Assembly: GCA_963711565.1 (NCBI GenBank) | Contig: CAVQEQ010000003.1 | Location: 768,001-832,000, forward strand | Length of the DNA: 64,000 nt | DNA from: an uncultured delta proteobacterium | GTDB taxonomy: Bacteria; Desulfobacterota; Binatia; Binatales; Binataceae | Direction: 5' to 3' | Part shown: in pieces, positions 1-64,000 of the stretch | Numbering within the stretch: the first letter of the stretch is position 1 | How the letters are laid out: the number at the start of each line of letters is the position of its first letter | The notes under the pieces: generated by a model | Databases searched by the model: none | Told to the model about the DNA's origin: nothing | The model's input: only the letters and a program-made list of their open reading frames with translations | Program-made: the position numbers and the translations under genes

Positions 1-1
1 G

Positions 2-2221
2 GCGGCATTTCCCGGCGACAACACGATCATCGTCACCGACGACGCCTTCAACGTCGAGCGCTTGCTCCAGATAATCGGCGCGCTGGACGTGCGCGGCGAG
101 CAGCAGTCAATCGTCGTGATTCCGCTCCGGCTCGCCTTCGCCACCGAACTGGCGCCCGAGATCGATCAGCTCATGGCGGCCAAGATGGGCGCCTCCAGCG
201 GCAGCAGCCCCCAGATGATGCGGCCGCAAATGGGCGTCGCGACCTCCACCACCGGCCCCTCGATGGGTTACAAAGTCATCCCCGATGAACGCACCAATTG
301 TCTCGTCGTGGCGGCGCCGCCGCTCCAGATGCGCGAGATCCAGGAGATTGTAGCGAAGCTCGACGTTAATCCTCCTCTGTCCACCTCCCGAATCCACGTC
401 TACCGGCTCAAGAACGCGCAGGCGCTCGAGATGGTCCAGGTGCTCAACAACCTGCTTAACGGCGGCGGCGGTCCCTCTACACTATCGCCCACTACCGGCA
501 AGGGCTCGCTGGGCCGATCGAGCTTCAACGACGCCGCTAGCGGACAAGGTGGCGGCTTCGGCGGGATGGGCAGCTCGGGCGGCGGCATGGGCGGAATGTC
601 CAGTAGCGCCAGCTTCGGCGGTTCGATGAGCGGCGGCGGGGGCATGGGCGGCACCAACGGCTCCGGCGGCTTCGGCGGCGGTAGCAGCGGTGGCGGGATC
701 AGCCGTGGCGGCGGATCCAACAACGGGCCAGCGTCGGCCAGCTCGCAAGGCAAGAGCATCGATTTCTCTTATCCAGTAAATATCACCGCCGACCCCGCGA
801 CCAATGCGATGGTTATCAGCGCGTCGCCGCAGGATTGGCAGACCCTCAAGCAGATTATCGACGACCTCGACACCCCGCGCGTCCAGATTTTCGTCCAGGC
901 CGTCATCGTCGAGGTCTCCGCCGAGCGCCAGCGCCAGTTGGGCGTCAATTTCTACTCCAACGGTGTCGGCGGCGGCAGCGTGTTCGGTGTCGGCGCGCTT
1001 AATTTCGGACAGCTCCAGAGTGCGATCTCCGACCCGCTGTCGGTCACCGGCCTTGGCCTCGGCCTCGCCGGCAACACCATGTGTACGGTTTCTGGCGCGG
1101 CTCTGGCCGCCGCGACCGCCGCCACCGGAACGACGACGACGACCACCACCACCGGCAACTTGAAAATCCCCTGCGACGTCGCGCTCATCATGGCGCTTGA
1201 GACCGACACTCACGCCGACGTGCTGTCCGCGCCCACGTTGCTTACGGCCGACAATGAAGAAGCAATGATCGTGGTCGGCGAGAATCTGCCCTTCGTCGGC
1301 TCGGCGTCGGCCAACGCCGGACTGCCGGGACAAATCTTCAACTCGGTCGAGCGCCAGAACGTCGGCATCACGCTCGATATCGTGCCGCAGGTGTCCGAGG
1401 GCGACTACGTCAAGCTCGACCTTTACGAAGAGGTTTCCAACGTCGTCAACGGCACCGCGAACAACACACTCGGCCCGACGACGACCATCCGGTCCGCCTC
1501 GACCAGCGTGCTGATCCAGAACCATCGCACCGCGGTCGTCGGCGGCCTGCTCGCCAGCCAGGACACGCTGGATAACCAGGGCGTTCCCTTCATCTCCGAC
1601 ATCCCGGTCATCGGGAACTTTTTCAGCAACAAGAGCACCGACAAGCAGAAGGACAACCTGATCGTCTTCCTGACTCCGCATATCATTCGCAACAAGAGCC
1701 AGCTGCGCGATCTCGCCCTCGACGAACGCCAGCAGTACGTGAACTCGCTCGGCCGCAAGGAAATCCACGACATGCCGGCCTCGCAGATTCGCCAGATCTA
1801 CAAGCCGAGCTTCTCGATTCCGGTGTCACCCGCGGCCGATCTGAATGCCCCCTACGGCGGTGCGGCCGCGCCTCCGGGTCCTGAAAATCCGGGCGCCGGA
1901 TACGAGTCCACGCCGTCAGGCGGCAACAGCGCCGATACTCCTTTCAACACCACCGAGATCGGCCCGACCTCGATGAACTCGACGGCGCCGTCCGCGACGG
2001 GCGGCGCGGCAAGTATCTCGCCACCCTACCCTGCGCCTCTGGGAAGATCCGGCAACGACTCGACGATATCGGCACCGACGGCGAGCGCGCCGCCGTACTC
2101 AGCGTCGGCGGCGCCGTACGCCAGCACGGGCGGCGGTACAGCAGTAACTCCGCTTGATTCCGGCGCCGGCAAAGTCACAACGGACTCGTCGAGCGGCGTA
2201 ACCCCGGCCATCGCGCCGTAG
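2..2221 (+). CDS. gspD: Type II secretion system secretin GspD (5' part outside window)
   Basis: Frame is open from base 2. Secretin N-domain repeats (PDERTNCLVV, ADPATNAMVI) and secretin core motifs (QIFVQAVIVEVS, LSAPTLLTADNEEA, VPFISDIPVIGNFF, NLIVFLTPHII). Confidence 0.92.
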   Translation, partial: AAFPGDNTIIVTDDAFNVERLLQIIGALDVRGEQQSIVVIPLRLAFATELAPEIDQLMAAKMGASSGSSPQMMRPQMGVATSTTGPSMGYKVIPDERTNCLVVAAPPLQMREIQEIVAKLDVNPPLSTSRIHVYRLKNAQALEMVQVLNNLLNGGGGPSTLSPTTGKGSLGRSSFNDAASGQGGGFGGMGSSGGGMGGMSSSASFGGSMSGGGGMGGTNGSGGFGGGSSGGGISRGGGSNNGPASASSQGKSIDFSYPVNITADPATNAMVISASPQDWQTLKQIIDDLDTPRVQIFVQAVIVEVSAERQRQLGVNFYSNGVGGGSVFGVGALNFGQLQSAISDPLSVTGLGLGLAGNTMCTVSGAALAAATAATGTTTTTTTTGNLKIPCDVALIMALETDTHADVLSAPTLLTADNEEAMIVVGENLPFVGSASANAGLPGQIFNSVERQNVGITLDIVPQVSEGDYVKLDLYEEVSNVVNGTANNTLGPTTTIRSASTSVLIQNHRTAVVGGLLASQDTLDNQGVPFISDIPVIGNFFSNKSTDKQKDNLIVFLTPHIIRNKSQLRDLALDERQQYVNSLGRKEIHDMPASQIRQIYKPSFSIPVSPAADLNAPYGGAAAPPGPENPGAGYESTPSGGNSADTPFNTTEIGPTSMNSTAPSATGGAASISPPYPAPLGRSGNDSTISAPTASAPPYSASAAPYASTGGGTAVTPLDSGAGKVTTDSSSGVTPAIAP

Positions 2222-2240
2222 CGTCCGGGCGGGTCGCGGG

Positions 2241-3179
2241 TCACCAGCCAGCAAGGGCCGCGATCAGAAATGCCGCGATCATCAGCAGCCCGAATTCCAT
2301 GTGGAGCTGGATCGATCGAAACAAACCGAGGTTGAGCTTCTTCGGATCGATCTCGCGGGTCATGATTCGAACCTGATCGAGCGCGCGCGGGATCGTGATA
2401 AACACCGCCAGCGCAAGCCACGGCATCGCGTGCGACAGAACCGCCACGATTATCGCCGCGTAAGCCGCAACGTCCAGCGCGATCAGTTCATAGTTCGCAC
2501 CCGCCCGCCCCAGCATCGTCGCGAGCGTCCGCTTGCCGTGGCGCGTGTCGCTTTCGATGTCGCGGATATTGTTGGCGTGCAATATTCCCGCGACCAGGAA
2601 TCCCAGCGGTATCGATGCCCATAGAGCCGACGCCGAAAATTGCATCGCCATGACGAAGTACGATCCGATCACGATCGCCGGCCCCATGAAAACGAACACG
2701 GTCAACTCGCCCAGCGCCACGTACGCGAGCGACACCGGGCTTGCGGTGTAAAAATAGCCGGCCGCGACGCTCGGGATTCCGATCGCGAGAATCGGCCACC
2801 CGCACAGATACACGAGGACCAGGCCAATCATCGCGCCAAGAGCAAACGCGGCGACTCCGCCGAACCACACCTGGTCCGCGCTCAGCAGGCCGCGCTGAAT
2901 CACCATGCTCGGCCCGAGCGATTGCTCGCTGTCGGCGCCGCTGCGGAAATCGTAGTAGTCGTTGATAAGATTGGTGCCGGCCTGAATCGCCATCGCTCCG
3001 ACCAGCGCAAGAATCATCCGCCCCAGCGAAAAAAATCCCGCCCGCGCGGCCACCGCAACTCCCAGCAGCACCGGAATCGCAGCCGCACTGAGCGAAGGCG
3101 CCCGAATCGCCTGAACCCAAACGGCTACAGCACCGGGCCGCGCCCCGCCACCATCCGTGATTGCGCCGGCTTCCGCCAC
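2241..3179 (-). CDS. menA: 1,4-dihydroxy-2-naphthoate polyprenyltransferase (UbiA family)
   Basis: NDYYDFRSGAD and ANNIRDIESD..GKRTLA Asp-rich motifs; multiple TM segments. Confidence 0.9.
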   Translation of the reverse strand: MAEAGAITDGGGARPGAVAVWVQAIRAPSLSAAAIPVLLGVAVAARAGFFSLGRMILALVGAMAIQAGTNLINDYYDFRSGADSEQSLGPSMVIQRGLLSADQVWFGGVAAFALGAMIGLVLVYLCGWPILAIGIPSVAAGYFYTASPVSLAYVALGELTVFVFMGPAIVIGSYFVMAMQFSASALWASIPLGFLVAGILHANNIRDIESDTRHGKRTLATMLGRAGANYELIALDVAAYAAIIVAVLSHAMPWLALAVFITIPRALDQVRIMTREIDPKKLNLGLFRSIQLHMEFGLLMIAAFLIAALAGW

Positions 3180-3181
3180 AG

Positions 3182-5647
3182 CTAAATCAGCACCTTCGCT
3201 TCCTTCAACCGCGCGATTTCCTCTGCGTTGTATCCGAGCAGCTCGCTCATCACTTCATCCGTATGCTCGCCGACCATCGGCGCGCCGCGATAATCGAGAT
3301 CGATCGCGCTGAAGCGCGCCGGCAGTCCCGGCACGACGCGCTCGCCGACTTCGCCATGCTTCAAATTCACCATCATGCTCGATTCCGAGAAGACGGGATC
3401 ATTCATCAACTCCGGAGTGTTGTAGACGGGCCCCGCGGCGATGCCGCGCGCGCGCAGTTTCGTCACCAGCTCGTCGCGCTGATGAACGCGCGTGCGCGCC
3501 GCAACTTCGCGCTCGAGTTCCCCGACGTTGGCGAGCCGACCGTACAGCCGCGAGAACTTCGCATCCGTCGCCAGCGACGGCACGCCGAGCGTCTCGCACA
3601 GTTTCGCGAACTCGTCGTCGCCGGCAATCGCAATCGCGATCCATTTGTCGTCGCCCGCGGCCGGGAACACGCCATGCGGCGCCATCGACTCGTCGCGGTT
3701 CCCGATTGGCGCCTGGTCGCGCCCGTTCATCAGAAAATCCATCATCGCTTCCGGCAGCATCGTCGTGACCATCTCGGCCATCGACAAATCCAGATACTGC
3801 CCGTGGCCGGTGCGGTCGCGATAGTGCAGCGCCGCGAGCAGAAAAAACACCATGCCCGTGCCGACCGCGAAATCCGGCCACGTTCCGCCAATCCCGCACG
3901 GAAACGAATCGGGATAACCCGTGATATGGCACAGGCCGGCGAACGCCTGCGTGGTCGGCCCGAAGCCCACCGTCCGCGCGAACGGACCGTCCTGCCCGAG
4001 CGGAGTGCCGCTCAGCATGATGATGTCGGGTTTGATCTTGACCAGATCGTCGTAGGCGAGATTGTATTTCGCCATGTTGCCGACGGTGAAATTTTCGGTG
4101 ACGAAATCACACTGGCGAATCAGATTGCGCGCGATTTCCTGCCCCTCGGGCGTCGCAAGATTCAGCAGGAGACTGCGCCGCGAGGGATTGATCGCGTGGA
4201 AAACTCCGCTGCGGTTTGCGCCAATCGATCCGTCGGTGCCGGTCAGGAACCGCACCAGGTCAGGCGCGCCCGAGGTTTCTATTCGAATCACGTCGGCTCC
4301 CAGAGCGCCCAGCCACGCGGTCGCGTGCGGGACGGCGTAGATCCAACCGAAGTCCGCGACTCGAATTCCTTCCAACGGCCGCGTTCTTTTCAATTGATTC
4401 CTACCGGCGAAGCGATCATCACCTGCGGCTGCACGGCGTTGGAGTATTTTCTCGTTGTGCTCGCCGAGCCGCGGGGCTCCACGCACGATTCGCCATGGCG
4501 TGCGCGAGAATTTGCATGGCGCACCCGGCATCCGCACTTCGCGCGCCGCGGGATGGTCGATGTTGACGAAGAATTTGCGCGCTTTGTATTGCTCGTTGCC
4601 CGCGACCTCGGCCGGTGAATGCACCGGAAAGCACGGCACGTGTTCCGCTTGCGCCTTCTCGAATGCCTCAGTTCGTGTATTCGTAGATAGCCAGTCGATT
4701 ACCCCGGCTTCGATCGCGTCGATATTTTCGGTGCGGCCCAAATGAGTGGCGAACAACTCAGTGTCCATCCACGCGGGATTGCCCATCGCCTTCTTCGCGC
4801 TGCGCCAGAATCGATCGGTGGTGGCGCTGAAGCTCACCCATCCGTCCTTGCACGGATATAGCCACTGGGCGGCGGTTTTGCGGCGTATCAGCAGCCGTTG
4901 GAAAGAGGCGGAGTCGCGCACTTCGTGCGAGTAGAAACCGAGGTTGGGGCGAATCATGCTGACCATCGAAAGCCACTGCGCGACATCGACATGCTGCCCT
5001 GCGCCATTACTCTTTCGACTATACAGTGCGCACATCGCGGCGGCCGCCGCTGTATAGCCAGTCAAATAGTCAGATTGCCTGCCGCCGAGCTTCAGCGGCG
5101 GCTGAGTTTCGGGATCGGTCACCTGGTGCCACGGCGTTTCGTAACCGACTCCACTCATGTGCGTGGCGACCAGGTCGCCGCCGCGGATGTTGCGGTACGC
5201 CGACTCGGCGCCGAAAAACGTTATCGACACGACGATCAGTTTCGGAAATCGCGTCGTCAGCATGCGCCAATCGATTCCAAGCTGCTCGTTCACCTCGGGA
5301 CGGTTCGGATTGAAGACAATGTCCGCCGTCGCGAGCAGATCGAGCAGCAAGTCGCGCCCGCGCGGATTTTCCAGGTCGATCGTCACGCCGAGCTTGTTGG
5401 TATTTAGAAAAAGATGCAGCCCGCCGGTTTCGGGGTCGGGCATCTCGTCGCGAAACGGCCCGAGCGCGCGCTCCCTCGATCCTGTTCGCGGCGGCTCGAC
5501 CTTGACGACCTCGGCGCCGAAATCGGCGAACGACTTCGCCGCCATCGCCGCCGCCATGAACGGCATCGTGTCGAGACACGGCAGCTCGACGACCTTGAGA
5601 CCCTTGAGCGCACGCGGCGGCTCCTCGTACTGTTCAAAGCGCGCCAT
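3182..5647 (-). CDS. Tandem two-domain family III CoA-transferase (CaiB/BaiF)
   Basis: Two CaiB domains (FADFGAEVVKVEPP...NTNKLG; LGALGADVIRIE...NPSRRS). Start reassigned to ATG 5647, just after the upstream HAD stop. Confidence 0.88.
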   Translation of the reverse strand: MARFEQYEEPPRALKGLKVVELPCLDTMPFMAAAMAAKSFADFGAEVVKVEPPRTGSRERALGPFRDEMPDPETGGLHLFLNTNKLGVTIDLENPRGRDLLLDLLATADIVFNPNRPEVNEQLGIDWRMLTTRFPKLIVVSITFFGAESAYRNIRGGDLVATHMSGVGYETPWHQVTDPETQPPLKLGGRQSDYLTGYTAAAAAMCALYSRKSNGAGQHVDVAQWLSMVSMIRPNLGFYSHEVRDSASFQRLLIRRKTAAQWLYPCKDGWVSFSATTDRFWRSAKKAMGNPAWMDTELFATHLGRTENIDAIEAGVIDWLSTNTRTEAFEKAQAEHVPCFPVHSPAEVAGNEQYKARKFFVNIDHPAAREVRMPGAPCKFSRTPWRIVRGAPRLGEHNEKILQRRAAAGDDRFAGRNQLKRTRPLEGIRVADFGWIYAVPHATAWLGALGADVIRIETSGAPDLVRFLTGTDGSIGANRSGVFHAINPSRRSLLLNLATPEGQEIARNLIRQCDFVTENFTVGNMAKYNLAYDDLVKIKPDIIMLSGTPLGQDGPFARTVGFGPTTQAFAGLCHITGYPDSFPCGIGGTWPDFAVGTGMVFFLLAALHYRDRTGHGQYLDLSMAEMVTTMLPEAMMDFLMNGRDQAPIGNRDESMAPHGVFPAAGDDKWIAIAIAGDDEFAKLCETLGVPSLATDAKFSRLYGRLANVGELEREVAARTRVHQRDELVTKLRARGIAAGPVYNTPELMNDPVFSESSMMVNLKHGEVGERVVPGLPARFSAIDLDYRGAPMVGEHTDEVMSELLGYNAEEIARLKEAKVLI

Positions 5648-5649
5648 CG

Positions 5650-6342
5650 CTACTCGGCAGTTTCCGTCTTCATGTTGTCGATCAGGTCGATCAGTTCCGC
5701 CATCGTGCGAATCACGTAGTCGGGTTTGAACGCCTGATGCGTTTGCAGATATTTGAACGACGCCGCGCCGGTTGCGACCGCGACTGATGCGCCGAAACCC
5801 GCTCCCAGAGCCGCCATGATGTCCCGAGGCTCGTCGCCAACGTACATGCACGCACGCGGAAGTACCGCGGCCTTCAGCGCGGTCTGCTTGAGGCTCTCGG
5901 TCTTGTCGAGCGCACGGAGCGAAGTGGTGGTCTGCGTGACGACCTGGTCCAGGTACGACGCAAGCCCGACCATCGCGAGCTTCTCGACCAGCCGCCGCGA
6001 ATCTCCGGGCCGGCTGGTGATCACGCCGGTCGCGTAGCCGCGCCGCTTCAACTCCGCCAGCGTATCCTGCACGTGCGGCAGCACCTCGAGCCGCTCGGTC
6101 TTGTCGATCTCCGCGAGGAAATACGCGTACGCGAGCTTCGCGTACTCAGGCCGCAGATGCTCGGGCACTCCCAGCCACACGTCATCGGCGGAAAGCGCCT
6201 CGCGAAATCGCTCATGCGTGAGTGGAGGATCGTACTTGAGCTCGTCGAGCGCGTTTTTCGCGGCGATATACAACGGGCCGTGGATATCGACCAGCGTGCC
6301 GTCGAGATCGAAAAAGATCGCCTTGAATTCGCGCGACGCCAA
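5650..6342 (-). CDS. HAD-family hydrolase (phosphoglycolate phosphatase-like)
   Basis: FDLDGTLVD motif I and YVGDEPRD motif IV. Confidence 0.85.
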   Translation of the reverse strand: MASREFKAIFFDLDGTLVDIHGPLYIAAKNALDELKYDPPLTHERFREALSADDVWLGVPEHLRPEYAKLAYAYFLAEIDKTERLEVLPHVQDTLAELKRRGYATGVITSRPGDSRRLVEKLAMVGLASYLDQVVTQTTTSLRALDKTESLKQTALKAAVLPRACMYVGDEPRDIMAALGAGFGASVAVATGAASFKYLQTHQAFKPDYVIRTMAELIDLIDNMKTETAE

Positions 6343-6403
6343 ATAAATTCTCCGGGCTTACCAACCGGAGTGTGCTGAGATGCGGCGCGAACTGTCAAGC
6401 GCG

Positions 6404-8542
6404 CTAGGAACGCGGCTGATACAACAGCAGGTACTCGCGCCGCCCACCGATCACTTTCTTGACGTAGTCGCGGGTCTCTTTGTACGCGATATTTTCAACC
6501 CACTCGTCATCGGGGCCGCCCGATTGCGCGATCCATTTAGAAACCGCATTCTCGCCCGCGTTGTACGCCGCGACCGCATGAAACGCGTCGCCGTTGAACA
6601 TCGCAAAGAGATTTCTTAGATATGCCGTCCCCAGCTCGACGTTCACCGACGGATCGTAAAGCCGAATCGCCTCGGGATCGATGCCGTTCTGCGATGCCAT
6701 CTTCTTCGCTGTCAACGGAATCAATTGCATCAGGCCGCGCGCGTTCGAACTCGATGTCGCCCTCGGATTAAACAGGCTCTCCTGCCGCGCCAGCGCCAGC
6801 ACCAGGTAAGGATCGAGCGCGAGCCGCGTCGACGCCGACTGAAAAAGATCCCAGTATGCGCGCGGATAGCGCACACGCTCGGCCACGTCGTGGCTCATCT
6901 GACCGTTTTTTTCCATGTGCGTCGCCGCGACGATCGCATCATACCACGCATCGGCGCTCGCGAATCCCGCCAGCACGAAACGCCGCATCTCAATTGTGCC
7001 GCCCGCACTATCCTCGAGCGCCTTCAGCTCCCCCGGCTCGAGCTCCTTCAGTCCCAATGCGCGCAGCGTTTGCAGCCGCGCCATGTGGTACTCGGCGACT
7101 CCGGTAACGGCAGGCGTTGCGCCGAATTGAGGATCGGGCGCCGACGCGGCGGCCAGGTCCGGACTGGCAGCCGCGACGCGACGGCTCGCGAGCTCGGGAT
7201 AGTAGTTAGTGTCGGTGCTGTCGGCGAGTCTCTCAAAAATCGCGCGCGCAGCAGTTACATCGCCGGCCTTCTCCAACGCGCGCGCATGCCAGTACTCGCA
7301 CATATCGCGATTGGTCAGATCCTTCGCGCGCGCGCCGGCGCTCTGGAAGCCGTCGGCCGCGATCCGGTAGTTCCGCGCCAGGTACAACGTCCACGGTATT
7401 CGGAACCGCGCGTCTTCGGCGGCGTCGCTGCCGGGATAGCGCGCCGCCAGCCGCCGATACTGCGCGCGGGCGGAATCGAACTGATGCTGTTCCTCGAAGA
7501 TTCTGCCGACGCGCAGCATCGCTCCGGGCGCGAGTTCGCTGGCCGGAAAATTGGCGACGAGCCGGTCGAACGTCGCGCGCGCGAGATTGTCCTGATCGTC
7601 GTGCCAGTAAATCAGCGCCAGCGCTTCAAGCGCGGCCGCCGCGTCCGGTCCGCGCGGCGCAATTTGCAGGTACTCGAGTATCGCGCGCCTTGCGCGATCA
7701 GGCTCCGGCTTGAGCGCGCGCGCCGTCACCCACACCAGTTCGGCGCGAACCGCCGGCTCGGGGCCCATCGCGAGTCCCGCGCTCGCCTGCTCTTCCGCCT
7801 GCGCCAGGGCGCCCTCGCGCAGCAGCAACTCGGATTCTTCGCGATGGTACGCGAGCGAGTTGGTGTCGGCAACGTCGGGATTTGACGCGAGGATCGATCG
7901 AGTGAGAGCGCGCGCATCGGCATCCGAGTCCGAATGCGGATACTTGTCGCGCAATTCCATCAACTGCGCGTAGGCTGACTTCGGATTTCCGAGCGCGATT
8001 AGCGCGCGCGCTTCTGTTATCTGCGCGCTCTGCTCGATCGACGCTTCCGGCCCTCGCGCGATCAGCCGCGACGCGACCGCCGCCGCCTCGGCGTTGCGGC
8101 CCAGCTTCAGCAGATTGTCCGCCAGCATCATCTCGCCGCCATCGATCGTCACGCTGTCCGGATACAACCTGACCAGCCGATCGAGCGTGTCTGCCGAGGC
8201 GTTCAGGTCGCCCTGGTCGTGCTCAGCCAGCGCAAGGTAATAGAGCGCGTAGTCGCCGAGCGGTGGAAAATTATCCGCGGCGAATTTCAGTTGCTCGATC
8301 GCGCGCGCATTGTCGTGGTTCTGATACGCGCGATAGCCGTCGAGGAACGCGGTTTGCCCGTCGGTCGGCGGTACGAGCGGCGCCGCTCCAGGAGCAGCCG
8401 GCGTCACGGACCCGGTTTGAGCCGATGGCGCAGCCTGCGATGCGGCAGCCGAATCCGCCCGCGCCGGCCCCGACGCGCATCCCGCCAGCACCGACCCACA
8501 TAGAATCATCGCCGCGCCATCCGACCACCATTTCGCTTTCAT
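6404..8542 (-). CDS. TPR-containing soluble lytic transglycosylase (Slt-like), probable lipoprotein
   Basis: C-terminal SLT motifs ARQES.F, ARGLMQL, AAYNAG, ETRDYV; TPR helices; lipobox LAGC. Start uncertain. Confidence 0.9.
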   Translation of the reverse strand: MKAKWWSDGAAMILCGSVLAGCASGPARADSAAASQAAPSAQTGSVTPAAPGAAPLVPPTDGQTAFLDGYRAYQNHDNARAIEQLKFAADNFPPLGDYALYYLALAEHDQGDLNASADTLDRLVRLYPDSVTIDGGEMMLADNLLKLGRNAEAAAVASRLIARGPEASIEQSAQITEARALIALGNPKSAYAQLMELRDKYPHSDSDADARALTRSILASNPDVADTNSLAYHREESELLLREGALAQAEEQASAGLAMGPEPAVRAELVWVTARALKPEPDRARRAILEYLQIAPRGPDAAAALEALALIYWHDDQDNLARATFDRLVANFPASELAPGAMLRVGRIFEEQHQFDSARAQYRRLAARYPGSDAAEDARFRIPWTLYLARNYRIAADGFQSAGARAKDLTNRDMCEYWHARALEKAGDVTAARAIFERLADSTDTNYYPELASRRVAAASPDLAAASAPDPQFGATPAVTGVAEYHMARLQTLRALGLKELEPGELKALEDSAGGTIEMRRFVLAGFASADAWYDAIVAATHMEKNGQMSHDVAERVRYPRAYWDLFQSASTRLALDPYLVLALARQESLFNPRATSSSNARGLMQLIPLTAKKMASQNGIDPEAIRLYDPSVNVELGTAYLRNLFAMFNGDAFHAVAAYNAGENAVSKWIAQSGGPDDEWVENIAYKETRDYVKKVIGGRREYLLLYQPRS

Positions 8543-8601
8543 CCGATCTGGGTTAGCGCATGGTAAGCGCGGCTTCAATTGGGTATCACTTCTTTCTGGC
8601 T

Positions 8602-9192
8602 ATGAAGAAAATGCCGGATTCAATCAAAGTGATTCTCGCGTCGGCATCGCCGCGACGGCATCAACTGCTGGGCGCTGCACGAATTGAGTTCGAAGTTGTC
8701 GAGAGCATGATGCCCGAGGAGCACGTCGCGGGCGAGCCGCCGCGCGTCTACGCGTTGCGGATGGCGCGCGACAAGGCCATCGCGGTTTCATCGCGGTTCC
8801 CCGATGCGATTGTCATCGGCGCCGACACGATCGTCGTGTGCGAGGCTCAAATTCTGGAAAAACCCACCGACGCCGACGATGCGCGCCGAATGCTCACGAT
8901 GCTCTCCTCGCGCACGCACACGGTCGTGACAGCTTTTGCATTAGCGCGCGGTGGAGAGATCCTGGAGAGTTCGCCAATCGAGAGCCGCGTCACGTTTCGC
9001 AGACTCACCGACGCGGAAATCGACGATTACATCGCCACCGACGAGCCGTTCGACAAGGCCGGCGCCTACGGAATCCAGGGCATCGGCGGCGGATTTATCG
9101 CGCACGTCGAAGGTTCGCGCGACAACGTGATGGGGCTGCCGACCGAGCGCGTCGTCGCGGCGCTCGCAAGATATGGCGTGAAGCCGGTCTAG
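8602..9192 (+). CDS. maf: Maf-family nucleoside triphosphate pyrophosphatase
   Basis: ILASASPRR, IGADTIV, DKAGAYGIQG, NVMGLP. Confidence 0.92.
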   Translation: MKKMPDSIKVILASASPRRHQLLGAARIEFEVVESMMPEEHVAGEPPRVYALRMARDKAIAVSSRFPDAIVIGADTIVVCEAQILEKPTDADDARRMLTMLSSRTHTVVTAFALARGGEILESSPIESRVTFRRLTDAEIDDYIATDEPFDKAGAYGIQGIGGGFIAHVEGSRDNVMGLPTERVVAALARYGVKPV

Positions 9193-9197
9193 CGAAG

Positions 9198-9884
9198 ATG
9201 TCGACTCGGCATGAAATCGCGGAGCGGCTCGAGATCGTGCGGGCACGGATCGGCGCGGCTGCATACAAGGCGAGACGCGATGCGTCGTCGATTCGGCTCG
9301 TGCTCGCGAGCAAGACGCAGCCGACTGACGCGATTCGCGCCGCGGCGGAGGCGGGCGCGCGCGACTTCGGCGAGAACTACGTGCAGGAGGCAATCGCGAA
9401 GCGCGCGGAGCTGGCGGACTTGACCGAAATTCGATGGCATCTTATCGGCCATCTGCAGACCAACAAGGCGAAGACCGCCGCGAGCGCTTTCAGTCTAATC
9501 CACAGCGTCGATTCCGTTCGCCTGGCCGAGGCTCTCGCGCGCGCGCAACCTTCGCCGCGCGTCCACGCGCTCGTCGAGGTGAATCTCGGCGCCGAGGCGA
9601 GCAAGAGCGGCGTGGCGCCGGAGGGAGTCGCCGCGATCCTCGACGCCGCGCGTGGCAAGCTCGAAATCGATGGCTTGATGACGATTCCGCCGCCCTCCCC
9701 ACGCGCCGAGGCCGCACGTCCGTACTTCGCACGACTGCGCGAGCTGCGCAACGTCCTTGCGATGCAATCCGGCTATGCGCTAAGCGAACTCTCGATGGGA
9801 ATGTCGGACGACTTTGAAGTGGCGATCGAAGAAGGCGCGACAATAGTTCGGATTGGACGCGCGGTCTTCGGCGAACGCGCATGA
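9198..9884 (+). CDS. yggS: PLP homeostasis protein YggS
   Basis: ASKT, FGENYVQE, WHLIGHLQTNK, LSMGMSDDFEVAIEEGAT. Start reassigned to ATG 9198. Confidence 0.95.
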   Translation: MSTRHEIAERLEIVRARIGAAAYKARRDASSIRLVLASKTQPTDAIRAAAEAGARDFGENYVQEAIAKRAELADLTEIRWHLIGHLQTNKAKTAASAFSLIHSVDSVRLAEALARAQPSPRVHALVEVNLGAEASKSGVAPEGVAAILDAARGKLEIDGLMTIPPPSPRAEAARPYFARLRELRNVLAMQSGYALSELSMGMSDDFEVAIEEGATIVRIGRAVFGERA

Positions 9885-10720
9885 AAACACTCGGATTCAT
9901 CGGCGGCGGCAACATGGCCGAGGCGCTCGCCCACGGCCTTATCCAGCACAAGGTTTTCAAGCCTGCCGACATAATAGTGTCCGACGTCGAGGCCGAACGC
10001 CGCCGCAAACTCGCCCGCGCGCTCAAAGTCTCGACGACCGACGACAATCTCGAAGTTCTGCGCGAGTCCGCCGCCGTCCTGCTCGCCGTCAAGCCGCAGA
10101 TAATCGACATTGTGATGAAGGAACTCGCGGCCGAACTTGCGAAGCCCGGCAAAAAAGCGGCCGGCAAGGGCAAGCTGTTTATTTCGATTGCGGCCGGCAT
10201 CACGATCGAGCGCCTGAGCCGCGGTCTGGGCAAGCGCGCGCGAGTGATCCGCGTGATGCCGAATGCGCCAGCGATGGTTGGCCACGGGATGGCCGCAATG
10301 GTGCGCGCGCGAACTGCGTCTGCAGCCGATGAAGCGTTCGCGCTGAAGATTTTCAACGCGGTCGGCGACGCCGTCGCGCTCAAGGACGAAAAACTGCTCA
10401 ACGTCGTCACCGCGCTGTCGGGCAGCGGCCCCGCTTACGTTTACCTGTTCGCCAAGGCGATGGCGGATGCGGCGGTGAGCGAGGGAATCCCGCGCGAACT
10501 TGCCATCCGCATGGCGCTGAAGACGATTCGCGGCGCCGAGCACCTGATGCGCGAGTCGAAGCGCGAGGTCGCCGACTTGATTCGCGCCGTCGCTTCGCCC
10601 GGCGGCACGACCGAGGCCGCACTTCGTCGATTCGCCGAGCATGGTTTTTCTGATATCGTTGCCGCCGCACTGCACGCCGCCAGCGATCGCTCGCGCGCGC
10701 TCGGCCGCGGAGTCAACTAG
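9881..10720 (+). CDS. proC: Pyrroline-5-carboxylate reductase
   Basis: GFIGGGNMA, RVMPN, TALSGSGPAY, SPGGTT. Confidence 0.95.
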   Translation: MKTLGFIGGGNMAEALAHGLIQHKVFKPADIIVSDVEAERRRKLARALKVSTTDDNLEVLRESAAVLLAVKPQIIDIVMKELAAELAKPGKKAAGKGKLFISIAAGITIERLSRGLGKRARVIRVMPNAPAMVGHGMAAMVRARTASAADEAFALKIFNAVGDAVALKDEKLLNVVTALSGSGPAYVYLFAKAMADAAVSEGIPRELAIRMALKTIRGAEHLMRESKREVADLIRAVASPGGTTEAALRRFAEHGFSDIVAAALHAASDRSRALGRGVN

Positions 10721-10735
10721 CGAGAGCGTTATCGC

Positions 10736-11038
10736 GTGTACGCCTGGACCAACCTGATTATCTTCATCGCGCAGACCCTTGACGGTCTGCTGACGCTCTA
10801 CTTGTACGTCGTGATCATCGCGGCGTTGATGACGTGGATCGAGCCGAATCCGTACAATCCGATCGTCCGCTTTCTCTATTCGGTGACGGAGCCGGTCTTC
10901 CAATGGTTCCGCGAGCACATCCCGGTGGTGATGGGCGGGATCGATTTTTCGCCGCTGATCGTGATCATCGGCATTCAGCTAATCCAGCGAGTCGTCATAC
11001 CGAGCGCGGTGCATCTGCTGATTCCCGCCTACACGTGA
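10736..11038 (+). CDS. yggT: YggT-family membrane protein
   Basis: NPYNPIVRFL..VTEP and GGIDFSP; canonical position after proC. Confidence 0.9.
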   Translation: MYAWTNLIIFIAQTLDGLLTLYLYVVIIAALMTWIEPNPYNPIVRFLYSVTEPVFQWFREHIPVVMGGIDFSPLIVIIGIQLIQRVVIPSAVHLLIPAYT

Positions 11039-11370
11039 GTCGGGGCGGAAATCCGCCGGCGTCCGACCCGCCCTGGATGCGAGTGTCCATTGACGAAGTG
11101 ATAATCGAGGTGACTGCGCGGCCGGGCACGTCGCGTCGCGGCGTAATCGGTGCGAGTGGCGATCGTCTGACAATCGGCGTCAATTCAAGACCGGAAAAGG
11201 GAAAGGCGAACGACGAACTGATCGAGTATCTCGCCCGCGAAATGCGCGTACCGCGCTCAGCCTTGCTGATTGTTCGCGGCGAAACCTCGCGCCGCAAAAC
11301 AATCCGAATCATCACGCACGAACCCACCAGGGTCGCATCGCGACTGCGGCAAATGAGCAAACCCAAGTAG
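11035..11370 (+). CDS. DUF167/YggU-family protein
   Basis: PEKGKANDEL and GETSRRK motifs. GTG start overlaps the yggT stop; alternative ATG at 11077. Confidence 0.85.
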   Translation: MSRGGNPPASDPPWMRVSIDEVIIEVTARPGTSRRGVIGASGDRLTIGVNSRPEKGKANDELIEYLAREMRVPRSALLIVRGETSRRKTIRIITHEPTRVASRLRQMSKPK

Positions 11371-11391
11371 CGTGTGCCGACGCACCAAAAC

Positions 11392-12012
11392 TCAGTGCCC
11401 GCCCGTGTGTGTCGAATCGGGATCGAAGAACAGTGGTCCTCCGACCGGCAGCTCGGCGCACGCTGACGAGTCCCCCTGACCTGCCTGGGTAACGAACGAA
11501 TCCTCGGTCTTCTCCATCGGACAAGTGCATTCGGCCAGCTCGACTCCATTCTCGGTGCCGCCGCGCGTGCACTGCCAATTCCAACATTGTGAGAACGAAT
11601 CCTGCGACGGGCAGACCTGCATGATCGAAGTCGCCTCCTGCCAGGTGCCGTCGATCAGCTGCGGGAAAGAATCGGCGAACTCGAAGGTCGAGTAGACGAT
11701 GTCCGGATTGGACGACGTGCAACTACCTTTCATATTGCCGCCATTGAGGTCGGCGATATTGTCGCCCACGATGATCGGACACTCGCACGACACGGCTTTG
11801 TGCTTCGTGCCCTGGTTGTCCTTGATAGAACCTCCAGTGGCAGTGCATGTGGACGCCGCGCACAACGCAAACTCGGTATCCTGACAAATTGTTAGTTGAC
11901 GCCCCTTTGGCCGCTTCGCCGCCGCGCGCGCCGGACCTGACGTGAAGAACAACGTGGCGCAGACGAGCGCCATCACTGTGAGAGGAAATACTCGCGCATC
12001 AGTGCTCGTCAC
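11392..12012 (-). CDS. Secreted cysteine-rich hypothetical protein
   Basis: Signal peptide, GGAGG RBS, 12 Cys in the mature part. Confidence 0.75.
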   Translation of the reverse strand: MTSTDARVFPLTVMALVCATLFFTSGPARAAAKRPKGRQLTICQDTEFALCAASTCTATGGSIKDNQGTKHKAVSCECPIIVGDNIADLNGGNMKGSCTSSNPDIVYSTFEFADSFPQLIDGTWQEATSIMQVCPSQDSFSQCWNWQCTRGGTENGVELAECTCPMEKTEDSFVTQAGQGDSSACAELPVGGPLFFDPDSTHTGGH

Positions 12013-12045
12013 TAGAGGCCTCCCGATATTGCCGTGCGAGGTATG

Positions 12046-12062
12046 AGCAGAGGACGTGCCAG
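12046..12062 (-). promoter_or_regulatory. Putative sigma54 (-24/-12) promoter of the Cys-rich protein gene
   Basis: Minus strand reads CTGGCACGTCCTCTGCT, i.e. GG-N10-GC, about 35 nt upstream of the start codon. Confidence 0.6.
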
Positions 12063-12350
12063 ATCAGATTGCGTGCTTAAGTTGGCGACCTTGCGCAGGC
12101 GTGCGATCGAATTACAGCTTCGCGATCTCGCGTCGCCCGATGGGACATCGAACGACACATCGCATCAAAGGCGGATCCAATGTTTGAAGTGCCGTGCCCA
12201 AATGCAAATCAGCAATCCAAAACTGCGATTGCCAGCAAATCCGAGGCGAATCGAAGGCGAATGATCCGCGATTCGGTTGACTGCGTTGCGTTTCGTGGTT
12301 ACTTAGGGGGAAGAGGGTGCAGGTTTTCGATTAGCAGCCTCCGGTTTGCG

Positions 12351-12740
12351 ATGCCAATTTACGAGTACAAGTGCAACAAATGCGGCGTGTTCGAGGCGAT
12401 GCAGGGGATCAAGGAAGCGCCGCTCAAAAAATGCCCGACCTGCAAAAGTAAGGTCGAGCGGCAGATGTCGCGCGGCTCGTTCATCCTGAAGGGCAGCGGA
12501 TGGTACGCGACCGACTACGCCAAAAAGAGCACCCCGAGCAGCCCGGAGTCGGATTCATCATCGACGCCGGCAACGCCCGCGACTAACGGCAGCACAGCGT
12601 CGTCGAGCGATACGTCATCGAAGCCGGCCTCCGAATCAAGGCCGGCGACAGAATCCAAGCCGTCGTCATCTGAATCGAAGACGTCCTCGCGCTCCAAATC
12701 CTCGTCCGAAAAGTCTGTCTCGGCCAAGGCCGCCGACTGA
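12351..12740 (+). CDS. FmdB-family zinc-ribbon protein with Ser-rich tail
   Basis: [12 protein letters not shown]...CPTC...[13 protein letters not shown]. Confidence 0.9.
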
Positions 12741-12774
12741 CTCTACCTCCGCAACTAAATAATCAAGTGCGTCG

Positions 12775-12809
12775 AGCCGTGGGGTAGAGAGCCCGCGGCT
12801 TTTTTGTTT
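12775..12809 (+). terminator. Intrinsic terminator
   Basis: AGCCGTGGG/CCCGCGGCT stem followed by TTTTTGTTT. Confidence 0.7.
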
Positions 12810-12819
12810 GAATCGGGCG

Positions 12820-13770
12820 ATGCGCGCGCTGGTATTCGATCGCAAGCTGGAATTTCGCGGCGACTATCCTGATCCCGTCGCCGCGCCCAGCGAGAGTATC
12901 GTGCGCGTCTCGGTTGCCGGCGTGTGCGGAACCGACCTCGAGATCGCGCGCGGCTACATGCAATACCGCGGAGTGCCGGGACATGAATTCGCCGGCCGTA
13001 TCGTCGAATCGCAAAACGCCGCGCTCCGTGGGAAACGCGTCGTTGGCGAGATCAACGCCGGATGCGGCCGATGCGCGACTTGCTCCGCCGGTCTCGCGCG
13101 TCATTGCCCCAATCGCACCGTGCTTGGAATCCTCGGCCGCGACGGCGCCTTCGCGGATTTCCTTCGTCTGCCCAACGTCAACCTGATTCCAATTCCCGAT
13201 TCGATCCCCGACAACGTCGCGGTGTTCGTCGAGCCTCTCGCGGCGGCGTACGAAATCTTCGAGCAGGTCCACCTGGCGCGGAACCAGACAATAGTGGTGA
13301 TTGGCGACGGCAGGCTCGGCGCGCTCGTTGCCCTCGTGCTCAAGGGCGAGCAGTACGTGCCGATCGTAGCGGGCCATCATCGGGATAAACTCGCGCGGCT
13401 CGCCGAACTCGGACTCGAGACCGCCGAGGAATCTTCCCTGCGCGAAAAATTCAACGTCGCGATCGATTGCAGCGGAAGCGAATCCGGATTTCGGCGCGCC
13501 GCCGAGCTGGTCCGCCCGCGCGGAAAGATCTTACTGAAGAGCACTGCGGCAGCGGCGGCGGAAATCAACCTCGCGCCGATCGTCGTAAATGAAATCAGCA
13601 TGATCGGCTCGCGATGCGGCCGCTTTCAGCCCGCACTCGACGCAATCGCGGCGGGCAAAATCGATCCGCGCGCGCTGATCGATGGCAGCTTCGCGCTCGA
13701 AGACGGCCTGCTCGCTTTCGAGGCCGCAAAGAACCCGCGCAACTTCAAAATCCTGCTGAGAACGCCGTGA
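12820..13770 (+). CDS. Zinc-dependent MDR alcohol dehydrogenase
   Basis: GVCGTD, PGHEFAG, CGRCATC...HC, GSRCG. Confidence 0.9.
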   Translation: MRALVFDRKLEFRGDYPDPVAAPSESIVRVSVAGVCGTDLEIARGYMQYRGVPGHEFAGRIVESQNAALRGKRVVGEINAGCGRCATCSAGLARHCPNRTVLGILGRDGAFADFLRLPNVNLIPIPDSIPDNVAVFVEPLAAAYEIFEQVHLARNQTIVVIGDGRLGALVALVLKGEQYVPIVAGHHRDKLARLAELGLETAEESSLREKFNVAIDCSGSESGFRRAAELVRPRGKILLKSTAAAAAEINLAPIVVNEISMIGSRCGRFQPALDAIAAGKIDPRALIDGSFALEDGLLAFEAAKNPRNFKILLRTP

Positions 13771-15743
13771 AGCGGCGGAGCGCCGGTCGAATCTTGGTCG
13801 GTATCGACACCGGCGGCACCTTCACCGACCTCGTCGCGCTCGTCGGCAGCGAAATCCGCGTGCACAAAGTGCTCTCGACGCCGGCCGACCCCGCCGACGC
13901 TGTAATCCGTGGACTGCGCGAGATGCTTGCGGGCGCGCCCCCTGAGTCGGTCACCTACAGTTCCACCGTCGCGACCAACGCGCTGCTTGAGAAGAAAGGC
14001 GCGCGCGTCGCGATGTTCACCAACGCGGGCTTCGAGGACCTGATCGAGATCGGCCGCCAGAACCGCGACGACCTGTACGCGCTGGCGCCGTCGCGGCCCG
14101 AGCCGCTTGTCAGTCGCTCGATGCGCTTCGGCGTCGCCGAGCGCACGCTGTTCGACGGCAGCATCATCAGACAGCTCGGGCGCGCCGAGCTCGCGCGAAT
14201 TCGCCGGCTCGCATCACGCAGTGGCGCCGACGCGTTCGCCATCTGCCTGCTCCATTCGTACGCCAATCCGAAAGGCGAGGAATCTATCGCGCGCGCGCTG
14301 GCGCCACTAGGCCGGCCGCTCTCGGTCTCGCATCGGATTCTCGCCGAGTATCGCGAATACGAGCGCTTCTCGACTGCGGTTGTGAACGCGTATGTCGCGC
14401 CGCGGATGTCGTCGCATCTGAAAAACCTCGAGACCCGGCTCGAAGGCGCGGGGCTCCGCGTGATGCAATCCAACGGCAGCGCGATCGGCACCGAGTTGGC
14501 GCGCGCGGAACCGGTGCGAACGATTCTCTCCGGTCCCGCGGCCGGCGTGATTGGCGCAGCAAGCCTCGCGCGCGCGTTCGCCACCGATCGCTTCATCACC
14601 TTTGACATGGGCGGGACCTCGACCAACGTCTCGCTGTTCGACCGCCGCGCGCGAATACGCACACTGAGTCATCCCGACGGCTACGCGGTGCGCACGCCAG
14701 TGATTGACATTCACACCGTCGGCGCAGGCGGCGGGTCGATCGCTCGGATTGACGCGGGCGGCTCGCTGCGAGTCGGGCCCGATAGCGCGGGCGCCGATCC
14801 CGGACCCGCATGCTACGGACGCGGCGAGTTGTGTACCGTGACCGACGCCGACCTGGTCGCGGGCAGATTGGTCGCGGCGAATTTCCTCGGCGGCCGGATG
14901 AAGCTTTATCCGGATCGCGCCGAGCATGCCGTGTCGCGGATCGCGCGCGAGATGAAAACGAATCCACTCGCAGCGGCGCGCGGCATCATTCGCGTCGTCA
15001 ATGCGAACATGGAGCGCGCGATTCGCGTGATCACGGTCGAGCGCGGCTACGATCCGCGCGACTTCGCGTTGCTGGCGTTCGGCGGCGCGGGCCCGATGCA
15101 TGCGTGTGAGCTGGCGCTCGACCTGGGCATCCGGCGAATCGTGATGCCGCGAAATCCCGGTCTGCTGTGCGCATGGGGGGCGTCGAGCGCGCCTCTGGGG
15201 CGCGAGTATTCTCTGACGGTGCGCGAGACCAATCCGAACTACTGCCGCCTGCTCGCGCGCGCCGCGGCACTCGTGCGTCGCGCTCGCGCCGAGCTCGCGG
15301 CTGAAGGTGCGCGCGCGATTCGTCACGAACTGTGGACCGACATGCGCTATCGCGGGCAGTCGTACGAACTCGAAATCGCGCTCACGCCGCGATTCATCGC
15401 CGATTTCCACTCGACGCATCGCAGAACTTTCGGACATTCCTCGACGACTGCCCCTGTCGAAGTTGTAAATATCCGCATCCGCGCAGTCGCTGGCGAAGCG
15501 GCCGCCACGCCGAGACGAATCGCGCGCCACGTCGGAAAACCGACGCCGGTCTCCAGCGGACGCGTGCTGGTCGGCGGCCGGGCACGCGTGATCCCGATTT
15601 ACGAGCGAGACTCGCTTGGTGCGGGCGCGCGCGTGCGCGGGCCAATCGTCGTCGTCGAGCTGAGCTCCACTGCGTACGTCGCGCCGGAATTCACTTTGCG
15701 CGTGGACGACTTCGGCAATCTGCAATTGGAGGCGACGCGATGA
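13767..15743 (+). CDS. Hydantoinase A / 5-oxoprolinase subunit
   Basis: GIDTGGTFTD, SGPAAGV, DMGGTST, GAGGGS, SAGADPGPACYG. GTG start overlaps the upstream stop. Confidence 0.92.
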   Translation: MKRRSAGRILVGIDTGGTFTDLVALVGSEIRVHKVLSTPADPADAVIRGLREMLAGAPPESVTYSSTVATNALLEKKGARVAMFTNAGFEDLIEIGRQNRDDLYALAPSRPEPLVSRSMRFGVAERTLFDGSIIRQLGRAELARIRRLASRSGADAFAICLLHSYANPKGEESIARALAPLGRPLSVSHRILAEYREYERFSTAVVNAYVAPRMSSHLKNLETRLEGAGLRVMQSNGSAIGTELARAEPVRTILSGPAAGVIGAASLARAFATDRFITFDMGGTSTNVSLFDRRARIRTLSHPDGYAVRTPVIDIHTVGAGGGSIARIDAGGSLRVGPDSAGADPGPACYGRGELCTVTDADLVAGRLVAANFLGGRMKLYPDRAEHAVSRIAREMKTNPLAAARGIIRVVNANMERAIRVITVERGYDPRDFALLAFGGAGPMHACELALDLGIRRIVMPRNPGLLCAWGASSAPLGREYSLTVRETNPNYCRLLARAAALVRRARAELAAEGARAIRHELWTDMRYRGQSYELEIALTPRFIADFHSTHRRTFGHSSTTAPVEVVNIRIRAVAGEAAATPRRIARHVGKPTPVSSGRVLVGGRARVIPIYERDSLGAGARVRGPIVVVELSSTAYVAPEFTLRVDDFGNLQLEATR

Positions 15744-17305
15744 AGCTCGATTCCGTCACGCTGGCCGTGATGAATAATCGCCTCGCGGCGATCGCGGACG
15801 AGATGGGCGTCGTGCTCGGGCAGACGGCGTTTTCGCCGAACATCAAGGAGCGGCATGATTTCTCGTGCGCGATTTTCGACGCGCGCGGCGAGTTGGTCGC
15901 GCAAGCCGCGCACATTCCGGTCCACCTCGGCTCCACCCCGCTATCGGTGCGCGCGGCGATCGCGAATCTCGATCTCGGGCGCGGCGACGTTGCGGCGCTG
16001 AACGATCCATTCGCCGGCGGAACGCATCTGCCGGACTTGACCCTGGTCGCACCGGTGTTCATCGGCAACGAGCGACGGCCGTTTGCGTACGCCGCCAACC
16101 GTGCCCATCACGCTGATATCGGCGGGATCGCGCCGGGCTCGATGGCGCTCGCGACGGAAATTTACCAGGAAGGCTTCCGATTGCCGCCGGTGAAAATCGT
16201 CACGGCCGGCGAAATCGCGCGCGACGTGATGACGCTGTTTCTCGCGAACACGCGCGTTCGCGAGGAACGCGAGGGCGACTTGCGCGCGCAGATTGCCGCG
16301 TTGTCGGTCGGCGCCGAGCGGTTGCTTGCGATCGTAAAATCGTCGGGACGGAAAACGGTCGAGGCCGCGATGGATGGGCTCAAGAATTACGCGGAGCGCC
16401 TGATGATCGCGGCGCTTAAGAAGCTTCGCCCGGGAACGTATCGCGCCGAGGATTTTCTCGACGACGACGGCTTCGGCACCGGCCCGATTCCGATTCACGT
16501 CGCAATCAGGATTGGCGGCGGCAACGCGATCGTCGATTTCACCGGCTCCGCGCCGCAGGTGCGCGGTTCGGTCAACGCCAACTATGCGATCACGCTGTCC
16601 GCGACTTTTTACGTCATGAAATGTCTCGCAGCCGAGGCCGTGCCCGCCAACGAGGGCCTGATGCGCCCGATCAAGCTCATCGCGCCGTCGGGATCGATCG
16701 TCAACGCGTTGGCTCCTGCCGCGGTCGCGGGCGGCAACGTCGAGACCTCGCAGCGGATTGTCGATGTTCTGTTTCGCGCGCTCGCCAAAGCTGCGCCGGA
16801 TCGCATTCCGGCGGCGAGTTCGGGCTCGATGTCGAATCTCACGGTCGGCGGCTTCGATCGATTTCGCGATCGTCATTTCTCTTATTACGAAACTATCGCG
16901 GGCGGCGCGGGCGGCGCGAAGGGCAGGCCCGGCGCGTCGGGAATCCACACTCACATGACCAACACGCTCAACACGCCGATCGAGGCGCTCGAGGCTTACT
17001 ACCCGATGCGGATCACCGAGTACCGAATGCGCCGCAACTCGGGTGGACGCGGTCAAGCGCGCGGCGGCGACGGATTGATTCGCGAGCTCGAGTGCCTCGT
17101 CGATGCCAACGTAAGCGTGCTCACCGAGCGGCGAACAATCGCGCCGTACGGACTTGCCGGCGGTGGGTCGGGCGCGATCGGCAAAAACATTCTCGTGCGC
17201 GGCACGCGTCGAAGCCGCTTACCCGGCAAGGCAAACATTGACCTCAAGGCCGGCGATCGCATTCGAATCGAGACACCCGGCGGCGGCGGCTGGGGCCGTC
17301 GTTAG
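15740..17305 (+). CDS. Hydantoinase B / 5-oxoprolinase subunit
   Basis: SPNIKERHDFSCA, NDPFAGGTHLPD, HHADIGG, TPGGGGWG. Confidence 0.92.
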   Translation: MKLDSVTLAVMNNRLAAIADEMGVVLGQTAFSPNIKERHDFSCAIFDARGELVAQAAHIPVHLGSTPLSVRAAIANLDLGRGDVAALNDPFAGGTHLPDLTLVAPVFIGNERRPFAYAANRAHHADIGGIAPGSMALATEIYQEGFRLPPVKIVTAGEIARDVMTLFLANTRVREEREGDLRAQIAALSVGAERLLAIVKSSGRKTVEAAMDGLKNYAERLMIAALKKLRPGTYRAEDFLDDDGFGTGPIPIHVAIRIGGGNAIVDFTGSAPQVRGSVNANYAITLSATFYVMKCLAAEAVPANEGLMRPIKLIAPSGSIVNALAPAAVAGGNVETSQRIVDVLFRALAKAAPDRIPAASSGSMSNLTVGGFDRFRDRHFSYYETIAGGAGGAKGRPGASGIHTHMTNTLNTPIEALEAYYPMRITEYRMRRNSGGRGQARGGDGLIRELECLVDANVSVLTERRTIAPYGLAGGGSGAIGKNILVRGTRRSRLPGKANIDLKAGDRIRIETPGGGGWGRR

Positions 17306-18530
17306 ACGACGCCGCTCTCACGCAGGCGCTTGCGGGCGTCGGCGTCGATTCCAAGTTCCGCCAGGATTTCGTCCGTATGCGCTCCCAGAGCCGGTGCGCC
17401 ACTTCTTATCCTCGTCGGCGTGCGCGAGAACTTCGCCGCCGGCCCGGTAATCGGCGCGAGCTTGCCGTCTTCCTGCTCGACTTGCTGGAGCATGTCGCGC
17501 TCGAGCGTGTGCGGACAACGCGCCGCCTCCGCGTAAGTTCTCACCTTGGCGCACGGGATGCCTTCCTTCGCGCACTCGTCGACCGCTTCATCGACGGTGC
17601 GCGCCTCGCACCACTTTGCAAACATTTCGTTGCACTCCTTGCGATTGCTCATGCGGCCGGGAATCGTCGCGTAGCCATCGTGATGCGCAAGATCGTCGCG
17701 TCCGGCCATCCTGGCCAGCACTTTCCAGTGAGTGTCGAGCAACACGCCGGCCATCACCAGTCCGTCGCGGCATTGGTAAGTGTTGGTGGGAACGGAGAAC
17801 GGAATTTCGTTGCCCCATCGCTTGAGTTCGACCCCCATCGCGCCGAGCGTCAGGTTGCCGTTGGACTGAAACAGCATCGCGTCGAGCATCGCGACATCGA
17901 CATGTTGCCCTTCGCCGGTGCGATCACGATGACGCAGCGCACCGAGCGCGCCGATCGCACCGTGCAATCCGCCGAGGTCGTCGCAGAGCCAGGTCGGCGC
18001 TTTGGTCGGCGGTCCGTCGGGGCTGCCGTTCAGAGAAATGAAGCCGCCCATCGCCTGCGCGAGCGGATCGTACGCGACCCGATCGTGAATCGGGCCGAAT
18101 TGCCCGTAGCCGCTGATCGACACGTAGATGATGTCCGGCTTGACGGCGCGAACGTGATCGAAGCCGACGCCCCATTTCTCGAAAGTGCCGGGGCGGAAAT
18201 TCTGCACGATGATATCGGAGCGCGCCGCAAGTTTCAGAAAAATTTCGCGACCCTCGTCACGGCGAAGGTCGAGCGTCAGGCTGCGCTTGTTGCGATTGAC
18301 CGTCGCCTGCGCGTATCCAATCTGCTTCTCGTGCCCCGGCAGCGCCGGCGGATCCGCCGCGCGACTTCGCCTTCGTGCGCCTCGACCTTGATCACGTCGG
18401 CGCCGAGGTCGGCGAGGATGCACGCGCACATCGGTCCCGCCCAGCTCGTCGTGGCGTCGATCACGCGAACGCCGTCGAGCGGGCCGGTCAAGTCGCGCCG
18501 CGCGTCCCGGTAGAACTCGGATTTTTCCAT
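17302..18530 (-). pseudogene. Family III CoA-transferase, frameshifted near 18350 (probable sequencing indel)
   Basis: The N-terminus (MEKSEF...[12 protein letters not shown]) and the rest (PPALPG...[11 protein letters not shown]) are in different frames. Restoring one C (ATC CCG) joins them. Confidence 0.8.
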
Positions 18531-18630
18531 TGCGCACTTCCTCCCAGGCGCTCGAATCGTACTGCTGGAGAGCCGCCTTCGACAAACGCGGAAGTGGCGC
18601 GCCGGCGAGCGGCCCGCTAGCTTGAGCACG

Positions 18631-19041
18631 ATGGCGGAGCAGCAATTCTTCGTGGGCATCCATGGCGTGATCGCCAGCCGCGGGCGAATGCTCGTGCTGA
18701 AGCGCGCGCCCATGATGAATTATCGCGCCGGTAGCTGGGACCTTCCCGGCGGCCATCTTGCGCTCGGCGAAAGTTTCGAGGATTGCCTGCTGCGCGAGGT
18801 CAAGGAGGAAACCGCGCTCGACGTTGCGATCGACCACCTGCTCGGATTGAACAGCATGGCGCCGGAACCCTACCTGCAAGCGCTCTACTCGTGCCGGCTG
18901 ACGGTTTTTCAGAAAGTGCAACTGCGGCCCGACGAACACGTCGAGCATCGATGGGTCACGCCGGCCGAACTCGCGAGCCTCGAGTTGATTCCGTATCTCG
19001 CGGCGATTCTGAAGCGCGGCATGCTGAGTTACGTGAAGTGA
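18631..19041 (+). CDS. NUDIX hydrolase
   Basis: Nudix box [25 protein letters not shown]. Confidence 0.88.
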
Positions 19042-19054
19042 TCGCGATGCCGCT

Positions 19055-19957
19055 CTATCGTGCGATCAGACGCCCGCGCCAGTAGCCGAAGAAGTTTGCG
19101 CACTCGAGTTCGTGATAAATCGCACGCTCCGAATCCCCGCGCATCGCGGCAGACGCCATCCGGACTCCGTTACGAACCAGCTTGTCGAGGCGATTGTGAT
19201 TTTGCAGTCCCGCAAATCCGGTGCCCATGCCGAAAGCGAAACTCTTGCGTCGCAGGTACGCGTGCGTCATCCGTTCGGCCGGGATCAGATGATGTACAAT
19301 CGCGCGCGGCGCAAAACCCATCGCGCCGTCGCGCGCCAAAATCCGCGCAAACAGTTCCGTGTCCTCACCTGAGATCGGATTGCCGCCGACCACACCGAGG
19401 TCCTCGCGAAATTTCCCGAACCGCGCGAACGCATTGCGCTTAAATCCGACGTTGGCGCTGAAATAGTTGTCGAGCCGCTCGGCGGCCGCCGTTGGCCCCG
19501 ATTCGATCGCACGGCGGTCGTGAACGGCGAGCTTGACCCACAGGCTCGGCCCCAGCCACTTGGGCGGTGGCGACGACCATCGCGGAAGAACCATTCCGCA
19601 CGCCGCGTCGAGGTCGCGCCGCCGCATCGCGTCAAGCAGTTCGGCGGCCCAATCACGCTCGGCCACAGCGTCGTCGTCGATAAAGAAGATGTAGTCCGAC
19701 GCGGTTTCGTCCACCGCACGATTTCTCGCAAAGCTCGAACCCATCCGCTGCTCGAACACGCGACGCATCGGCAGGGCCGCGTCCCGCGCGAAGTCATCGA
19801 CCACCGACGCGGTATCGTCAGTCGATGCGTTGTCGATGACGAGGCAGTCCGCCTCGACGCCGGCCGGAATCGCGAGCGCCGAGACGCTCGCGAGCGTGTC
19901 GCGCACAAGCGCTGCGCGATTGTGCGTGGGGATCGCGATTGTGAGCTTGATTGCCAA
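19055..19957 (-). CDS. Glycosyltransferase family 2
   Basis: IPTHNR, IDNASTD, FFIDDD, GEDTEL. Confidence 0.9.
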   Translation of the reverse strand: MAIKLTIAIPTHNRAALVRDTLASVSALAIPAGVEADCLVIDNASTDDTASVVDDFARDAALPMRRVFEQRMGSSFARNRAVDETASDYIFFIDDDAVAERDWAAELLDAMRRRDLDAACGMVLPRWSSPPPKWLGPSLWVKLAVHDRRAIESGPTAAAERLDNYFSANVGFKRNAFARFGKFREDLGVVGGNPISGEDTELFARILARDGAMGFAPRAIVHHLIPAERMTHAYLRRKSFAFGMGTGFAGLQNHNRLDKLVRNGVRMASAAMRGDSERAIYHELECANFFGYWRGRLIAR

Positions 19958-20071
19958 GGTGGTCGTGCGCGGCGGCGACGCCGCCGCGCATCATCATAAT
20001 ACCGAACTGCGCCCCGCACCGGATAACCGGTGCGCGGCGCAGCTCGGCCTGACGCGGCGCTCCGCGCCGCG

Positions 20072-21238
20072 TCAGTGACTCGCCGCGCCCGCCGGCGCGG
20101 GCGCGGCCGCTGCCGACGCACTCGCCGTCGGCGATGCCCCCGGCGCCGGCGTCGGCGTCGCCGGCTTCGGCAGCGGCGCCCCAGATTGCGTGAACACGAT
20201 CAACGTCACCGTCAGGTCCGGCGTCGCCTTCTGCTGCACTTCGGGATCCGCCGTCAGCCGGAATCCGAAGTTGCGCGTCTCACCCGGCACGAACGGCAGC
20301 ACCGGCCGCCCGAAGTTGGTGAACTCCAGCGGCGTCGCGATCGGCGTGTGCATCTCGGTGAAAACCGCCTTCTTGTTTTTCCCCTTGCCCTCGTAATACG
20401 TGACCGTGAACTGAACCTCGTCGATCGGCTTGTCGCCGCTATTCGTCATCTTGCCGAAAATTCCCGGCACTCGCGATGCCGACATCTTCATGTCCACGTC
20501 GCTCAGCACGATCTTCGGGATGTACGCCTCTGCGTCGGGCATCTGTTTCTGCGCGTTCTGGATATCGGTTAGCTCGCGTCCGTATTGGAACTTGAGGCCC
20601 GCGTTGCCGGTTGCCTCCGACTTGTCCAGCTCGTCGATTATTTTCTGATAGGCGGCTATCGCCTTGTCGTAGTCGTGCTGATGGTAGAGATCGACCGCGT
20701 CCTTGTGTTCCTTGATGATATTTTCTCTCGACGGAAAATCGACCAACAGCCGCCATTCGCCATTCTGCTGCACCATCACCATGTCATCGTCGTAGGTAAC
20801 CTTGGGGTAGGTGCCGTCTGTCAGGTCCTTTTGCGCGGGCTGGTCGGGCGTCTGATCTCCGGTGAGGCCGGCATTTATCGTCCGCTCCCAGAGCGCGAGA
20901 TCGGGCGCCGTCACGCTGACAGTGACTATTGCCTTGTCGCCGTCGATCTTCGCGTCGCCGACTTTGTAGTCGTAAGTGCGCAGGATGCCCTTGAACCAGT
21001 CCTTGCTCACGTCGGGCGCCATCGGAATTTCGCTGAGGAACTGATCCATCGTGCGATCGACCTGGTCCTGATGCGACAGCGCCTCGTAGGTGGCCGGATA
21101 ATTGTAGAGTTTAAGGTTGCCGAGATAGTTCTCGGCCGCGGCCTGCGGCGTATGCCCCTGGCATCCCGCCACCAGAAACGCGCAAACTGCCATAGCCGCA
21201 AGCATCGCGCCTTTGGCTTGAATCCTGATTGTCGTCAT
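20072..21238 (-). CDS. Hypothetical lipoprotein (TPR-like middle region, Ig-like C-terminal domain)
   Basis: Lipobox LVAGC; DYDKAIAAYQK TPR-like helix; Pro/Ala-rich tail. Confidence 0.75.
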   Translation of the reverse strand: MTTIRIQAKGAMLAAMAVCAFLVAGCQGHTPQAAAENYLGNLKLYNYPATYEALSHQDQVDRTMDQFLSEIPMAPDVSKDWFKGILRTYDYKVGDAKIDGDKAIVTVSVTAPDLALWERTINAGLTGDQTPDQPAQKDLTDGTYPKVTYDDDMVMVQQNGEWRLLVDFPSRENIIKEHKDAVDLYHQHDYDKAIAAYQKIIDELDKSEATGNAGLKFQYGRELTDIQNAQKQMPDAEAYIPKIVLSDVDMKMSASRVPGIFGKMTNSGDKPIDEVQFTVTYYEGKGKNKKAVFTEMHTPIATPLEFTNFGRPVLPFVPGETRNFGFRLTADPEVQQKATPDLTVTLIVFTQSGAPLPKPATPTPAPGASPTASASAAAAPAPAGAASH

Positions 21239-21396
21239 CGTCGAAGTTCCTCTTCACGCGCAAACGGGTAGATTTTAATGTCGCTCCCACCAAAAACAAG
21301 TCGGCTCGAATGCCGCCCGTTGGTTCCCTTAGTGGAAGCGACAGTCCTGCTTATCAGAAAAAAGGCGCGCTATGCGACCGGCCACGGACTCGCCGT

Positions 21397-21798
21397 TCAC
21401 GACCCCGTCGGCATTTGCTTGAGCTCGACGACGTTGCCCTCGGTATCGTGCACGTAGAGCGAAAGCCCATTGCCGTGCGCCCCATAGCGCATCACCGGCT
21501 CGCCCAACACCTCTACCGAATGCTCGCGAAGATAGCGCGCGACGTCGTTCAGGTCGCGAGTCGCGACTCCGATGCAAACGTGATCGACGTTCAGTCCGGT
21601 CTCGACCCGCGTACCTGCCGGTGCCGGAATCAAATCGATCAGCCCGCTACCTGCTCGCAACTGGATTAAGCCAAGCTGCTCGAGGCGCCGCTCCTCGCTA
21701 AGGCCCAGGATGCGCGTGTAGAAGTCGTATGTGCGATTGATATCGCGGCATCGAAACACGACGTGGTCCAGCTCTTCGACCTTGAACGGAATTTCCAT
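21397..21798 (-). CDS. VOC/glyoxalase-family protein
   Basis: LDHVVF...FYTRILG...DHVC...RYGAHG...DTEGNVVEL. Confidence 0.88.
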   Translation of the reverse strand: MEIPFKVEELDHVVFRCRDINRTYDFYTRILGLSEERRLEQLGLIQLRAGSGLIDLIPAPAGTRVETGLNVDHVCIGVATRDLNDVARYLREHSVEVLGEPVMRYGAHGNGLSLYVHDTEGNVVELKQMPTGS

Positions 21799-21866
21799 AG
21801 CGATACCTTGGAACTACACCTCTGATGCGGATGCTGCCAACACCTTGACGGCCTGAATAACCGGCG

Positions 21867-23096
21867 ATGCTTCCCGGCCACCTCCTGACACTCATCATAT
21901 TCGCCCTGACCTACGCCGTGATCGCGCTAGGCGAGATTCCGTGGGTGCGCATCGATCGCACCGGCGCCGCGTTAGCGGGCGCGGTGGCGATGGTCGTGTC
22001 CGGCGCGCTCAGCGAAGCGGCAGCCGAGCACGCGATCGACTTCCACACGATTGCGCTGCTGCTCGGGATGATGATCGTCGTGGCGAACCTGCGCCTTTCG
22101 GGAGCGTTCGCGTTTTTCGCGCGCGCGCTGCTCAGCCGCGCGCGGTCGGGCTTTGGGATGCTGGCGATGACGGTAGCGGCGTCCGGCCTGCTCGCCGCGT
22201 TCTTCATAAACAACGTCGTATGCCTCGCGCTGACGCCGGTGATTATCGACGCGGCCGAAATCGCGGGCGTCGATCCGATCCCTCTTCTGCTGGGTCTCGC
22301 GACCGCCAGCAACATCGGCAGCGCCGCGACGATCACCGGCAACCCGCAGAACATGATTGTCGCCGGCTTCGCGCATCTCGACTACTCTAGCTTCGCGATT
22401 CACCTAGCGCCTCCCGCAATCATCGGTCTCCTCTTCGACTACCTTGTGATCGCCGCGATTTACCGAAGCTCGCTCGGCGCGACGCGGGTTCCGGCCGACG
22501 ATGGCCTCCGCACGATTCGCGTCAACCGCCCGCTGATGATCAAATCGTCGCTCGTCGCGCTCGCCGTCTTGGCGATGTTCCTTGCGGGCTACCCGACTCA
22601 TCTGGTCGCGATGAGCGCCGGCGTCTTCCTGCTGTTCACACGGCGAATCAAGCCGGCTCGCGTGTATCGACTGATCGATTGGACGTTGCTCGCGATGTTC
22701 ACCGGACTGTTCATCGTGGTGGCCGGCTTCCAGACGACCGGCTTTCTCGCCGACGCGGTGAGCCGGATCGGAGTCCAGCGCTTGACCCATCCGCTGACGC
22801 TGACCGTGGTCGTCGCGATCCTTTCCAACCTCGTGAGCAACGTCCCCGCCGTGCTGCTGTTCCGCCCGCTCTATCCGATGCTTGGCGCGAGCCGCGCGGT
22901 TGCGCTGATGATCGCGAGCGCGAGCACCTACGCGGGAAATCTGACTGTGGTCGGCTCAATCGCCAATCTGATCGTGATCGAGCAGGCGCGGCTGCGGAAG
23001 ATCAACGTGACCTTCGTCAACTACTTGTGCGTCGGCGTGCCAATCACGTTGATCACACTCGCGATCAATACCGCGTTCCTGACTCTCTGGCCGTAG
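21867..23096 (+). CDS. ArsB/NhaD (SLC13-like) anion permease
   Basis: ASNIGSAATITGNPQN, SNLVSNVP, AGNLTVVGSIAN; many TM helices. Confidence 0.88.
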   Translation: MLPGHLLTLIIFALTYAVIALGEIPWVRIDRTGAALAGAVAMVVSGALSEAAAEHAIDFHTIALLLGMMIVVANLRLSGAFAFFARALLSRARSGFGMLAMTVAASGLLAAFFINNVVCLALTPVIIDAAEIAGVDPIPLLLGLATASNIGSAATITGNPQNMIVAGFAHLDYSSFAIHLAPPAIIGLLFDYLVIAAIYRSSLGATRVPADDGLRTIRVNRPLMIKSSLVALAVLAMFLAGYPTHLVAMSAGVFLLFTRRIKPARVYRLIDWTLLAMFTGLFIVVAGFQTTGFLADAVSRIGVQRLTHPLTLTVVVAILSNLVSNVPAVLLFRPLYPMLGASRAVALMIASASTYAGNLTVVGSIANLIVIEQARLRKINVTFVNYLCVGVPITLITLAINTAFLTLWP

Positions 23097-23167
23097 CGCG
23101 CCGCGCGCAACTTTGCGCTTCACACTGGGTGCAGGGGTCACCCCTGCCGCCCGCCGCGGAGGCGATT
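23093..23167 (+). repeat. ~75-bp REP-like repeat, copy 1
   Basis: Matches 24525-24598 with 6 differences; contains the palindrome GCAGGGGT-C-ACCCCTGC. Confidence 0.9.
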
Positions 23168-23217
23168 ATTCTTTCGGACAGCTTCGCGTCAGCGAAGCCG
23201 GTACCGGCTCTTCGTCG

Positions 23218-24421
23218 CTACGTCCCCGACGCTCTAACCGCAGCCCCTTGTGCAGCGCGCGGCGGGAACCAGAACCGCGCGACTTCCGTGGCGCGCACGG
23301 CGTCGTCGATCATCCGCGGGATATCGAAGCGCGATTCCGCCGCCTCGACTTCCTCGATTCGCGCGCGCGTCTCCGGATGCGCCGGCACGAAGAGCGTGCA
23401 GCAGTCCTGGTCGGGAATTATCGACGTCTCGAACGTGCCCAACCGGCGCGCCTGCTCGATAATCTCGTTCTTGTCCATCCCGACCAGCGGCCGCATCACC
23501 GGCAACGCCGCCGCCTTCTCGATCACCGCCATGTTTTCGAGCGTCTGCGACGCGACCTGCCCCAGGCTCTCGCCCGTCACCAGCACGGTGGCCTGCGAGC
23601 GTTCCGCGAGCGCGCTCGCGATTCGCAGCATGAAGCGCCGGTAAAGAATAACGCGCAGCGGGCGCAACGTGTTCGCGACGATTTCGCGCTGCAAGTTTCC
23701 GAACGGCGCCAGCATCAGCGTCGATCGCGCCTGCCATCGCGTCAGATGCGCCGCTAGCTCGGCCGCCTTCTCTTTGCTCGCCGCCGACACCAGCGGATGC
23801 GCGTGAAAATGTACGAAGTCCAGCCGCAGCCCGCGCCGCATCATGCGATACGCCGCGACTGGCGAGTCGATCCCGCCCGACAGCAGCGCCATCCCGCGCC
23901 CGGTAACTCCTACCGGCAGCCCGCCCGCACCCACTATCTTGCCAGGCCGAGACGTACGCGGCGTCGTTCATTATTTCGATCGAAATCGTCAGCTCGGGCG
24001 CGCTCAGATCCACTTCAAAGCCGAGCGCCTCCTGCACTTCGCCGCCGACCGCGCGATCGATCTCGACCGAATTCATCTCGAAGCGCTTGTCCTCGCGCCT
24101 GGTCCGCACCGCAAACGTGCGCGCCTTGCTTCCCGATGCGCGCTTGATCGCTTCGCGCGAGATCGATTGGATATCGCGCGGCGTCGAATAGCTGAGCGAG
24201 AAATTCTGCAGGCCGAAGATCAGCGCCGCGCGCTCGGCCGCGATCTCGTCGCTGAGCTCATCAGGGATTTGCACCATCAGGCGCGGCCCGACGCTGCGGA
24301 TGTTGCCCAGCCAGTAATCGCCGAACAGGTCGCGCAGATTTTGCTTGACCTGGTCGACGAATCGCCACTGATTGCGCCCCTTGAGCGCAATCTCGTGGTA
24401 CCTGCCAATGAGATATCGCAT
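23218..24421 (-). pseudogene. thiI: tRNA 4-thiouridine synthase ThiI, frameshifted near 23944 (probable sequencing indel)
   Basis: EIALKGRN and the THUMP domain are in one frame; GGLPVG, LLSGGIDSPVA and TGESLGQVASQT are in another. One extra base separates them. Confidence 0.88.
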
Positions 24422-24524
24422 GCTGTTCTCTTATCCCCTCTCGCTTTAAGGAAATCTTCGCATAACCCGGCCCGCAGTTCTCCCCCTCGCCCCAGCAGCG
24501 AGAGCCGCCGCGCCTGAGAGCAAA

Positions 24525-24598
24525 GTAGTGCGCTGCGCGCAACTTTGCGCTTCAACTGGGTGCAGGGGTCACCCCTGCCGCTCACCGCGCAGGCGATT
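24525..24598 (+). repeat. ~75-bp REP-like repeat, copy 2
   Basis: Direct repeat of 23093-23167. Confidence 0.9.
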
Positions 24599-24655
24599 GC
24601 GTTGGATCATCCATCGCGCTTGCAAGATGCCCGCCGCGCGCGATTATCTGTAGCG

Positions 24656-25264
24656 ATGAGTGACGACGCCACCTTCAACCTTCAGGTCGAGACCATCCGG
24701 CGCAAGCTTTCCACCGTCACTCCTCCTCCGCGCGAGGCGCTCGCGAACAAGTCCAACGCCGCCGCCGTGCTGATACCGCTGTTTGAGCGCGGCGGAGAAC
24801 TTCACATCCTGTACATCCGCCGCTCCGACCACGTCGCCAGCCATCGCGGCCAGGTCGCCTTCCCCGGCGGCCGCGTTGACGCCGGCGATGCGACCCTGCT
24901 CGACGCCGCTCTGCGCGAGGCGCACGAAGAAGTCGGCATCCATCCTTCGACCGTCGAAGTGATCGGCGCCTTAGCCACGATGCAAACGACGACCAGCGGA
25001 ATCGTCGTCGCGCCGTTCGTCGGCGTCATCCCGTCCGACGCGCCGCTCAAGCCGCAGCCCTCCGAAGTCGCGCAAATCTTCGACGTACCGCTCACGGCGC
25101 TGCGCGACCCAAAGTTCCGCGGCGACTACGAATGGAAGAGCGAAGGCCCGGCGGCTCGCACGTCGAAGTTCCCGGCAATCCTCTACGCGGGCCAAACAAT
25201 CTGGGGCCTGACTCTCCGCATCACGCTCAATCTGCTTGAGCTGCTGGATCCGGCGAGATCCTGA
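24656..25264 (+). CDS. NUDIX CoA pyrophosphatase (NudL-like)
   Basis: AAVLIPL, HRGQVAFPGG, ALREAHEEVG, IWGLT. Confidence 0.9.
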   Translation: MSDDATFNLQVETIRRKLSTVTPPPREALANKSNAAAVLIPLFERGGELHILYIRRSDHVASHRGQVAFPGGRVDAGDATLLDAALREAHEEVGIHPSTVEVIGALATMQTTTSGIVVAPFVGVIPSDAPLKPQPSEVAQIFDVPLTALRDPKFRGDYEWKSEGPAARTSKFPAILYAGQTIWGLTLRITLNLLELLDPARS

Positions 25265-25301
25265 AAATACGGAAAGCTCCCTCTTTTTCTTCGAACTCTG
25301 C

Positions 25302-25330
25302 TTGTAATTACACTAACGATGTAATAACTT
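25302..25330 (+). promoter_or_regulatory. sigma70 promoter with overlapping TetR-type operator
   Basis: TTGTAA-N17-TAACTT overlapped by the inverted repeat ATTACA-N7-TGTAAT (25307-25325). Confidence 0.6.
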
Positions 25331-25340
25331 TCGCCGCCTG

Positions 25341-25934
25341 ATGCCGCAACTTGCTCCTCTCGACGGACGCCTCGCCCGCTCGGCTCGCACACGCCATGCC
25401 GTGGTTGATGCGCTCCTCGATCTCCTCGGCGACGGCGACCTGCGCCCGACCGCTGCGCGAATCGCCGAACGCGCCGGCGTCTCGTTGCGGCTCGTGTTCC
25501 ATCACTTCGACAACGTCGAGACGATCTACAACGAACTCGCCGACCGCCAGGCCGAGCGCGTCAAGCCGCTCACCGTGCCGATTTCAGTCACGCTACCCTT
25601 TGCGCGCCGCGTCGCGGAATTCTCCACGCAGCGCGGCCGCCTGCTTGAGACGCTATCGCCGGTGCGCCGCGCCGCCGTGTTGATGGAACCGTTTCGTCCT
25701 GCTTTAGCCAAACGCCTCAAGAATGCGCGCGATCTGATGCGCGCAGCCGCGATTGCCGCATTCGCGCCCGAGCTCTCGAAGCTCACCGCCGATCCAAGGC
25801 GCGCGACCATCGCGGCGCTCAACGTCGCCACATCGTGGGTCGCGTGGGAGCAGATGCGGCGGCATCAGGGACTTTCCGAGACCGAAGCGCGCGGCGTGAT
25901 CGCGACTACTATCCGCGCGCTGCTGACAACGTGA
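25341..25934 (+). CDS. TetR-family transcriptional regulator
   Basis: HTH IAERAGVSLRLVFHHF. Confidence 0.9.
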   Translation: MPQLAPLDGRLARSARTRHAVVDALLDLLGDGDLRPTAARIAERAGVSLRLVFHHFDNVETIYNELADRQAERVKPLTVPISVTLPFARRVAEFSTQRGRLLETLSPVRRAAVLMEPFRPALAKRLKNARDLMRAAAIAAFAPELSKLTADPRRATIAALNVATSWVAWEQMRRHQGLSETEARGVIATTIRALLTT

Positions 25935-25967
25935 AACGATAGAATCCGCAAACGGGAGCTGAAGCTA

Positions 25968-27545
25968 ATGGGACGCAATATCCTTTTCATCACCACCGAT
26001 CAGCAGCGCTACGACGCGCTCGGATGCAACGGCGGTACAATCGCGCAGACCCCGGTCGCCGATCGGCTCGCCGCCAATGGAATCAACTATCGCCGCGCGC
26101 ACAATCAGAATGTCGTCTGCATGCCCGCGCGCTCGACCATGATCACCGGCCAGCACGTGCGCACTCACGGCGTCGTCGCCAACGGCGTCGCGCTGCCGCC
26201 CGACTCGCCGAGCGTCGCCGCCTATCTCCACGAGAAGGCCGGCTACCGCACCGCGCTGCTCGGCAAGGCGCATTTCGAGCCCGCGTTCGATTTGCAGGGG
26301 CGATGGTTCGAGAACCAGATGGCGCGCAAGGACTCGACCGGTCCGTATCGCGGCTTCGATCGGATGGAACTCGCGATGCACTCGCCGGTCGGCGGCTGGC
26401 ACTACTCGCTGTGGCTGCAGAAAAACCATCCCGACGAGATTGCCGGCTTCGCGCCGATTCTGAGCGCGATGCCGGGCGGCGACACCGGCGCGCCCGAAGT
26501 GAAGTACAATCCCATTCCGCGTGAGCATTACCACACCGACTGGGTGGCCGCGCGCACGATCGCGTATCTCGATTCGCTCGATCCCGACGACAACTGGTTC
26601 GTCTGGATGAGCTTCCCCGACCCGCACCATCCGTGGGATCCGCCGCAGGACGAGGCGCGCCGAATCAACTGGCGCGATCTCGATCTGCCCGCCGGCTACC
26701 CCGGCTCGCGCGAGAAGATCGAAAAGATTCTCGCCGGCAAACCGCGCCATTGGCTCGATTGGTACGAAGGCCGCTTCGGCAACTTCGAGGGCGGCCCCGG
26801 CACCTTCGTCCCGTGCAAGCTCACCGAGGATCAGATTCGCGAAGTCAACGCGCTCACTCACGTCGAGAACGAACTGATCGACCAGGCATGCGGCCGCGTA
26901 CTCACGCGCATCGCGGAGCGCGGATGGGAGTCGCGCACCGACGTGATCTACACCACCGACCACGGCGAGCTGCAAGGCGACTTCGGCCTGCTCTACAAGG
27001 GCCCGTATCACGTCAACGCGCTGATGCGGCTGCCGATGATCTGGCGCCCCGCACCCTCGGCCAACGTCACGCCGAGCGAAGTTTCGGAGCCCGTCGGGCA
27101 ACTCGATCTCGCGCCGACGTTCTGCCAAATCGCCGGCGTCCCGGTTCCCGACTGGATGCAGGGCAAGCCGCTGCCGGTCGCGCCCGGCTCCGGCCGCGAG
27201 CGCGTGATCACGGAATGGGACAGCCAGTTCGCCGCGATCGGGATGCATCTGCGGAGCATCTACCGCGACGGCTACACGCTGACGGTGTACGAGAAATCGA
27301 CGCGCAACGTCGGCTTCGACCTCGCCAATATTCCGCCGATGCTCGCGCCGCGCGGCGGGATTTTCGACATCCGCTACGACGGCACCGAAGGCGAGTTCTA
27401 CAACCTGCGCGAAGACCCGATGCAATGGCGCAATCTGTGGAACGATCCCGCCTACGCAAAACTGAAGTCCGACCTGCGCGCCGATTTGTACGACAACCTC
27501 CCGCCCGAGCGTAACCCCAAGCTGCCGGTCGAGGCTCCGGCGTGA
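25968..27545 (+). CDS. Formylglycine-dependent sulfatase
   Basis: ITTDQQR, CMPAR (CxPxR), GKAH, PHHP, TDHG. Confidence 0.92.
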   Translation: MGRNILFITTDQQRYDALGCNGGTIAQTPVADRLAANGINYRRAHNQNVVCMPARSTMITGQHVRTHGVVANGVALPPDSPSVAAYLHEKAGYRTALLGKAHFEPAFDLQGRWFENQMARKDSTGPYRGFDRMELAMHSPVGGWHYSLWLQKNHPDEIAGFAPILSAMPGGDTGAPEVKYNPIPREHYHTDWVAARTIAYLDSLDPDDNWFVWMSFPDPHHPWDPPQDEARRINWRDLDLPAGYPGSREKIEKILAGKPRHWLDWYEGRFGNFEGGPGTFVPCKLTEDQIREVNALTHVENELIDQACGRVLTRIAERGWESRTDVIYTTDHGELQGDFGLLYKGPYHVNALMRLPMIWRPAPSANVTPSEVSEPVGQLDLAPTFCQIAGVPVPDWMQGKPLPVAPGSGRERVITEWDSQFAAIGMHLRSIYRDGYTLTVYEKSTRNVGFDLANIPPMLAPRGGIFDIRYDGTEGEFYNLREDPMQWRNLWNDPAYAKLKSDLRADLYDNLPPERNPKLPVEAPA

Positions 27546-27574
27546 GCGGGGGAAGGGTAAATCATTTGATTGAA

Positions 27575-28009
27575 TTTGAAACCCACGTTGGGTTTCAAAC
27601 TTCCTTCGGCAGGGGTGACCCCTGCACCCAGTGACGAAGAAAAGATGCGGGACTTCGTCCCTGTTTGGAGGTTTTTTTGTGTCATCCTGAGCGCAGCGAA
27701 GGATCTCGCGCGCAAGCGCGTTCGCTTCTTCTTACCTCGCCCGTTATTTTCACGGGAGAGGAGGCCGGCGGGCGTAGCCGCCGGTAGGCGAGGGTTCTGC
27801 GATCGCACCACAAAAGCCGGTCTGCTCGCTCTTTGTGTCATTCTAGAGCGAAGCGAAGAATCCCGGGTCCTTCTTTACCTCTCCCTTCGGAGAGCTTTGC
27901 GTAACTTCGGCGGACACGCCCAGGCAGAAACCAGAATCTTGAATCGCGCGCAAAAGAGCGCCCTGAATAAGGACCCTCACCTTCGATCCTCTCCATTCTG
28001 GGAGAGGGG
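27575..28009. repeat. Intergenic mosaic of REP-like palindromes
   Basis: Perfect IR at 27575-27599; inverted GCAGGGGT/ACCCCTGC unit at 27607-27632; GTCATCCTGAGCGCAGCGAAGGATCT-type units at 27681-27706 and 27837-27863; CCCTCNCC..CTCTCCC..GGGAGAGG units at 27731-27797 and 27974-28009. Confidence 0.8.
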
Positions 28010-28067
28010 AATATGCATGGCCCAGTTATGCAAAGGTCTCCGAAAGGAGAGGTAGGAGAGATTACAC

Positions 28068-29087
28068 ATGACACCATTGAAGTTGGTTGGCGGGTTCGGG
28101 TCGCCCTACTCGCGGAAGATGCGGGCGGTGTTGCGCTTTAGGCGCATCCCGTTCACCTGGATTATGCGCGGGTCGGCTGAGGATGTTGCTATCCCCGACG
28201 TTCCAGTCGCGCTGATACCGGTGCTCGTCTTCGAGAACAACGAGGCGATGATCGACTCGACCTTTCAAATTAAGCGGCTCGAGAAGATGTTTGCCGCGCG
28301 ATCGATCATTCCGCGCGATCCCGCGATCGCGTTTCTCGACGCGATCCTCGAAGACTATGCCGACGAATGGCTGACCAAGCCGATGTTCCATTACCGATGG
28401 AAGTACGCCGCTGACATTCACAAGGCGTCGCATGTGCTCGCACTCGATCGCAATCCGCTTATGAGCCGCGACACGCTGGCAAAGATGTCGAGCTACATTG
28501 CCGAGCGCCAAATCGAACGGCTGCGCGTCGTCGGCTCCAACGACGTGACGACGCCCGTCATCGAGGCGAGTTACCGGCGCATCCTCGGCCTGCTCGATTC
28601 GCATCTCGTCGGCGGGAATCGATTCCTCATGGGCGCGCGGCCGGGAGCCGGCGACTTCGGCTTCTTCGGCCAGTTGAGCCAGCTCGCGCATTTCGATCCC
28701 ACGCCCGCCGCGATCGCCGCCGCCGAGACTCCGCGCGTCGTCTCATGGGTCTCGCATCTCGACGATCTCTCGTCGCTCGAGGTTGACGACACGCCGTGGC
28801 CGTCGCGCGACGACGCCGCCGCATCGCTGCGCCCGTTCCTGGTCGAAGTCGGCCGCGTCTATGCGCCCTTCCTGATCGCTAACGCGCGCGCACTCGCTAG
28901 TCGCGCGACTGAAGTGCGATGCGAGATCGACGGCCTGCCGTGGGTGCAGCAGCCCTTCCCTTACCAGGGCAAGTGCTTGAGATGGTTACGCGAAGCTCGC
29001 GAGGCGCTGAGCGCCGCCGATCGTGAATATGCGGATGCGGCGCTGAAATCCACCGGCGCCGACTCTATCTTCAGCGCGCCCATCTGA
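28068..29087 (+). CDS. Glutathione S-transferase family protein
   Basis: GSPYSRK, IPVL, DST, EDYADEW, DFGFFGQL; strong RBS. Confidence 0.88.
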   Translation: MTPLKLVGGFGSPYSRKMRAVLRFRRIPFTWIMRGSAEDVAIPDVPVALIPVLVFENNEAMIDSTFQIKRLEKMFAARSIIPRDPAIAFLDAILEDYADEWLTKPMFHYRWKYAADIHKASHVLALDRNPLMSRDTLAKMSSYIAERQIERLRVVGSNDVTTPVIEASYRRILGLLDSHLVGGNRFLMGARPGAGDFGFFGQLSQLAHFDPTPAAIAAAETPRVVSWVSHLDDLSSLEVDDTPWPSRDDAAASLRPFLVEVGRVYAPFLIANARALASRATEVRCEIDGLPWVQQPFPYQGKCLRWLREAREALSAADREYADAALKSTGADSIFSAPI

Positions 29088-29229
29088 GAGCGCTTGTACT
29101 CGCGGCCTGCAAGTTCTATTGACCTGCACTGGATGCGTCCATAACTTCGATCTCGTGAGGCGCAAGATCGAGCATACGTCGGCGTCGCCGGACGATACGC
29201 CATCTCGATTGCAAGCATTGGTCGCGGTG

Positions 29230-29544
29230 ATGCTGCTGTTCACGCTTGCGCTCGGCCTGCACGTTCAACTCGCCAGGTACGACAATCTCTCCACGTTCCC
29301 AACCAGGCATATCCTGCACGGTGACCTCCGACCTGACAGTGGCACGTCGAGCGGAATCTTCACCGATATCCACGACGCGGTCGCTCTCGTATTCGCCGCA
29401 GGTCTGCTGCCGCGCAGCAATGCGGCTCCCAGGCGGTTCTCGGGCTCCGTTGCGCCGTCCGCCGAGCCTGTCGAGCGCGAATTTTTGAACTATCTCGCTC
29501 TCTTCGTGCGTCCGCCTCCTGTGCTTTTCGCAGCGAGCTGTTAG
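29230..29544 (+). CDS. Small leader-like ORF with N-terminal hydrophobic segment and C-terminal RPPP motif
   Basis: MLLFTLALGLHV...YLALFVRPPPV. Start uncertain; the frame is open from 29119. Confidence 0.5.
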   Translation: MLLFTLALGLHVQLARYDNLSTFPTRHILHGDLRPDSGTSSGIFTDIHDAVALVFAAGLLPRSNAAPRRFSGSVAPSAEPVEREFLNYLALFVRPPPVLFAASC

Positions 29545-29647
29545 TCGAAGCCGACCGGCCGCCTTCGCGAAACCGATGCTTGTCGGCTCGCGATTGGCGT
29601 GTTCCCTATTCGCAAGCAGAAAAGAGAGAGCAAGGAAATCGAAAGAA

Positions 29648-31030
29648 GTGTTTTCAGCATCAGTCGCGCCATTCGCTTACGTTGACGCCGCGTCGAAGAT
29701 TGCGCTCGCAGTCGCCGTGGGCCTGCTCGTTGGGCTGGAGCGGGAGTGGGCGCAGAAGGCGGTCGGCGTCCGCACCTTCGCGATCATCGCGCTGCTCGGG
29801 ACGCTGACTTACCTGGTCGCTCCGCAGCTCGAGATCGCGGCCCTATGCGGAACCTTCCTGCTCGTCATCCTGTTGAACGTCCATCACCTGCTGAAGAGCT
29901 GGCAGTTCCCGACCGCGGATACATCCGCACCCGCAAAAGTCGCGCGCGAGTCCGCGTACGCGATCGATCGCGATGCCCCGCTTGAAATAACCACCTCCGC
30001 CGCGCTGCTGGTGACGCTGATGCTCGGGGCGCTGATCGGACAAGGGCATTACTTCACCGCGATCACGTCGGCGATCGTGATGACGATGCTGCTGGCATGG
30101 AAAGAAGGCCTGTCGCGCTTCGCCGGCGGATTGCAGCCTGAAGAGATACGCAGCGCCGTGCTGCTGGGCCTGCTCACTTTCGTCATCTACCCGTTGCTGC
30201 CGGACAGATTTATCGATCCGATGGATCTGCTGAATCCGAGGCAGTCGTGGCTGATCGTCGTCGTCATCGCGGGACTTGGTTTCGCCAACTACGTGATGCT
30301 GCGGTTTTACGGAACCCGCGGCACCTATTACGCGGCCTTTCTTGGCGGACTGGTCAACAGCACGGCGGCGGCGACCGAGCTTTCCGGTCTCTTCAGAGGA
30401 GTGAACAACTCCTCACTCGCCGTCGCGGTGGTGATGGTGACGAGCGTCGCGATGTTTCTCCGCAACCTGGTGATCCTCGCGATCTTCGCTCCCGCCGCGG
30501 TCGGCACCGCCCTGTTCCCGCTGCTCGCGATGACGATCGCCGCGCTGTGCGCCGTCTGGGTGCATCGCGACCGTGACGGCGCCAGCGTGTCGCCACTCTC
30601 GCTGTCCTCGCCGGTGTCGATGCCTCATGTACTCAAGTTCGCCGCATTATTCGTGACGATCGCCGCGGCCGGCACGCTCGCGGAGCGATACTTCGGTACG
30701 CTCGGATTTCTGGCGCTCAGCGTCCTCGGCGGGTTGGTGAGCAGCGCGAGCACTACCGCCACCGCGGCCACGCTCGTCGCCGCCGGAAGAATCACGCCAG
30801 ACAGCGCCGGGATCGCGGTCGTGCTCACGTCGATGGCAAGCGCGGTCGTCGATATGCCGATCGTTTACCGGCAGATTCGCGACAACGCCGTCTTCTACCG
30901 GCTGGCTGGAGTATCGGTGCTGGTCCTGATAATCGGGCTCGGCGTGATGACGCTGGGACAATCGGAGAGTCACGAAATCCAACGCCTCACCCTGCAAACG
31001 ATTCAAAGCCTGCGGGCACCCGCCCAATAG
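29648..31030 (+). CDS. MgtC/SapB-family membrane protein with DUF4010
   Basis: GLLVGLERE..GVRTF, P.LPD, GGLVNSTA. Confidence 0.88.
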   Translation: MFSASVAPFAYVDAASKIALAVAVGLLVGLEREWAQKAVGVRTFAIIALLGTLTYLVAPQLEIAALCGTFLLVILLNVHHLLKSWQFPTADTSAPAKVARESAYAIDRDAPLEITTSAALLVTLMLGALIGQGHYFTAITSAIVMTMLLAWKEGLSRFAGGLQPEEIRSAVLLGLLTFVIYPLLPDRFIDPMDLLNPRQSWLIVVVIAGLGFANYVMLRFYGTRGTYYAAFLGGLVNSTAAATELSGLFRGVNNSSLAVAVVMVTSVAMFLRNLVILAIFAPAAVGTALFPLLAMTIAALCAVWVHRDRDGASVSPLSLSSPVSMPHVLKFAALFVTIAAAGTLAERYFGTLGFLALSVLGGLVSSASTTATAATLVAAGRITPDSAGIAVVLTSMASAVVDMPIVYRQIRDNAVFYRLAGVSVLVLIIGLGVMTLGQSESHEIQRLTLQTIQSLRAPAQ

Positions 31031-31119
31031 AGCCCGGGTCACGTTCCAGCTTGATCAAACTTGCGTGACTGTGTAGCTGTACGCGCGTGAGTCAAGAAAT
31101 CCCACTCGGAGCCAAGTCG

Positions 31120-31632
31120 ATGAGCAAGCCGCATCGCGACTCAAGAACAATTCTCGTAATTGCCGTTTTGATTCTCGCCATCGGCGGCGCAGCATCGTTG
31201 GCGCGCGCCGGCGCCGAGGCGGCGCTGATGAACCAGGTCAACGCCGCACTGCGCAGCAACGGCCAACTCAACGGCGCCAAGGCTTACACGGCGGCGGAGG
31301 GCGTGGTCGTACTTTACGGGATGGTCTTCGACGAAAAGGATCGGGTGCTGGCCGAGCAGGTTGCAAATGGAGTGCCCGGCGTCAACTCGGTCGTCGATAA
31401 CCTGCGGACCAAGACCGGCAAATGGCACGAGGAAGAAGAGCGTATCCAGCTGCAAATCCAGAGCAACGGCTTCAATGACGTGCAGGTGCGAGTGGTAGGA
31501 CCTTACGTTTACCTCTCGGGACAGGTCGTCGGCGAGGGCGAGAAGCAGCGCGCGGCCAGTGTGGTTGCGTCGGTCGCGCCGAACAAGCAAATCAACAACA
31601 TGATCTGGGCCCAGCCCCCTCCGATGTTCTAA
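31120..31632 (+). CDS. Dual BON-domain secreted protein
   Basis: Signal peptide; GVVVLYGMV..A..VPGVNSVVDNL and VYLSGQV BON patterns. Confidence 0.82.
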   Translation: MSKPHRDSRTILVIAVLILAIGGAASLARAGAEAALMNQVNAALRSNGQLNGAKAYTAAEGVVVLYGMVFDEKDRVLAEQVANGVPGVNSVVDNLRTKTGKWHEEEERIQLQIQSNGFNDVQVRVVGPYVYLSGQVVGEGEKQRAASVVASVAPNKQINNMIWAQPPPMF

Positions 31633-31638
31633 GCGAGT

Positions 31639-32145
31639 TCAGGGACTGACGAGCATCTCGAAGTACGATACGTCGATCAGATCGGCCGGTACCACTCCGA
31701 GCGCCGCGAGGATTTCATTGACGGCGCCGCGGCTGCGTTCGGGATCGTCGCCGTCGGCGATCACCGCCTCGATCTCGCCGTAGTCACCGAGGCGCGCGAC
31801 CTGGTCGAGATGCAGCCGCACGTTGTCGCGCATCATCAGCACTCGCGTCTTTTCAACTACCGCAATTGGGCCGAGCGCATTGGCGAGAATTCGCATTGTC
31901 CCGATCGGATCGCCAACCTTGACGATGTCGTAGCTGCTCAGCATCAGCGGGCCGCTCTCGTCGCGATGGTAGAAGATGAGAACACTGCTGCCGTTTTCCT
32001 CGCGCAGCTTCAGCTTGCCGTTGGCGACGCGAAAGAAAGTGTCGCGCTGATTGAGTACCGCGCGGCGCGTGTATCCAATCGCGCTCACACGCTGCTCGGC
32101 CTCGGCGTGATTCGACAGACGGAACTTCGCTTCGAGGTTTTTCAT
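31639..32145 (-). CDS. CYTH-domain protein (class IV adenylate cyclase-like)
   Basis: NLEAKF, QRDTFF, KLKLR, HLDQVARLGDYGEIE. Confidence 0.88.
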   Translation of the reverse strand: MKNLEAKFRLSNHAEAEQRVSAIGYTRRAVLNQRDTFFRVANGKLKLREENGSSVLIFYHRDESGPLMLSSYDIVKVGDPIGTMRILANALGPIAVVEKTRVLMMRDNVRLHLDQVARLGDYGEIEAVIADGDDPERSRGAVNEILAALGVVPADLIDVSYFEMLVSP

Positions 32146-32227
32146 TTGATAGGGCCGCGTCGGCGTGAAAAACTTGACACTTCGCGAAGCTCGCGCATAG
32201 GCTCCCACGACCTCGCACGGCATTCAC

Positions 32228-33412
32228 TTGAGTAAATCACCCGACACGAATCCGGACGACGCCAGGCTGATCGAGGCAGGCTTCGACCCTGCCCTTGCAC
32301 CCGTCGATGCGATCGCGAAACTCCGCGAGCTGCGATGGAAGCCCGGCGTAGGGGATACCGCAATCGCGCGCGCCCTCGGCAATATCGCAGACGCCGGCGC
32401 CGCGGCGATGCTCGTTGAGATGGAAGCCGGCGCGGCCCGCGCAATTCGTCGCGAGGTTCGCCGCGCGCTGTACAAGCTGAAGCAGCACGGCATCGACGCG
32501 CCCGCGGCCACCGCGCCGGCGGCAACCGCGATCCACGATAGCGCCGCTGACAAGGAAACGGCGGCGATGTTCTCGCCGATCGACGGCGAAGGCGCGCGTA
32601 TTGTGTGGATCGTCAAGCCGCGCATGCAGGGCGGCCTGATCCGGATGTGGGCGCTGATCTCGGAGCAGGAAGGTCTGGTCGGCGCGCAGAATACCCACCT
32701 GTCGCGGCGCGAGCTGAAGTCCGAACGCGACGAACTCGAGCGGCGCGCGCAGGTCAAGCTGGTCGATGGCGACTGGCGCGTCGCCGACTTCATCGCGTGC
32801 GAGGCATGGCGCAGCACGCCCGAGTCGCGCCGCGGACAGGTCGGAAACTTTCTCGCGCTGCGATCCGAGTTGATCGCGTCGCCGCCGCCGACCGAGCTGG
32901 TGCATCCTGTCTATACGGAGCTTGCGGCAGAGGCGGCAGGCGAGCCGTCGGTCGAGCTGCTCAAGGAACCCGAACTGCTCGAATGGCGGCTGCCCGACGC
33001 GATTCTCAAACCCTACGTCGATGAGATTAACCAGGCTGGCGAGAGCGTGATCGTGTTGAGCCCCGTCCATAAGCAGGAGCGCGTGAATGCCGTCATCGAG
33101 CGCGCGACCGCCGAATTGCTGAGCGGCGACAGCGGCCGACGAATCCAGCGGCGGCTCGAAGATATCGCCTACTACATCGCGCGAGTCGGACGCCGCACGC
33201 AGGCCGGATGGGCCACAGCAGCGGCGGCGCGGCTGCGTGACGGAGTCGATGTGACGAAGGTGCTGTTCTTCCAAGCGTTCATCCGCACGCAGCTCGGCAC
33301 CGTCGCGGCGGCGGAGCAGCAGAAAGCCGAGGAGGAGCCGCGCCTGATTATGACTCCGGCCGAAGCGATGCGCGCCCGCGAAGCCCGCGAAGCAAGAACG
33401 CGCCGCCGCTAG
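32228..33412 (+). CDS. Hypothetical protein (helical N-terminus)
   Basis: Long ORF with host-like codon usage; no catalytic motif recognised. Confidence 0.75.
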   Translation: MSKSPDTNPDDARLIEAGFDPALAPVDAIAKLRELRWKPGVGDTAIARALGNIADAGAAAMLVEMEAGAARAIRREVRRALYKLKQHGIDAPAATAPAATAIHDSAADKETAAMFSPIDGEGARIVWIVKPRMQGGLIRMWALISEQEGLVGAQNTHLSRRELKSERDELERRAQVKLVDGDWRVADFIACEAWRSTPESRRGQVGNFLALRSELIASPPPTELVHPVYTELAAEAAGEPSVELLKEPELLEWRLPDAILKPYVDEINQAGESVIVLSPVHKQERVNAVIERATAELLSGDSGRRIQRRLEDIAYYIARVGRRTQAGWATAAAARLRDGVDVTKVLFFQAFIRTQLGTVAAAEQQKAEEEPRLIMTPAEAMRAREAREARTRRR

Positions 33413-33515
33413 AGATTCTCTCGCGCCACTCAGTCGGCTACGATGCGTCGAGTCGGGCCGCACCGGAAGCTGACGCTGATTTAAAGCATAACTTTAATAT
33501 TCAGGATAACAATCG

Positions 33516-34712
33516 ATGATCGATCAACAGCCGCTGCGTGGGGTTCGGGTGCTCGACCTGTCGCGCGTTTTGGCGGGGCCGTTTTGCACGATGAACCTGG
33601 CGGACCTCGGCGCCGAGGTAATCAAGGTCGAGATGCCGGGGCGCGGCGACGACTCGCGCAGCTTTGCGCCGATGATGCCGTCGGGCGACTCGGGCTATTT
33701 CTACAGCGTCAATCGCGGCAAGCGTAGCGTCACGCTTGACTTGCGCACCGACGAGGGCGCTGCGGTTTTTCTGGAGTTGGCGGCAAAATCGGATGTAGTG
33801 GTTGAGAATTTCTCGCCGGGCACGATGGATCGTTTCAAAGTCGGGTACGCGCAGCTCAAGGCCGCCAATCCGAAAATTATTCTGTGCTCGATTTCCGGAT
33901 TCGGGCAGACCGGGCCGAAGACCGCGGCGCCCGCCTACGACATCGTGGCGCAGGCACTCGGCGGCACGATGAGTATCACCGGCAATCCGAGCGGCGAGCC
34001 GGTGCGATGCGGCGTGTCGGTCGGCGATCTGTCGGCGGCGCTCTACGGCGTGATTGCGATCATGGCGGCACTGCGCGTGCGCGACCGCGACGGCGTGGGC
34101 AATCACGTCGACATCGCGATGCTCGATTGCCAGGTCGCGATGCTCGAGGATGCGCTCGCGCGCTACTCGGTGTCGGGCAAGATTCCCGGGCGGCTCGGCA
34201 CGCGGCATCCGTCGATCACGCCGTTTCAGCAGTTTCGCGCGGCCGACGACTACTTCGTGATGGGCGCGGGCAACGAGGCTATCTGGCAGCGTTTCTGCGA
34301 CGCGATCGCGATGCCGCAACTGAAAGACGACCCGCGCTTCCTGACCAACGCCGATCGCACGGCGAACCATCCGGAGCTCGAGGCGATTCTCGCGCGCGCT
34401 TTTGCGATGCGGCCGCGCGATCACTGGCTGCGAATCCTCACCGACGCGTCAGTGCCGTGCGCGCCGATCGCCAACGTCGAGGAGGTCACGCGCGATCCGC
34501 ATCTGGCGGCGCGCAACATGATCCTGCGCGCGGAGCATCCGGAGTTCGACGGCCTGATCGTGCCGGGATCGCCGCTCAAAAGCGCCGGCGATACGGATAT
34601 CCCTTTGACCCGATCGCCGCGGCTGGGCGAGAGCACCGACGAAGTGCTGGCGAGCGTGCTCGGCTACGATAGTTTGCGGCTATCGGAATTGCGTAAGCGT
34701 AGTATCATATAG
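33516..34712 (+). CDS. Family III CoA-transferase
   Basis: LDLSRVLAGP, LADLGAEVIKVE, NRGKRS, ENFSPG, VGD. Confidence 0.92.
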   Translation: MIDQQPLRGVRVLDLSRVLAGPFCTMNLADLGAEVIKVEMPGRGDDSRSFAPMMPSGDSGYFYSVNRGKRSVTLDLRTDEGAAVFLELAAKSDVVVENFSPGTMDRFKVGYAQLKAANPKIILCSISGFGQTGPKTAAPAYDIVAQALGGTMSITGNPSGEPVRCGVSVGDLSAALYGVIAIMAALRVRDRDGVGNHVDIAMLDCQVAMLEDALARYSVSGKIPGRLGTRHPSITPFQQFRAADDYFVMGAGNEAIWQRFCDAIAMPQLKDDPRFLTNADRTANHPELEAILARAFAMRPRDHWLRILTDASVPCAPIANVEEVTRDPHLAARNMILRAEHPEFDGLIVPGSPLKSAGDTDIPLTRSPRLGESTDEVLASVLGYDSLRLSELRKRSII

Positions 34713-34769
34713 GGCTAACGATCTGCGGCGGGCGCCGGTATGGAGCGTCGCCGCCATAAGGAGAACATA

Positions 34770-35909
34770 GTGCGCGAAGTTGTTATCGTCGATGGAGTCA
34801 GGGTTCCGATTGGCAAGGCCGGCAAGGACAAGGGCTACTACAAGGATATCCGCGCCGACGACCTGGGCGCGATGTGCATCCGCCGCCTGCTCGAGAAAAA
34901 TCCGAAGCTCGACCCCAAAGAAATCGAGGACGTAGTCTGGGGATGCGCGAATCAGACCGGCGAGCAGGGCCTGAACGTGGGCCGAATGATCGGCCTGCTG
35001 TCGGGGTTGCCGGTAGAAGTCGCGGGCACGACGATCGATCGCCAATGCGGATCGAGCCTGCAGGCGGTGAACTTTGCGGCGCAGGAAATAATGACCGGCG
35101 CGGGCGAGGTCGCGATTGCGGGCGGCGTCGAGCATATGACGCACGTTGCGATGGGCTCGGGAATCCTGCCGAATCCCAAGCTGCTCGAGATGTTCCCGCG
35201 CGACATGTTCTTCATGGGAATGACGGCCGAGCGGCTGGCCGATATGTACAAGATAACGCGCGAGCAAGCGGACGCCTTCTCGCTGCGATCGAACATGCGC
35301 GCGGTGGCGGCGCGCGAGCGCTTCAAAGAAGAAATCGTGCCGGTCAAGCTGCCCGATGGACAGGTCGTCGACGTTGACCAGGGACCGCGCGCGGAAACGA
35401 CGATGGAAAAACTCGCCGGGCTGAAGCCTTCATTCAAGCCCGACGGCCAGGTGACGGCCGGCAACTCCTCGCAGTTGTCCGACGGCGCCGCGGCCGTGCT
35501 GCTGATGAGTGCGGAGCGGGCTAAGGCGCTCGGGGTCAAGCCGTTCGCGAAGATTCGCGCGACAGCGGTCGCGGGCGTGCGTCCGGAAATCATGGGATGG
35601 GGTCCGGTGCCCTCGACGCATAAGGCGTTGGCGCGCGCGGGACTCAAAATCGGCGACATCGACCTGTTCGAAATCAACGAGGCATTCGGCGCGCAGGTGC
35701 TCGCCTGCAACACTGATCTCAAGATCAACGAAGAGCGGCTCAACGTGAACGGCGGCGCGATCGCACTTGGACATCCGCTCGGATGCTCCGGCGCGCGGCT
35801 GGTGGTGACGTTGACGCATGAGATGCGCCGGCGCGGCGTCGCGCTCGGAGTGGCGACGATGTGTATCGGGATCGGCCAGGGTATCGCGACGGTGATCGAG
35901 CAGGTATGA
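34770..35909 (+). CDS. Acetyl-CoA acyltransferase (thiolase)
   Basis: RQCGSSLQA, NEAF, GHPLG, TMCIGIGQG. Confidence 0.95.
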   Translation: MREVVIVDGVRVPIGKAGKDKGYYKDIRADDLGAMCIRRLLEKNPKLDPKEIEDVVWGCANQTGEQGLNVGRMIGLLSGLPVEVAGTTIDRQCGSSLQAVNFAAQEIMTGAGEVAIAGGVEHMTHVAMGSGILPNPKLLEMFPRDMFFMGMTAERLADMYKITREQADAFSLRSNMRAVAARERFKEEIVPVKLPDGQVVDVDQGPRAETTMEKLAGLKPSFKPDGQVTAGNSSQLSDGAAAVLLMSAERAKALGVKPFAKIRATAVAGVRPEIMGWGPVPSTHKALARAGLKIGDIDLFEINEAFGAQVLACNTDLKINEERLNVNGGAIALGHPLGCSGARLVVTLTHEMRRRGVALGVATMCIGIGQGIATVIEQV

Positions 35910-36553
35910 ACCGCGGCGGACAGGGACTGCGCGCGCTCGCCATCGTGATATCACTGGCGCTGATCGTTGGTGCGTTCTACAACTTCAGCCTTCGGATGCG
36001 CACAAAGCCGGCGCCGCTTCTCCGGCTCGACACGCCGCAAGCGGCCACCTCGCCCGGCGATGAAGGCCTCGAATTCAGCGCACCCGGCCTCGACGGCAAG
36101 GATATCAATCTGAGCAGTTACCGCGGGCATCCGGTGATCGTCGATTTCTGGGCGACGTGGTGTGGGCCGTGCCGCAAGCAGATTCCCGAATTGGTCGCGC
36201 TCTACAAGAAATACAACAAGTCGCGCGGCCTGGTGATAATCGGAGTTTCGTGCGACCTGATTCAGGGCGACGGAGTGAAGGCAGTCGCGCCGTTCGTCGA
36301 AGAGTTCCGGATGAATTATCCGATCGCGCTGGCAGACGAGCGGCTGACAGACAGCATGGGAATTGAAGCGATACCTACGACGCTGTTCATCGGACGCGAC
36401 GGTAAACTGGTCTCGCGAATAGTAGGCGCGGGTCAGGCGGGCGAAATTACCGACAGCGCAAAGCAACTGCTCGACGGTGTCAAAGGTCCGGTCGCGCCGA
36501 GCAAGCCCGACGACATCAATGGCCACGTCGTAAACATCTCGGTCGTGAAGTAG
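35906..36553 (+). CDS. TlpA-family thiol-disulfide oxidoreductase
   Basis: FWATWCGPC; N-terminal TM anchor. Confidence 0.9.
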   Translation: MNRGGQGLRALAIVISLALIVGAFYNFSLRMRTKPAPLLRLDTPQAATSPGDEGLEFSAPGLDGKDINLSSYRGHPVIVDFWATWCGPCRKQIPELVALYKKYNKSRGLVIIGVSCDLIQGDGVKAVAPFVEEFRMNYPIALADERLTDSMGIEAIPTTLFIGRDGKLVSRIVGAGQAGEITDSAKQLLDGVKGPVAPSKPDDINGHVVNISVVK

Positions 36554-36583
36554 GTTCGGGAGGCTGGCGCATTGCAACCATAG

Positions 36584-37594
36584 CTATTTCACCAGGTTGC
36601 CTTCGACGTACTCCCAATTTGTAGTTTCGGAGAATATCTCGCCGCTGCCTTTTGCGAAGGCACCCGCCGCGTAAGTGTCGCCCTGAAGCTGCGCCATCAT
36701 CCACGCGGTAGGGTATCCGAGGTAGCCGTAAACGCCGAAGGTGCATCCCAGTTGTCGCCTAAATATCCAACCGTTGGAGCATTCCGGCTGGCCCTGAACG
36801 TCGAGGTGATCGGACCCGATCAGCGTTCCCTTCACTTTTGCGATCCCGCTCGGCGCGGCGTCGTAGTAAGCCTGTATCGATTGCTCACCGGACTCCCATG
36901 AGTACTGGGTCGGCGGCGAGATCCCGTCCTCGGAACCGTCGATGAAGAATATGGATCCGTTCGTCAGGTTTTTAGTGTCGGTACAGTTGAGCTTGCTGCT
37001 GCAAAAGAAATGCTTGGGCAACTCGATCGCGATGACGGTCTTTATCGAGCCTTTGGATTTGATCAGCGCGTTGATCGCGCCGGTGGCGCCTTGAGAATGG
37101 CCCAGTGCGCCGATCTCCTTCACGTCGAGCTTCCGGTAGAAAATGCTCGCCGCGTTGCTGTTCTCACCGATCATGAAATTCGCCGCGTCGAGTATTGTCT
37201 GTCCGGGGCCGGTGTATTCATCTTCCGTGGCGACGACCACGAAACCCCACGAGGCCACGTGCCTCAGAAAGTAGTCGTATTGATCCGGCTTTGCGTAAGT
37301 CCCATTTCCCCAGGTGAGGATCGGGTGTTTGAATCCGCCGGCGCCCAACTTCGTCGGATAATACAGATCAAATCTGTTTCCTGACGAATCGCAGCACGCG
37401 CCCGCAGGACTGGCCGTCACCGCCCATGGGCCACTTGCATAATATTTCAACTCGATCGGCCTGCTCGGGTAGTTGCCCGTGTTCGCGGGCGTGCTCGTGC
37501 TGCATCCGAGCATCATCGCCATCGCCAATAGCCACGGAAGCGGCTTTGTCCGCACCGCCGACTGGCCGCCGCGAATGGTGTCTCTGTCGTGCAT
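36584..37594 (-). CDS. Secreted alpha/beta hydrolase (cutinase/chlorophyllase-like), probable lipoprotein
   Basis: TWGNGT, HVASWGFVV, GHSQG, lipobox LGC. Confidence 0.8.
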   Translation of the reverse strand: MHDRDTIRGGQSAVRTKPLPWLLAMAMMLGCSTSTPANTGNYPSRPIELKYYASGPWAVTASPAGACCDSSGNRFDLYYPTKLGAGGFKHPILTWGNGTYAKPDQYDYFLRHVASWGFVVVATEDEYTGPGQTILDAANFMIGENSNAASIFYRKLDVKEIGALGHSQGATGAINALIKSKGSIKTVIAIELPKHFFCSSKLNCTDTKNLTNGSIFFIDGSEDGISPPTQYSWESGEQSIQAYYDAAPSGIAKVKGTLIGSDHLDVQGQPECSNGWIFRRQLGCTFGVYGYLGYPTAWMMAQLQGDTYAAGAFAKGSGEIFSETTNWEYVEGNLVK

Positions 37595-37684
37595 CGGGTT
37601 GACGGGACAGTAGCTGAGTCGGGCGCGATAGGAACAGGCTTGTGGATTCACATCCGCGATGCGGGCTAAGATGCCGGTTTAGTG

Positions 37685-37930
37685 ATGGACCCCAGGGAAA
37701 TCGAGACGATGATTGCGCGCGGGATCCCCGACGCTCAAGTCGAGGTGCGCGATTACACCGGCGGCGGAGACCATTTCGAGGCGCTGGTGGTCAGCCCGAG
37801 TTTCGAGGGCAAGGGTTTAATCGAACGGCATCAACTGGTGTATAAGGCGCTGGGCGACGCGATGCGCGTGCAGGTGCATGCGCTCACGCTCAAGACGCTG
37901 ACGCCGGCGCAATATCAGAACCGCAGATAA
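37685..37930 (+). CDS. bolA: BolA-family protein
   Basis: DHFEALVVSPSF, RHQLVY, VHAL. Confidence 0.92.
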   Translation: MDPREIETMIARGIPDAQVEVRDYTGGGDHFEALVVSPSFEGKGLIERHQLVYKALGDAMRVQVHALTLKTLTPAQYQNRR

Positions 37931-37942
37931 GAGGAAGAGAAA

Positions 37943-38275
37943 ATGGCGGACATAATCGAAAAGATCGAAGCGGCAGTCAAAGAAAACAAGATCATGATCT
38001 TCATGAAAGGCAACCGGAGTTTTCCGCAATGCGGATTCTCGGCTGCCACCGTTGCGATTTTCGACGAGATCGGCGAGCCCTACGCGACGGCCGACGTGCT
38101 GAGCGATCCGGAGCTGCGCGACGCGATCAAGCGCTACAGCAGCTGGCCGACGATTCCGCAGGTCTATATCGACGGCAAGTTCGTCGGCGGCTGCGATATT
38201 ATTCGCGAGATGCACGAGTCGGGCGAGCTCGAGCCACTGGTGAAGGCGGCAGTCGGGGCCCCGGCGCAGCAGTAA
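37943..38275 (+). CDS. grxD: Monothiol glutaredoxin Grx4
   Basis: PQCGFS, WPTIPQ, GGCD. Confidence 0.95.
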   Translation: MADIIEKIEAAVKENKIMIFMKGNRSFPQCGFSAATVAIFDEIGEPYATADVLSDPELRDAIKRYSSWPTIPQVYIDGKFVGGCDIIREMHESGELEPLVKAAVGAPAQQ

Positions 38276-38300
38276 TCGGTTAGCGTTCAGCTAATCCGCG

Positions 38301-38365
38301 GAACCCTCACCTACCGGCCGCGATGCGGCCGGCCGCCTCTCCCGTAAAGTAACGGGCGAGGTAAG
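38301..38365 (+). repeat. REP-like double hairpin, inverted relative of 27731-27797
   Basis: GAACCCTCACCTACCGG...CTCTCCCGTAAAGTAACGGGCGAGGTAAG closely matches the reverse complement of 27731-27797. Confidence 0.85.
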
Positions 38366-38384
38366 AACAGTCCGGGAGGCAATC

Positions 38385-39278
38385 ATGCTTACTGAGCAGG
38401 AACGTTCTTTTCTTGAGGCGATGGCCAAGACTCCGATGCCTACCGACGTGATTGGGCTACGGACGCTGATGGAAACGTTCGCGCCGATGATGAATCAGAA
38501 TCTTCCCGAGATTGGCGCGTTGCATGAAGCCGTCGAAATTCGGCCTGGTCTCACCGCCGACATCGCGGTGCCGAAGGGTAAGGGACCGCATCCGTTGGTC
38601 GTCTATCTGCACGGCGGCGGATGGGTCGGGGGCAGTCCCAAGTCGCATCGCAAACTCGGAATGCAATTCGCCGAAGCTGGATACCTGACGATCAATGTCG
38701 ATTACCGGCTCGCGCCCGAGCATCCGTTTCCCGCGGGGTTCGATGATTGCGTGTATGCGGTGAAGTGGACCGGCGAGAACGCCAAGCGATGGAATGGCGA
38801 CGCGTCGCGGCTGGCGGTTGGCGGCGATTCCGCCGGCGGCAATCTAACTGCGGCGACAGTTACGTCGCTGGCGGCGGAGAAATACGCGGGGCCGGCGAAG
38901 CCGAAGGCGGCGCTGTTGATTTATGGAGTGTTCGATTTCCCCGCAGTGATCAAGCGGGAGAAAGATGCCGCTGCATTCGACGGAATGGTAAGGGCGTACG
39001 CGGGCGCAGGCTATCCCGCGATTCTCGAGGATCCGCGAGTCAGTCCGCTGCGTGCAGTGAAACCGGGTGCGATGCCGCCGAGCTTTGTAATCTGCGGCGC
39101 GGCGGACACGCTGTTGCCGGAGACGCATTCGATGGCGGAGGCACTCAAGCGCGCCGACATCCGGCACGAAGTGGCGATCTACGACGACATGCCGCACGGC
39201 TTCCTGCAGATGGATGTGCTGTCGGGATGCAAGCAGGGACTCGACAAGATGTTCGATTTTCTGCGGCGCACGCTCTAG
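38385..39278 (+). CDS. HSL-family (family IV) esterase
   Basis: HGGGW, YRLAPE, GDSAGG, HGF. Confidence 0.92.
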   Translation: MLTEQERSFLEAMAKTPMPTDVIGLRTLMETFAPMMNQNLPEIGALHEAVEIRPGLTADIAVPKGKGPHPLVVYLHGGGWVGGSPKSHRKLGMQFAEAGYLTINVDYRLAPEHPFPAGFDDCVYAVKWTGENAKRWNGDASRLAVGGDSAGGNLTAATVTSLAAEKYAGPAKPKAALLIYGVFDFPAVIKREKDAAAFDGMVRAYAGAGYPAILEDPRVSPLRAVKPGAMPPSFVICGAADTLLPETHSMAEALKRADIRHEVAIYDDMPHGFLQMDVLSGCKQGLDKMFDFLRRTL

Positions 39279-39291
39279 CGCGTCCACGAAC

Positions 39292-39975
39292 TCAATCGAT
39301 GACGCGCTTGCCGGGTTGACGCACGCTTCTGACCAGTTGCTCGGTGACCTGCTCGACGATCCATTGCGGCTTCCATTTGCCGCCCTCGCGATACCAGTTG
39401 GCGACGGTGAAGGCGGCGCGCAAGATCACATAGGTCATGAGTTTCGGATCACCCGGGACGAAAACTCCCTTGTCGATTCCACTGCGCACGATATTCGTGA
39501 ACATCCGCTCGTAACGACGCCCCAACGCTCGGATGCGCTTTCGATTCTCGGGGCTAAGCGACACGGGGTCGGGCACCGCGCGTTCGTAACGCCCCTCCTC
39601 CTCGAAAATTCTGGCGATCGCGGCTGCGGTCGCCTTGCGCAGGGCCAGTTCTGGATCTTTGTCCGCTAACGGAGCGATCGCCGCCAGTTTTTCGATCAAT
39701 CGGTTTACCAGCTCGATTCGGATCTCGGTGAAGATTTCCTCCTTGGAGCGGAAGTAGTGATAGATGTGCCCCTTGGCCAATCCGCACTCGCGCGCTATCT
39801 GGTCCATGTTGGTGGCGTCGTAGCCGCCATACGCGAAAGCGCGCGCGGCTCCTCCCAGGATTTCCCGGCGGCGTTCCGCGGCCTTCGCGATGTCGCGGAC
39901 GCGATAGCCGCGGACACCGAGCGGCCGCGCTTGGGCCGCCGCGGCCGATTCGAGTTTTGATTTGTTCGTCGCCAT
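39292..39975 (-). CDS. TetR-family regulator
   Basis: IARECGLAKGHIYHYFRSKEE; divergent from the SDR operon. Confidence 0.9.
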   Translation of the reverse strand: MATNKSKLESAAAAQARPLGVRGYRVRDIAKAAERRREILGGAARAFAYGGYDATNMDQIARECGLAKGHIYHYFRSKEEIFTEIRIELVNRLIEKLAAIAPLADKDPELALRKATAAAIARIFEEEGRYERAVPDPVSLSPENRKRIRALGRRYERMFTNIVRSGIDKGVFVPGDPKLMTYVILRAAFTVANWYREGGKWKPQWIVEQVTEQLVRSVRQPGKRVID

Positions 39976-40065
39976 TCCTTCGGCATTCCGGCGCATACTC
40001 CTTGACCGGACTGCTCGTTTTAGAATATCTGTTTTAAGAGGACGAAAGCAACGGGAGTTGTAGTC

Positions 40066-40837
40066 ATGGATCGAACCTACGTCGTCACAGGCGCCACGTC
40101 CGGCATCGGCGCGGCAACAGCGCGCCATCTTCGGGAACGAGGCGGCCGGGTGATCGGCTGCGATCTACGCGACGCGGATGTCATCGCGGACCTGACGACC
40201 CGCGAAGGACGTGCGGCGCTGGTCAACGGCGTAACGCGCCTGTCCGGCGGCAGCATCGACGCGATCGTTGCCAATGCCGGCGGCGGCCCGGCGGAGACCA
40301 TGCTCTCGTTGAACTTCTTCGGCACAGTGGCGACGCTCGAAGGGTTGCGACCACTCCTCAAGACCAGTCCCGCGCCGCGCGCCGTGATGGTCTCCTCAAT
40401 CGCCTCGATGCAGCCGGCCGATCCACTCGTCGAAGCTTGTCTGAGTATGGACGAACCTGCGGCAACCGCCGCTGCAAGGGACGCGATCGCTGCCGGAAAG
40501 GGTCCTTTGGATCTATACGGCAGCGCCAAGCGCGCGTTGAACTGTTGGTGCCGAAGAGTCGCGATCAAACCGGATTGGGCCTGCCGGAATCCCGCTGAAC
40601 GTGGTCGCGCCAGGCTTTATCGACACGCCTGCTGCCGCATATATCCTGTCAGATCCAGGCAGGAGTGCGGCGGCGGCAGGGATGGTACCGATGCGCGGGG
40701 CATATCCCGGCCGTCCTGAGCAGATGGCCGCCATGCTTGCCTGGTGCGTGAGCCCGGAGAATTCGCTGATGACGGGGCAAATCCTCTTTGTCGATGGCGG
40801 CGCCGAATGTTTGTCGCGCGGGGAGCGCTCGTGGTGA
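40066..40837 (+). pseudogene. SDR oxidoreductase (3-alpha-HSD-like), frameshifted near 40581
   Basis: TGATSGIG and YGSAK in one frame; GIPLNVVAPG and GQILFVDGG in another. Confidence 0.82.
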
Positions 40838-42342
40838 AACACGATTCGATGTCCGGCCGTCCGCCGCTCACTCTATGGACCAACATCCTGTATGGCGTCG
40901 GGTCGATCGCCTTCGGGGTGCATCTGGCCGTGCTCACTTCCGCGCTCCTGCTGTTTTACAACCAGGTGGTTGGGCTGCCTGCGGCGTGGGTCGGGGGCGC
41001 GATGGCGCTGACGCTGATCTTCGATGCGATCTGCGATCCGCTGATTGGAGAATGGTCGGATCATACGCGATCGCGATGGGGCCGGCGTCATCCGTTCATG
41101 TACGCCTCTGCGCTTCCGACCGCGGTCGCATTCTACTTCCTGTTCGATCCCCCGATCGGATGGACGCAGGGCCATCTGCTCATCTACTTCGCCGTGATGC
41201 TGATGACGGTGCGAATGCTCTTGAGTCTTTACGAAATCCCCAGCTCAGCGTTGGGACCGGAGCTCACGCTGGACTACGACCAGCGCACGACGCTGATGAG
41301 TTCGCGCTTCTTTTTTGGAACCCTGGGCGGAGCGGCGATCTCGGTGCTCGCGCTGCAAGTCTTCCTGCGCAAGGACGCGACCCATCCGCTGGGCCTGCTT
41401 AACCGCGCGGGGTACCAGCAAACCGCGCTGCTCGCGAGCATCGTGATTTTCGTGTCGATAATTATCTCGTGCGTCGGCACTCAGCGCTTCATCGGCAGCC
41501 TGGTCCACGAGCCGAGAGTTCAGACCACGTGGCGGGAGAAGTTCGGAGAGCTGAGCGGCACCCTGACCAATCGATCGTTTCTGGCGCTGACTGTTTCGGG
41601 AATAATCGGCGCCGTTTCCGCCGGCTTGAGGCAGGGACTCGACTTCTACATCTCGGCGTATTTCTTTGGACTGACGCCCGCCCAAATGTCGTACCTTGCC
41701 GCAGCCGGGCTGTTCGCCGCGTTTGCCGGGGTTGGTCTGGCGCCGGCAATCTCGAAGCGGTTCGGCAAGAAGCAATCCATGATCGGCGTCTTTTTCGCCT
41801 CGCTGTTCGCTTCAGTGGCGCCGATCGCGATGCGTCTGATCGGGATGCTGCCGCCCAACGGCACCGAGGCATTGTTCGCGATCGTGTTCGCCTTCAATTT
41901 CTTCGCCGCGACCCTCGGGCTTAGCGGATTCATCATTGTAAGCTCGATGATGTCCGACGTGGTCGAAGATGCCGCGGTGTCAACCGGACAACGCTCGGAA
42001 GGGCTGCTGTTTGCCGCCAACGGCCTCATATCCAAATGCGTCACGGGAGTTGGCACCTTCCTTTCCGGACTCATGCTCGCATGGGTCAGCTTTCCGCAGC
42101 ATGCGACGCCGGGCGAGGTTGACCCGGCGATCCTGCATCACCTCGGCATGGCCTTTGTTCCGATCGTCACGACGTTCAGCGCGATTGCGATCGCAGTCCT
42201 GATGTTTTACGACATCGACCGCTCCACGCATCAGAGGAATGTCGAACGCCTGGAAGGGGCAGTGCAGCCCGATCCAGAAGCGGGCGCTGGGGTAAACGTG
42301 CTTGATGATGAGAGCGTACCGGCATCTGCGCGAGTTTCGTGA
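40834..42342 (+). CDS. MFS glycoside-pentoside-hexuronide (MelB-like) transporter
   Basis: DAICDPLIGEWSD.TRSRWGRRHPF, ELTLDYDQRT, RSEG. Confidence 0.9.
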   Translation: MKHDSMSGRPPLTLWTNILYGVGSIAFGVHLAVLTSALLLFYNQVVGLPAAWVGGAMALTLIFDAICDPLIGEWSDHTRSRWGRRHPFMYASALPTAVAFYFLFDPPIGWTQGHLLIYFAVMLMTVRMLLSLYEIPSSALGPELTLDYDQRTTLMSSRFFFGTLGGAAISVLALQVFLRKDATHPLGLLNRAGYQQTALLASIVIFVSIIISCVGTQRFIGSLVHEPRVQTTWREKFGELSGTLTNRSFLALTVSGIIGAVSAGLRQGLDFYISAYFFGLTPAQMSYLAAAGLFAAFAGVGLAPAISKRFGKKQSMIGVFFASLFASVAPIAMRLIGMLPPNGTEALFAIVFAFNFFAATLGLSGFIIVSSMMSDVVEDAAVSTGQRSEGLLFAANGLISKCVTGVGTFLSGLMLAWVSFPQHATPGEVDPAILHHLGMAFVPIVTTFSAIAIAVLMFYDIDRSTHQRNVERLEGAVQPDPEAGAGVNVLDDESVPASARVS

Positions 42343-42367
42343 ACGGTTGTAAACCTCAGGCTGGTTG

Positions 42368-43048
42368 ATGACTAACCAATCGTCTTCCGCATCCGCTCAG
42401 GGCCTTGGCCGCAGAGAAGCGCACAAGTCGATCGGGCGCAGCCTGGCGATCAACGCGCTTTGCCCCTTTCTGCTCTATCGCATTCTGGAGTCCCACTTCC
42501 CGGCAAACAGCCTGATGCCGCTTCTATATGCGACGATCTTTCCCGTCATCGGGCTGATCGTCAGCCTGGCTCGCAAGCGCACTGTCAACGCCATCGCGAT
42601 CCTCGTGATGGTGGGACTCACACTCCACATCGTCGTCACGCTGCTTGCCCCCAACGTCGGCGTCGCGCTCGTGGTCCGCTCGCTCGACGGCGCGCTCATC
42701 GGGCTCGCATTCGTCATCTCCGCGTTGATTGGCCGCCCTATCCTTCTGTTCGTCGCGAAGCAGGCCGTCGCCGGGGCCGGTGCTGAAGGTGCGGCGTTAC
42801 TCAACAGGATGAACGCCAAAGACGGGGCGCGTGCGTTTTCCACGATCACGATGGTATGGGGCATCGCCCTGATGGCGATGAGCATGGTGCACGTCGTGCT
42901 GGCTCTGAAGCTGGCGCCCGCGGAGTTCCTGCTCGTCTCGCCGGTCGTCGGCGTCGTGACGATTGTGGTGCTTCTTGCCTGGACGGCGCGGTATTTGGCG
43001 GCGCGCCGGAGTCCAGTTCAGACGCCGGCGATCCGCGCGATGTCGTGA
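42368..43048 (+). CDS. Membrane protein (VC0807-like)
   Basis: About 6 TM helices; SALIGRP and TMVWG patterns. Confidence 0.7.
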   Translation: MTNQSSSASAQGLGRREAHKSIGRSLAINALCPFLLYRILESHFPANSLMPLLYATIFPVIGLIVSLARKRTVNAIAILVMVGLTLHIVVTLLAPNVGVALVVRSLDGALIGLAFVISALIGRPILLFVAKQAVAGAGAEGAALLNRMNAKDGARAFSTITMVWGIALMAMSMVHVVLALKLAPAEFLLVSPVVGVVTIVVLLAWTARYLAARRSPVQTPAIRAMS

Positions 43049-43097
43049 AAGTCTACGGCGGTTCGTCCGTCAAGCACGCGTAGCAGAGAGAGGATCA

Positions 43098-44978
43098 ATG
43101 AACAGAAGATCATTTTTGAAAACAATCGGATCGGCGGCGCTCATACCGATTTTGCCGCGCCGCCTGTTTGCGGCGAGTACGAGTTTCAGCCGACGCCGAC
43201 CTTCCGATGCGACGTGGCCATCGCAGGCGGCATGGAAGCAACTCAACGATGCGGTCGGCGGAAATTTGATTCCGGTCGAGTTTCCCCTTTCAGCATTGAA
43301 AACAGATCCTGACGGCGCCGCCGCCAAGCTTCTCATGGACAACATCCGAAATCCTTATTACGTCGGCGATCAACCGGGGCTCACGGAGACCCTGGGATGG
43401 GTCGATGCGTGGGCCACCAAGCCAAGCGCTTACGCGGTCGCGGCAAGAAATGCCCAGGACATTGCAGCGGCGGTGAATTTTGCCCGCGAAAATGACTTGC
43501 GCCTGGTAGTAAAGGGCGGCGGCCACAGCTACCAGGGCACCTCCAATGCGCCTGATTCGCTCCTGATCTGGACGCGGCACATGAACCAGATCGAGATGCA
43601 CGACGCATTCGTCCCGAATGGATGCGAGCATGCTATGCAACCGCAACCAGCGGTGACGGTGGGCGCTGGGACGATCGGGATGCAGGCATACGACGTTGTT
43701 ACGACCAAGGGTGGTAAGTACGTTCAGGGCGGAGGATGCACGACAGTATGCCTGGGCGGACTGGTTCAAAGCGGCGGCTTTGGGAGCTACTCGAAGCACT
43801 ACGGCACCGCCGCGGGAAGTTTGCTGGAAGCCGAAGTAGTCACCGCCGACGGCCAGATTCGTATCGCGAATGCATGCACCAACCCCGACCTGTTCTGGGC
43901 GCTGAAAGGCGGCGGTGGCGGTACCTTCGGCGTAGTGAGCAAGATGACGTTGCGCCTGCATGATCTGCCCGAGTTCTTCGGCGCCGCCGGTTTCACAGTC
44001 AAAGCGGCGTCCGATGATGCCTATCGGCGCCTGATTCGCAAGTTCGTGAGCTTCTACCACGACCATCTCTTCAACGACCATTGGGGCGAGCAGGCCCACG
44101 TCAAGCCCGACAACACGCTCGAGATCAGCATGACCTCCCAGGGATTGGACGCCGATCAAGCGAAAAAGACCTGGCAGCCGTTTCTCGACTGGGTCGCGAA
44201 TTCGACGAACGAATGTTCGATTACGGGACGGGTGAATATCGGATGCATACCGGCGCGACACTGGTGGGACGTGCAATGGTGGAAAGAGCATTGGCCTGAA
44301 ATCGCTTTCCCGAATCCCAATGGCAGTCACCTAATCGGGTTGCTTGACTACGGCCTCGTACACCTGATTCCGCAGCCGCTCTTCAACTTCGACAATCGTC
44401 CCGGCGCGGGACCCAACAACGCATGGTGGAAGGGCGACGGTGGCCAGGTCGCCTGGTTCATCTGGGGTTACGAGTCGCTATGGTTGCCCGCGTCGCTGCT
44501 CGAGAATGACGCGCAGGATCGTCTCGCCGACGCGCTGTTTGCGAGCTCCCGGTATTCAGGTCTCGAACTGCATTTCAACAAGGGACTGGCAGGAGCGCCG
44601 CCCGATGCGATCGCCCTGGCGACAGACACCGCAACCAACCCCGCGGTGCTGACCGCCTTCGCTCTGATGATAGTAGGCAACGCCCAAGGACCCGCGTATC
44701 CGGGAATCCCCGGTCATGAGCCATCCGTCGATAAAGGCCGGGAAGCTGCGAAGCGCGTTGATCGATGCGTAGATCAACTCCGCGCGCTCGTGCCAAACGG
44801 TGGCGCGTACGTGAGCGAGAGCAATTACTTCGAGAAGGGATTTCAGCAAGCATACTGGGGAAGCAACTTCGCTCGCCTCGCCGAGGTCAAAAGGAAATAC
44901 GATCCGGATGGGCTGTTCTTCGTGCATAATGGGGTTGGCTCGGACCAGTGGAGCACGGACGGCTTCACGAAGCTGTGA
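43098..44978 (+). CDS. Tat-exported FAD-linked oxidase (berberine-bridge-enzyme-like)
   Basis: MNRRSFLK, KGGGHSY, DLFWALKGGGG, YWG.N..RL..VKRKYDP. Confidence 0.9.
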   Translation: MNRRSFLKTIGSAALIPILPRRLFAASTSFSRRRPSDATWPSQAAWKQLNDAVGGNLIPVEFPLSALKTDPDGAAAKLLMDNIRNPYYVGDQPGLTETLGWVDAWATKPSAYAVAARNAQDIAAAVNFARENDLRLVVKGGGHSYQGTSNAPDSLLIWTRHMNQIEMHDAFVPNGCEHAMQPQPAVTVGAGTIGMQAYDVVTTKGGKYVQGGGCTTVCLGGLVQSGGFGSYSKHYGTAAGSLLEAEVVTADGQIRIANACTNPDLFWALKGGGGGTFGVVSKMTLRLHDLPEFFGAAGFTVKAASDDAYRRLIRKFVSFYHDHLFNDHWGEQAHVKPDNTLEISMTSQGLDADQAKKTWQPFLDWVANSTNECSITGRVNIGCIPARHWWDVQWWKEHWPEIAFPNPNGSHLIGLLDYGLVHLIPQPLFNFDNRPGAGPNNAWWKGDGGQVAWFIWGYESLWLPASLLENDAQDRLADALFASSRYSGLELHFNKGLAGAPPDAIALATDTATNPAVLTAFALMIVGNAQGPAYPGIPGHEPSVDKGREAAKRVDRCVDQLRALVPNGGAYVSESNYFEKGFQQAYWGSNFARLAEVKRKYDPDGLFFVHNGVGSDQWSTDGFTKL

Positions 44979-45017
44979 GGAACGTCGCCGATGCGCGCGC
45001 GTCCGAGGACATAAAGC

Positions 45018-45761
45018 ATGACCGAGTGGTACGAAGACGACGAATTCTGGGAGAGCTTCGCGCCCTACTTCTTCACGGCCGGCAGGCTCGAGAGCTCAGG
45101 CGCGGAGGCTGACGAACTCGTCAAGCTGCTCGGGGTCGCGCCGGGCGGCAGCGTGCTGGACCTATGCTGCGGCGTCGGACGGCATTCGATCGCGCTGGCG
45201 CGGCGCGGATTGGCCGTGACGGGAGTCGATCGCACGCGCGCATTTCTCGACCGCGCGGAAGTCAGCGCGCGCAAGGAAGGGGCGAGCGTCGAGTGGGTTC
45301 AGGAAGATATGCGCGTGTTCAAGCGATCGAACGCCTTCGACGGCGCGATCAACTGTGTGACTTCGTTCGGCTACTTTGCCGACCCGGCCGAGGACCTGCT
45401 CGTTGCGCGAAATCTCCACGAGTCGCTGAAACCGGGGGCGCGACTTGTGATCGAAATGATGGGCAAGGAGATTTTAGCCCGCGACTTCCACGAGCGGACC
45501 TGGGAGCGATTGCCCAACGGCGCGATTCTGCTGCAGGAGCGCAAACTCAGCAGCGGATGGGACTGGCTCGAGAGTCATTGGATTGTTGTCGGGCAGAAGC
45601 GGCGGATGGAACTGACCTTCTCGAGCCGGCCCTACTCGGGCGCCGAGATTAGGGAAGTGCTGAAGCGAGCGGGCTTCAGGGAAGTGGAACTATTCGGCAG
45701 CTTGAGCAGGTCGCCGTACGACAATCGGGCATCGCGACTGGTGGCCGTCGCGACGAAGTAG
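45018..45761 (+). CDS. Class I SAM-dependent methyltransferase
   Basis: VLDLCCGVGRH, EDMR, TSFGYF. Confidence 0.9.
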   Translation: MTEWYEDDEFWESFAPYFFTAGRLESSGAEADELVKLLGVAPGGSVLDLCCGVGRHSIALARRGLAVTGVDRTRAFLDRAEVSARKEGASVEWVQEDMRVFKRSNAFDGAINCVTSFGYFADPAEDLLVARNLHESLKPGARLVIEMMGKEILARDFHERTWERLPNGAILLQERKLSSGWDWLESHWIVVGQKRRMELTFSSRPYSGAEIREVLKRAGFREVELFGSLSRSPYDNRASRLVAVATK

Positions 45762-45763
45762 GA

Positions 45764-45801
45764 ACCTCTCCCCCAACCCCTCTCCCTTCAGGCGAGGGGA
45801 G
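45764..45801 (+). repeat. REP-like hairpin between convergent genes
   Basis: CCTCTCCCCCAACCCCTCTCCCTTCAGGCGAGGGGAG, same style as the 27974 and 38301 units. Confidence 0.6.
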
Positions 45802-45831
45802 CCGGAACGGGCCATTTCAGGAAAAGAAGAT

Positions 45832-46425
45832 TTACCAATAGCGGACGCGGCCGGTGTCTACGTGCACGAAGTCGCTCTTCGGGTAGTAGCCGACGCCGCC
45901 CGAACGCTGCGCGAGCGCGGCGCCCCGGAGCTGCTCCAGACTTCGTCCCGGCACCGAAATGTCGATCGCCTTTCCTTCGATATGGAGGCTGTGAACGGCG
46001 ACGCCTTCGCTGTTCGCATGGAGCATCGCGTTGGTGAGCGGCGACCGGTATCCGGAAATCACTTGGAACGGTTCGTTCGTGCTGAGCCGATACTGGATTC
46101 GCGTGAGCAAATCGAGCAGCGAGGGATCGATCGGCTTTACTTCGTTGGCGCGGAAATCGCGCAGAACATAGTTGACGCGATCAAGTTCCTCGGGAATATA
46201 GCGGCCATTCTCCCAGTAAGTCGTGGTCAGGCTTTCTCCCGTGTGCAGGGCGTAGAACTTGAGCGAGCGGCGTCGAAGCTGAACTGTAGTGCGAGCCATC
46301 GCGACCGCGGGCACAACGAGCTGCGCCGCGGCCACCGCGCTAATGCGGAGGAACCGCCGCCGCGATAAGTCCGCGGGACGCGTGGATTGCGACTGTGACT
46401 GCTCCCTCAACTTTCGTCGCCGCAA
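45832..46425 (-). CDS. YcbK/DUF882 (MepK-like) peptidase M15, Tat signal
   Basis: SRRRFL, ISGYRSP.TN, SLH..GKAID, FVHVDTG. Start uncertain. Confidence 0.9.
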   Translation of the reverse strand: MRRRKLREQSQSQSTRPADLSRRRFLRISAVAAAQLVVPAVAMARTTVQLRRRSLKFYALHTGESLTTTYWENGRYIPEELDRVNYVLRDFRANEVKPIDPSLLDLLTRIQYRLSTNEPFQVISGYRSPLTNAMLHANSEGVAVHSLHIEGKAIDISVPGRSLEQLRGAALAQRSGGVGYYPKSDFVHVDTGRVRYW

Positions 46426-47458
46426 TAGTACCTGCTGGCGCTCCCCCTGCGAGCTCCGACGCGGCCGTCACGTCGCGCGCGATTCCATCCTGATCGGTGA
46501 CAACTTTCCCGGCCCGATTCCAGTCGATTAGACTATCAACCCCGGCGGCCTGCGCAAGGGCCCTGACCCCGCCGATTCCACCGGTGCCTCTACCGTAAAT
46601 GTCCTTCTCGCTCTCGAGGAAAATCCGTCCGTCGTCGAGTTGGGCCAGCATCAAGGGCAGGTAAACGGTTTCGCCGCGGTCATCCAGATCGACGGCATTG
46701 AACAGCGCCTCGATATTGTCGGGACGCAACCGCACGCAGCCATGGGTCACGTCGCTGTACACGGTCGCGGGATGATTGGTGCCGTGAATCCCTACGATTG
46801 GGAAACTCAGGCCGATCCAGTATTTGCCGAGCGGGTTGTTGGGCCCGGGACCGATCGCGCCGACGTGCCTGCCCTCCTCTTCCCCTTCCCGCTGAATCGA
46901 CGCGGGCGGACTCCAGCTCGGATTTTCCTGCATCTGGATCACCGTGAACGAGCCGATCGGTGTCTGCCATTGCTTGCCGGGTTGCCCGACGGCGACCGGA
47001 TACGCCCCGCTCAACTTGCCCTCTTCGAAATGAAAGAGCATCCGCTGTGGCAGGTTGACCTCGATGAAATCGGATTCTTCGGGAGGAACGATGTGACGAT
47101 TGTCGATGTGAATCGTGTCGCCGGCATGGAGTCGATCGGTGACCTGCTGGTCGTTGTCGCCGGCAAGTATCGCGGCGCTCTCACCGAATCGCGAACCGAG
47201 ACTTGTAAAAGAGTCGCGCGCCTCGGCGATGACATCGAATTCGCCGCCGACGATCTGATGCGCAATCGGCGGGAGCATCGCGGCGGGCGGTTCGACGATT
47301 GTCGCGGCAGGCGGTGGCCTTGCTTCCGACAATGGAGCAGGCGTTGCGTTTGGGCTCGCCTCGGCCAGGACAGATGCGCTCGATGCGCCGGCAGTGAGTG
47401 CGCACGAGAGGAACGCTACGACGATCGCGCGGTTCAGAGTTTGAATTGAAGTTGTCAC
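46340..47458 (-). CDS. L,D-transpeptidase (YkuD/ErfK family)
   Basis: YPVAVG, TPIG, GPNNPLG, GIHGTN...THGCVRL. Confidence 0.9.
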   Translation of the reverse strand: MTTSIQTLNRAIVVAFLSCALTAGASSASVLAEASPNATPAPLSEARPPPAATIVEPPAAMLPPIAHQIVGGEFDVIAEARDSFTSLGSRFGESAAILAGDNDQQVTDRLHAGDTIHIDNRHIVPPEESDFIEVNLPQRMLFHFEEGKLSGAYPVAVGQPGKQWQTPIGSFTVIQMQENPSWSPPASIQREGEEEGRHVGAIGPGPNNPLGKYWIGLSFPIVGIHGTNHPATVYSDVTHGCVRLRPDNIEALFNAVDLDDRGETVYLPLMLAQLDDGRIFLESEKDIYGRGTGGIGGVRALAQAAGVDSLIDWNRAGKVVTDQDGIARDVTAASELAGGAPAGTIAATKVEGAVTVAIHASRGLIAAAVPPH

Positions 47459-47566
47459 CCTTCAATGGTGACCGCTATTGAACGCCAGCGCGAAGGCAGT
47501 TCGTCCGCAAGGGGTCTTGTCGGGACGCTAATGTCGCTATTGAACGCGAACAGAGATCGAACGCGC

Positions 47567-48373
47567 CTATTTCCGCATTTTCTTCAGCGCTTGATCGACC
47601 CCCGGCATTCGCTTGGGGAGTTCTTTGCCTTGCATCCTGGCCACTACGCCGCCGATGCCGAGAACCATGTGATGCGAGTGGGCGTTGCGAATCGCGGTGC
47701 TGAAGCCCATCGCGTCCTGCGCGGAATTGACGGCCCACTTGACCATCCGCAGCGTGAACCGGTCGCTCTCCGCGATTCGATTCGCGAGCGCCATCGTTTC
47801 GGTTTCGAGCTCGGCGCGCGGCACCACCAGGTTGACGAAGCCGAGGCGGGCGGCTTCTTCAGCGTCGACGAAGCGGCTCTGGAAGAGAATTTCCTTGGCC
47901 TTGCGCGGCGGCATGTCCCACGGAATCGAGAAGTACTGCAGGAGCGAAGGCAGGAACTTGGCGTCGTCGGAAGCAACGACGAGATCCATCGCGGCCGCGA
48001 ACATCCAGCCGCCGAAGATGCACAGGCCCTGCACCTGCGCGATGGTGGGCTTGTCGAGGTCGCGCCATCGCAGCGTGTTGTCGAGGAACATCTGGCGCGA
48101 GCGGGAGTACTCGCCGCGCACGCCCTTGGGGAACGGGCGTCGCTGTTGGTCCTCTTTTTCCTCGGACGTGCCGAGGTCGTGGCCGGAGCAGAAATTGTCG
48201 CCGGCGCCGGAGAGAATGATGACGCGGACGTCGTCGTCGGCGTTGGCCTCGGCGAAGGCGGCGTCCATCTCCTCGAGCAGACGCCGCGATTGCGCGTTCT
48301 TGTAGCGCGGGCGATTGAGGATGACCTTGGCGATGCGGTCGTGCTTTTCGTAGAGAACTGGTTTTTCTTCCAT
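47567..48373 (-). CDS. Enoyl-CoA hydratase/isomerase family protein
   Basis: LNRP..KNA, FCSGHDL, KPTIAQVQG..GG. Confidence 0.9.
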   Translation of the reverse strand: MEEKPVLYEKHDRIAKVILNRPRYKNAQSRRLLEEMDAAFAEANADDDVRVIILSGAGDNFCSGHDLGTSEEKEDQQRRPFPKGVRGEYSRSRQMFLDNTLRWRDLDKPTIAQVQGLCIFGGWMFAAAMDLVVASDDAKFLPSLLQYFSIPWDMPPRKAKEILFQSRFVDAEEAARLGFVNLVVPRAELETETMALANRIAESDRFTLRMVKWAVNSAQDAMGFSTAIRNAHSHHMVLGIGGVVARMQGKELPKRMPGVDQALKKMRK

Positions 48374-48549
48374 TGCGATGCGTCCTGATTGAGCGGCGGT
48401 GGACTTCTCTCCGATTACATAAGAAGAGCGGCAAAGAAAAGGACCGGGATTCTTCGCCGCAGCGGCTCTGAATGACAGGGGGCGGGCTTGCTTGAGATTC
48501 GACCGGTTGGATACGGTCACAATCATCTTGGCCAAGGCGGTGCGAATTC

Positions 48550-49941
48550 ATGGCGCTGTGGAAACCCGATCAAACATTTTACCCGTCGGCGCGAATGGCG
48601 ATGCAGGCGCCGCGCGAACAGCTCGGCTACGTCGTCACGTTCAATCCCACGCCGGCGAATGGAAAACATGACGCGTTGTGCGTGCTCGACCTCGATCCGA
48701 AATCGAAGACCTACTCGCAAGTCGTCGGACGCGCCGAAGTGCCGAACACCGGCGACGAGTTGCACCATTTCGGCTGGAACGCATGCAGCGCCGCGCTGTG
48801 TCCATATGCACCGCATCCTCATATAGAGCGGCGTTACTTGCTGGTGCCGGGCCTGCGCTCGTCGCGGATTTATGTTTTCGATACGAAGCCCGATGCGCGC
48901 AGTCCGAAGCTGGTGAAAACGATCGAGCCCGAGGAGATCGCGTCGCGCACGGGATACAGCCGGCCGCATACCGTTCATTGCGGCCCCGACGCGATTTACG
49001 TCAGCGCGCTCGGCGACCCGAAAGGCGACGGACCGGGCGGAATCTTCCTGCTCGATCACGAGAGCTTCGACGTGCTTGGGCGATGGGAGGTCGATCGCGG
49101 GCCGCAGCGGTTCGCGTACGATTTCTGGTGGCATCTCGGCTGGGACGTCGCGGTCACGAGTGAATGGGGCACGCCGAATATGATCGAAAACGGCGTCGTG
49201 CCCGAGCTGCTGCTCGGCAACAAGTACGGCCACGCAATTCACATCTGGAATCTGCGCAACCGGCGCCATCTGAAGTCGCTGGACCTCGGCGCCGAGAATC
49301 AAATGGCGCTCGAGCTGCGGCCGTCGCACGACCCGACCAAGACCTACGGCTTCGTCGGCGTCGTGATCTCGACCAAGGATTTGTCCGCGTCCATTTGGCT
49401 CTGGCATCGCGACGGCGGCGACTGGAAAGTTCGCAAGGTGATCGAAATTCCCGCCGAGCCGGCCGACGAAAGCCTGCTGCCGCCAGCGCTCAAGCCGTTC
49501 AAGGCGGTGCCGCCGCTGATTACCGACATCAACCTGAGTCTCGACGATAAATTTTTGTACGTCGCATGTTTCGGCACGGGCGACCTGAAGCAATACGACG
49601 TGAGCGATCCGTTCAAGCCGAAGGAGACCGGCAGCGTGCGGCTGGGCGGAATCGTGTCGCACGGAAAGCATCCGAAGAGCGGGCCGCTGAACGGCGCGTC
49701 GCAGATGATCGAGCTGAGCCGCGACGGGCGGCGGGTATACATGTCGAACTCGCTCTACGGGGCGTGGGATGCGCAGTTCTATCCGGAGGGCGTGCGAGGC
49801 TGGGTCGCGAAGATCGATTGCGCGCCGGCGGGCGGAATGACGGTCGATCCGAATTTCTTCACAACCTTCGACGGCGAACGTCCGCATCAGGTTCGCCTCG
49901 AGGGCGGCGACTCGTCGTCCGACTCATTCTGCTATCCGTGA
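48550..49941 (+). CDS. Selenium-binding protein SBP56 / methanethiol oxidase family
   Basis: GDELHHFGWNACS, PHTVHC, YDFWW, SEWG, NSLYGAWDAQFYP, GGDSSSD. Confidence 0.92.
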   Translation: MALWKPDQTFYPSARMAMQAPREQLGYVVTFNPTPANGKHDALCVLDLDPKSKTYSQVVGRAEVPNTGDELHHFGWNACSAALCPYAPHPHIERRYLLVPGLRSSRIYVFDTKPDARSPKLVKTIEPEEIASRTGYSRPHTVHCGPDAIYVSALGDPKGDGPGGIFLLDHESFDVLGRWEVDRGPQRFAYDFWWHLGWDVAVTSEWGTPNMIENGVVPELLLGNKYGHAIHIWNLRNRRHLKSLDLGAENQMALELRPSHDPTKTYGFVGVVISTKDLSASIWLWHRDGGDWKVRKVIEIPAEPADESLLPPALKPFKAVPPLITDINLSLDDKFLYVACFGTGDLKQYDVSDPFKPKETGSVRLGGIVSHGKHPKSGPLNGASQMIELSRDGRRVYMSNSLYGAWDAQFYPEGVRGWVAKIDCAPAGGMTVDPNFFTTFDGERPHQVRLEGGDSSSDSFCYP

Positions 49942-50574
49942 CGTCCGCGTGGCCGTGGATAGCGGTCGCGGCGCTCGGCGCGTATCACGGAATCGATCCG
50001 TCGATGGGCTGGCTGTTCGCGGTGGCGCTCGGGCTGCAGGAGCGGCGTCGCTCGAAGGTGATATGGGCGCTCGGCCCAATCGCAGTTGGTCATCTCGTCT
50101 CAATCGCGGCGGTCGTCGCGATCATCGGAGGACTGCGGCTCTTCTTTGCGATCGATCTGCTTCGCCCAATTGGCGCCGGCGCGCTGATCCTGTTCGGTCT
50201 GTTTCGCTTCATCTGGCCGCGCGCACATCCGCGCTGGGTTGCGATGCGGGTGAATGCGGCCGAGCTGGCGCTGTGGTCGTTTCTGATGGCGTCGGCGCAC
50301 GGCGCGGGCCTGATGCTGTTCCCGATACTGATCGGGATGACGCCGAACACCGCGCACGCGCATCAGATGGCCGCATTTTGCGGGACGAATACGATCGCGC
50401 AAGCGATAGCGGTCGTGCTGGTGCATACGGGCGCGATGATCGCGGTGACGGGCGCAATCGCGATCCTGGTTTACGAATGGGTCGGCCTAGCGATCCTGCG
50501 CAGCGCCTGGATCAACCTCGACACAATCTGGCCGGCGCCTGGTCGCCGCAGGAGTCCTATCGCTGGCGATCTGA
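49938..50574 (+). CDS. His-containing membrane protein coupled to SBP56 (C-terminal frameshift near 50530)
   Basis: LGAYHGIDPSMGWLFAVALG, GHLVS, ASAHGAGLML. Restoring two single bases gives ...IWAGALVAAGVLSLAI*. Confidence 0.78.
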
Positions 50575-50597
50575 GGGGTGACGTCTTTGCCCGAAAG

Positions 50598-51560
50598 CTA
50601 ACCGCGCATCCGCTCTCTCGGGCCTAGAAATCGATCGCCGTTGTAGTGGATCAGATGTTCTGGGAGATCAGCGATCCAGACCTCAGTGTCCCAAGCGATC
50701 GTGTTGGTATGGCGGCGAAATTCGGTCATGTCCGGGAATGCCGAAACGTAGATCAATCCAGCGGGACAGTTGGCCAGCATCAATTCGAGCTCAAGCACCC
50801 GTTTGCTAGACATCGGCCCATGCGACGTTACGGCCTCGACCAGGAAGAGCCAGTTCCGCTTTTTGTCGTAAATGATCACGTCCGGAAGCTTGTCATGCTC
50901 AGTTATAGGAATGCCGAGCGTCTTCAACATCTGACTATCGACATGGAGGTTCTTCTTCGCCGTATCGCCGAGATACAAGAGTCTGGGGTCTTCGGCGAAG
51001 CGCGTTGCAAATTGTTCAACAATGGCTTTCTGTAGCTCGTTATGCGACCCCGGCGAGAGGTTGACCACTCCTCCATCTGGAAACCGGACTGGAATCAAAC
51101 GTTTTGAACGGCGTCTCTGATAGATCTCGATCAGCGAGGTGCGACCGGACAAAAATTTCGCGAGCGCTGGCTGCCACTGGGACGTTCCGAAGGTCTTGAT
51201 AGCGTTCAGCGCGGCTTCAGATACTGCATAGTGGGAATGGGGACTGTTGGTTGCTAGGTTTGGCTCGAAAGGATTGTGTTCTGCGACTCCCGCGAGAACG
51301 AATTGATGTAAGACTTGGCGGCGTATTGTTTCTCTTGTGTTCGCCGCATACGCGACTCGGTATTTCTTTTCTCGGACGAAGTCCATGATGCCCTTGGTGC
51401 CAGAGCGACGATCACGGCTGGCCTTCGACCAGGCATCATTGACTGCTATTCCGCAGAGGGCCAAAAGCGTAAGGGCAGAAATCTGATTTTGCTGCGATCC
51501 GGGGAGCCCGAACGCTTTTAGAATTGCCTGAGCTTGTGCGATCTTTTCTGACTTTTTCAC
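50598..51560 (-). CDS. Type II restriction endonuclease, BsuBI/PstI family
   Basis: YAANTRETIRRQVLHQF, LSPGSHNEL, YLGDT, HDKLPDV, LVEAVTSHGP, IAWDTEVW, HYNGDRFLGP. Confidence 0.92.
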   Translation of the reverse strand: MKKSEKIAQAQAILKAFGLPGSQQNQISALTLLALCGIAVNDAWSKASRDRRSGTKGIMDFVREKKYRVAYAANTRETIRRQVLHQFVLAGVAEHNPFEPNLATNSPHSHYAVSEAALNAIKTFGTSQWQPALAKFLSGRTSLIEIYQRRRSKRLIPVRFPDGGVVNLSPGSHNELQKAIVEQFATRFAEDPRLLYLGDTAKKNLHVDSQMLKTLGIPITEHDKLPDVIIYDKKRNWLFLVEAVTSHGPMSSKRVLELELMLANCPAGLIYVSAFPDMTEFRRHTNTIAWDTEVWIADLPEHLIHYNGDRFLGPRERMRG

Positions 51561-53128
51561 CGCGCAGTGCCAATAGCCTCCTTGACGATATCGTCCAGGC
51601 TTTCGCCGCCGCTCTGCTTCCTCACGCGTTGTCCGATGAAGACGATCATATCGCGAGGCGGTAGAGGCATCGCGCGCAACTCCGTTGCGCTCACCTGTGT
51701 ATTGCCACTTGATACTCTGAAGTAGGTGTCGAGCAACTCGCTATTGAGAAGCGCGGCCAGCCCCAAAGCTTCGTTCTCGTTCATTTCGTCACGCATCGAA
51801 TATATGTAGTTCAAGTGATTCTCGATCCCGAGCAGTGACCCGGGAACAGAGCCTTTCAGCCAAGGCGCAGCAACTAATCGCCGCGCTTCTTCTTTCGCGC
51901 TGAAGCGTCGGATCAAAACGTAGTTGCGGTTGGGTAGTAGCAGAGATTTTTCGGTCGCGACTGTGCTGATGTATTGAGGTTTGCGCGTCTCAATTGGGAA
52001 GGTTACCTGCATCGCCAGGACGTGGTTCATCCAGATGAGAGGGGCATAGTCGTTCGATGGAACACCAATCTTGTCGATATACTCAGTTGCTCGAAAAGGA
52101 ACGACCGGTCCCGTCGAGATATTCATCTCGTACTGGTGGAGAGAGCCGGTCCACGAATCGACGAGGCGAAGCGCCGCGTCCTCACCCGGCAGAATCGGAA
52201 GGCGGAAGATTTTAGAGCTGCTAGCCATGTCCAGCGCGTCTCTAAGCGGAAGCGATCGGCGATTAAGATGAGCGAGGTCCGCGATACCGGCACTGCCAGT
52301 TATCTCCAGCTCGAAACCTTCGCGACTATGTTGCCATCCGTCGTCCCTGACACCTCTCAGAATAATGCTCTCCTGGAGAACCTCGTCTCGTCCGAAGGCT
52401 TCGCGGCGCGAGCCAAAGACGTGAACCCCCACAGGGCGGATGTTAGCGAAGAACTTTTCTCGAAAGAGCCGGAAGTATGGACCTGATGCGAAACTGCGAG
52501 GTGTTATGAACAGGAACTCTCCCCCCTTTCGTAAGAGGGCCGCGGTCGCCGCCATGAAGAGTGCATAAATGTTCGGCTGTCCATGAACGACGACCATCGC
52601 AGCCTGAGCCCGGGGATCGTCTTTAGAAATCTTGAAGTACGGCGGATTCGCGATAACTAGATCGAAGCACTCCCTCGATTGCGTATCAAACAAGTGACCG
52701 TTGGATCTGAAGCTTCCAGCGTGGGCCAACACGAAGTCCTGCTTTTCGATCCTGACACTCACTTCAACTTGATGCTCTTCGGCCCAGCGCTTGAGACGGT
52801 CCAGGACAGAAGCGAGAGCTTCTTGTAGATCCGGATCTGTCTCGTATGCGGTTAGTTCCACTTTACGCACCCGTGGTTCGGCTATTGCCAAACCCTCAAC
52901 AATCGCGCAGAGAAGAGTGCCGGATCCTGCGGCGGGATCCAGAATTCGGATCTCCGACGCGCTGGTATTTGCTTGCCCGGCAATGAAGTCGGCCACTTCG
53001 ACAGGTGTGAGGTACAGCCCGCCAGCTTTACGCTCGGCGGGAGTTTTGCGCGCTACGATCCCTGCGCCAAGACGGTCCGCAAACCGGCTGGGAAGACTCT
53101 CCCAACTGTGACGCTTATACGAAGCCAC
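51557..53128 (-). CDS. N6-adenine DNA methyltransferase (BsuBI/PstI, Eco57I-like domain)
   Basis: ILDPAAGSG motif I, NPPY motif IV, TGPVVPFR, ENHLN, GNTQVSATEL. Confidence 0.92.
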   Translation of the reverse strand: MASYKRHSWESLPSRFADRLGAGIVARKTPAERKAGGLYLTPVEVADFIAGQANTSASEIRILDPAAGSGTLLCAIVEGLAIAEPRVRKVELTAYETDPDLQEALASVLDRLKRWAEEHQVEVSVRIEKQDFVLAHAGSFRSNGHLFDTQSRECFDLVIANPPYFKISKDDPRAQAAMVVVHGQPNIYALFMAATAALLRKGGEFLFITPRSFASGPYFRLFREKFFANIRPVGVHVFGSRREAFGRDEVLQESIILRGVRDDGWQHSREGFELEITGSAGIADLAHLNRRSLPLRDALDMASSSKIFRLPILPGEDAALRLVDSWTGSLHQYEMNISTGPVVPFRATEYIDKIGVPSNDYAPLIWMNHVLAMQVTFPIETRKPQYISTVATEKSLLLPNRNYVLIRRFSAKEEARRLVAAPWLKGSVPGSLLGIENHLNYIYSMRDEMNENEALGLAALLNSELLDTYFRVSSGNTQVSATELRAMPLPPRDMIVFIGQRVRKQSGGESLDDIVKEAIGTAR

Positions 53129-53217
53129 CGATGCCAGTATGAGTTGCTCCTAATCTTGGTTTCAATCGGGTCGGCCCAGCTTTTTTTGCGGGCGGCGGCG
53201 TGCCAGCATCGTAGGGT

Positions 53218-53898
53218 ATGAACGCGTTGCGGATTCTGTTGATCGAGGACGAGGCCCGGTTGGCTAACTCGATTAAGCAGGGACTCGTCGAGGAAGACTT
53301 TGCGGTCGAAATCGCCGGGAGTGCGGAGGCGGCCGAGCCGCTAATCGCGCGCGGCGCGATCGATCTGATCGTGCTCAACGTCGGCTTGCCGGGGAAAGGC
53401 GGGCTCGAGCTGCTGAAAGAGATGCGCGCGGCGGGCAACCAGACTCCCGTCTTGATCCTGACGGCTCGCGGCGCGCTTGAAGAACGCGTGGCCGGACTCG
53501 ACACGGGCGGCGACGACTACCTGACCAAGCCGTTCGCGTTTGCGGAGCTGGTCGCCAGAATCAAGGCGCTGGCGCGGCGGCCCCGGGCGGCGGCCTCGAC
53601 GATGCTCAAGGTCGGCGACCTGGAGTTCGACACCGTCAAGCGGCGCGCGAAAATCGGCGAGCACAATCTCAATCTGTCGCCGAAGGAAAAAATGCTGCTC
53701 GAATTGCTGATGCGCAACGCCGGGCAGGTGGTGACGCGCGACATGATCGCGGAGACCGTCTGGGATTCGAACTACAGCTCGCTGACCAACCTGATCGAAG
53801 TATTCGTCAATCGGCTGCGCCAGAAGATCGATCCGCGCGCCGATCGTTCGCTGATAGTCACCGTGCGCGGAGTTGGATACACGATGCGCGCGGAATGA
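53218..53898 (+). CDS. OmpR-family response regulator (phosphoacceptor position reads Asn)
   Basis: LLIEDE, LNVGLPG, LTAR, DDYLTKPF, TVRGVGY. Confidence 0.92.
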   Translation: MNALRILLIEDEARLANSIKQGLVEEDFAVEIAGSAEAAEPLIARGAIDLIVLNVGLPGKGGLELLKEMRAAGNQTPVLILTARGALEERVAGLDTGGDDYLTKPFAFAELVARIKALARRPRAAASTMLKVGDLEFDTVKRRAKIGEHNLNLSPKEKMLLELLMRNAGQVVTRDMIAETVWDSNYSSLTNLIEVFVNRLRQKIDPRADRSLIVTVRGVGYTMRAE

Positions 53899-53928
53899 CG
53901 CCGCACGCGCCGCGCGCGCTCGCTGCCA

Positions 53929-55305
53929 ATGACGATCAGACTCAGGCTAACCATTTACTGGGCCGCGGTGCTGGCGGCTATCCTGCTGGTGGCGGCTATT
54001 GCGGTCGTGAAAATCTTCGTGCGTCAGCAATTCAGCGCGCTCGACGCGGCGTTGTTGGAAGAAGCGCAGACTGTAGCCGATCAGATCCAGGGCAAGGGCA
54101 GTTCGAGCGCGCTTGGAATCCTGCAGCGGTTGAGCCTCGAGACGGATATCGGGCCGGGCAGGCGCGTGCGAATCGTCACCCAGCACGGCGAGGTCGGAAA
54201 CTACGGCAACGTCCACACGACTCCGCCGCCATTCGATCGAAGCCTGCCGACGCATCCGGCGATTGTCGGCAACCGCGCGTTCAGGTTCGCGGTGGTGCCG
54301 ATGATGTACAACGGCGAGATCGCGTACCTGCAAAGCGGGGTACAGACGGGGCTCATCTACGAATCGGTCAACAGCCTGCGCAACCTGCTGCTGCTGATGG
54401 TGCCGATCATCCTGATCTTTTGCGTCGGTGGCGGGTATTTGCTGGCGGGCCGGGCGCTGCGCCCGATCGAATCTGTGACGGCGGAGCTTGATGCGATCGG
54501 TCCGACGAACCTGAGCTCGCGGCTGACAGTCCCGCCGGTGGCGGATGAAGTCGAACGTCTCACGGAAGTTATCAACGCGTTGCTCGAACGGCTCGAACGC
54601 GCGTCGGCGACGGAGCGCAGATTCGCATCGGACGCCGCGCACGAACTGCGGACTCCGCTGGCGGTGCTGCGCACGGGTCTGGAAGTAGCTCTCGCGCGCG
54701 AGCGTACCCCCGAGCAAAATCGCGCGGCGCTGGGCGCGGCGCATCGCGAGGCGCTGTCGCTGTGCCGGATAGCCGACGAGTTGCTGATGCTGTCGCGGCT
54801 CAACGGCGAGGTGATGGTCGATCGGCATCGGCTGAATCTTCGCGCGCTGCTTACCGAGATCGCGGCGACGGTCGGACCGCTGGCGCAGGCGCGCGAGATC
54901 AAGCTTTCGGTCGATGCGCCGCAGGACGCCTTCGTCAATGGCAACGAGGGACATCTACGCCGCCTGATCGTCAACCTGCTCGACAACGCTCTCAAGTTCA
55001 CGCCGGCGGGTGGTTCGATCGACGTTGGGCTGAAGAGCGACGCGAACCGGGCGATACTTCGCGTCGCCGACACCGGCGAAGGAATCCATCCGGCGGAGCT
55101 GCCGCACATTTTCGATCGATTTTTTCGCGGTGCGGGGTCGCCCGGCGAAGGCAGCGGGCTGGGCCTGAGCCTGTGCCGCGAAATCGCACGGGCGCACGGC
55201 GGCGAAATCGCGGCCGCGAATCTGCCGTCGGGCGGAACCGCGTTCGTCGTGACGCTGGCGCTTTACAAAGAGGATCCGAACAAAGCCACCGCGCCGCTCC
55301 GATAG
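53929..55305 (+). CDS. HAMP sensor histidine kinase
   Basis: Two TMs, AAHELRTPL, NLLDNALKF, DTGEGI, GSGLGL. Confidence 0.93.
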   Translation: MTIRLRLTIYWAAVLAAILLVAAIAVVKIFVRQQFSALDAALLEEAQTVADQIQGKGSSSALGILQRLSLETDIGPGRRVRIVTQHGEVGNYGNVHTTPPPFDRSLPTHPAIVGNRAFRFAVVPMMYNGEIAYLQSGVQTGLIYESVNSLRNLLLLMVPIILIFCVGGGYLLAGRALRPIESVTAELDAIGPTNLSSRLTVPPVADEVERLTEVINALLERLERASATERRFASDAAHELRTPLAVLRTGLEVALARERTPEQNRAALGAAHREALSLCRIADELLMLSRLNGEVMVDRHRLNLRALLTEIAATVGPLAQAREIKLSVDAPQDAFVNGNEGHLRRLIVNLLDNALKFTPAGGSIDVGLKSDANRAILRVADTGEGIHPAELPHIFDRFFRGAGSPGEGSGLGLSLCREIARAHGGEIAAANLPSGGTAFVVTLALYKEDPNKATAPLR

Positions 55306-55335
55306 AGTAGCGCGCTCGTCGCAGCCCTAGGTACC

Positions 55336-56004
55336 TCATACGAGGCCCGGCCACAAACGGGACGGGACGCGGTCCATGTAGCTGCGATACTCGGGATCCG
55401 CGCTTAGGTGCGCCTCTTCCTGGTCGATTCGCCAGACCATAAACGGGAGCGTTGCTACGATCAGGATAATGTTGCGGTCGTTCGGATAAGACATCGCATA
55501 GCCGATCGAGAGTATGAGCCACCCGAAATATACCGGATGACGAACCCATCGAAACGGCCCCTTCGACACGATGCCGCGGTTCGCGGGCAATATGCCGAAG
55601 CTCCGGCCCATATAGACGCGTGCGACCTGGGTCAGCACTACGCCGAACAATTCGAAGATAAGTCCGGTCGTCGCAAGCGCGCCGGTAGACTGATTGATCG
55701 GACGCATGAAGCACGGGAGGATCAACATGCCGCCCGACGCTGCGATCGTGCGCAGACTTACGGTTGCGCTGCGCGGAGCAAATCGCGCGAACGACATTAC
55801 GGCCATGATCGCGGCGCCAGCGATCCACACAACATTCGCGGCGCCCGCGAGCGTGAAGCTGAGTTCGCGTCCAGCCGGCAGCATCGCCAATAAGAAAGAT
55901 ACCGCGAGCACGCAGTCGCCAAGGGCGCGCCTCAATCCTGCGATTGTTAAATAGGATTGTGGAACTGCGGCGGGCGCGGGAATGCGAGCGGCAATTGCTT
56001 CCAT
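55336..56004 (-). CDS. ICMT/PEMT-family membrane methyltransferase
   Basis: GRSFGILPANRGIV..GPFRWVRHPVY, RI..EE. Confidence 0.85.
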   Translation of the reverse strand: MEAIAARIPAPAAVPQSYLTIAGLRRALGDCVLAVSFLLAMLPAGRELSFTLAGAANVVWIAGAAIMAVMSFARFAPRSATVSLRTIAASGGMLILPCFMRPINQSTGALATTGLIFELFGVVLTQVARVYMGRSFGILPANRGIVSKGPFRWVRHPVYFGWLILSIGYAMSYPNDRNIILIVATLPFMVWRIDQEEAHLSADPEYRSYMDRVPSRLWPGLV

Positions 56005-56255
56005 AAATACATAGTGTGCTAGTCACATTATACTAAGCAAACAGTCGCGAAATATATGTGAAAACCTCACTTACTATTCAGTTCTATAGTAACTTCCAGC
56101 TATCTCAGTACCGCGACTGTCGTCCTCGATTGGCTACTCATTCCGCCGGGTCGCGAACACGCCTGGGAAGCGCGAATCGGCGCCACTCGGTCACCATTGC
56201 CGCCCGCGCTACCTTTGCTAAGATGGCGAGGTTAAAGTCTGCTGCTTCTCCGAGT

Positions 56256-56341
56256 GCCGAGGTGGCGGAATGGCAGACGCAGAGGACTCAAAATCCTCCG
56301 TGGGCAACCACGTGCGGGTTCAAGTCCCGCCCTCGGCACCA
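56256..56341 (+). tRNA. tRNA-Leu(CAA)
   Basis: GCCGAGG/CCTCGGC acceptor stem, GAGGA-CTCAAAA-TCCTC anticodon arm, long variable arm, GTTCAAGTC T-loop, encoded CCA. Confidence 0.96.
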
Positions 56342-56440
56342 ACTTCCGTCAGGCGACTTCTAGGCGACTACTAACCGTTGATTCCTGGCAGCCCTTGCCG
56401 GATGCGGATCTTGTATGAGCTTGACGGTCAGCCCGCACGC

Positions 56441-57166
56441 TTAGCCGACGACAGCAAAAGGAAAATACGGTTCTCCGCTCCTACCGCTATCGATCTGCGG
56501 ATTTTGAGCATAGGCCGTACGTTGCCTTACTACGCTGCGCGCTTTCTCATGAGCAGCCATAATAGACATGACTTGGAGAGCGTTGGGACCCTGAGCTTTC
56601 GCCCAATCAGAACCAGCCGTCATAAGGTGATTCGAATAGTAACCCCCGGTCGAGCTACTTCCGGCAGCTTCTTCGCCAGGACTGCATGCATACGCCTTGA
56701 TAGCAAGTTTAGTGCACCGCTCGATTTCCACGTCGTACATTACCCTACATAGTACGCCATTACGGTTCACGGCCGCTTTGGCTAGAGATTTTAGTAGCAC
56801 ATCTTCTGAGATTTCTGGTGTTCTTTCGACTCTGCAACAGTCAAGAATGATCGTCTGTTTTTTCCCGGTACGCAGGCTGTCCGAATCCAACGTCCCATCT
56901 TCCAGACCTATAAAGGTATCGCGATTAACTTGATCGCCGTGGCCGGCAAACACCACAAGAGAGTAATCTGCACCTTTAAGACGTTGGACGGCGTTCAGAA
57001 CGTCTGCCGTGTCCGGCCGTATCAGTCGTTCGATCTCTTCCGAGTACCAAAACCCTCCATGCTCATGCATCAAGAATGCACAATATTCACGGACGTCGAT
57101 CCGAACGCCGGTTCTGTCTGGCTCATCTTTGCCCGGATGCCCAATTATAAGAGCGCGTCGTTCCAT
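56441..57166 (-). CDS. Caspase-like protease (peptidase C14)
   Basis: RRALIIG first strand, FAGHG catalytic His, ILDCCR catalytic Cys, ACSPGEEA, GGYYS, QNP. Confidence 0.85.
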   Translation of the reverse strand: MERRALIIGHPGKDEPDRTGVRIDVREYCAFLMHEHGGFWYSEEIERLIRPDTADVLNAVQRLKGADYSLVVFAGHGDQVNRDTFIGLEDGTLDSDSLRTGKKQTIILDCCRVERTPEISEDVLLKSLAKAAVNRNGVLCRVMYDVEIERCTKLAIKAYACSPGEEAAGSSSTGGYYSNHLMTAGSDWAKAQGPNALQVMSIMAAHEKARSVVRQRTAYAQNPQIDSGRSGEPYFPFAVVG

Positions 57167-57184
57167 TCTGTTTTTAATCCTCGG

Positions 57185-57838
57185 CTAGCCTTCAGGGTGT
57201 AACGTCATCTCGTCTCGCAGAAATTCCTCAAGGCGTTCGCCACTAGGTTCGATCGCCGCCCGCGTCTTCCCTTCTTCCCTAGCTTCGCGTTCATAAAACT
57301 CATTGGCGACCCACTCGAATTCAGTGAACGATTGCGGCACATTTCCCTCGCGCTGACGATCGCGTTCGCGGAAAACATACTCCTTGCAGGCCGTCCACCA
57401 GCGAGACGCATGAAAGCCAAACGTGTTCCAAGCTAGCTCCTTGTGAATCAAACCGAGCCGATATAGAATCGCGAATGATTCAAAGAAGTCCATCACCGAC
57501 TCGGTGATCTCGTCGTGATTAGCCTTATCTAAAATCTTGCGTGCTAGGACAGCTCGATGCTTTTCCATCCGCTCGCCATCCCACTTCTCTTCAACCATCA
57601 TGTGCAGTCTGACTGCGAGGTCCGCTCTGAGATCATCTGACTGCTGCCGCATTGCGGTTCGCACATCGCCTGAATGACGTTCTAGTGCCGTCTGCGCGTC
57701 TTGCGCCTGCTGGCTTATGGCAGACTTCGTCGCATTAACTAAAGAACGAGTTAACCGATACAAGCCGAAGGTAGCCCCAGCAAGGACCCAAGTCCCGATT
57801 GCAACCCAGTCGAGTTTACATGCAGATTCGAAATTCAC
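57185..57838 (-). CDS. Single-TM membrane protein with coiled linker and DUF4760-like domain
   Basis: N-terminal TM (WVAIGTWVLAGATFGL); VMDFFESFAILYRLGLI and FTEFEWVA patterns. Confidence 0.7.
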   Translation of the reverse strand: MNFESACKLDWVAIGTWVLAGATFGLYRLTRSLVNATKSAISQQAQDAQTALERHSGDVRTAMRQQSDDLRADLAVRLHMMVEEKWDGERMEKHRAVLARKILDKANHDEITESVMDFFESFAILYRLGLIHKELAWNTFGFHASRWWTACKEYVFRERDRQREGNVPQSFTEFEWVANEFYEREAREEGKTRAAIEPSGERLEEFLRDEMTLHPEG

Positions 57839-57851
57839 CCCTGCTTCCTAT

Positions 57852-58091
57852 CTACGAAACGTCTGTGACTGTCAGGAACACACTGCAGTGATTTTCCCAA
57901 TAGGTGAGGTAGCGCGAGAGCACCATGTATTTATTGGTCTGCCCCACGGCGCCGCCGACATTCTTGCAGTCAACAATATCGCCTACGTTCGGAAGAGGAA
58001 GCGACTGGCCAGCCGCGATTTCCACGGGTTCGTGTATGTCGGGAGATCCCTTCGCTCTGTACTTGACAAAGACGTGGGTATTATCAGTCAT
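57852..58091 (-). CDS. Small hypothetical beta-rich protein
   Basis: Fills the gap in a tightly packed operon; LPLPNVGDIV...Y.V.SR pattern. Alternative ATG at 58109. Confidence 0.65.
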   Translation of the reverse strand: MTDNTHVFVKYRAKGSPDIHEPVEIAAGQSLPLPNVGDIVDCKNVGGAVGQTNKYMVLSRYLTYWENHCSVFLTVTDVS

Positions 58092-58109
58092 AGATTCACC
58101 GCTGCCCAT

Positions 58110-58436
58110 CTAATCAGCGAGCCGTGTAAGCACCGCTCGAAAAGTAACTCCAGGCACCTCGGTTGCAGTCCCCATCAACTGCGCGGAATCGCCCTGCGAT
58201 GAGCCGGTAAGGGTGATGTTGACTCGGTCTATGCCAAATACCGAAGTCATAAAAGAAGTATTCGTATGGAGATCCACTTTCACACGGGCAGTGACTTGTC
58301 CGCTGCTCTCGTTGAAAGTGCCGACGTAGTAGGTGCGCGAGTCACCACCCCTCACCTTGCCGTCTTGGATTGCCAAGACTCCGACTCCCGACCCTCGTGG
58401 CGTCGAGAAAGCAACTTTATATAGCCCATCTCTCAT
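58110..58436 (-). CDS. GrlR-like beta-barrel protein
   Basis: MRDGLYKVAFSTPRGSGVGV...GKVRGGDS..YYVG pattern; GGAGG RBS. Confidence 0.75.
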   Translation of the reverse strand: MRDGLYKVAFSTPRGSGVGVLAIQDGKVRGGDSRTYYVGTFNESSGQVTARVKVDLHTNTSFMTSVFGIDRVNITLTGSSQGDSAQLMGTATEVPGVTFRAVLTRLAD

Positions 58437-58569
58437 CGGCCCTAACCTCCTGCTTTTTCAAATTCTAGCGGATGAGTTCACGGCAATCGAGACAGCGGAC
58501 CAACACGTTGTCAACGGTTGTCAAGCGATTGCCGACCCCGGCGCAGCGCAGGTTTAGCAGGAGTGCATT

Positions 58570-59559
58570 TCACATTAGCCCTTGCCGGATGCGGGCGGAA
58601 AAATCGGGAGAGTCGCCGGCGGCTTTTGCTTTTTCTGTGATGTTGCTCCGCGACCGCAGCTCCGCGAAGGGGATGCTTGTGTCGATCTGGCCGCGCTCAT
58701 AAAGCAGTTCGTCGAGATGTCCGTTTGCCAGCAGCCGCCAGTCGAGACTGCCGCCGGCGCCGATGTTTTGCGCGTGGCCTCGAATCGCCGTCGTACAGTT
58801 CTGCGTCAATGCGTTGTACCACTCCGGATGATCGGCGAGCTGATTCACTTCGTTCAGGTAATCAACCAGCAGCGCGCGCGCCTGCGCGGGAGTAGCGCTG
58901 ATGCGATACAAATAGACCTGCTCACCGCGGTAGTTGGCTCGCAGCCCGACCAGGTCGCGTTCATCGGCGACCACATAGTACAGCTCGTACTGGCGGAAGA
59001 AACCGCGGATCGCGGAATATGATTCGCCCTTCTCCTTGCGCGTCTCAATCGAGATCGCAAGATGCTGACCGTTGTCGAAATCCCAACTGACGATCGTGTG
59101 CGCGATCTCAGTCGGCCCCCAAAACGAGATAAACAGGTCAACGCCTTTGATCCGATCGAGGTCGCAGCTCCGCGTCTCCCAGCGCTGGTCGTAGTCGGAT
59201 TCGGATCGATATTTGAAATTTCGAACGTTCTCGATCGTAACGCGGCTGCCGTCAAAAGTTACGCGCGCTGTGCGGGACACATCGGGCGTCCAGTCGCGCG
59301 CATTGCTCGGCGGAATCAACGTCCACCAAAGCGCGACGACAATCACCGGAAATAACGCGACCACGAGTCCTCGTAGCAGCGGGCGAACGATAGCCGCCAA
59401 AATGATGCTGACGATCGCCAATCCGGCCGCCATCGGCGCCGCCAGCATGCGCGAATGCGGCCCGTCGAACCAGATCGCCATGACGCCCCATGCGACTGCG
59501 GCAACGACGATCACCAACATCACGATCGTCGCGACGATGCGAACTGCGCGCCGGATCAT
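58570..59559 (-). CDS. DUF4105 (Lnb N-terminal-like) membrane-anchored protein
   Basis: PSNARDW, NVRNF.Y, AHTIVS, SIETRKE, YNALTQNCTT. Confidence 0.88.
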   Translation of the reverse strand: MIRRAVRIVATIVMLVIVVAAVAWGVMAIWFDGPHSRMLAAPMAAGLAIVSIILAAIVRPLLRGLVVALFPVIVVALWWTLIPPSNARDWTPDVSRTARVTFDGSRVTIENVRNFKYRSESDYDQRWETRSCDLDRIKGVDLFISFWGPTEIAHTIVSWDFDNGQHLAISIETRKEKGESYSAIRGFFRQYELYYVVADERDLVGLRANYRGEQVYLYRISATPAQARALLVDYLNEVNQLADHPEWYNALTQNCTTAIRGHAQNIGAGGSLDWRLLANGHLDELLYERGQIDTSIPFAELRSRSNITEKAKAAGDSPDFSARIRQGLM

Positions 59560-61469
59560 CAGTGGATTCCGGCGTGCTCGTAGAGGATGCGGCGGACTTC
59601 CTCGATCGTCTGGGGAGTGGCCTGCGTCGAGTGCCCCGAACGCACGACCAGCTCGGATTCGACGCCGTCGATATGCGCGCTCTGGTACTCGACGACGCCG
59701 TCGTTGCCTTCCTCGATCGGACCGCTGCCCTTCACCGGAATGATCGAATGCGCGTGCACGCCGGGCGCGATTGGCAACGAGGAGAGTGCCTTGATGAATC
59801 GGTTGGAGGCATCCATGTTGTCCAGCGCGGTCGGCATCGTAAACGGAGTTCCGATCATGCTGGCCTCGCGCAGGTTACCTAGCGCAACCGCTGACTTGGC
59901 GAGGCTGCCGGGCAGGTTGATGAATTTGTTTCCGAACTTGACGACAGGATTGCCGGCCATGTAGCTGCCGCGATGCGGTGTTGCGATGAAGATCACCTCC
60001 GTCACATATGGCTGCGGCTTGAAGAACATCGCGCGCAAGGCCAGGTCGCGCGTCTCGGGATCGAGATGCGCCTGGTCGAACGGGACCGACGTGACGTTGT
60101 TCCAGAAGCGATTGCCGCTATCGACGACCATCATCTTCGTCAACAGCCCGCCCTGGCTGTGGCCGATCACTACCATCTTGTTGAGCGCGACGTCCTTGCC
60201 CTCGGGATCGACGGCCCTGCGCACAGCCTGCAGAGATTCCCGCAAACGCATTGCGGACAGCACGATCGGATTACCGCTGTTATACATGAAGAACCAAAGC
60301 TGATAGCGCGACGCGATCTTCGGATCGCCCAGCAATTCATTCGTCATCTCCGCCCATCGCGCGGGGCTCGACGCCGTGCCGTGTACGAACACCAGCGGGA
60401 TCATGTTCGGGTGGTATGGATGCAACATGAAGAGCCCGTTGACGTCGTCGCCCTTGCCAACACCCAGAAGAGAGAAGTCTCCCTGGCGAAAGCCGGCGAT
60501 CTCGAAATCCCAAAGCGGCGCGCCTTCCAGCCGATAGGCAAGCGCGGCGCTGGAGTCCGATTCGAGCGGCACCGATTGCGTGCCTACCCGTACGGAATCC
60601 GCCCTGTCCTCGTCGTAGAGCTCGACGGTGCCGTGCAGACGCCCGGTGCTCATCGCGAGGCGCGGATCGTCGAAGCGCACGAACGCGGTCATCGGCACCT
60701 TCGCATTCGCCGGAATCCATCGGCTCGACGGGCTGCCCGGAGTCGGCTCGACTCGAGCCGAGAGCGCCGCACCAATACCAGGCCTGCGGTAGGTGTTGCG
60801 CAGCCCGCGAACCTTCAGGTCTGCGAGCGATACGAAGTTGGTCAGGTGATTTCCGGCGTAGTTGAATCCCTCCGGCTCGACGCCCAAGTTTAGCGACCCG
60901 AATGGCAACCTCAGTTGACGCGCGCTCAGGTCAACTTCCATTCCGTCTTTGGTCGCAAGTCCCAAAGCGATCCCCCGATTGTAAAGGTCAACGGCGAGCC
61001 GCAAGCGCGGGTCGTACGGACCGGGCGCGTCCGCCGGATTGGCAGGAAACAAAAAGGCGTACGCATAGGCGGCGGAGGCCAGGTAGTAGGATTGTTTCCC
61101 GGAGTTTTCCGCGTACGCAAATGACAGCTCGGACAGCGCGAACAAGCGATCGCGTTCGTCAGGTTTGCCGAGTCCCGAATTCAACTCGGCAAGTACCGCT
61201 TGCGGATCGCTTTTGAAGCGATCGATAAGCGCGGTCCGCTCCAGGATCTGCATCGAGTAGGCGCTCGGTTTGTCGGTCGAAAGAACGTTCGCATTCAACT
61301 CGCGATGCGCTGTCTGTTCGTTGAGGCGCGTGACTCCGACCGGTGTGGCGCAACCGCTGCTGAATAGAACTGCGAACGCAAGTACTGCAGTCCAGATGCC
61401 AGTCAACGGGCGTGCCCGTTCCGGCGCGCTGGAGATCACCGTAGCGTTTGAAACCAACTGAGTTCTCAT
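59559..61469 (-). CDS. Alpha/beta-hydrolase lipoprotein (esterase/lipase)
   Basis: Lipobox SSGC, FVHGTASS, GHSQGG, ATPHRGS, DGVV, SGHS. Confidence 0.88.
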   Translation of the reverse strand: MRTQLVSNATVISSAPERARPLTGIWTAVLAFAVLFSSGCATPVGVTRLNEQTAHRELNANVLSTDKPSAYSMQILERTALIDRFKSDPQAVLAELNSGLGKPDERDRLFALSELSFAYAENSGKQSYYLASAAYAYAFLFPANPADAPGPYDPRLRLAVDLYNRGIALGLATKDGMEVDLSARQLRLPFGSLNLGVEPEGFNYAGNHLTNFVSLADLKVRGLRNTYRRPGIGAALSARVEPTPGSPSSRWIPANAKVPMTAFVRFDDPRLAMSTGRLHGTVELYDEDRADSVRVGTQSVPLESDSSAALAYRLEGAPLWDFEIAGFRQGDFSLLGVGKGDDVNGLFMLHPYHPNMIPLVFVHGTASSPARWAEMTNELLGDPKIASRYQLWFFMYNSGNPIVLSAMRLRESLQAVRRAVDPEGKDVALNKMVVIGHSQGGLLTKMMVVDSGNRFWNNVTSVPFDQAHLDPETRDLALRAMFFKPQPYVTEVIFIATPHRGSYMAGNPVVKFGNKFINLPGSLAKSAVALGNLREASMIGTPFTMPTALDNMDASNRFIKALSSLPIAPGVHAHSIIPVKGSGPIEEGNDGVVEYQSAHIDGVESELVVRSGHSTQATPQTIEEVRRILYEHAGIH

Positions 61470-61588
61470 TGAGCGTCTTACAGCGAATTCCGGACCGCTC
61501 AACTATGCACGATTTTGAGTTCCCCAGATAACGCGGTGCCCGAGCAACTTTCTAGGCTCGCAGCCTGCGGGTTGCCCATACTTGGGGG

Positions 61589-62953
61589 ATGAACGGCGAA
61601 CGAATTGCAGTCACGATGCGTCAGCCTGCGATCATTGCCGCAGTCTGGATCGTCGCGGTCCTTCTGTTGATCGGCACTCTGTCGAAGATGCCCGCGCAGT
61701 GGCACCGCCGCGACTTCTCGAACTATTACGAATCGGCGTGGGCGCTCCGCCATGGCATCGATCCATATTCTACAAATCTGACGCCGATCGGCGCGCACTT
61801 GGGCCTCGAGACCAACTGGCTCGTTCACGCTTCTGAGACGCCGCCGTTTCTACTTTGCTTCGAACCTCTCACCCGCTTGCGCCCGCGGATCGCATTCTGG
61901 CTGTGGATCGCAATCAACTTTTCGGCATCGGCGATCGCGATGTACCTGTTGCTCGCGCGTCAACGCGGCCTTCCCGGTCGCACCGCGTGGCTGCTGGCGG
62001 GATTGATGTTGATGTGGGCGCCGGTGACCTTAAACTTTTACTGGGGACAATCCCAACTCATAGTCCTGGCCCTGATGGTAGGCGCGATGCACGCGATGGA
62101 AAGAGATCGCGAGGGCACCGCGGGATTGCTGATCGCAATTGGCGCCCTTCTGCGCGCCTATCCCCTTCTGCTCGTCGGCTACTTTGTCCTGCGTCGAAAA
62201 TGGCACGCGGTCATTTTCTTGGCGGCTGGAATCGCAGCGGGAGGATTCGCGACAGTCGCGATTCTTGGTTTTCCGCAAACTCTCAGCTTCGTTCACGCTG
62301 CCATGTGGCTCACTGACTACTCAGTAGTGAAGCGGGTGGATAATCTTTCGCTAGGACCATTCGTGTCGCGGATGTTCTGGTTTCTAACGGGCACCTCGCC
62401 CGGCTCATCGGCCGATTGGATCAGACGCGCTGCTATACTCACTGCCGACGTAGTAGTACTTGGAGTGACTATTCGCGCGACGCTGGCCGACGAGAACCGC
62501 GGCGATCCTGACTGGAGGGTCTACTCACTGTGGATCGCCACCGCGCTCATGCTCACGCCCGTGGGATGGCATCACTACCTGGTCTTACTGGCTATTCCGT
62601 TCGTGCAGATGGTCGCATCGGCATCGGAGGGTCGATCAAGCTCGCGCGCGATCTGGATGGCGGCGTTGGCCTACCTTCTCAGCACGATTTCACTGCGCGT
62701 CTTCAACCGCTTGCTGGTGCCTCCCCCAACCGCGTTCCAGCTCGCCCTTCCAATGCTCGCACGCGCAATCGAGGAAACGAGCTTCATCGCCTTACTGATG
62801 GGATACATCGCCGCGTATTGGTTCGCGATAAACCACCTACAGCCCGAGCATCCGCCGCAACTTCACCGCGCTAAAGCCAAGCATCGTCTCGTTGCCGACG
62901 CGAATTACCGGAACCGCGCGAAAGCCCATGCCGGCCAGCTCGTCGATGAGTGA
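61589..62953 (+). CDS. GT87/DUF2029-like GT-C membrane glycosyltransferase
   Basis: DFSNYY..A, G.DPY, PPF, GQ, P.GWHHY; many TMs. Confidence 0.8.
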   Translation: MNGERIAVTMRQPAIIAAVWIVAVLLLIGTLSKMPAQWHRRDFSNYYESAWALRHGIDPYSTNLTPIGAHLGLETNWLVHASETPPFLLCFEPLTRLRPRIAFWLWIAINFSASAIAMYLLLARQRGLPGRTAWLLAGLMLMWAPVTLNFYWGQSQLIVLALMVGAMHAMERDREGTAGLLIAIGALLRAYPLLLVGYFVLRRKWHAVIFLAAGIAAGGFATVAILGFPQTLSFVHAAMWLTDYSVVKRVDNLSLGPFVSRMFWFLTGTSPGSSADWIRRAAILTADVVVLGVTIRATLADENRGDPDWRVYSLWIATALMLTPVGWHHYLVLLAIPFVQMVASASEGRSSSRAIWMAALAYLLSTISLRVFNRLLVPPPTAFQLALPMLARAIEETSFIALLMGYIAAYWFAINHLQPEHPPQLHRAKAKHRLVADANYRNRAKAHAGQLVDE

Positions 62954-63064
62954 AGGATCCTGCGCGATGCTTTTCTCGACGAAGCTGACGTTGTGCTGCG
63001 TGAGAAATTCTTTCGCCTGATGGCACGCCGAGCATCCTGTGTTCGTATAAATTACGACTTCCAT
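62837..63064 (-). CDS. Glutaredoxin-like (NrdH-type) redoxin
   Basis: IYTNTGCSACHQAKEFL, VPV, GF; GGAGA RBS. Confidence 0.85.
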   Translation of the reverse strand: MEVVIYTNTGCSACHQAKEFLTQHNVSFVEKSIAQDPSLIDELAGMGFRAVPVIRVGNETMLGFSAVKLRRMLGL

Positions 63065-63453
63065 GTTGTCTCCTTTTTTCGGCCGCGCGACGCACCCGTA
63101 GGCGCACACTGTCCGCCGCAAGCCTCGACCATTTTTCGCAGTGTCACTCGCAGACTCTGCAGCCGGGCGATTTCCTCATTCATCGCGGCTAGTTTCGCTT
63201 CCGCTTTGCGCGTGACCGGCCCGCATTCGGCCGTCGATTTGACCCCCAGCGACAGCAGCTCCCTGATTTCCTTCAGCGTAAATCCCAGCCGCTTCGCGTC
63301 GCCGATAAACCGCAAGCGGTCGAGTACGTCTTCGGAATAATTCCTGTAACCCGAGAAGCTTCGCCGCGGCGCCACGAGCAGCCGCTGCCGCTCGTAAAAG
63401 CGGATCGTGTCAATACTCACTCCCGCAGCATTAGCTACTCGGCCAATCGTCAT
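63052..63453 (-). CDS. MerR-family heavy-metal-responsive regulator
   Basis: TIG.VA..AGVS.DTIRFYER, GFTLKEI, Cys in AEC and C-terminal CGGQC. Confidence 0.9.
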   Translation of the reverse strand: MTIGRVANAAGVSIDTIRFYERQRLLVAPRRSFSGYRNYSEDVLDRLRFIGDAKRLGFTLKEIRELLSLGVKSTAECGPVTRKAEAKLAAMNEEIARLQSLRVTLRKMVEACGGQCAPTGASRGRKKETTWKS

Positions 63454-63463
63454 CTCAACCCTC

Positions 63464-63495
63464 ACGCTAGACCCTTGACCATAGTCCAGAGTCAA
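63464..63495 (-). promoter_or_regulatory. MerR-type promoter/operator with 20-bp spacer
   Basis: TTGACT-N20-TAGCGT with the dyad ACTCTGGAC-TATG-GTCAAGGGT. Confidence 0.8.
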
Positions 63496-63504
63496 GCACC
63501 TCGA

Positions 63505-64000
63505 TTAATCCGCGGGCAGCGCGGTCACGTACTCGAAATCGAGCGCCTGATGATTGATCCCGCGTGCGGGCGGCGCGATCCAGCTCGCGAGCCGGCCGGG
63601 CGCCGTGACCGGCTTCATCAGCGACGCGACGAATTCGCGCTCGGCCTGCGTCGGTATCCATTCCGATTTGCGCCGCTCCCACTCCGCTTCGCTGACAATC
63701 AGCCCGTCCGGCGTCACCTTGACGCCCGCGAACTCTCCGATCGATCGCCGGAACCCCCGATGCGGTAGCTTGAGCTCGAAATTAATTTCCGCTCCACGAA
63801 TAATCTTGTTCCATCGTGCGAGCGCCCGCTCGCAATCGGCAATGTAGGAGTCGCGAAGAGTCTCATTCAACGCATTGAGCGCGGGCTGTTCGGTCTGAAT
63901 GACTATCCCATTGACCGGCTTCAATACCGCGTAGCTGGTTCCCTTCAGTTGATGGTCGTCGTCTCTGTCGGTCTCCTTGAAGCGGCCCTTCAGACCCGCG
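63505..64000 (-). CDS. boxB: Benzoyl-CoA 2,3-epoxidase subunit B (3' part only)
   Basis: ALNETLRD.YI.DC...RWN...LPHRGFRR.IG.F...SWIAPPARGIN...DFEYV. Confidence 0.88.
   Translation of the reverse strand, partial: AGLKGRFKETDRDDDHQLKGTSYAVLKPVNGIVIQTEQPALNALNETLRDSYIADCERALARWNKIIRGAEINFELKLPHRGFRRSIGEFAGVKVTPDGLIVSEAEWERRKSEWIPTQAEREFVASLMKPVTAPGRLASWIAPPARGINHQALDFEYVTALPAD

Follow-up and report, generated by a model that had tools for sequence, protein, structure and literature searches.

We propose that the four-gene cassette beside the Lnb_N/DUF4105 gene was gained by homology-directed capture of a relative's gene end together with its cargo, followed by an illegitimate join, and that this took place twice here; we give this reading, in which the site is not an att site, a probability of about 0.6. 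The exact 18-bp direct repeat around the cassette would then be the overlap of two versions of one gene end. The evidence comes from two orphaned gene ends, cassette-free alleles, a genome-wide pattern of like sites, the order of stacking at rng, and uptake and end-joining genes in the same genome.

Within the window, meaning the whole stretch of 64,000 nucleotides analysed, the two repeat copies (Table 1) are separated by 2169 bp, less than 20 kb. Read on the minus strand, the right copy gives SARIRQGL-M* with its stop at 58570-72, and the left copy gives RIRQGL-PGING*, whose stop at 56371-73 is separated by 29 bp from the point where tRNA-Leu(CAA) ends (56341). These frames, the exact repeat and the stranded PGING* tail had been described in an earlier, sequence-only reading and were reproduced by our sequence scan; the 4.84-Mb genome holds no third copy of the 18-mer, whether exact or with 1 mismatch. 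The same reading had noted neither a recombinase nor terminal inverted repeats, and indeed Pfam detected neither an integrase nor a transposase in the cassette ORFs, and a repeat search detected no inverted repeat bounding the insert edges. The insert has a GC content of 52.5%, against 61.9% for the window. A promoter scan gave results at chance level.

Table 1. Features at the cassette site, in window positions.
Feature	Position	Strand	Basis
tRNA-Leu(CAA), not duplicated here	56256..56341	+	ARAGORN
Orphan 3′ end of Lnb_N/DUF4105, 37 bp (18-bp repeat plus PGING* tail)	56371..56407	-	Frame check, congener tails
Left copy of 18-bp direct repeat	56390..56407	+	Repeat search
Caspase-like protease, 241 aa	56441..57166	-	Pfam PF00656, E 1.6e-17
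DUF4760 protein, 217 aa	57185..57838	-	Pfam PF15956, E 5.3e-9
85-aa ORF, no family	57852..58109	-	79% DNA match in G042
108-aa protein, GrlR-like as a lead only	58110..58436	-	No Pfam match
Second orphan, 38 bp (QAIADPGAAQV*): end of a spermidine-synthase-like membrane gene of ~765 aa	58520..58557	+	DNA match
Trailer of the spermidine-synthase-like gene	58558..58576	+	Resembles G009 trailer
Intact Lnb_N/DUF4105 gene, 329 aa, ending RIRQGLM*	58570..59559	-	Pfam PF13387, E 6e-43
Right copy of 18-bp direct repeat, within the intact DUF4105 gene	58577..58594	+	Repeat search

The cargo consists of the caspase-like gene, the DUF4760 gene and two unassigned ORFs, and Pfam found no restriction or modification genes in it. 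In the caspase-like protein, His76 and Cys110 are invariant across nine aligned relatives (alignment A1), and its matches in PADLOC and NCBIfam are weak and below cut-off. Its relatives occur at 29 loci in genome contigs and in 1 of 150 family genomes, none of them with other cassette genes, and none was found in viral contigs. The 108-aa ORF reaches an Atlas feature similarity of 0.98 to GrlR-named clusters, a recognition under the tool's reliable level, and has an 83% DNA match in G049 that adjoins an integrase and a terminase. The left end of the cassette has a 22-bp match at C4:946183, within a large coding gene, which was set aside as chance.

The PF13387 family (Lnb_N), which we take to be the one formerly named DUF4105, has a gene in 32 of 46 congeners. 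Tails in congeners include PGISS*, PGISG*, PGMSG* and PEIPGS*, and the residue after GL is Pro in 27 of 31 and Met in none. PGING* is thus of the native type, as expected if it is the original C-terminus; the left orphan is likely the end of the resident allele, and the intact gene is likely the anchor of recombination. In 4 of 31 congeners (G043, G045, G059, G061), the DUF4105 end is single-copy and a whole tRNA-Leu lies 32-38 bp away, and at metagenome locus L234 the exact 18-mer adjoins a whole tRNA-Leu. The empty site anticipated in relatives was therefore found at the genus level only, and not as this strain's own exact allele. Of 118 metagenome loci with the 18-mer, three are DUF4105 ends, without cassette genes, and 115 are unrelated. 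That short DUF4105 tails in congeners mark a hot spot was considered and rejected, as 0 of 31 had a downstream duplicate within the scanned stretches of 1.3-75 kb, several of which were short; some of these tails reflect a nonsense change in the native tail. In G041, an orphan DUF4105 end lies upstream of the intact gene, which is the wrong side for the capture model and counts against it. In congeners, the tRNA-Leu serves integrases as a target in its own right: G001, G013, G049, G007, G048 and G006 have partial 3′ copies, with tyrosine integrases beside those in G049 and G013. Here it is not duplicated, and the earlier view that a protein gene and not the tRNA was the insertion target holds.

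The earlier reading missed a second orphan: 58520-58576 is not cassette DNA but the end and trailer of another gene. The second orphan has an 85-87% DNA match to the gene end in G045 and G014 and 79% in G009; the spermidine-synthase-like gene (Pfam PF01564) has no copy in this genome (G000). Its trailer provides the Met codon and the stop of the present DUF4105 end. The cassette is therefore flanked by two orphan gene ends facing outward. In run X4, from a close strain, a 3166-bp contig matches 58520-59164 with 10 differences in 645 positions; it shares the right end, trailer included, and lacks the cassette and apparently also the left orphan. The GLM* end is thus likely a pre-existing allele, and the idea of a single insertion of a free cassette is not supported. 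The same run contains a join from the tRNA end to 58520, which we assign to this contig because of its equal depth and its place. About 2450 other bases are left over, close to the 2298 bp of a 765-aa spermidine-synthase-like gene, and from this length and the junction position a whole copy probably lies between the tRNA and 58520 in X4. No congener has this gene beside DUF4105, which counts against the two-round model. Strains that share the cassette differ at many sites in DUF4105 and at few in the flanks, the pattern expected of homologous exchange.

A join from the tRNA to 58580 in run X3 was considered as an excision product; the spacer and tail are also missing from it, so it is an allele of another lineage. 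The suggestion that the cassette could still be excisable found no support, as no exact empty allele turned up and no excision or circle join was seen in the contigs of four runs, contigs being a form that drops rare variants.

We propose the following course of events. DNA of a related strain, comprising a gene end and the genes behind it, would enter by homology, and its free end would be joined without a dedicated recombinase. In a first round, the four-gene cassette would have landed behind the spermidine-synthase-like gene of an X4-type allele, stranding its last 38 bp. The second fragment would have consisted of the DUF4105 end (GLM*), the stranded tail and the cassette, broken 33 bp past the caspase stop; its recipient may have been a DUF4105 gene ending in PGING* by tRNA-Leu, the last 37 bp of which were stranded in turn. 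Two routes could have led to the joining of the free end: circularisation of the fragment and then a single crossover, or strand invasion, after which the displaced resident end was kept. The ligating activity was likely Ku/LigD; the genome carries ComEC, DprA, and Ku and LigD adjacent to each other. When a linear donor with one arm was used in E. coli, 56 of 60 clones had partial duplications of variable length (109-950 bp), which arose via trimming, ligation and a single crossover (PMC3240628). About 30 bp is quoted for RecA-dependent recombination (PMC2884548). As 18 bp is below this figure, a simple circle crossover would need later trimming or another annealing route. What we infer here is the donor origin, that there were two rounds, which enzymes acted and how the DNA entered.

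In this genome, 15 of 3810 genes have their 3′ end repeated downstream behind low-GC cargo, against 0-4 in ten controls; the scan used a custom gene caller and thresholds fixed after examples had been seen, three of the 15 sites were compared with congeners, and chance or paralogy may account for about three. The repeats at these sites measure 18-139 bp (31-139 bp at 12 of 15) and have no common sequence. No integrase, resolvase or transposase family matched any of 77 ORFs from 20 like regions, and many of the sites are distant from tRNAs. Another site, at C3:1099544, holds a XamI-type restriction pair; most others carry non-restriction cargo. The host is a soil bacterium, and the cassette site is one of about 15 such sites in its genome.

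The rng gene reveals the order of events at a reused site. Across six genomes its orphans measure 140, 113+35, 96, 82, 67 and ~51 bp. The first orphan of G020 and the 2.2 kb behind it align to the intact end of G048 and the same toxin-antitoxin-like cargo, which means that the old end is the orphan and that, of the cassettes, the gene-proximal one is the newest. In a comparison meant to tell which copy is foreign, five of six rng orphans tested were slightly further from their nearest relatives than the intact ends, a distance that decay of a native duplicate would also produce; where a long donor-derived anchor would be expected, the last 300 bp of rng show only a weak dip. G060 had been a candidate for a cargo-bearing genome without an orphan and was dropped after comparison. 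At an M28 peptidase gene, the orphan tail is of the native type; 14 of 28 congeners have this type abutting nuoD. The M28 cargo and orphan occur in both G000 and G049, with 82% identity between them, so sites of this kind persist long enough to diverge.

Other explanations need to be weighed against capture. It seems unlikely that the repeat is a true target duplication, in which break repair copied 18 bp of the resident gene while inserting a foreign segment that first held the spermidine-synthase-like gene. The cassette would later have replaced the body of that gene, the X4 lineage would have lost the left orphan, and the 3′ bias would reflect selection for insertions that spare the gene. 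The two copies do not differ at this site or at two 19-bp sites, the rng orphans look decayed, and the shared M28 cargo and orphan point to long-lived sites, all of which fit a duplication; it is also the reading given for restriction systems, with repeats often across start or stop codons (PMC2853133). However, X4 would have to have undergone one more precise loss, and the replacement would have to end at the repeat. Mirror cases at 5′ ends would also be expected, and none was found in the mirror scan, which gave three low-GC matches, one of them a 3′ site viewed from the neighbouring gene. Differences between copies fall on codon positions 1/2/3 as 18/12/46 (17 sites), and the third-position share of 46/76 (p 0.003 against a rough 44% expectation, our own estimate) likely exceeds what decay alone would give.

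Exact repeats of 18-19 bp at gene ends resemble att cores. That the 18-mer is such a core, at which a tyrosine or serine integrase encoded elsewhere or since lost integrated a circle in trans, is nevertheless quite improbable. The genome has nine tyrosine-recombinase matches and one resolvase, and the GrlR-like relative in G049 adjoins an integrase; yet there is no large serine recombinase in the genome, no further core copy, one look-alike with three mismatches near any recombinase, and no inverted arm longer than 4 bp in the rebuilt joins. The GTTGTCAA tandem at 58508-58525 resembles an arm site, but half of it codes for the second orphan, and this reading was dropped. The lack of a downstream duplicate in congeners, the lack of cassette genes at the metagenome DUF4105 ends and a repeat length ranging over 35-140 bp at rng alone also speak against a core. 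Of the earlier proposal of a circle integrated in trans or by microhomology, the recombinase in trans left no sign, while a circle with short homology is one of the two likely routes. We give as little credence to the view that this is what remains of a tRNA-Leu island: its attachment arm would have taken up the spacer and the gene tail, and the integrase and right tRNA copy would later have been deleted up to the GL codons. Integrases do target tRNA-Leu in congeners, and the tail in G001 lies 30 bp from a 58-bp tRNA remnant; but the insert holds no trace of a tRNA or integrase, a captured tail followed by foreign DNA occurs only here among 30 tRNA loci read, and neither the tRNA-distant like sites nor the X4 allele would be explained. 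A chance repeat or an assembly error is practically negligible. An exact 18-mer pair arose in 3 of 300 simulated 8-kb stretches, about 1%, and the genome holds 49 isolated 18-nt pairs no more than 30 kb apart; this site stands out from chance through its in-frame native-type tail and through the repeat lying at both GC edges, besides the genome-wide excess. Misassembly is ruled out by a single 3379-bp contig of run X1 covering both copies and a contig of run X3, from a different study, covering the right junctions with zero differences.

The site bears on how defence genes without mobility genes reach new chromosomal sites. The cassette was likely gained by recombination with a relative's DNA and not through a mobile-element enzyme, a known but little-studied route. 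The mechanism becomes testable, as one genome provides about 15 natural cases that show 3′ polarity and an order of arrival and for which there are candidate enzymes. It is possible, as a tentative extension, that Ku/LigD closes taken-up fragments that are then crossed into gene ends, and that this recombinase-free route supplies much of the small defence-type cargo of this soil lineage, building integron-like, time-ordered cassette arrays downstream of ordinary genes in the absence of any integrase; the cargo named for it comprises caspase, restriction, toxin-antitoxin, HNH and GmrSD genes. Stranded gene ends provide a simple marker to find and order integrase-free cargo, including defence candidates like the caspase block, and an 18-19 bp repeat at a gene end should not be annotated as an att site by default. 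New here are the genome-wide frequency, the 3′ polarity, the ordered stacking and the non-restriction cargo. No literature on this pattern in Binatota, nor a genome-wide count, was found in a search that left most subscription journals outside its coverage.

Among known systems, insertion with long target duplication was reportedly described by Nobusato et al. in 2000. The site works like such insertions in restriction systems, for which the available part of a 2010 report gives no demonstrated mechanism (PMC2853133). In those insertions, cargo without mobility genes lies between repeats unique in the genome, repeat length varies, repeats often sit at stop codons and spare the gene, most species are competent, and relatives have empty sites. 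The present site likewise has no other mobile-element genes, an insert below 20 kb and a single-copy empty site at the genus level. It differs in its 18-bp repeat, below the screening limits given there (more than 30 bp, or 20 bp in a second screen, with inserts under 20 kb), in a caspase-like block in place of restriction or modification genes, in the number of sites within a single genome (about 15), their 3′ polarity and the ordered stacking, and in evidence that favours two alleles over a copied target.

Integrase islands at the 3′ ends of tRNA or protein genes share the short direct repeat and the low-GC cargo; unlike them, this site has no integrase, no fixed crossover point, no core common to the sites, and no sign that relatives reuse a fixed core flanked by inverted binding arms. 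A DDE transposon would have a transposase, terminal inverted repeats and a short fixed target duplication, none of which is present here. Recircularisation of a trimmed donor in E. coli also turns one-end homology into a variable partial duplication of a gene end around foreign DNA, in a laboratory plasmid system with repeats of 109-950 bp (PMC3240628); E. coli, the control row of our Ku search, lacks Ku, whereas this genome has Ku and LigD. As in homology-facilitated illegitimate recombination and the 3′ displacement arrays of T6SS/Rhs genes, one homologous anchor would be combined with one illegitimate join, and old 3′ ends are moved downstream with the newest module by the anchor (PMC5361080). 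The proposed anchors here, by contrast, are housekeeping or accessory genes with no relation to one another; they keep their own end nearly unchanged, and the cargo is unrelated to them. Classical homology-facilitated illegitimate recombination usually deletes resident DNA, whereas here the resident DNA is retained and duplicated.

The four-gene cassette at the end of the DUF4105 gene is enclosed by two copies of an 18-mer (see table), exactly as the sequence-only reading placed them, and the whole 4.84-Mb genome holds no further copy at 0 or 1 mismatch. The gene with the right copy encodes 329 aa ending in RIRQGLM* and belongs by Pfam to Lnb_N (PF13387), which we take to be the family formerly named DUF4105; the left-copy frame stops 29 bp away from tRNA-Leu(CAA). 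Between the copies are 2169 bp of 52.5% GC (61.9% for the window) with four ORFs in one orientation: a caspase-like protease, whose His and Cys are invariant in alignment with relatives, DUF4760, an 85-aa ORF and a GrlR-like ORF. None of the four is a recombinase, which bears out the earlier description of the insert. An exact 18-mer pair arose in 3 of 300 simulated 8-kb stretches and is thus by itself a modest signal; the weight rests on reading frame and position. Misassembly, raised as the alternative, is not the cause, since a single contig of sequencing run X1 covers both copies and run X3, from a different study, covers the right junctions exactly. X1 may be the source sample, though it differs from the window at 22 places; at 57752-57753 all four runs carry other letters, a possible error in the window.

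The DUF4105 gene was found in 32 of 46 congeners, and its end was read in 31 (G023 left out). The residue following the GL position is Pro in 27 of the 31 and Met in none, with tails such as PGISS*, PGISG* and PGMSG*; thus PGING* is native, as proposed. The suggested alignment to empty sites placed a single-copy end 32-38 bp from a whole tRNA-Leu in four of these 31 congeners, and metagenome locus L234 carries the exact 18-mer in one copy adjoining the whole tRNA. No downstream duplicate of the gene end occurs in the 31 congeners (1.3-75 kb scanned), so this gene does not serve repeatedly as an att site. In other congeners integrases target tRNA-Leu(CAA) itself, a matter separate from the cassette: islands with tyrosine integrases lie between tRNA and DUF4105 in G049 (L055) and G013 (L051), one of them with a TrwC relaxase. 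The window also holds a low-GC BsuBI/PstI-type restriction-modification pair (50598-53128), 3 kb off the tRNA.

Of the borders first described, the left one stood, whereas a gene tail and trailer at 58520-58576 on the right had been overlooked. At 58520-58557 the window matches the 3' terminus of a spermidine-synthase-like membrane gene of ~765 aa (G045, G014, G009), and at 58558-58576 it resembles the trailer of that gene. The genome holding the window (G000) lacks the gene; 13 of 46 congeners have it, never adjoining DUF4105. The cassette is thus bracketed by two orphans, stranded gene ends of 37 and 38 bp, both facing outwards. One 3166-bp contig of run X4 agrees with 58520-59164 except at 10 places and thereafter departs from the window, and a join of equal depth connects the tRNA end to 58520; the remaining ~2450 bases are near the 2298 bp of the spermidine-synthase-like gene. 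From length and join we infer an X4 allele of the order tRNA - whole gene - DUF4105(GLM*), which would lack both the cassette and the left orphan. At 58924-59546, runs X1 and X2 are unlike the window at many DUF4105 sites and X3 is not, and all three carry the cassette; these differences likely reflect ongoing allele exchange.

Like cases surfaced in a search for low-GC inserts flanked by repeats. The last 75 bp of each of 3810 genes were then scanned with our own gene caller and a two-sided paralog filter, at thresholds chosen after examples had been seen: a piece is repeated downstream for 24 genes, and across DNA of <58% GC for 15. In ten controls, which used upstream, 5' and internal pieces, the counts were 2-11 overall and 0-4 across low-GC DNA, several being the same sites viewed from the neighbouring gene; about three of the 15 sites may be chance or paralogy. 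Repeats at like sites span 18-139 bp and have no common sequence. Twenty regions, covering 13 of the 15 sites (C1:1209066 left out), have 103 listed ORFs, and a Pfam search of 77 of these returned no integrase, resolvase or transposase; the cargo families are a XamI restriction pair, HNH, RAMA, MqsA- and HigB-type, CAP and HEAT proteins, and the eight sites grouped in the table carry a CAP protein, DUF1902, a RAMA domain, DinB and HNH. The orphan at C4:1627968 is ~180 bp off a tRNA-Ser. Mismatches between copies fall 18/12/46 by codon position (17 sites), a skew with p 1e-6 against uniform and p 0.003 against 44%, our rough estimate of what decay would give while the intact copy goes on evolving.

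Gene-end repeats in the window and on contigs C1, C3 and C4 of the same genome (L numbers, extracted loci)
Feature	Position	Remarks
18-mer direct repeat, left copy	56390-56407	reads RIRQGLPGING*
18-mer direct repeat, right copy	58577-58594	within end of 329-aa Lnb_N gene (PF13387)
XamI-type restriction-modification pair	C3:1099544-1102433 (L329)	between exact 19-bp copies of luciferase-like monooxygenase gene end
Further gene-end repeats, 44-139 bp	C1:111604, C1:477338, C1:1022966, C3:96136, C4:760185, C4:930643, C4:1016960, C4:1627968	small low-GC cargo
rnhB, ~75 bp near but not at its end	C3:311952-313940 (L332)	repeated behind MqsA-type antitoxin pair
rng site	C3:1027552-1032800 (L321); congener loci L395-L399	
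M28 peptidase site	C3:727793-730424 (L328)	exact 19-bp repeat at gene end, 2.6-kb three-gene cargo incl. HEAT-repeat protein, native-type tail left lying against nuoD

Beyond DUF4105, congeners were checked at two sites, rng and the M28 peptidase gene. rng was matched in 43 of 47 genomes, five with a second, partial copy; G060 is a sixth with an orphan (~51 bp), its cargo as in G000. The orphans (140, 113 plus 35, 96, 82, 67 and ~51 bp) each run to the stop, and across the six genomes different cargo has repeatedly landed at the 3' end of rng. G048 reads rng - Gp49/HTH pair - orphan, and G020 reads rng - GmrSD cargo - orphan - the same pair - orphan; the first G020 orphan and 2.2 kb behind it align with G048 from its intact rng end onwards (84%), so the orphan is the old end and new cargo enters gene-proximally. 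At the M28 site, a second clear example, the orphan tail ETRR* is of native type, which abuts nuoD in 14 of 28 congeners (28 of 30 rows; G000 and G023 left out). G000 and G049 have the cargo, the orphan and the new tail in common at 82% identity, and such sites thus outlast species-level divergence; G007 has a separate 26-bp end repeat of its own.

We propose that a relative's gene end would be captured together with the cargo downstream of it, one side by homology and the other by an illegitimate join, with the resident end kept; two such rounds at DUF4105 would account for all pieces without extra deletions. Capture fits the pattern best. The observation is real, partly as first read, and on this reading the cassette is one case of recurring recombinase-free cassette gain. 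Site-specific recombination at the repeat could draw on the genome's nine tyrosine-recombinase matches and one resolvase; however, the recombinase search that had been suggested placed no such enzyme near the cassette, no large serine recombinase was found in the genome, no arms were found, the sites have no shared core and repeat lengths vary at one gene, all of which argues against it. That the repeat is a copied target is unlikely. Neither a 56407/58595 join nor a circle join appeared in the four runs examined (of 22 listed); contigs drop rare variants, so this means only that excision is not common.

G000 encodes ComEC and DprA, and Ku and LigD adjacent to each other, which could act in cassette gain. 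With one-armed linear donors in E. coli, 56 of 60 clones carried variable partial duplications, which arose by trimming and ligation followed by one crossover, a route ten times commoner than the deleting one (PMC3240628). For RecA a figure of about 30 bp is quoted (PMC2884548); 18 bp is short for it, and thus either the anchor here would have to be longer, with the displaced end kept, or the repeat would have to have been trimmed afterwards. An upstream orphan of the DUF4105 end in G041 is at odds with capture. This orphan (L094:1480-1545; G041:C22:127657-127720) reads PERRGS* and lies 30 kb upstream of the intact gene, in a phage remnant where it is joined to a truncated ParB-like ORF. In G049, GrlR-like and DUF4760 relatives lie together adjoining a tyrosine integrase and a terminase (L114:9249-15131); such cargo thus travels on phage-like elements too.

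A literature search of partial coverage returned no study that counts the pattern across a genome and none that treats it in this lineage. In stacking order the nearest systems are the T6SS and Rhs displacement arrays (PMC5361080). Compared with insertion with long target duplication, described for restriction systems, our site shares three of the five features tested and differs in repeat length and restriction cargo (PMC2853133); it works like that class and is not a member of it by that paper's criteria.

Follow-up and report, generated by a model that had tools for sequence, protein, structure and literature searches.

The described systems that come closest to the locus analysed here pair a caspase-like protease with one partner. 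In the EACC1 system, a predicted membrane-associated conflict system of two genes (Kaur et al. 2020; PMC7159879), a single-TM protein was proposed to activate the caspase; the EACC1 component, with alpha+beta extensions and a glycine patch, is the constant one, and its caspase is fused to up to 50 effector domains. The caspase of type IV Thoeris is presented as a promiscuous Arg-specific executioner and was modelled as a dimer (10.1101/2024.10.24.620036). The review PMC13434031 describes CanA of the Canu system as paracaspase-like. More generally, caspases dimerise via the p10 sheet and characterised C14 enzymes other than caspases cleave after Arg or Lys, according to PMC5756287. We report an insert in the genome of a soil bacterium in which a caspase and its membrane-protein neighbour likely form an undescribed two-gene defence module.

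The window, the whole 64,000-nucleotide stretch of DNA that was analysed, carries four packed, minus-strand genes separated by gaps of 0, 13 and 18 nt, as a sequence-only reading had reported (Table 1). The start of the small-protein gene may be the ATG at 58091, as homologues align from residue 7. The low GC content attributed to the cassette is real (52.3% against 61% genome-wide, among the lowest 0.7% of 4,838 2-kb windows), but the 60-mers sampled for that claim (45-47%) exaggerate the drop. In the leader, a promoter scan found sigma-70 sites at chance level (2 found, 2.0 expected); its weak match to loci L035 and L036 was rejected, as it falls within a coding gene. One 193-bp contig from an RNA library covers 57963-58155 but is no proof of transcription. 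An assembly artefact is unlikely because a single 3,379-bp contig from run X1, possibly the source sample, covers 56301-59600, and parts of each of the four genes are present, 99-100% identical, in runs X2 and X3 from another study. The window sequence disagrees with all of runs X1-X4 at 57752-57753, in codon 29 of the TM gene, and with X1 and X2 at several positions of lnb (58924-59546); the window may hold local errors or strain variants at both places.

Table 1. Features of the insert and its surroundings (window positions)
Feature	Position	Strand	Remarks
tRNA-Leu(CAA)	56256..56341	+	ARAGORN; island hot spot in this genus
Displaced original lnb 3' end	56371..56389	-	With the repeat reads RIRQGLPGING-stop
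18-bp direct repeat, left copy	56390..56407	.	att-core or target duplication; exact
C14 caspase-like protease, 241 aa	56441..57166	-	H76/C111 dyad; presumed acidic pocket D24, D109, E165; C-terminal strand FPFAVV conserved
DUF4760 membrane protein, 217 aa	57185..57838	-	N-terminal hydrophobic helix, long helix, helical head
Small protein, 79-85 aa, no family	57852..58109	-	Likely passenger
GrlR-like / phrog_2483 small protein, 108 aa	58110..58436	-	Likely passenger
Insert leader	58437..58576	-	AGGAGG 9 nt upstream of the first ATG
Lnb_N-domain host gene (insertion target)	58570..59559	-	PF13387 E 6e-43; now ends RIRQGLM-stop
18-bp direct repeat, right copy	58577..58594	.	Within the lnb 3' end

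The sequence-only reading missed both the 18-bp repeat that brackets the genes and the neighbouring tRNA-Leu(CAA). The repeat occurs exactly twice in the whole 4.84-Mb genome and once in genome G001, at the end of lnb; across the left-repeat side G001 matches 35 of 40 bases. In 11 of 14 relatives lnb continues ...GLP (10 of 13 when the unpublished genome G023, on which this statement does not depend, is set aside), and in G007 it ends QGLPGISG; in the window this reading stands at the left copy, and lnb itself has acquired another end (Table 1). Because G001 has a single copy and lnb continues ...GLP in most of these relatives, we conclude that 2,169 bp were inserted into the 3' end of lnb. 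The repeat by itself is not significant, an equally long one being present in 77 of 1,000 random 3.3-kb stretches, and the case rests on its position and on the empty-site comparison. Relatives have tRNA 3' duplicates and variable DNA between tRNA-Leu and lnb. No lnb-end repeat was seen in five other tRNA-lnb intervals, and among the matches listed for the 40 relatives searched with the region none covers the four genes. The part of the insert next to lnb (58520-58576, 40-57 bp) is common to related strains in runs X4, X6 and X7, whose matching records begin at 58520-58537, and is followed there by divergent DNA. This suggests a slot whose cargo can be exchanged, and we take the insert site to be such a variable slot. 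Run X4 rejoins the window at the tRNA end. As in a site-specific integrative element, the core is duplicated and relatives have the empty site, but none of the four ORFs between the repeats has a recombinase match and the insert holds no integrase or transposase gene of its own. It is probably the remnant of an integrative element, or else was mobilised in trans. No excised-circle joint was found in eight runs, all searched as contigs, which drop rare forms. Separately, a BsuBI/PstI-type type II RM pair (50598-53128, minus strand; PADLOC E 2e-110 and 2e-99; about 54% GC) lies 3.3 kb from the cassette, apparently as an insertion of its own.

The last gene had been read as a stand-alone C14 protease with an intact His-Cys dyad, and this assignment holds. 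PF00656 matches it at E 1.6e-17 (64 bits against a cut-off of 21), and across 146 aligned relatives H76 is conserved in 99% and both C111 and D109 in 100%. The GHG and DxC dyad motifs, the caspase-hemoglobinase fold and the Pfam score all agree with family C14; the predicted model has a MALT1-like six-stranded fold, with the paracaspase MALT1 as best fold match. The protein has no sensor or effector domain and ends at its last strand; the best 150 matches of its family are 178-318 aa long. D24, D109 and E165, which we take to be acidic specificity-pocket residues, align with the GCxND and DSCH motifs of metacaspases, and on this alignment the enzyme would cleave after Arg or Lys. At a threshold of 50% identity the family falls into 1,726 clusters; the genomes that contribute its loci carry names from at least seven phyla. 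Its distribution is patchy: the caspase was found in 0 of 400 other genomes of the phylum and in 1 of 164 genomes of the family (G502), and no relatives were seen in viral contigs. The window caspase sits on a long tree branch with its four nearest relatives (P0002-P0005). PADLOC 2023 and NCBIfam contain no matching model for the caspase family or for its partners.

We assembled 42 caspase loci, 14 of them from GTDB genomes, 25 from metagenomes, two from among five plasmid records and one from a family genome; six with a caspase identical to that of another locus were dropped, leaving 36 distinct loci. A membrane-protein gene adjoins the caspase gene in 30 of these: it encodes a four-helix protein in 20 loci (among them two contig-edge fragments and one split gene), a DUF4760-like protein in seven (one a fragment, E 0.11) and a member of a third family in three. 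In the remaining six, four contigs are shorter than 1.8 kb, L054 has a truncated caspase beside a transposase-like ORF, and L049 has a membrane-protein gene of no assigned family downstream. The partner gene is found upstream, downstream (L050, L057, L059), convergent (L067, L076) or divergent (L083), and in 19 co-oriented pairs the gaps range from -29 to +74 nt. Four-helix and DUF4760-like partners never occur in one locus. On the caspase tree, from which fragments under 200 aa were left out, partner identity changes six times, at least three of these changes being forced by starred branches; a number as low was obtained in 16-18 of 500 shuffles. In L077 (3322-5756) two caspase genes in tandem come after the four-helix gene, and in L064/L080 and L073 a second C14- or CHAT-domain gene lies downstream.

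The commonest partner (L047:7195-8001, L050:8802-9689, L083:2402-3307 and 17 further loci) is a protein of 260-310 aa in which a soluble domain at the N terminus is combined with as many as four membrane helices. Its alignment shows conserved small and polar residues in the helices and a conserved Arg just before helix 1, with the motifs WLD..DWET, RNxExxRxW before helix 1, and GAxG and GxSER in the helices. It matched no Pfam, PADLOC or NCBIfam family and, in the ESM Atlas, unnamed clusters only. It was not found in the genome studied here or in plasmids; among 301 genomes of the phylum it occurs alone once, with no caspase in its 3.8-kb locus. The third, single-helix family (L067:5820-6266, minus strand; L081:4552-4854; L082:4544-4996) carries the motifs QYPY.E and LRYDSYC and is convergent with the caspase gene in one locus and upstream of it in Leptospira plasmids; the L067 and L082 proteins are 30% identical (E 1e-21), and the L081 copy is shorter (101 aa). 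Homology of either family to DUF4760 was not detected (hhalign probability <2%).

The assignment of the DUF4760-like partners was obtained in two ways. A first profile, built from the window protein and its homologues alone and without any gene of the loci, placed caspase-adjacent genes in all of its top nine positions among 1,705 ORFs; a second profile, from stand-alone DUF4760 genes, placed them in its top eight, from the same top set. A profile-profile comparison ties the sets together (probability 96%, E 6.5e-9).

The contexts of the loci were scanned with PADLOC, taking at most six neighbours within 5 kb, for 25 of the 36, a set that excludes short contigs, the two plasmid loci and L083. 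Sorted by our own judgement into defence-type and generic, matches of any kind were present in 20 of the 25, defence-type matches in 18 and generic ones alone in two, and five had none. The neighbours include RM types I-IV, IetAS, TIR, PtuB-like HNH, STK/PP2C and PDC candidates; an HNH gene is adjacent in L067, and L049, alone among the 25, has a TIR gene at a distance of about 2 kb. Among 18 random 10-kb stretches of this one genome (20 were drawn and two overlapping ones dropped), five had any match and a single one (BilD) was perhaps of defence type. Location next to a membrane-protein gene, in DNA rich in defence genes, is a recurring trait of this caspase family, and the candidate undescribed module proposed earlier is supported, as probably defensive, for the caspase and its membrane protein. 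Could the pair instead work together in something other than phage defence, as a membrane-linked proteolytic switch or an addiction module of mobile elements? Several loci have integrases, resolvases or relaxases nearby, seven of the 25 loci lack a defence-type neighbour, and defence islands overlap with mobile elements. Against this, no transcription factor or third gene recurs at the caspase loci, their neighbours are RM, IetAS, TIR, HNH and candidate defence genes, and the caspase is patchy; we give this alternative little credence. A defensive two-gene core, whichever of its components acts on the other, is in our judgement probable.

The membrane protein of the window belongs to DUF4760 (PF15956; 36.8 bits against a cut-off of 25). 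It had been described as a single-TM protein, and it does have one hydrophobic helix, but a marginal one (maximum Kyte-Doolittle 19-mer value 1.23, residues 9-27). In the all-helical model, which lacks any beta strand, this hydrophobic N-terminus runs into a 77-residue helix (11-87) topped by a helical head (89-212). DUF4760 is rare, with Pfam matches in 16 of 301 genomes of the phylum, none except the window's having a caspase within 1.5 kb. Homologues of the window protein occur in five of 164 other family genomes, none with the caspase, and no relatives were seen in viral contigs. Our literature searches met DUF4760 in a single main text, where it is listed in a table (PMC9964261). It is recorded 1,199 times in table S5A of the P2 antiviral-hotspot study (PMC9122126): those E. 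coli genes belong to the same Pfam family and occupy a prophage slot with antiviral genes, but their partners in two table rows are StbA, Plasmid_stab_B and hypothetical proteins, whereas here the partner is a caspase, a term not found in the supplements examined. The present genome has a second DUF4760 gene, 31% identical (G000:C3:1023154-1024682, i.e., L121:8155-9683), directly 3' of an AbiTii-domain gene (PF18864, E 5e-37), possibly a second DUF4760 defence pairing. In three other family genomes (L110, L111, L137), stand-alone DUF4760 genes overlap a short unannotated 3' gene, the same one each time, which makes another recurring pairing of DUF4760.

In the predicted structure, the head appears to resemble part of the EP domain of EDS1/PAD4, at 3-14% identity. 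In plants, the EP domain acts as an adaptor, and its dimers form a cavity for nucleotides made by TIR enzymes. PMC6377607 describes it as structurally without homologues beyond the EDS1 family. Foldseek returned nothing for the DUF4760 model at E<=0.001 in PDB or BFVD (best in BFVD E 0.014, unnamed). Unlike the EP domain of plant EDS1, PAD4 and SAG101 (PF18117), the window head has no HMM match and no lipase-like domain, in place of which the protein bears a membrane anchor; over its own genome PF18117 gave one sub-cut-off match elsewhere and none at the DUF4760 gene, and in sequence, profile A4 found no EDS1 chain at E<=10. It is conceivable, though quite unlikely, that DUF4760 represents a bacterial, membrane-anchored forerunner of the EP domain and that the locus is a receptor-caspase death module, in which the EP-like head would sense infection or a nucleotide signal and recruit the paracaspase, the four-helix protein being an interchangeable receptor. 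If so, the EP domain would gain a prokaryotic origin inside immunity, together with a two-gene test system.

The label "GrlR-like" given to the first gene proved weak: it matches phrog_2483 (E 1.6e-5), but scores only 12.8 bits with NF010652, the family of the LEE negative regulator GrlR, whose lipocalin-like barrel attaches to a partner protein, against a cut-off of 205, and has no Pfam match at E<=1. Of 164 family genomes, 18 have homologues, four of which reach 51-85% identity; none was found in G502, the sole other family genome with the caspase. In G440, which is 63% complete and in which no caspase was found, the 85%-identical homologue (15.3 bits with NF010652) lies near a terminase gene, flanked on one side by an integrase gene and on the other by a distinct DUF4760 gene; DNA likeness to the window is confined exactly to the GrlR-like gene. 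The small protein has no significant match in Pfam, NCBIfam or PHROG, unnamed matches only, at the 0.89 level, in the ESM Atlas, and homologues in two of 164 family genomes (68% and 75% identity), the closest full-length gene being near a terminase gene in G479. The regions in question (L114:7249-13131 of G440 and L118:8186-11581 of G479) are prophage-like elements with related terminases, near one end of which the GrlR-like, DUF4760 and small-protein genes are found; elements of this type are a likely source of such cargo.

The sequence-only reading had proposed one system of four genes, in which the GrlR-like and small proteins would supply the inhibitor or sensor. Tight co-orientation within a duplicated-end insert, the presence of pieces of all four genes in second-study runs, and the adjacency of a GrlR-like to a DUF4760 gene once elsewhere, in G440, fit such a system. 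However, a search of the 1,705 ORFs from 41 caspase loci turned up no homologue of either small gene (best E values 0.47 and 0.99), and close homologues of both occur only in family genomes where the caspase was not found. Because homologues of the four genes occur separately and neither small gene accompanies the caspase elsewhere, we do not regard the four as one unit, and a four-gene system seems scarcely probable. Of the expected co-occurrence, then, only the caspase/membrane-protein pairing recurs, and the other two genes are probably cargo of the 2.17-kb insert without a link to the pair. The same observations could be extended to all four genes, an orphan caspase having landed by chance, in a variable slot, beside one of the genus's DUF4760 genes: each gene is found separately in relatives, the G440 arrangement has a different DUF4760 gene, and the identity of the window protein to caspase-linked DUF4760-like proteins is low. 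We consider this unlikely, as DUF4760-like genes, rare in genomes, are the direct neighbour of the caspase gene in seven of 36 other loci and were found nowhere else in those loci, and here the two genes are co-oriented and only 18 nt apart.

How might the pair operate? Tentatively, we favour an anti-phage core in which the DUF4760 membrane protein would be trigger and scaffold and the caspase executioner, with the GrlR-like and small genes as cargo. On infection, the membrane protein would cluster; clustering would unite two protease molecules via the conserved last strand FPFAVV; the protease, with its putative acidic pocket, would then cut host proteins after Arg or Lys, and the cell would arrest or die before the phage matures. 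Several features are consistent with this order of events: the protease lacks a sensor and keeps its last strand conserved, the partner is built as a stalk with a head that appears EP-like, the plant EP domain being an adaptor, and Thoeris IV and EACC1 offer parallels. The opposite direction is possible but somewhat unlikely: a phage product would be sensed by the protease, which would cut the membrane protein and so release an effector that damages membranes, as gasdermin or nuclease-protease pairs do. That one protease stays constant while its membrane partner is drawn from three kinds has the look of effector swapping, the conserved Arg before helix 1 of the four-helix protein is a candidate cut site, and, according to PMC13434031, proteases activate gasdermin and caspase-family proteases activate pro-effectors in Canu. 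Yet a sensor domain is absent from the protease, the window partner (single-pass, all-helical, with a marginal hydrophobic helix) is a poor pore candidate, and DUF4760 genes are commonly without a protease. We rank the role of the membrane protein as trigger slightly above that as substrate.

No description of the caspase-membrane pair was found in the openly searchable literature, and the main texts of 10.1101/2025.01.08.631726 and 10.1101/2025.01.08.631966 contain no caspase, peptidase or DUF4760; the supplementary lists of large defence screens may include it. A protease with three kinds of membrane partner offers a compact, cloneable test of caspase switching without TIR, CRISPR or NLR partners, and the gene-context evidence ties DUF4760, and hence its predicted EP-like fold, to immunity.

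The locus shares features with each of the systems introduced above. Gasdermins have a beta-rich fold; the partner model has no beta strand, and no gasdermin match was found in Pfam or PADLOC. Nor does any of the four genes have a nuclease match. Type IV Thoeris is activated by N7-cADPR. Gasdermin-protease operons and Canu likewise combine a protease and a partner in anti-phage DNA (PMC13434031), but the membrane protein here is not a gasdermin, nor is it a nuclease. With type IV Thoeris the pair shares a two-gene module with a caspase-like protease (10.1101/2024.10.24.620036), but its partner is a membrane protein, the cassette has no TIR gene, and no signal-making enzyme recurs. With EACC1-caspase it shares the gene order, a single-TM gene lying 5' of the caspase gene (PMC7159879). 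Here, however, it is the caspase that is constant and stand-alone, lacking fused C-terminal domains in the window and, judged by length, in the best 150 relatives, and the membrane partner that is variable; that of the window is a DUF4760 protein, all-helical in the model, with no NCBIfam match, not an EACC1-domain protein. The EACC1-type caspase model NF047832 scores 20.6 bits with the window protein and 17-27 bits with five relatives, against a cut-off of 140. By analogy, the pair may function as the EACC1-caspase, Thoeris IV and gasdermin/Canu modules do, while standing outside the definition of each.
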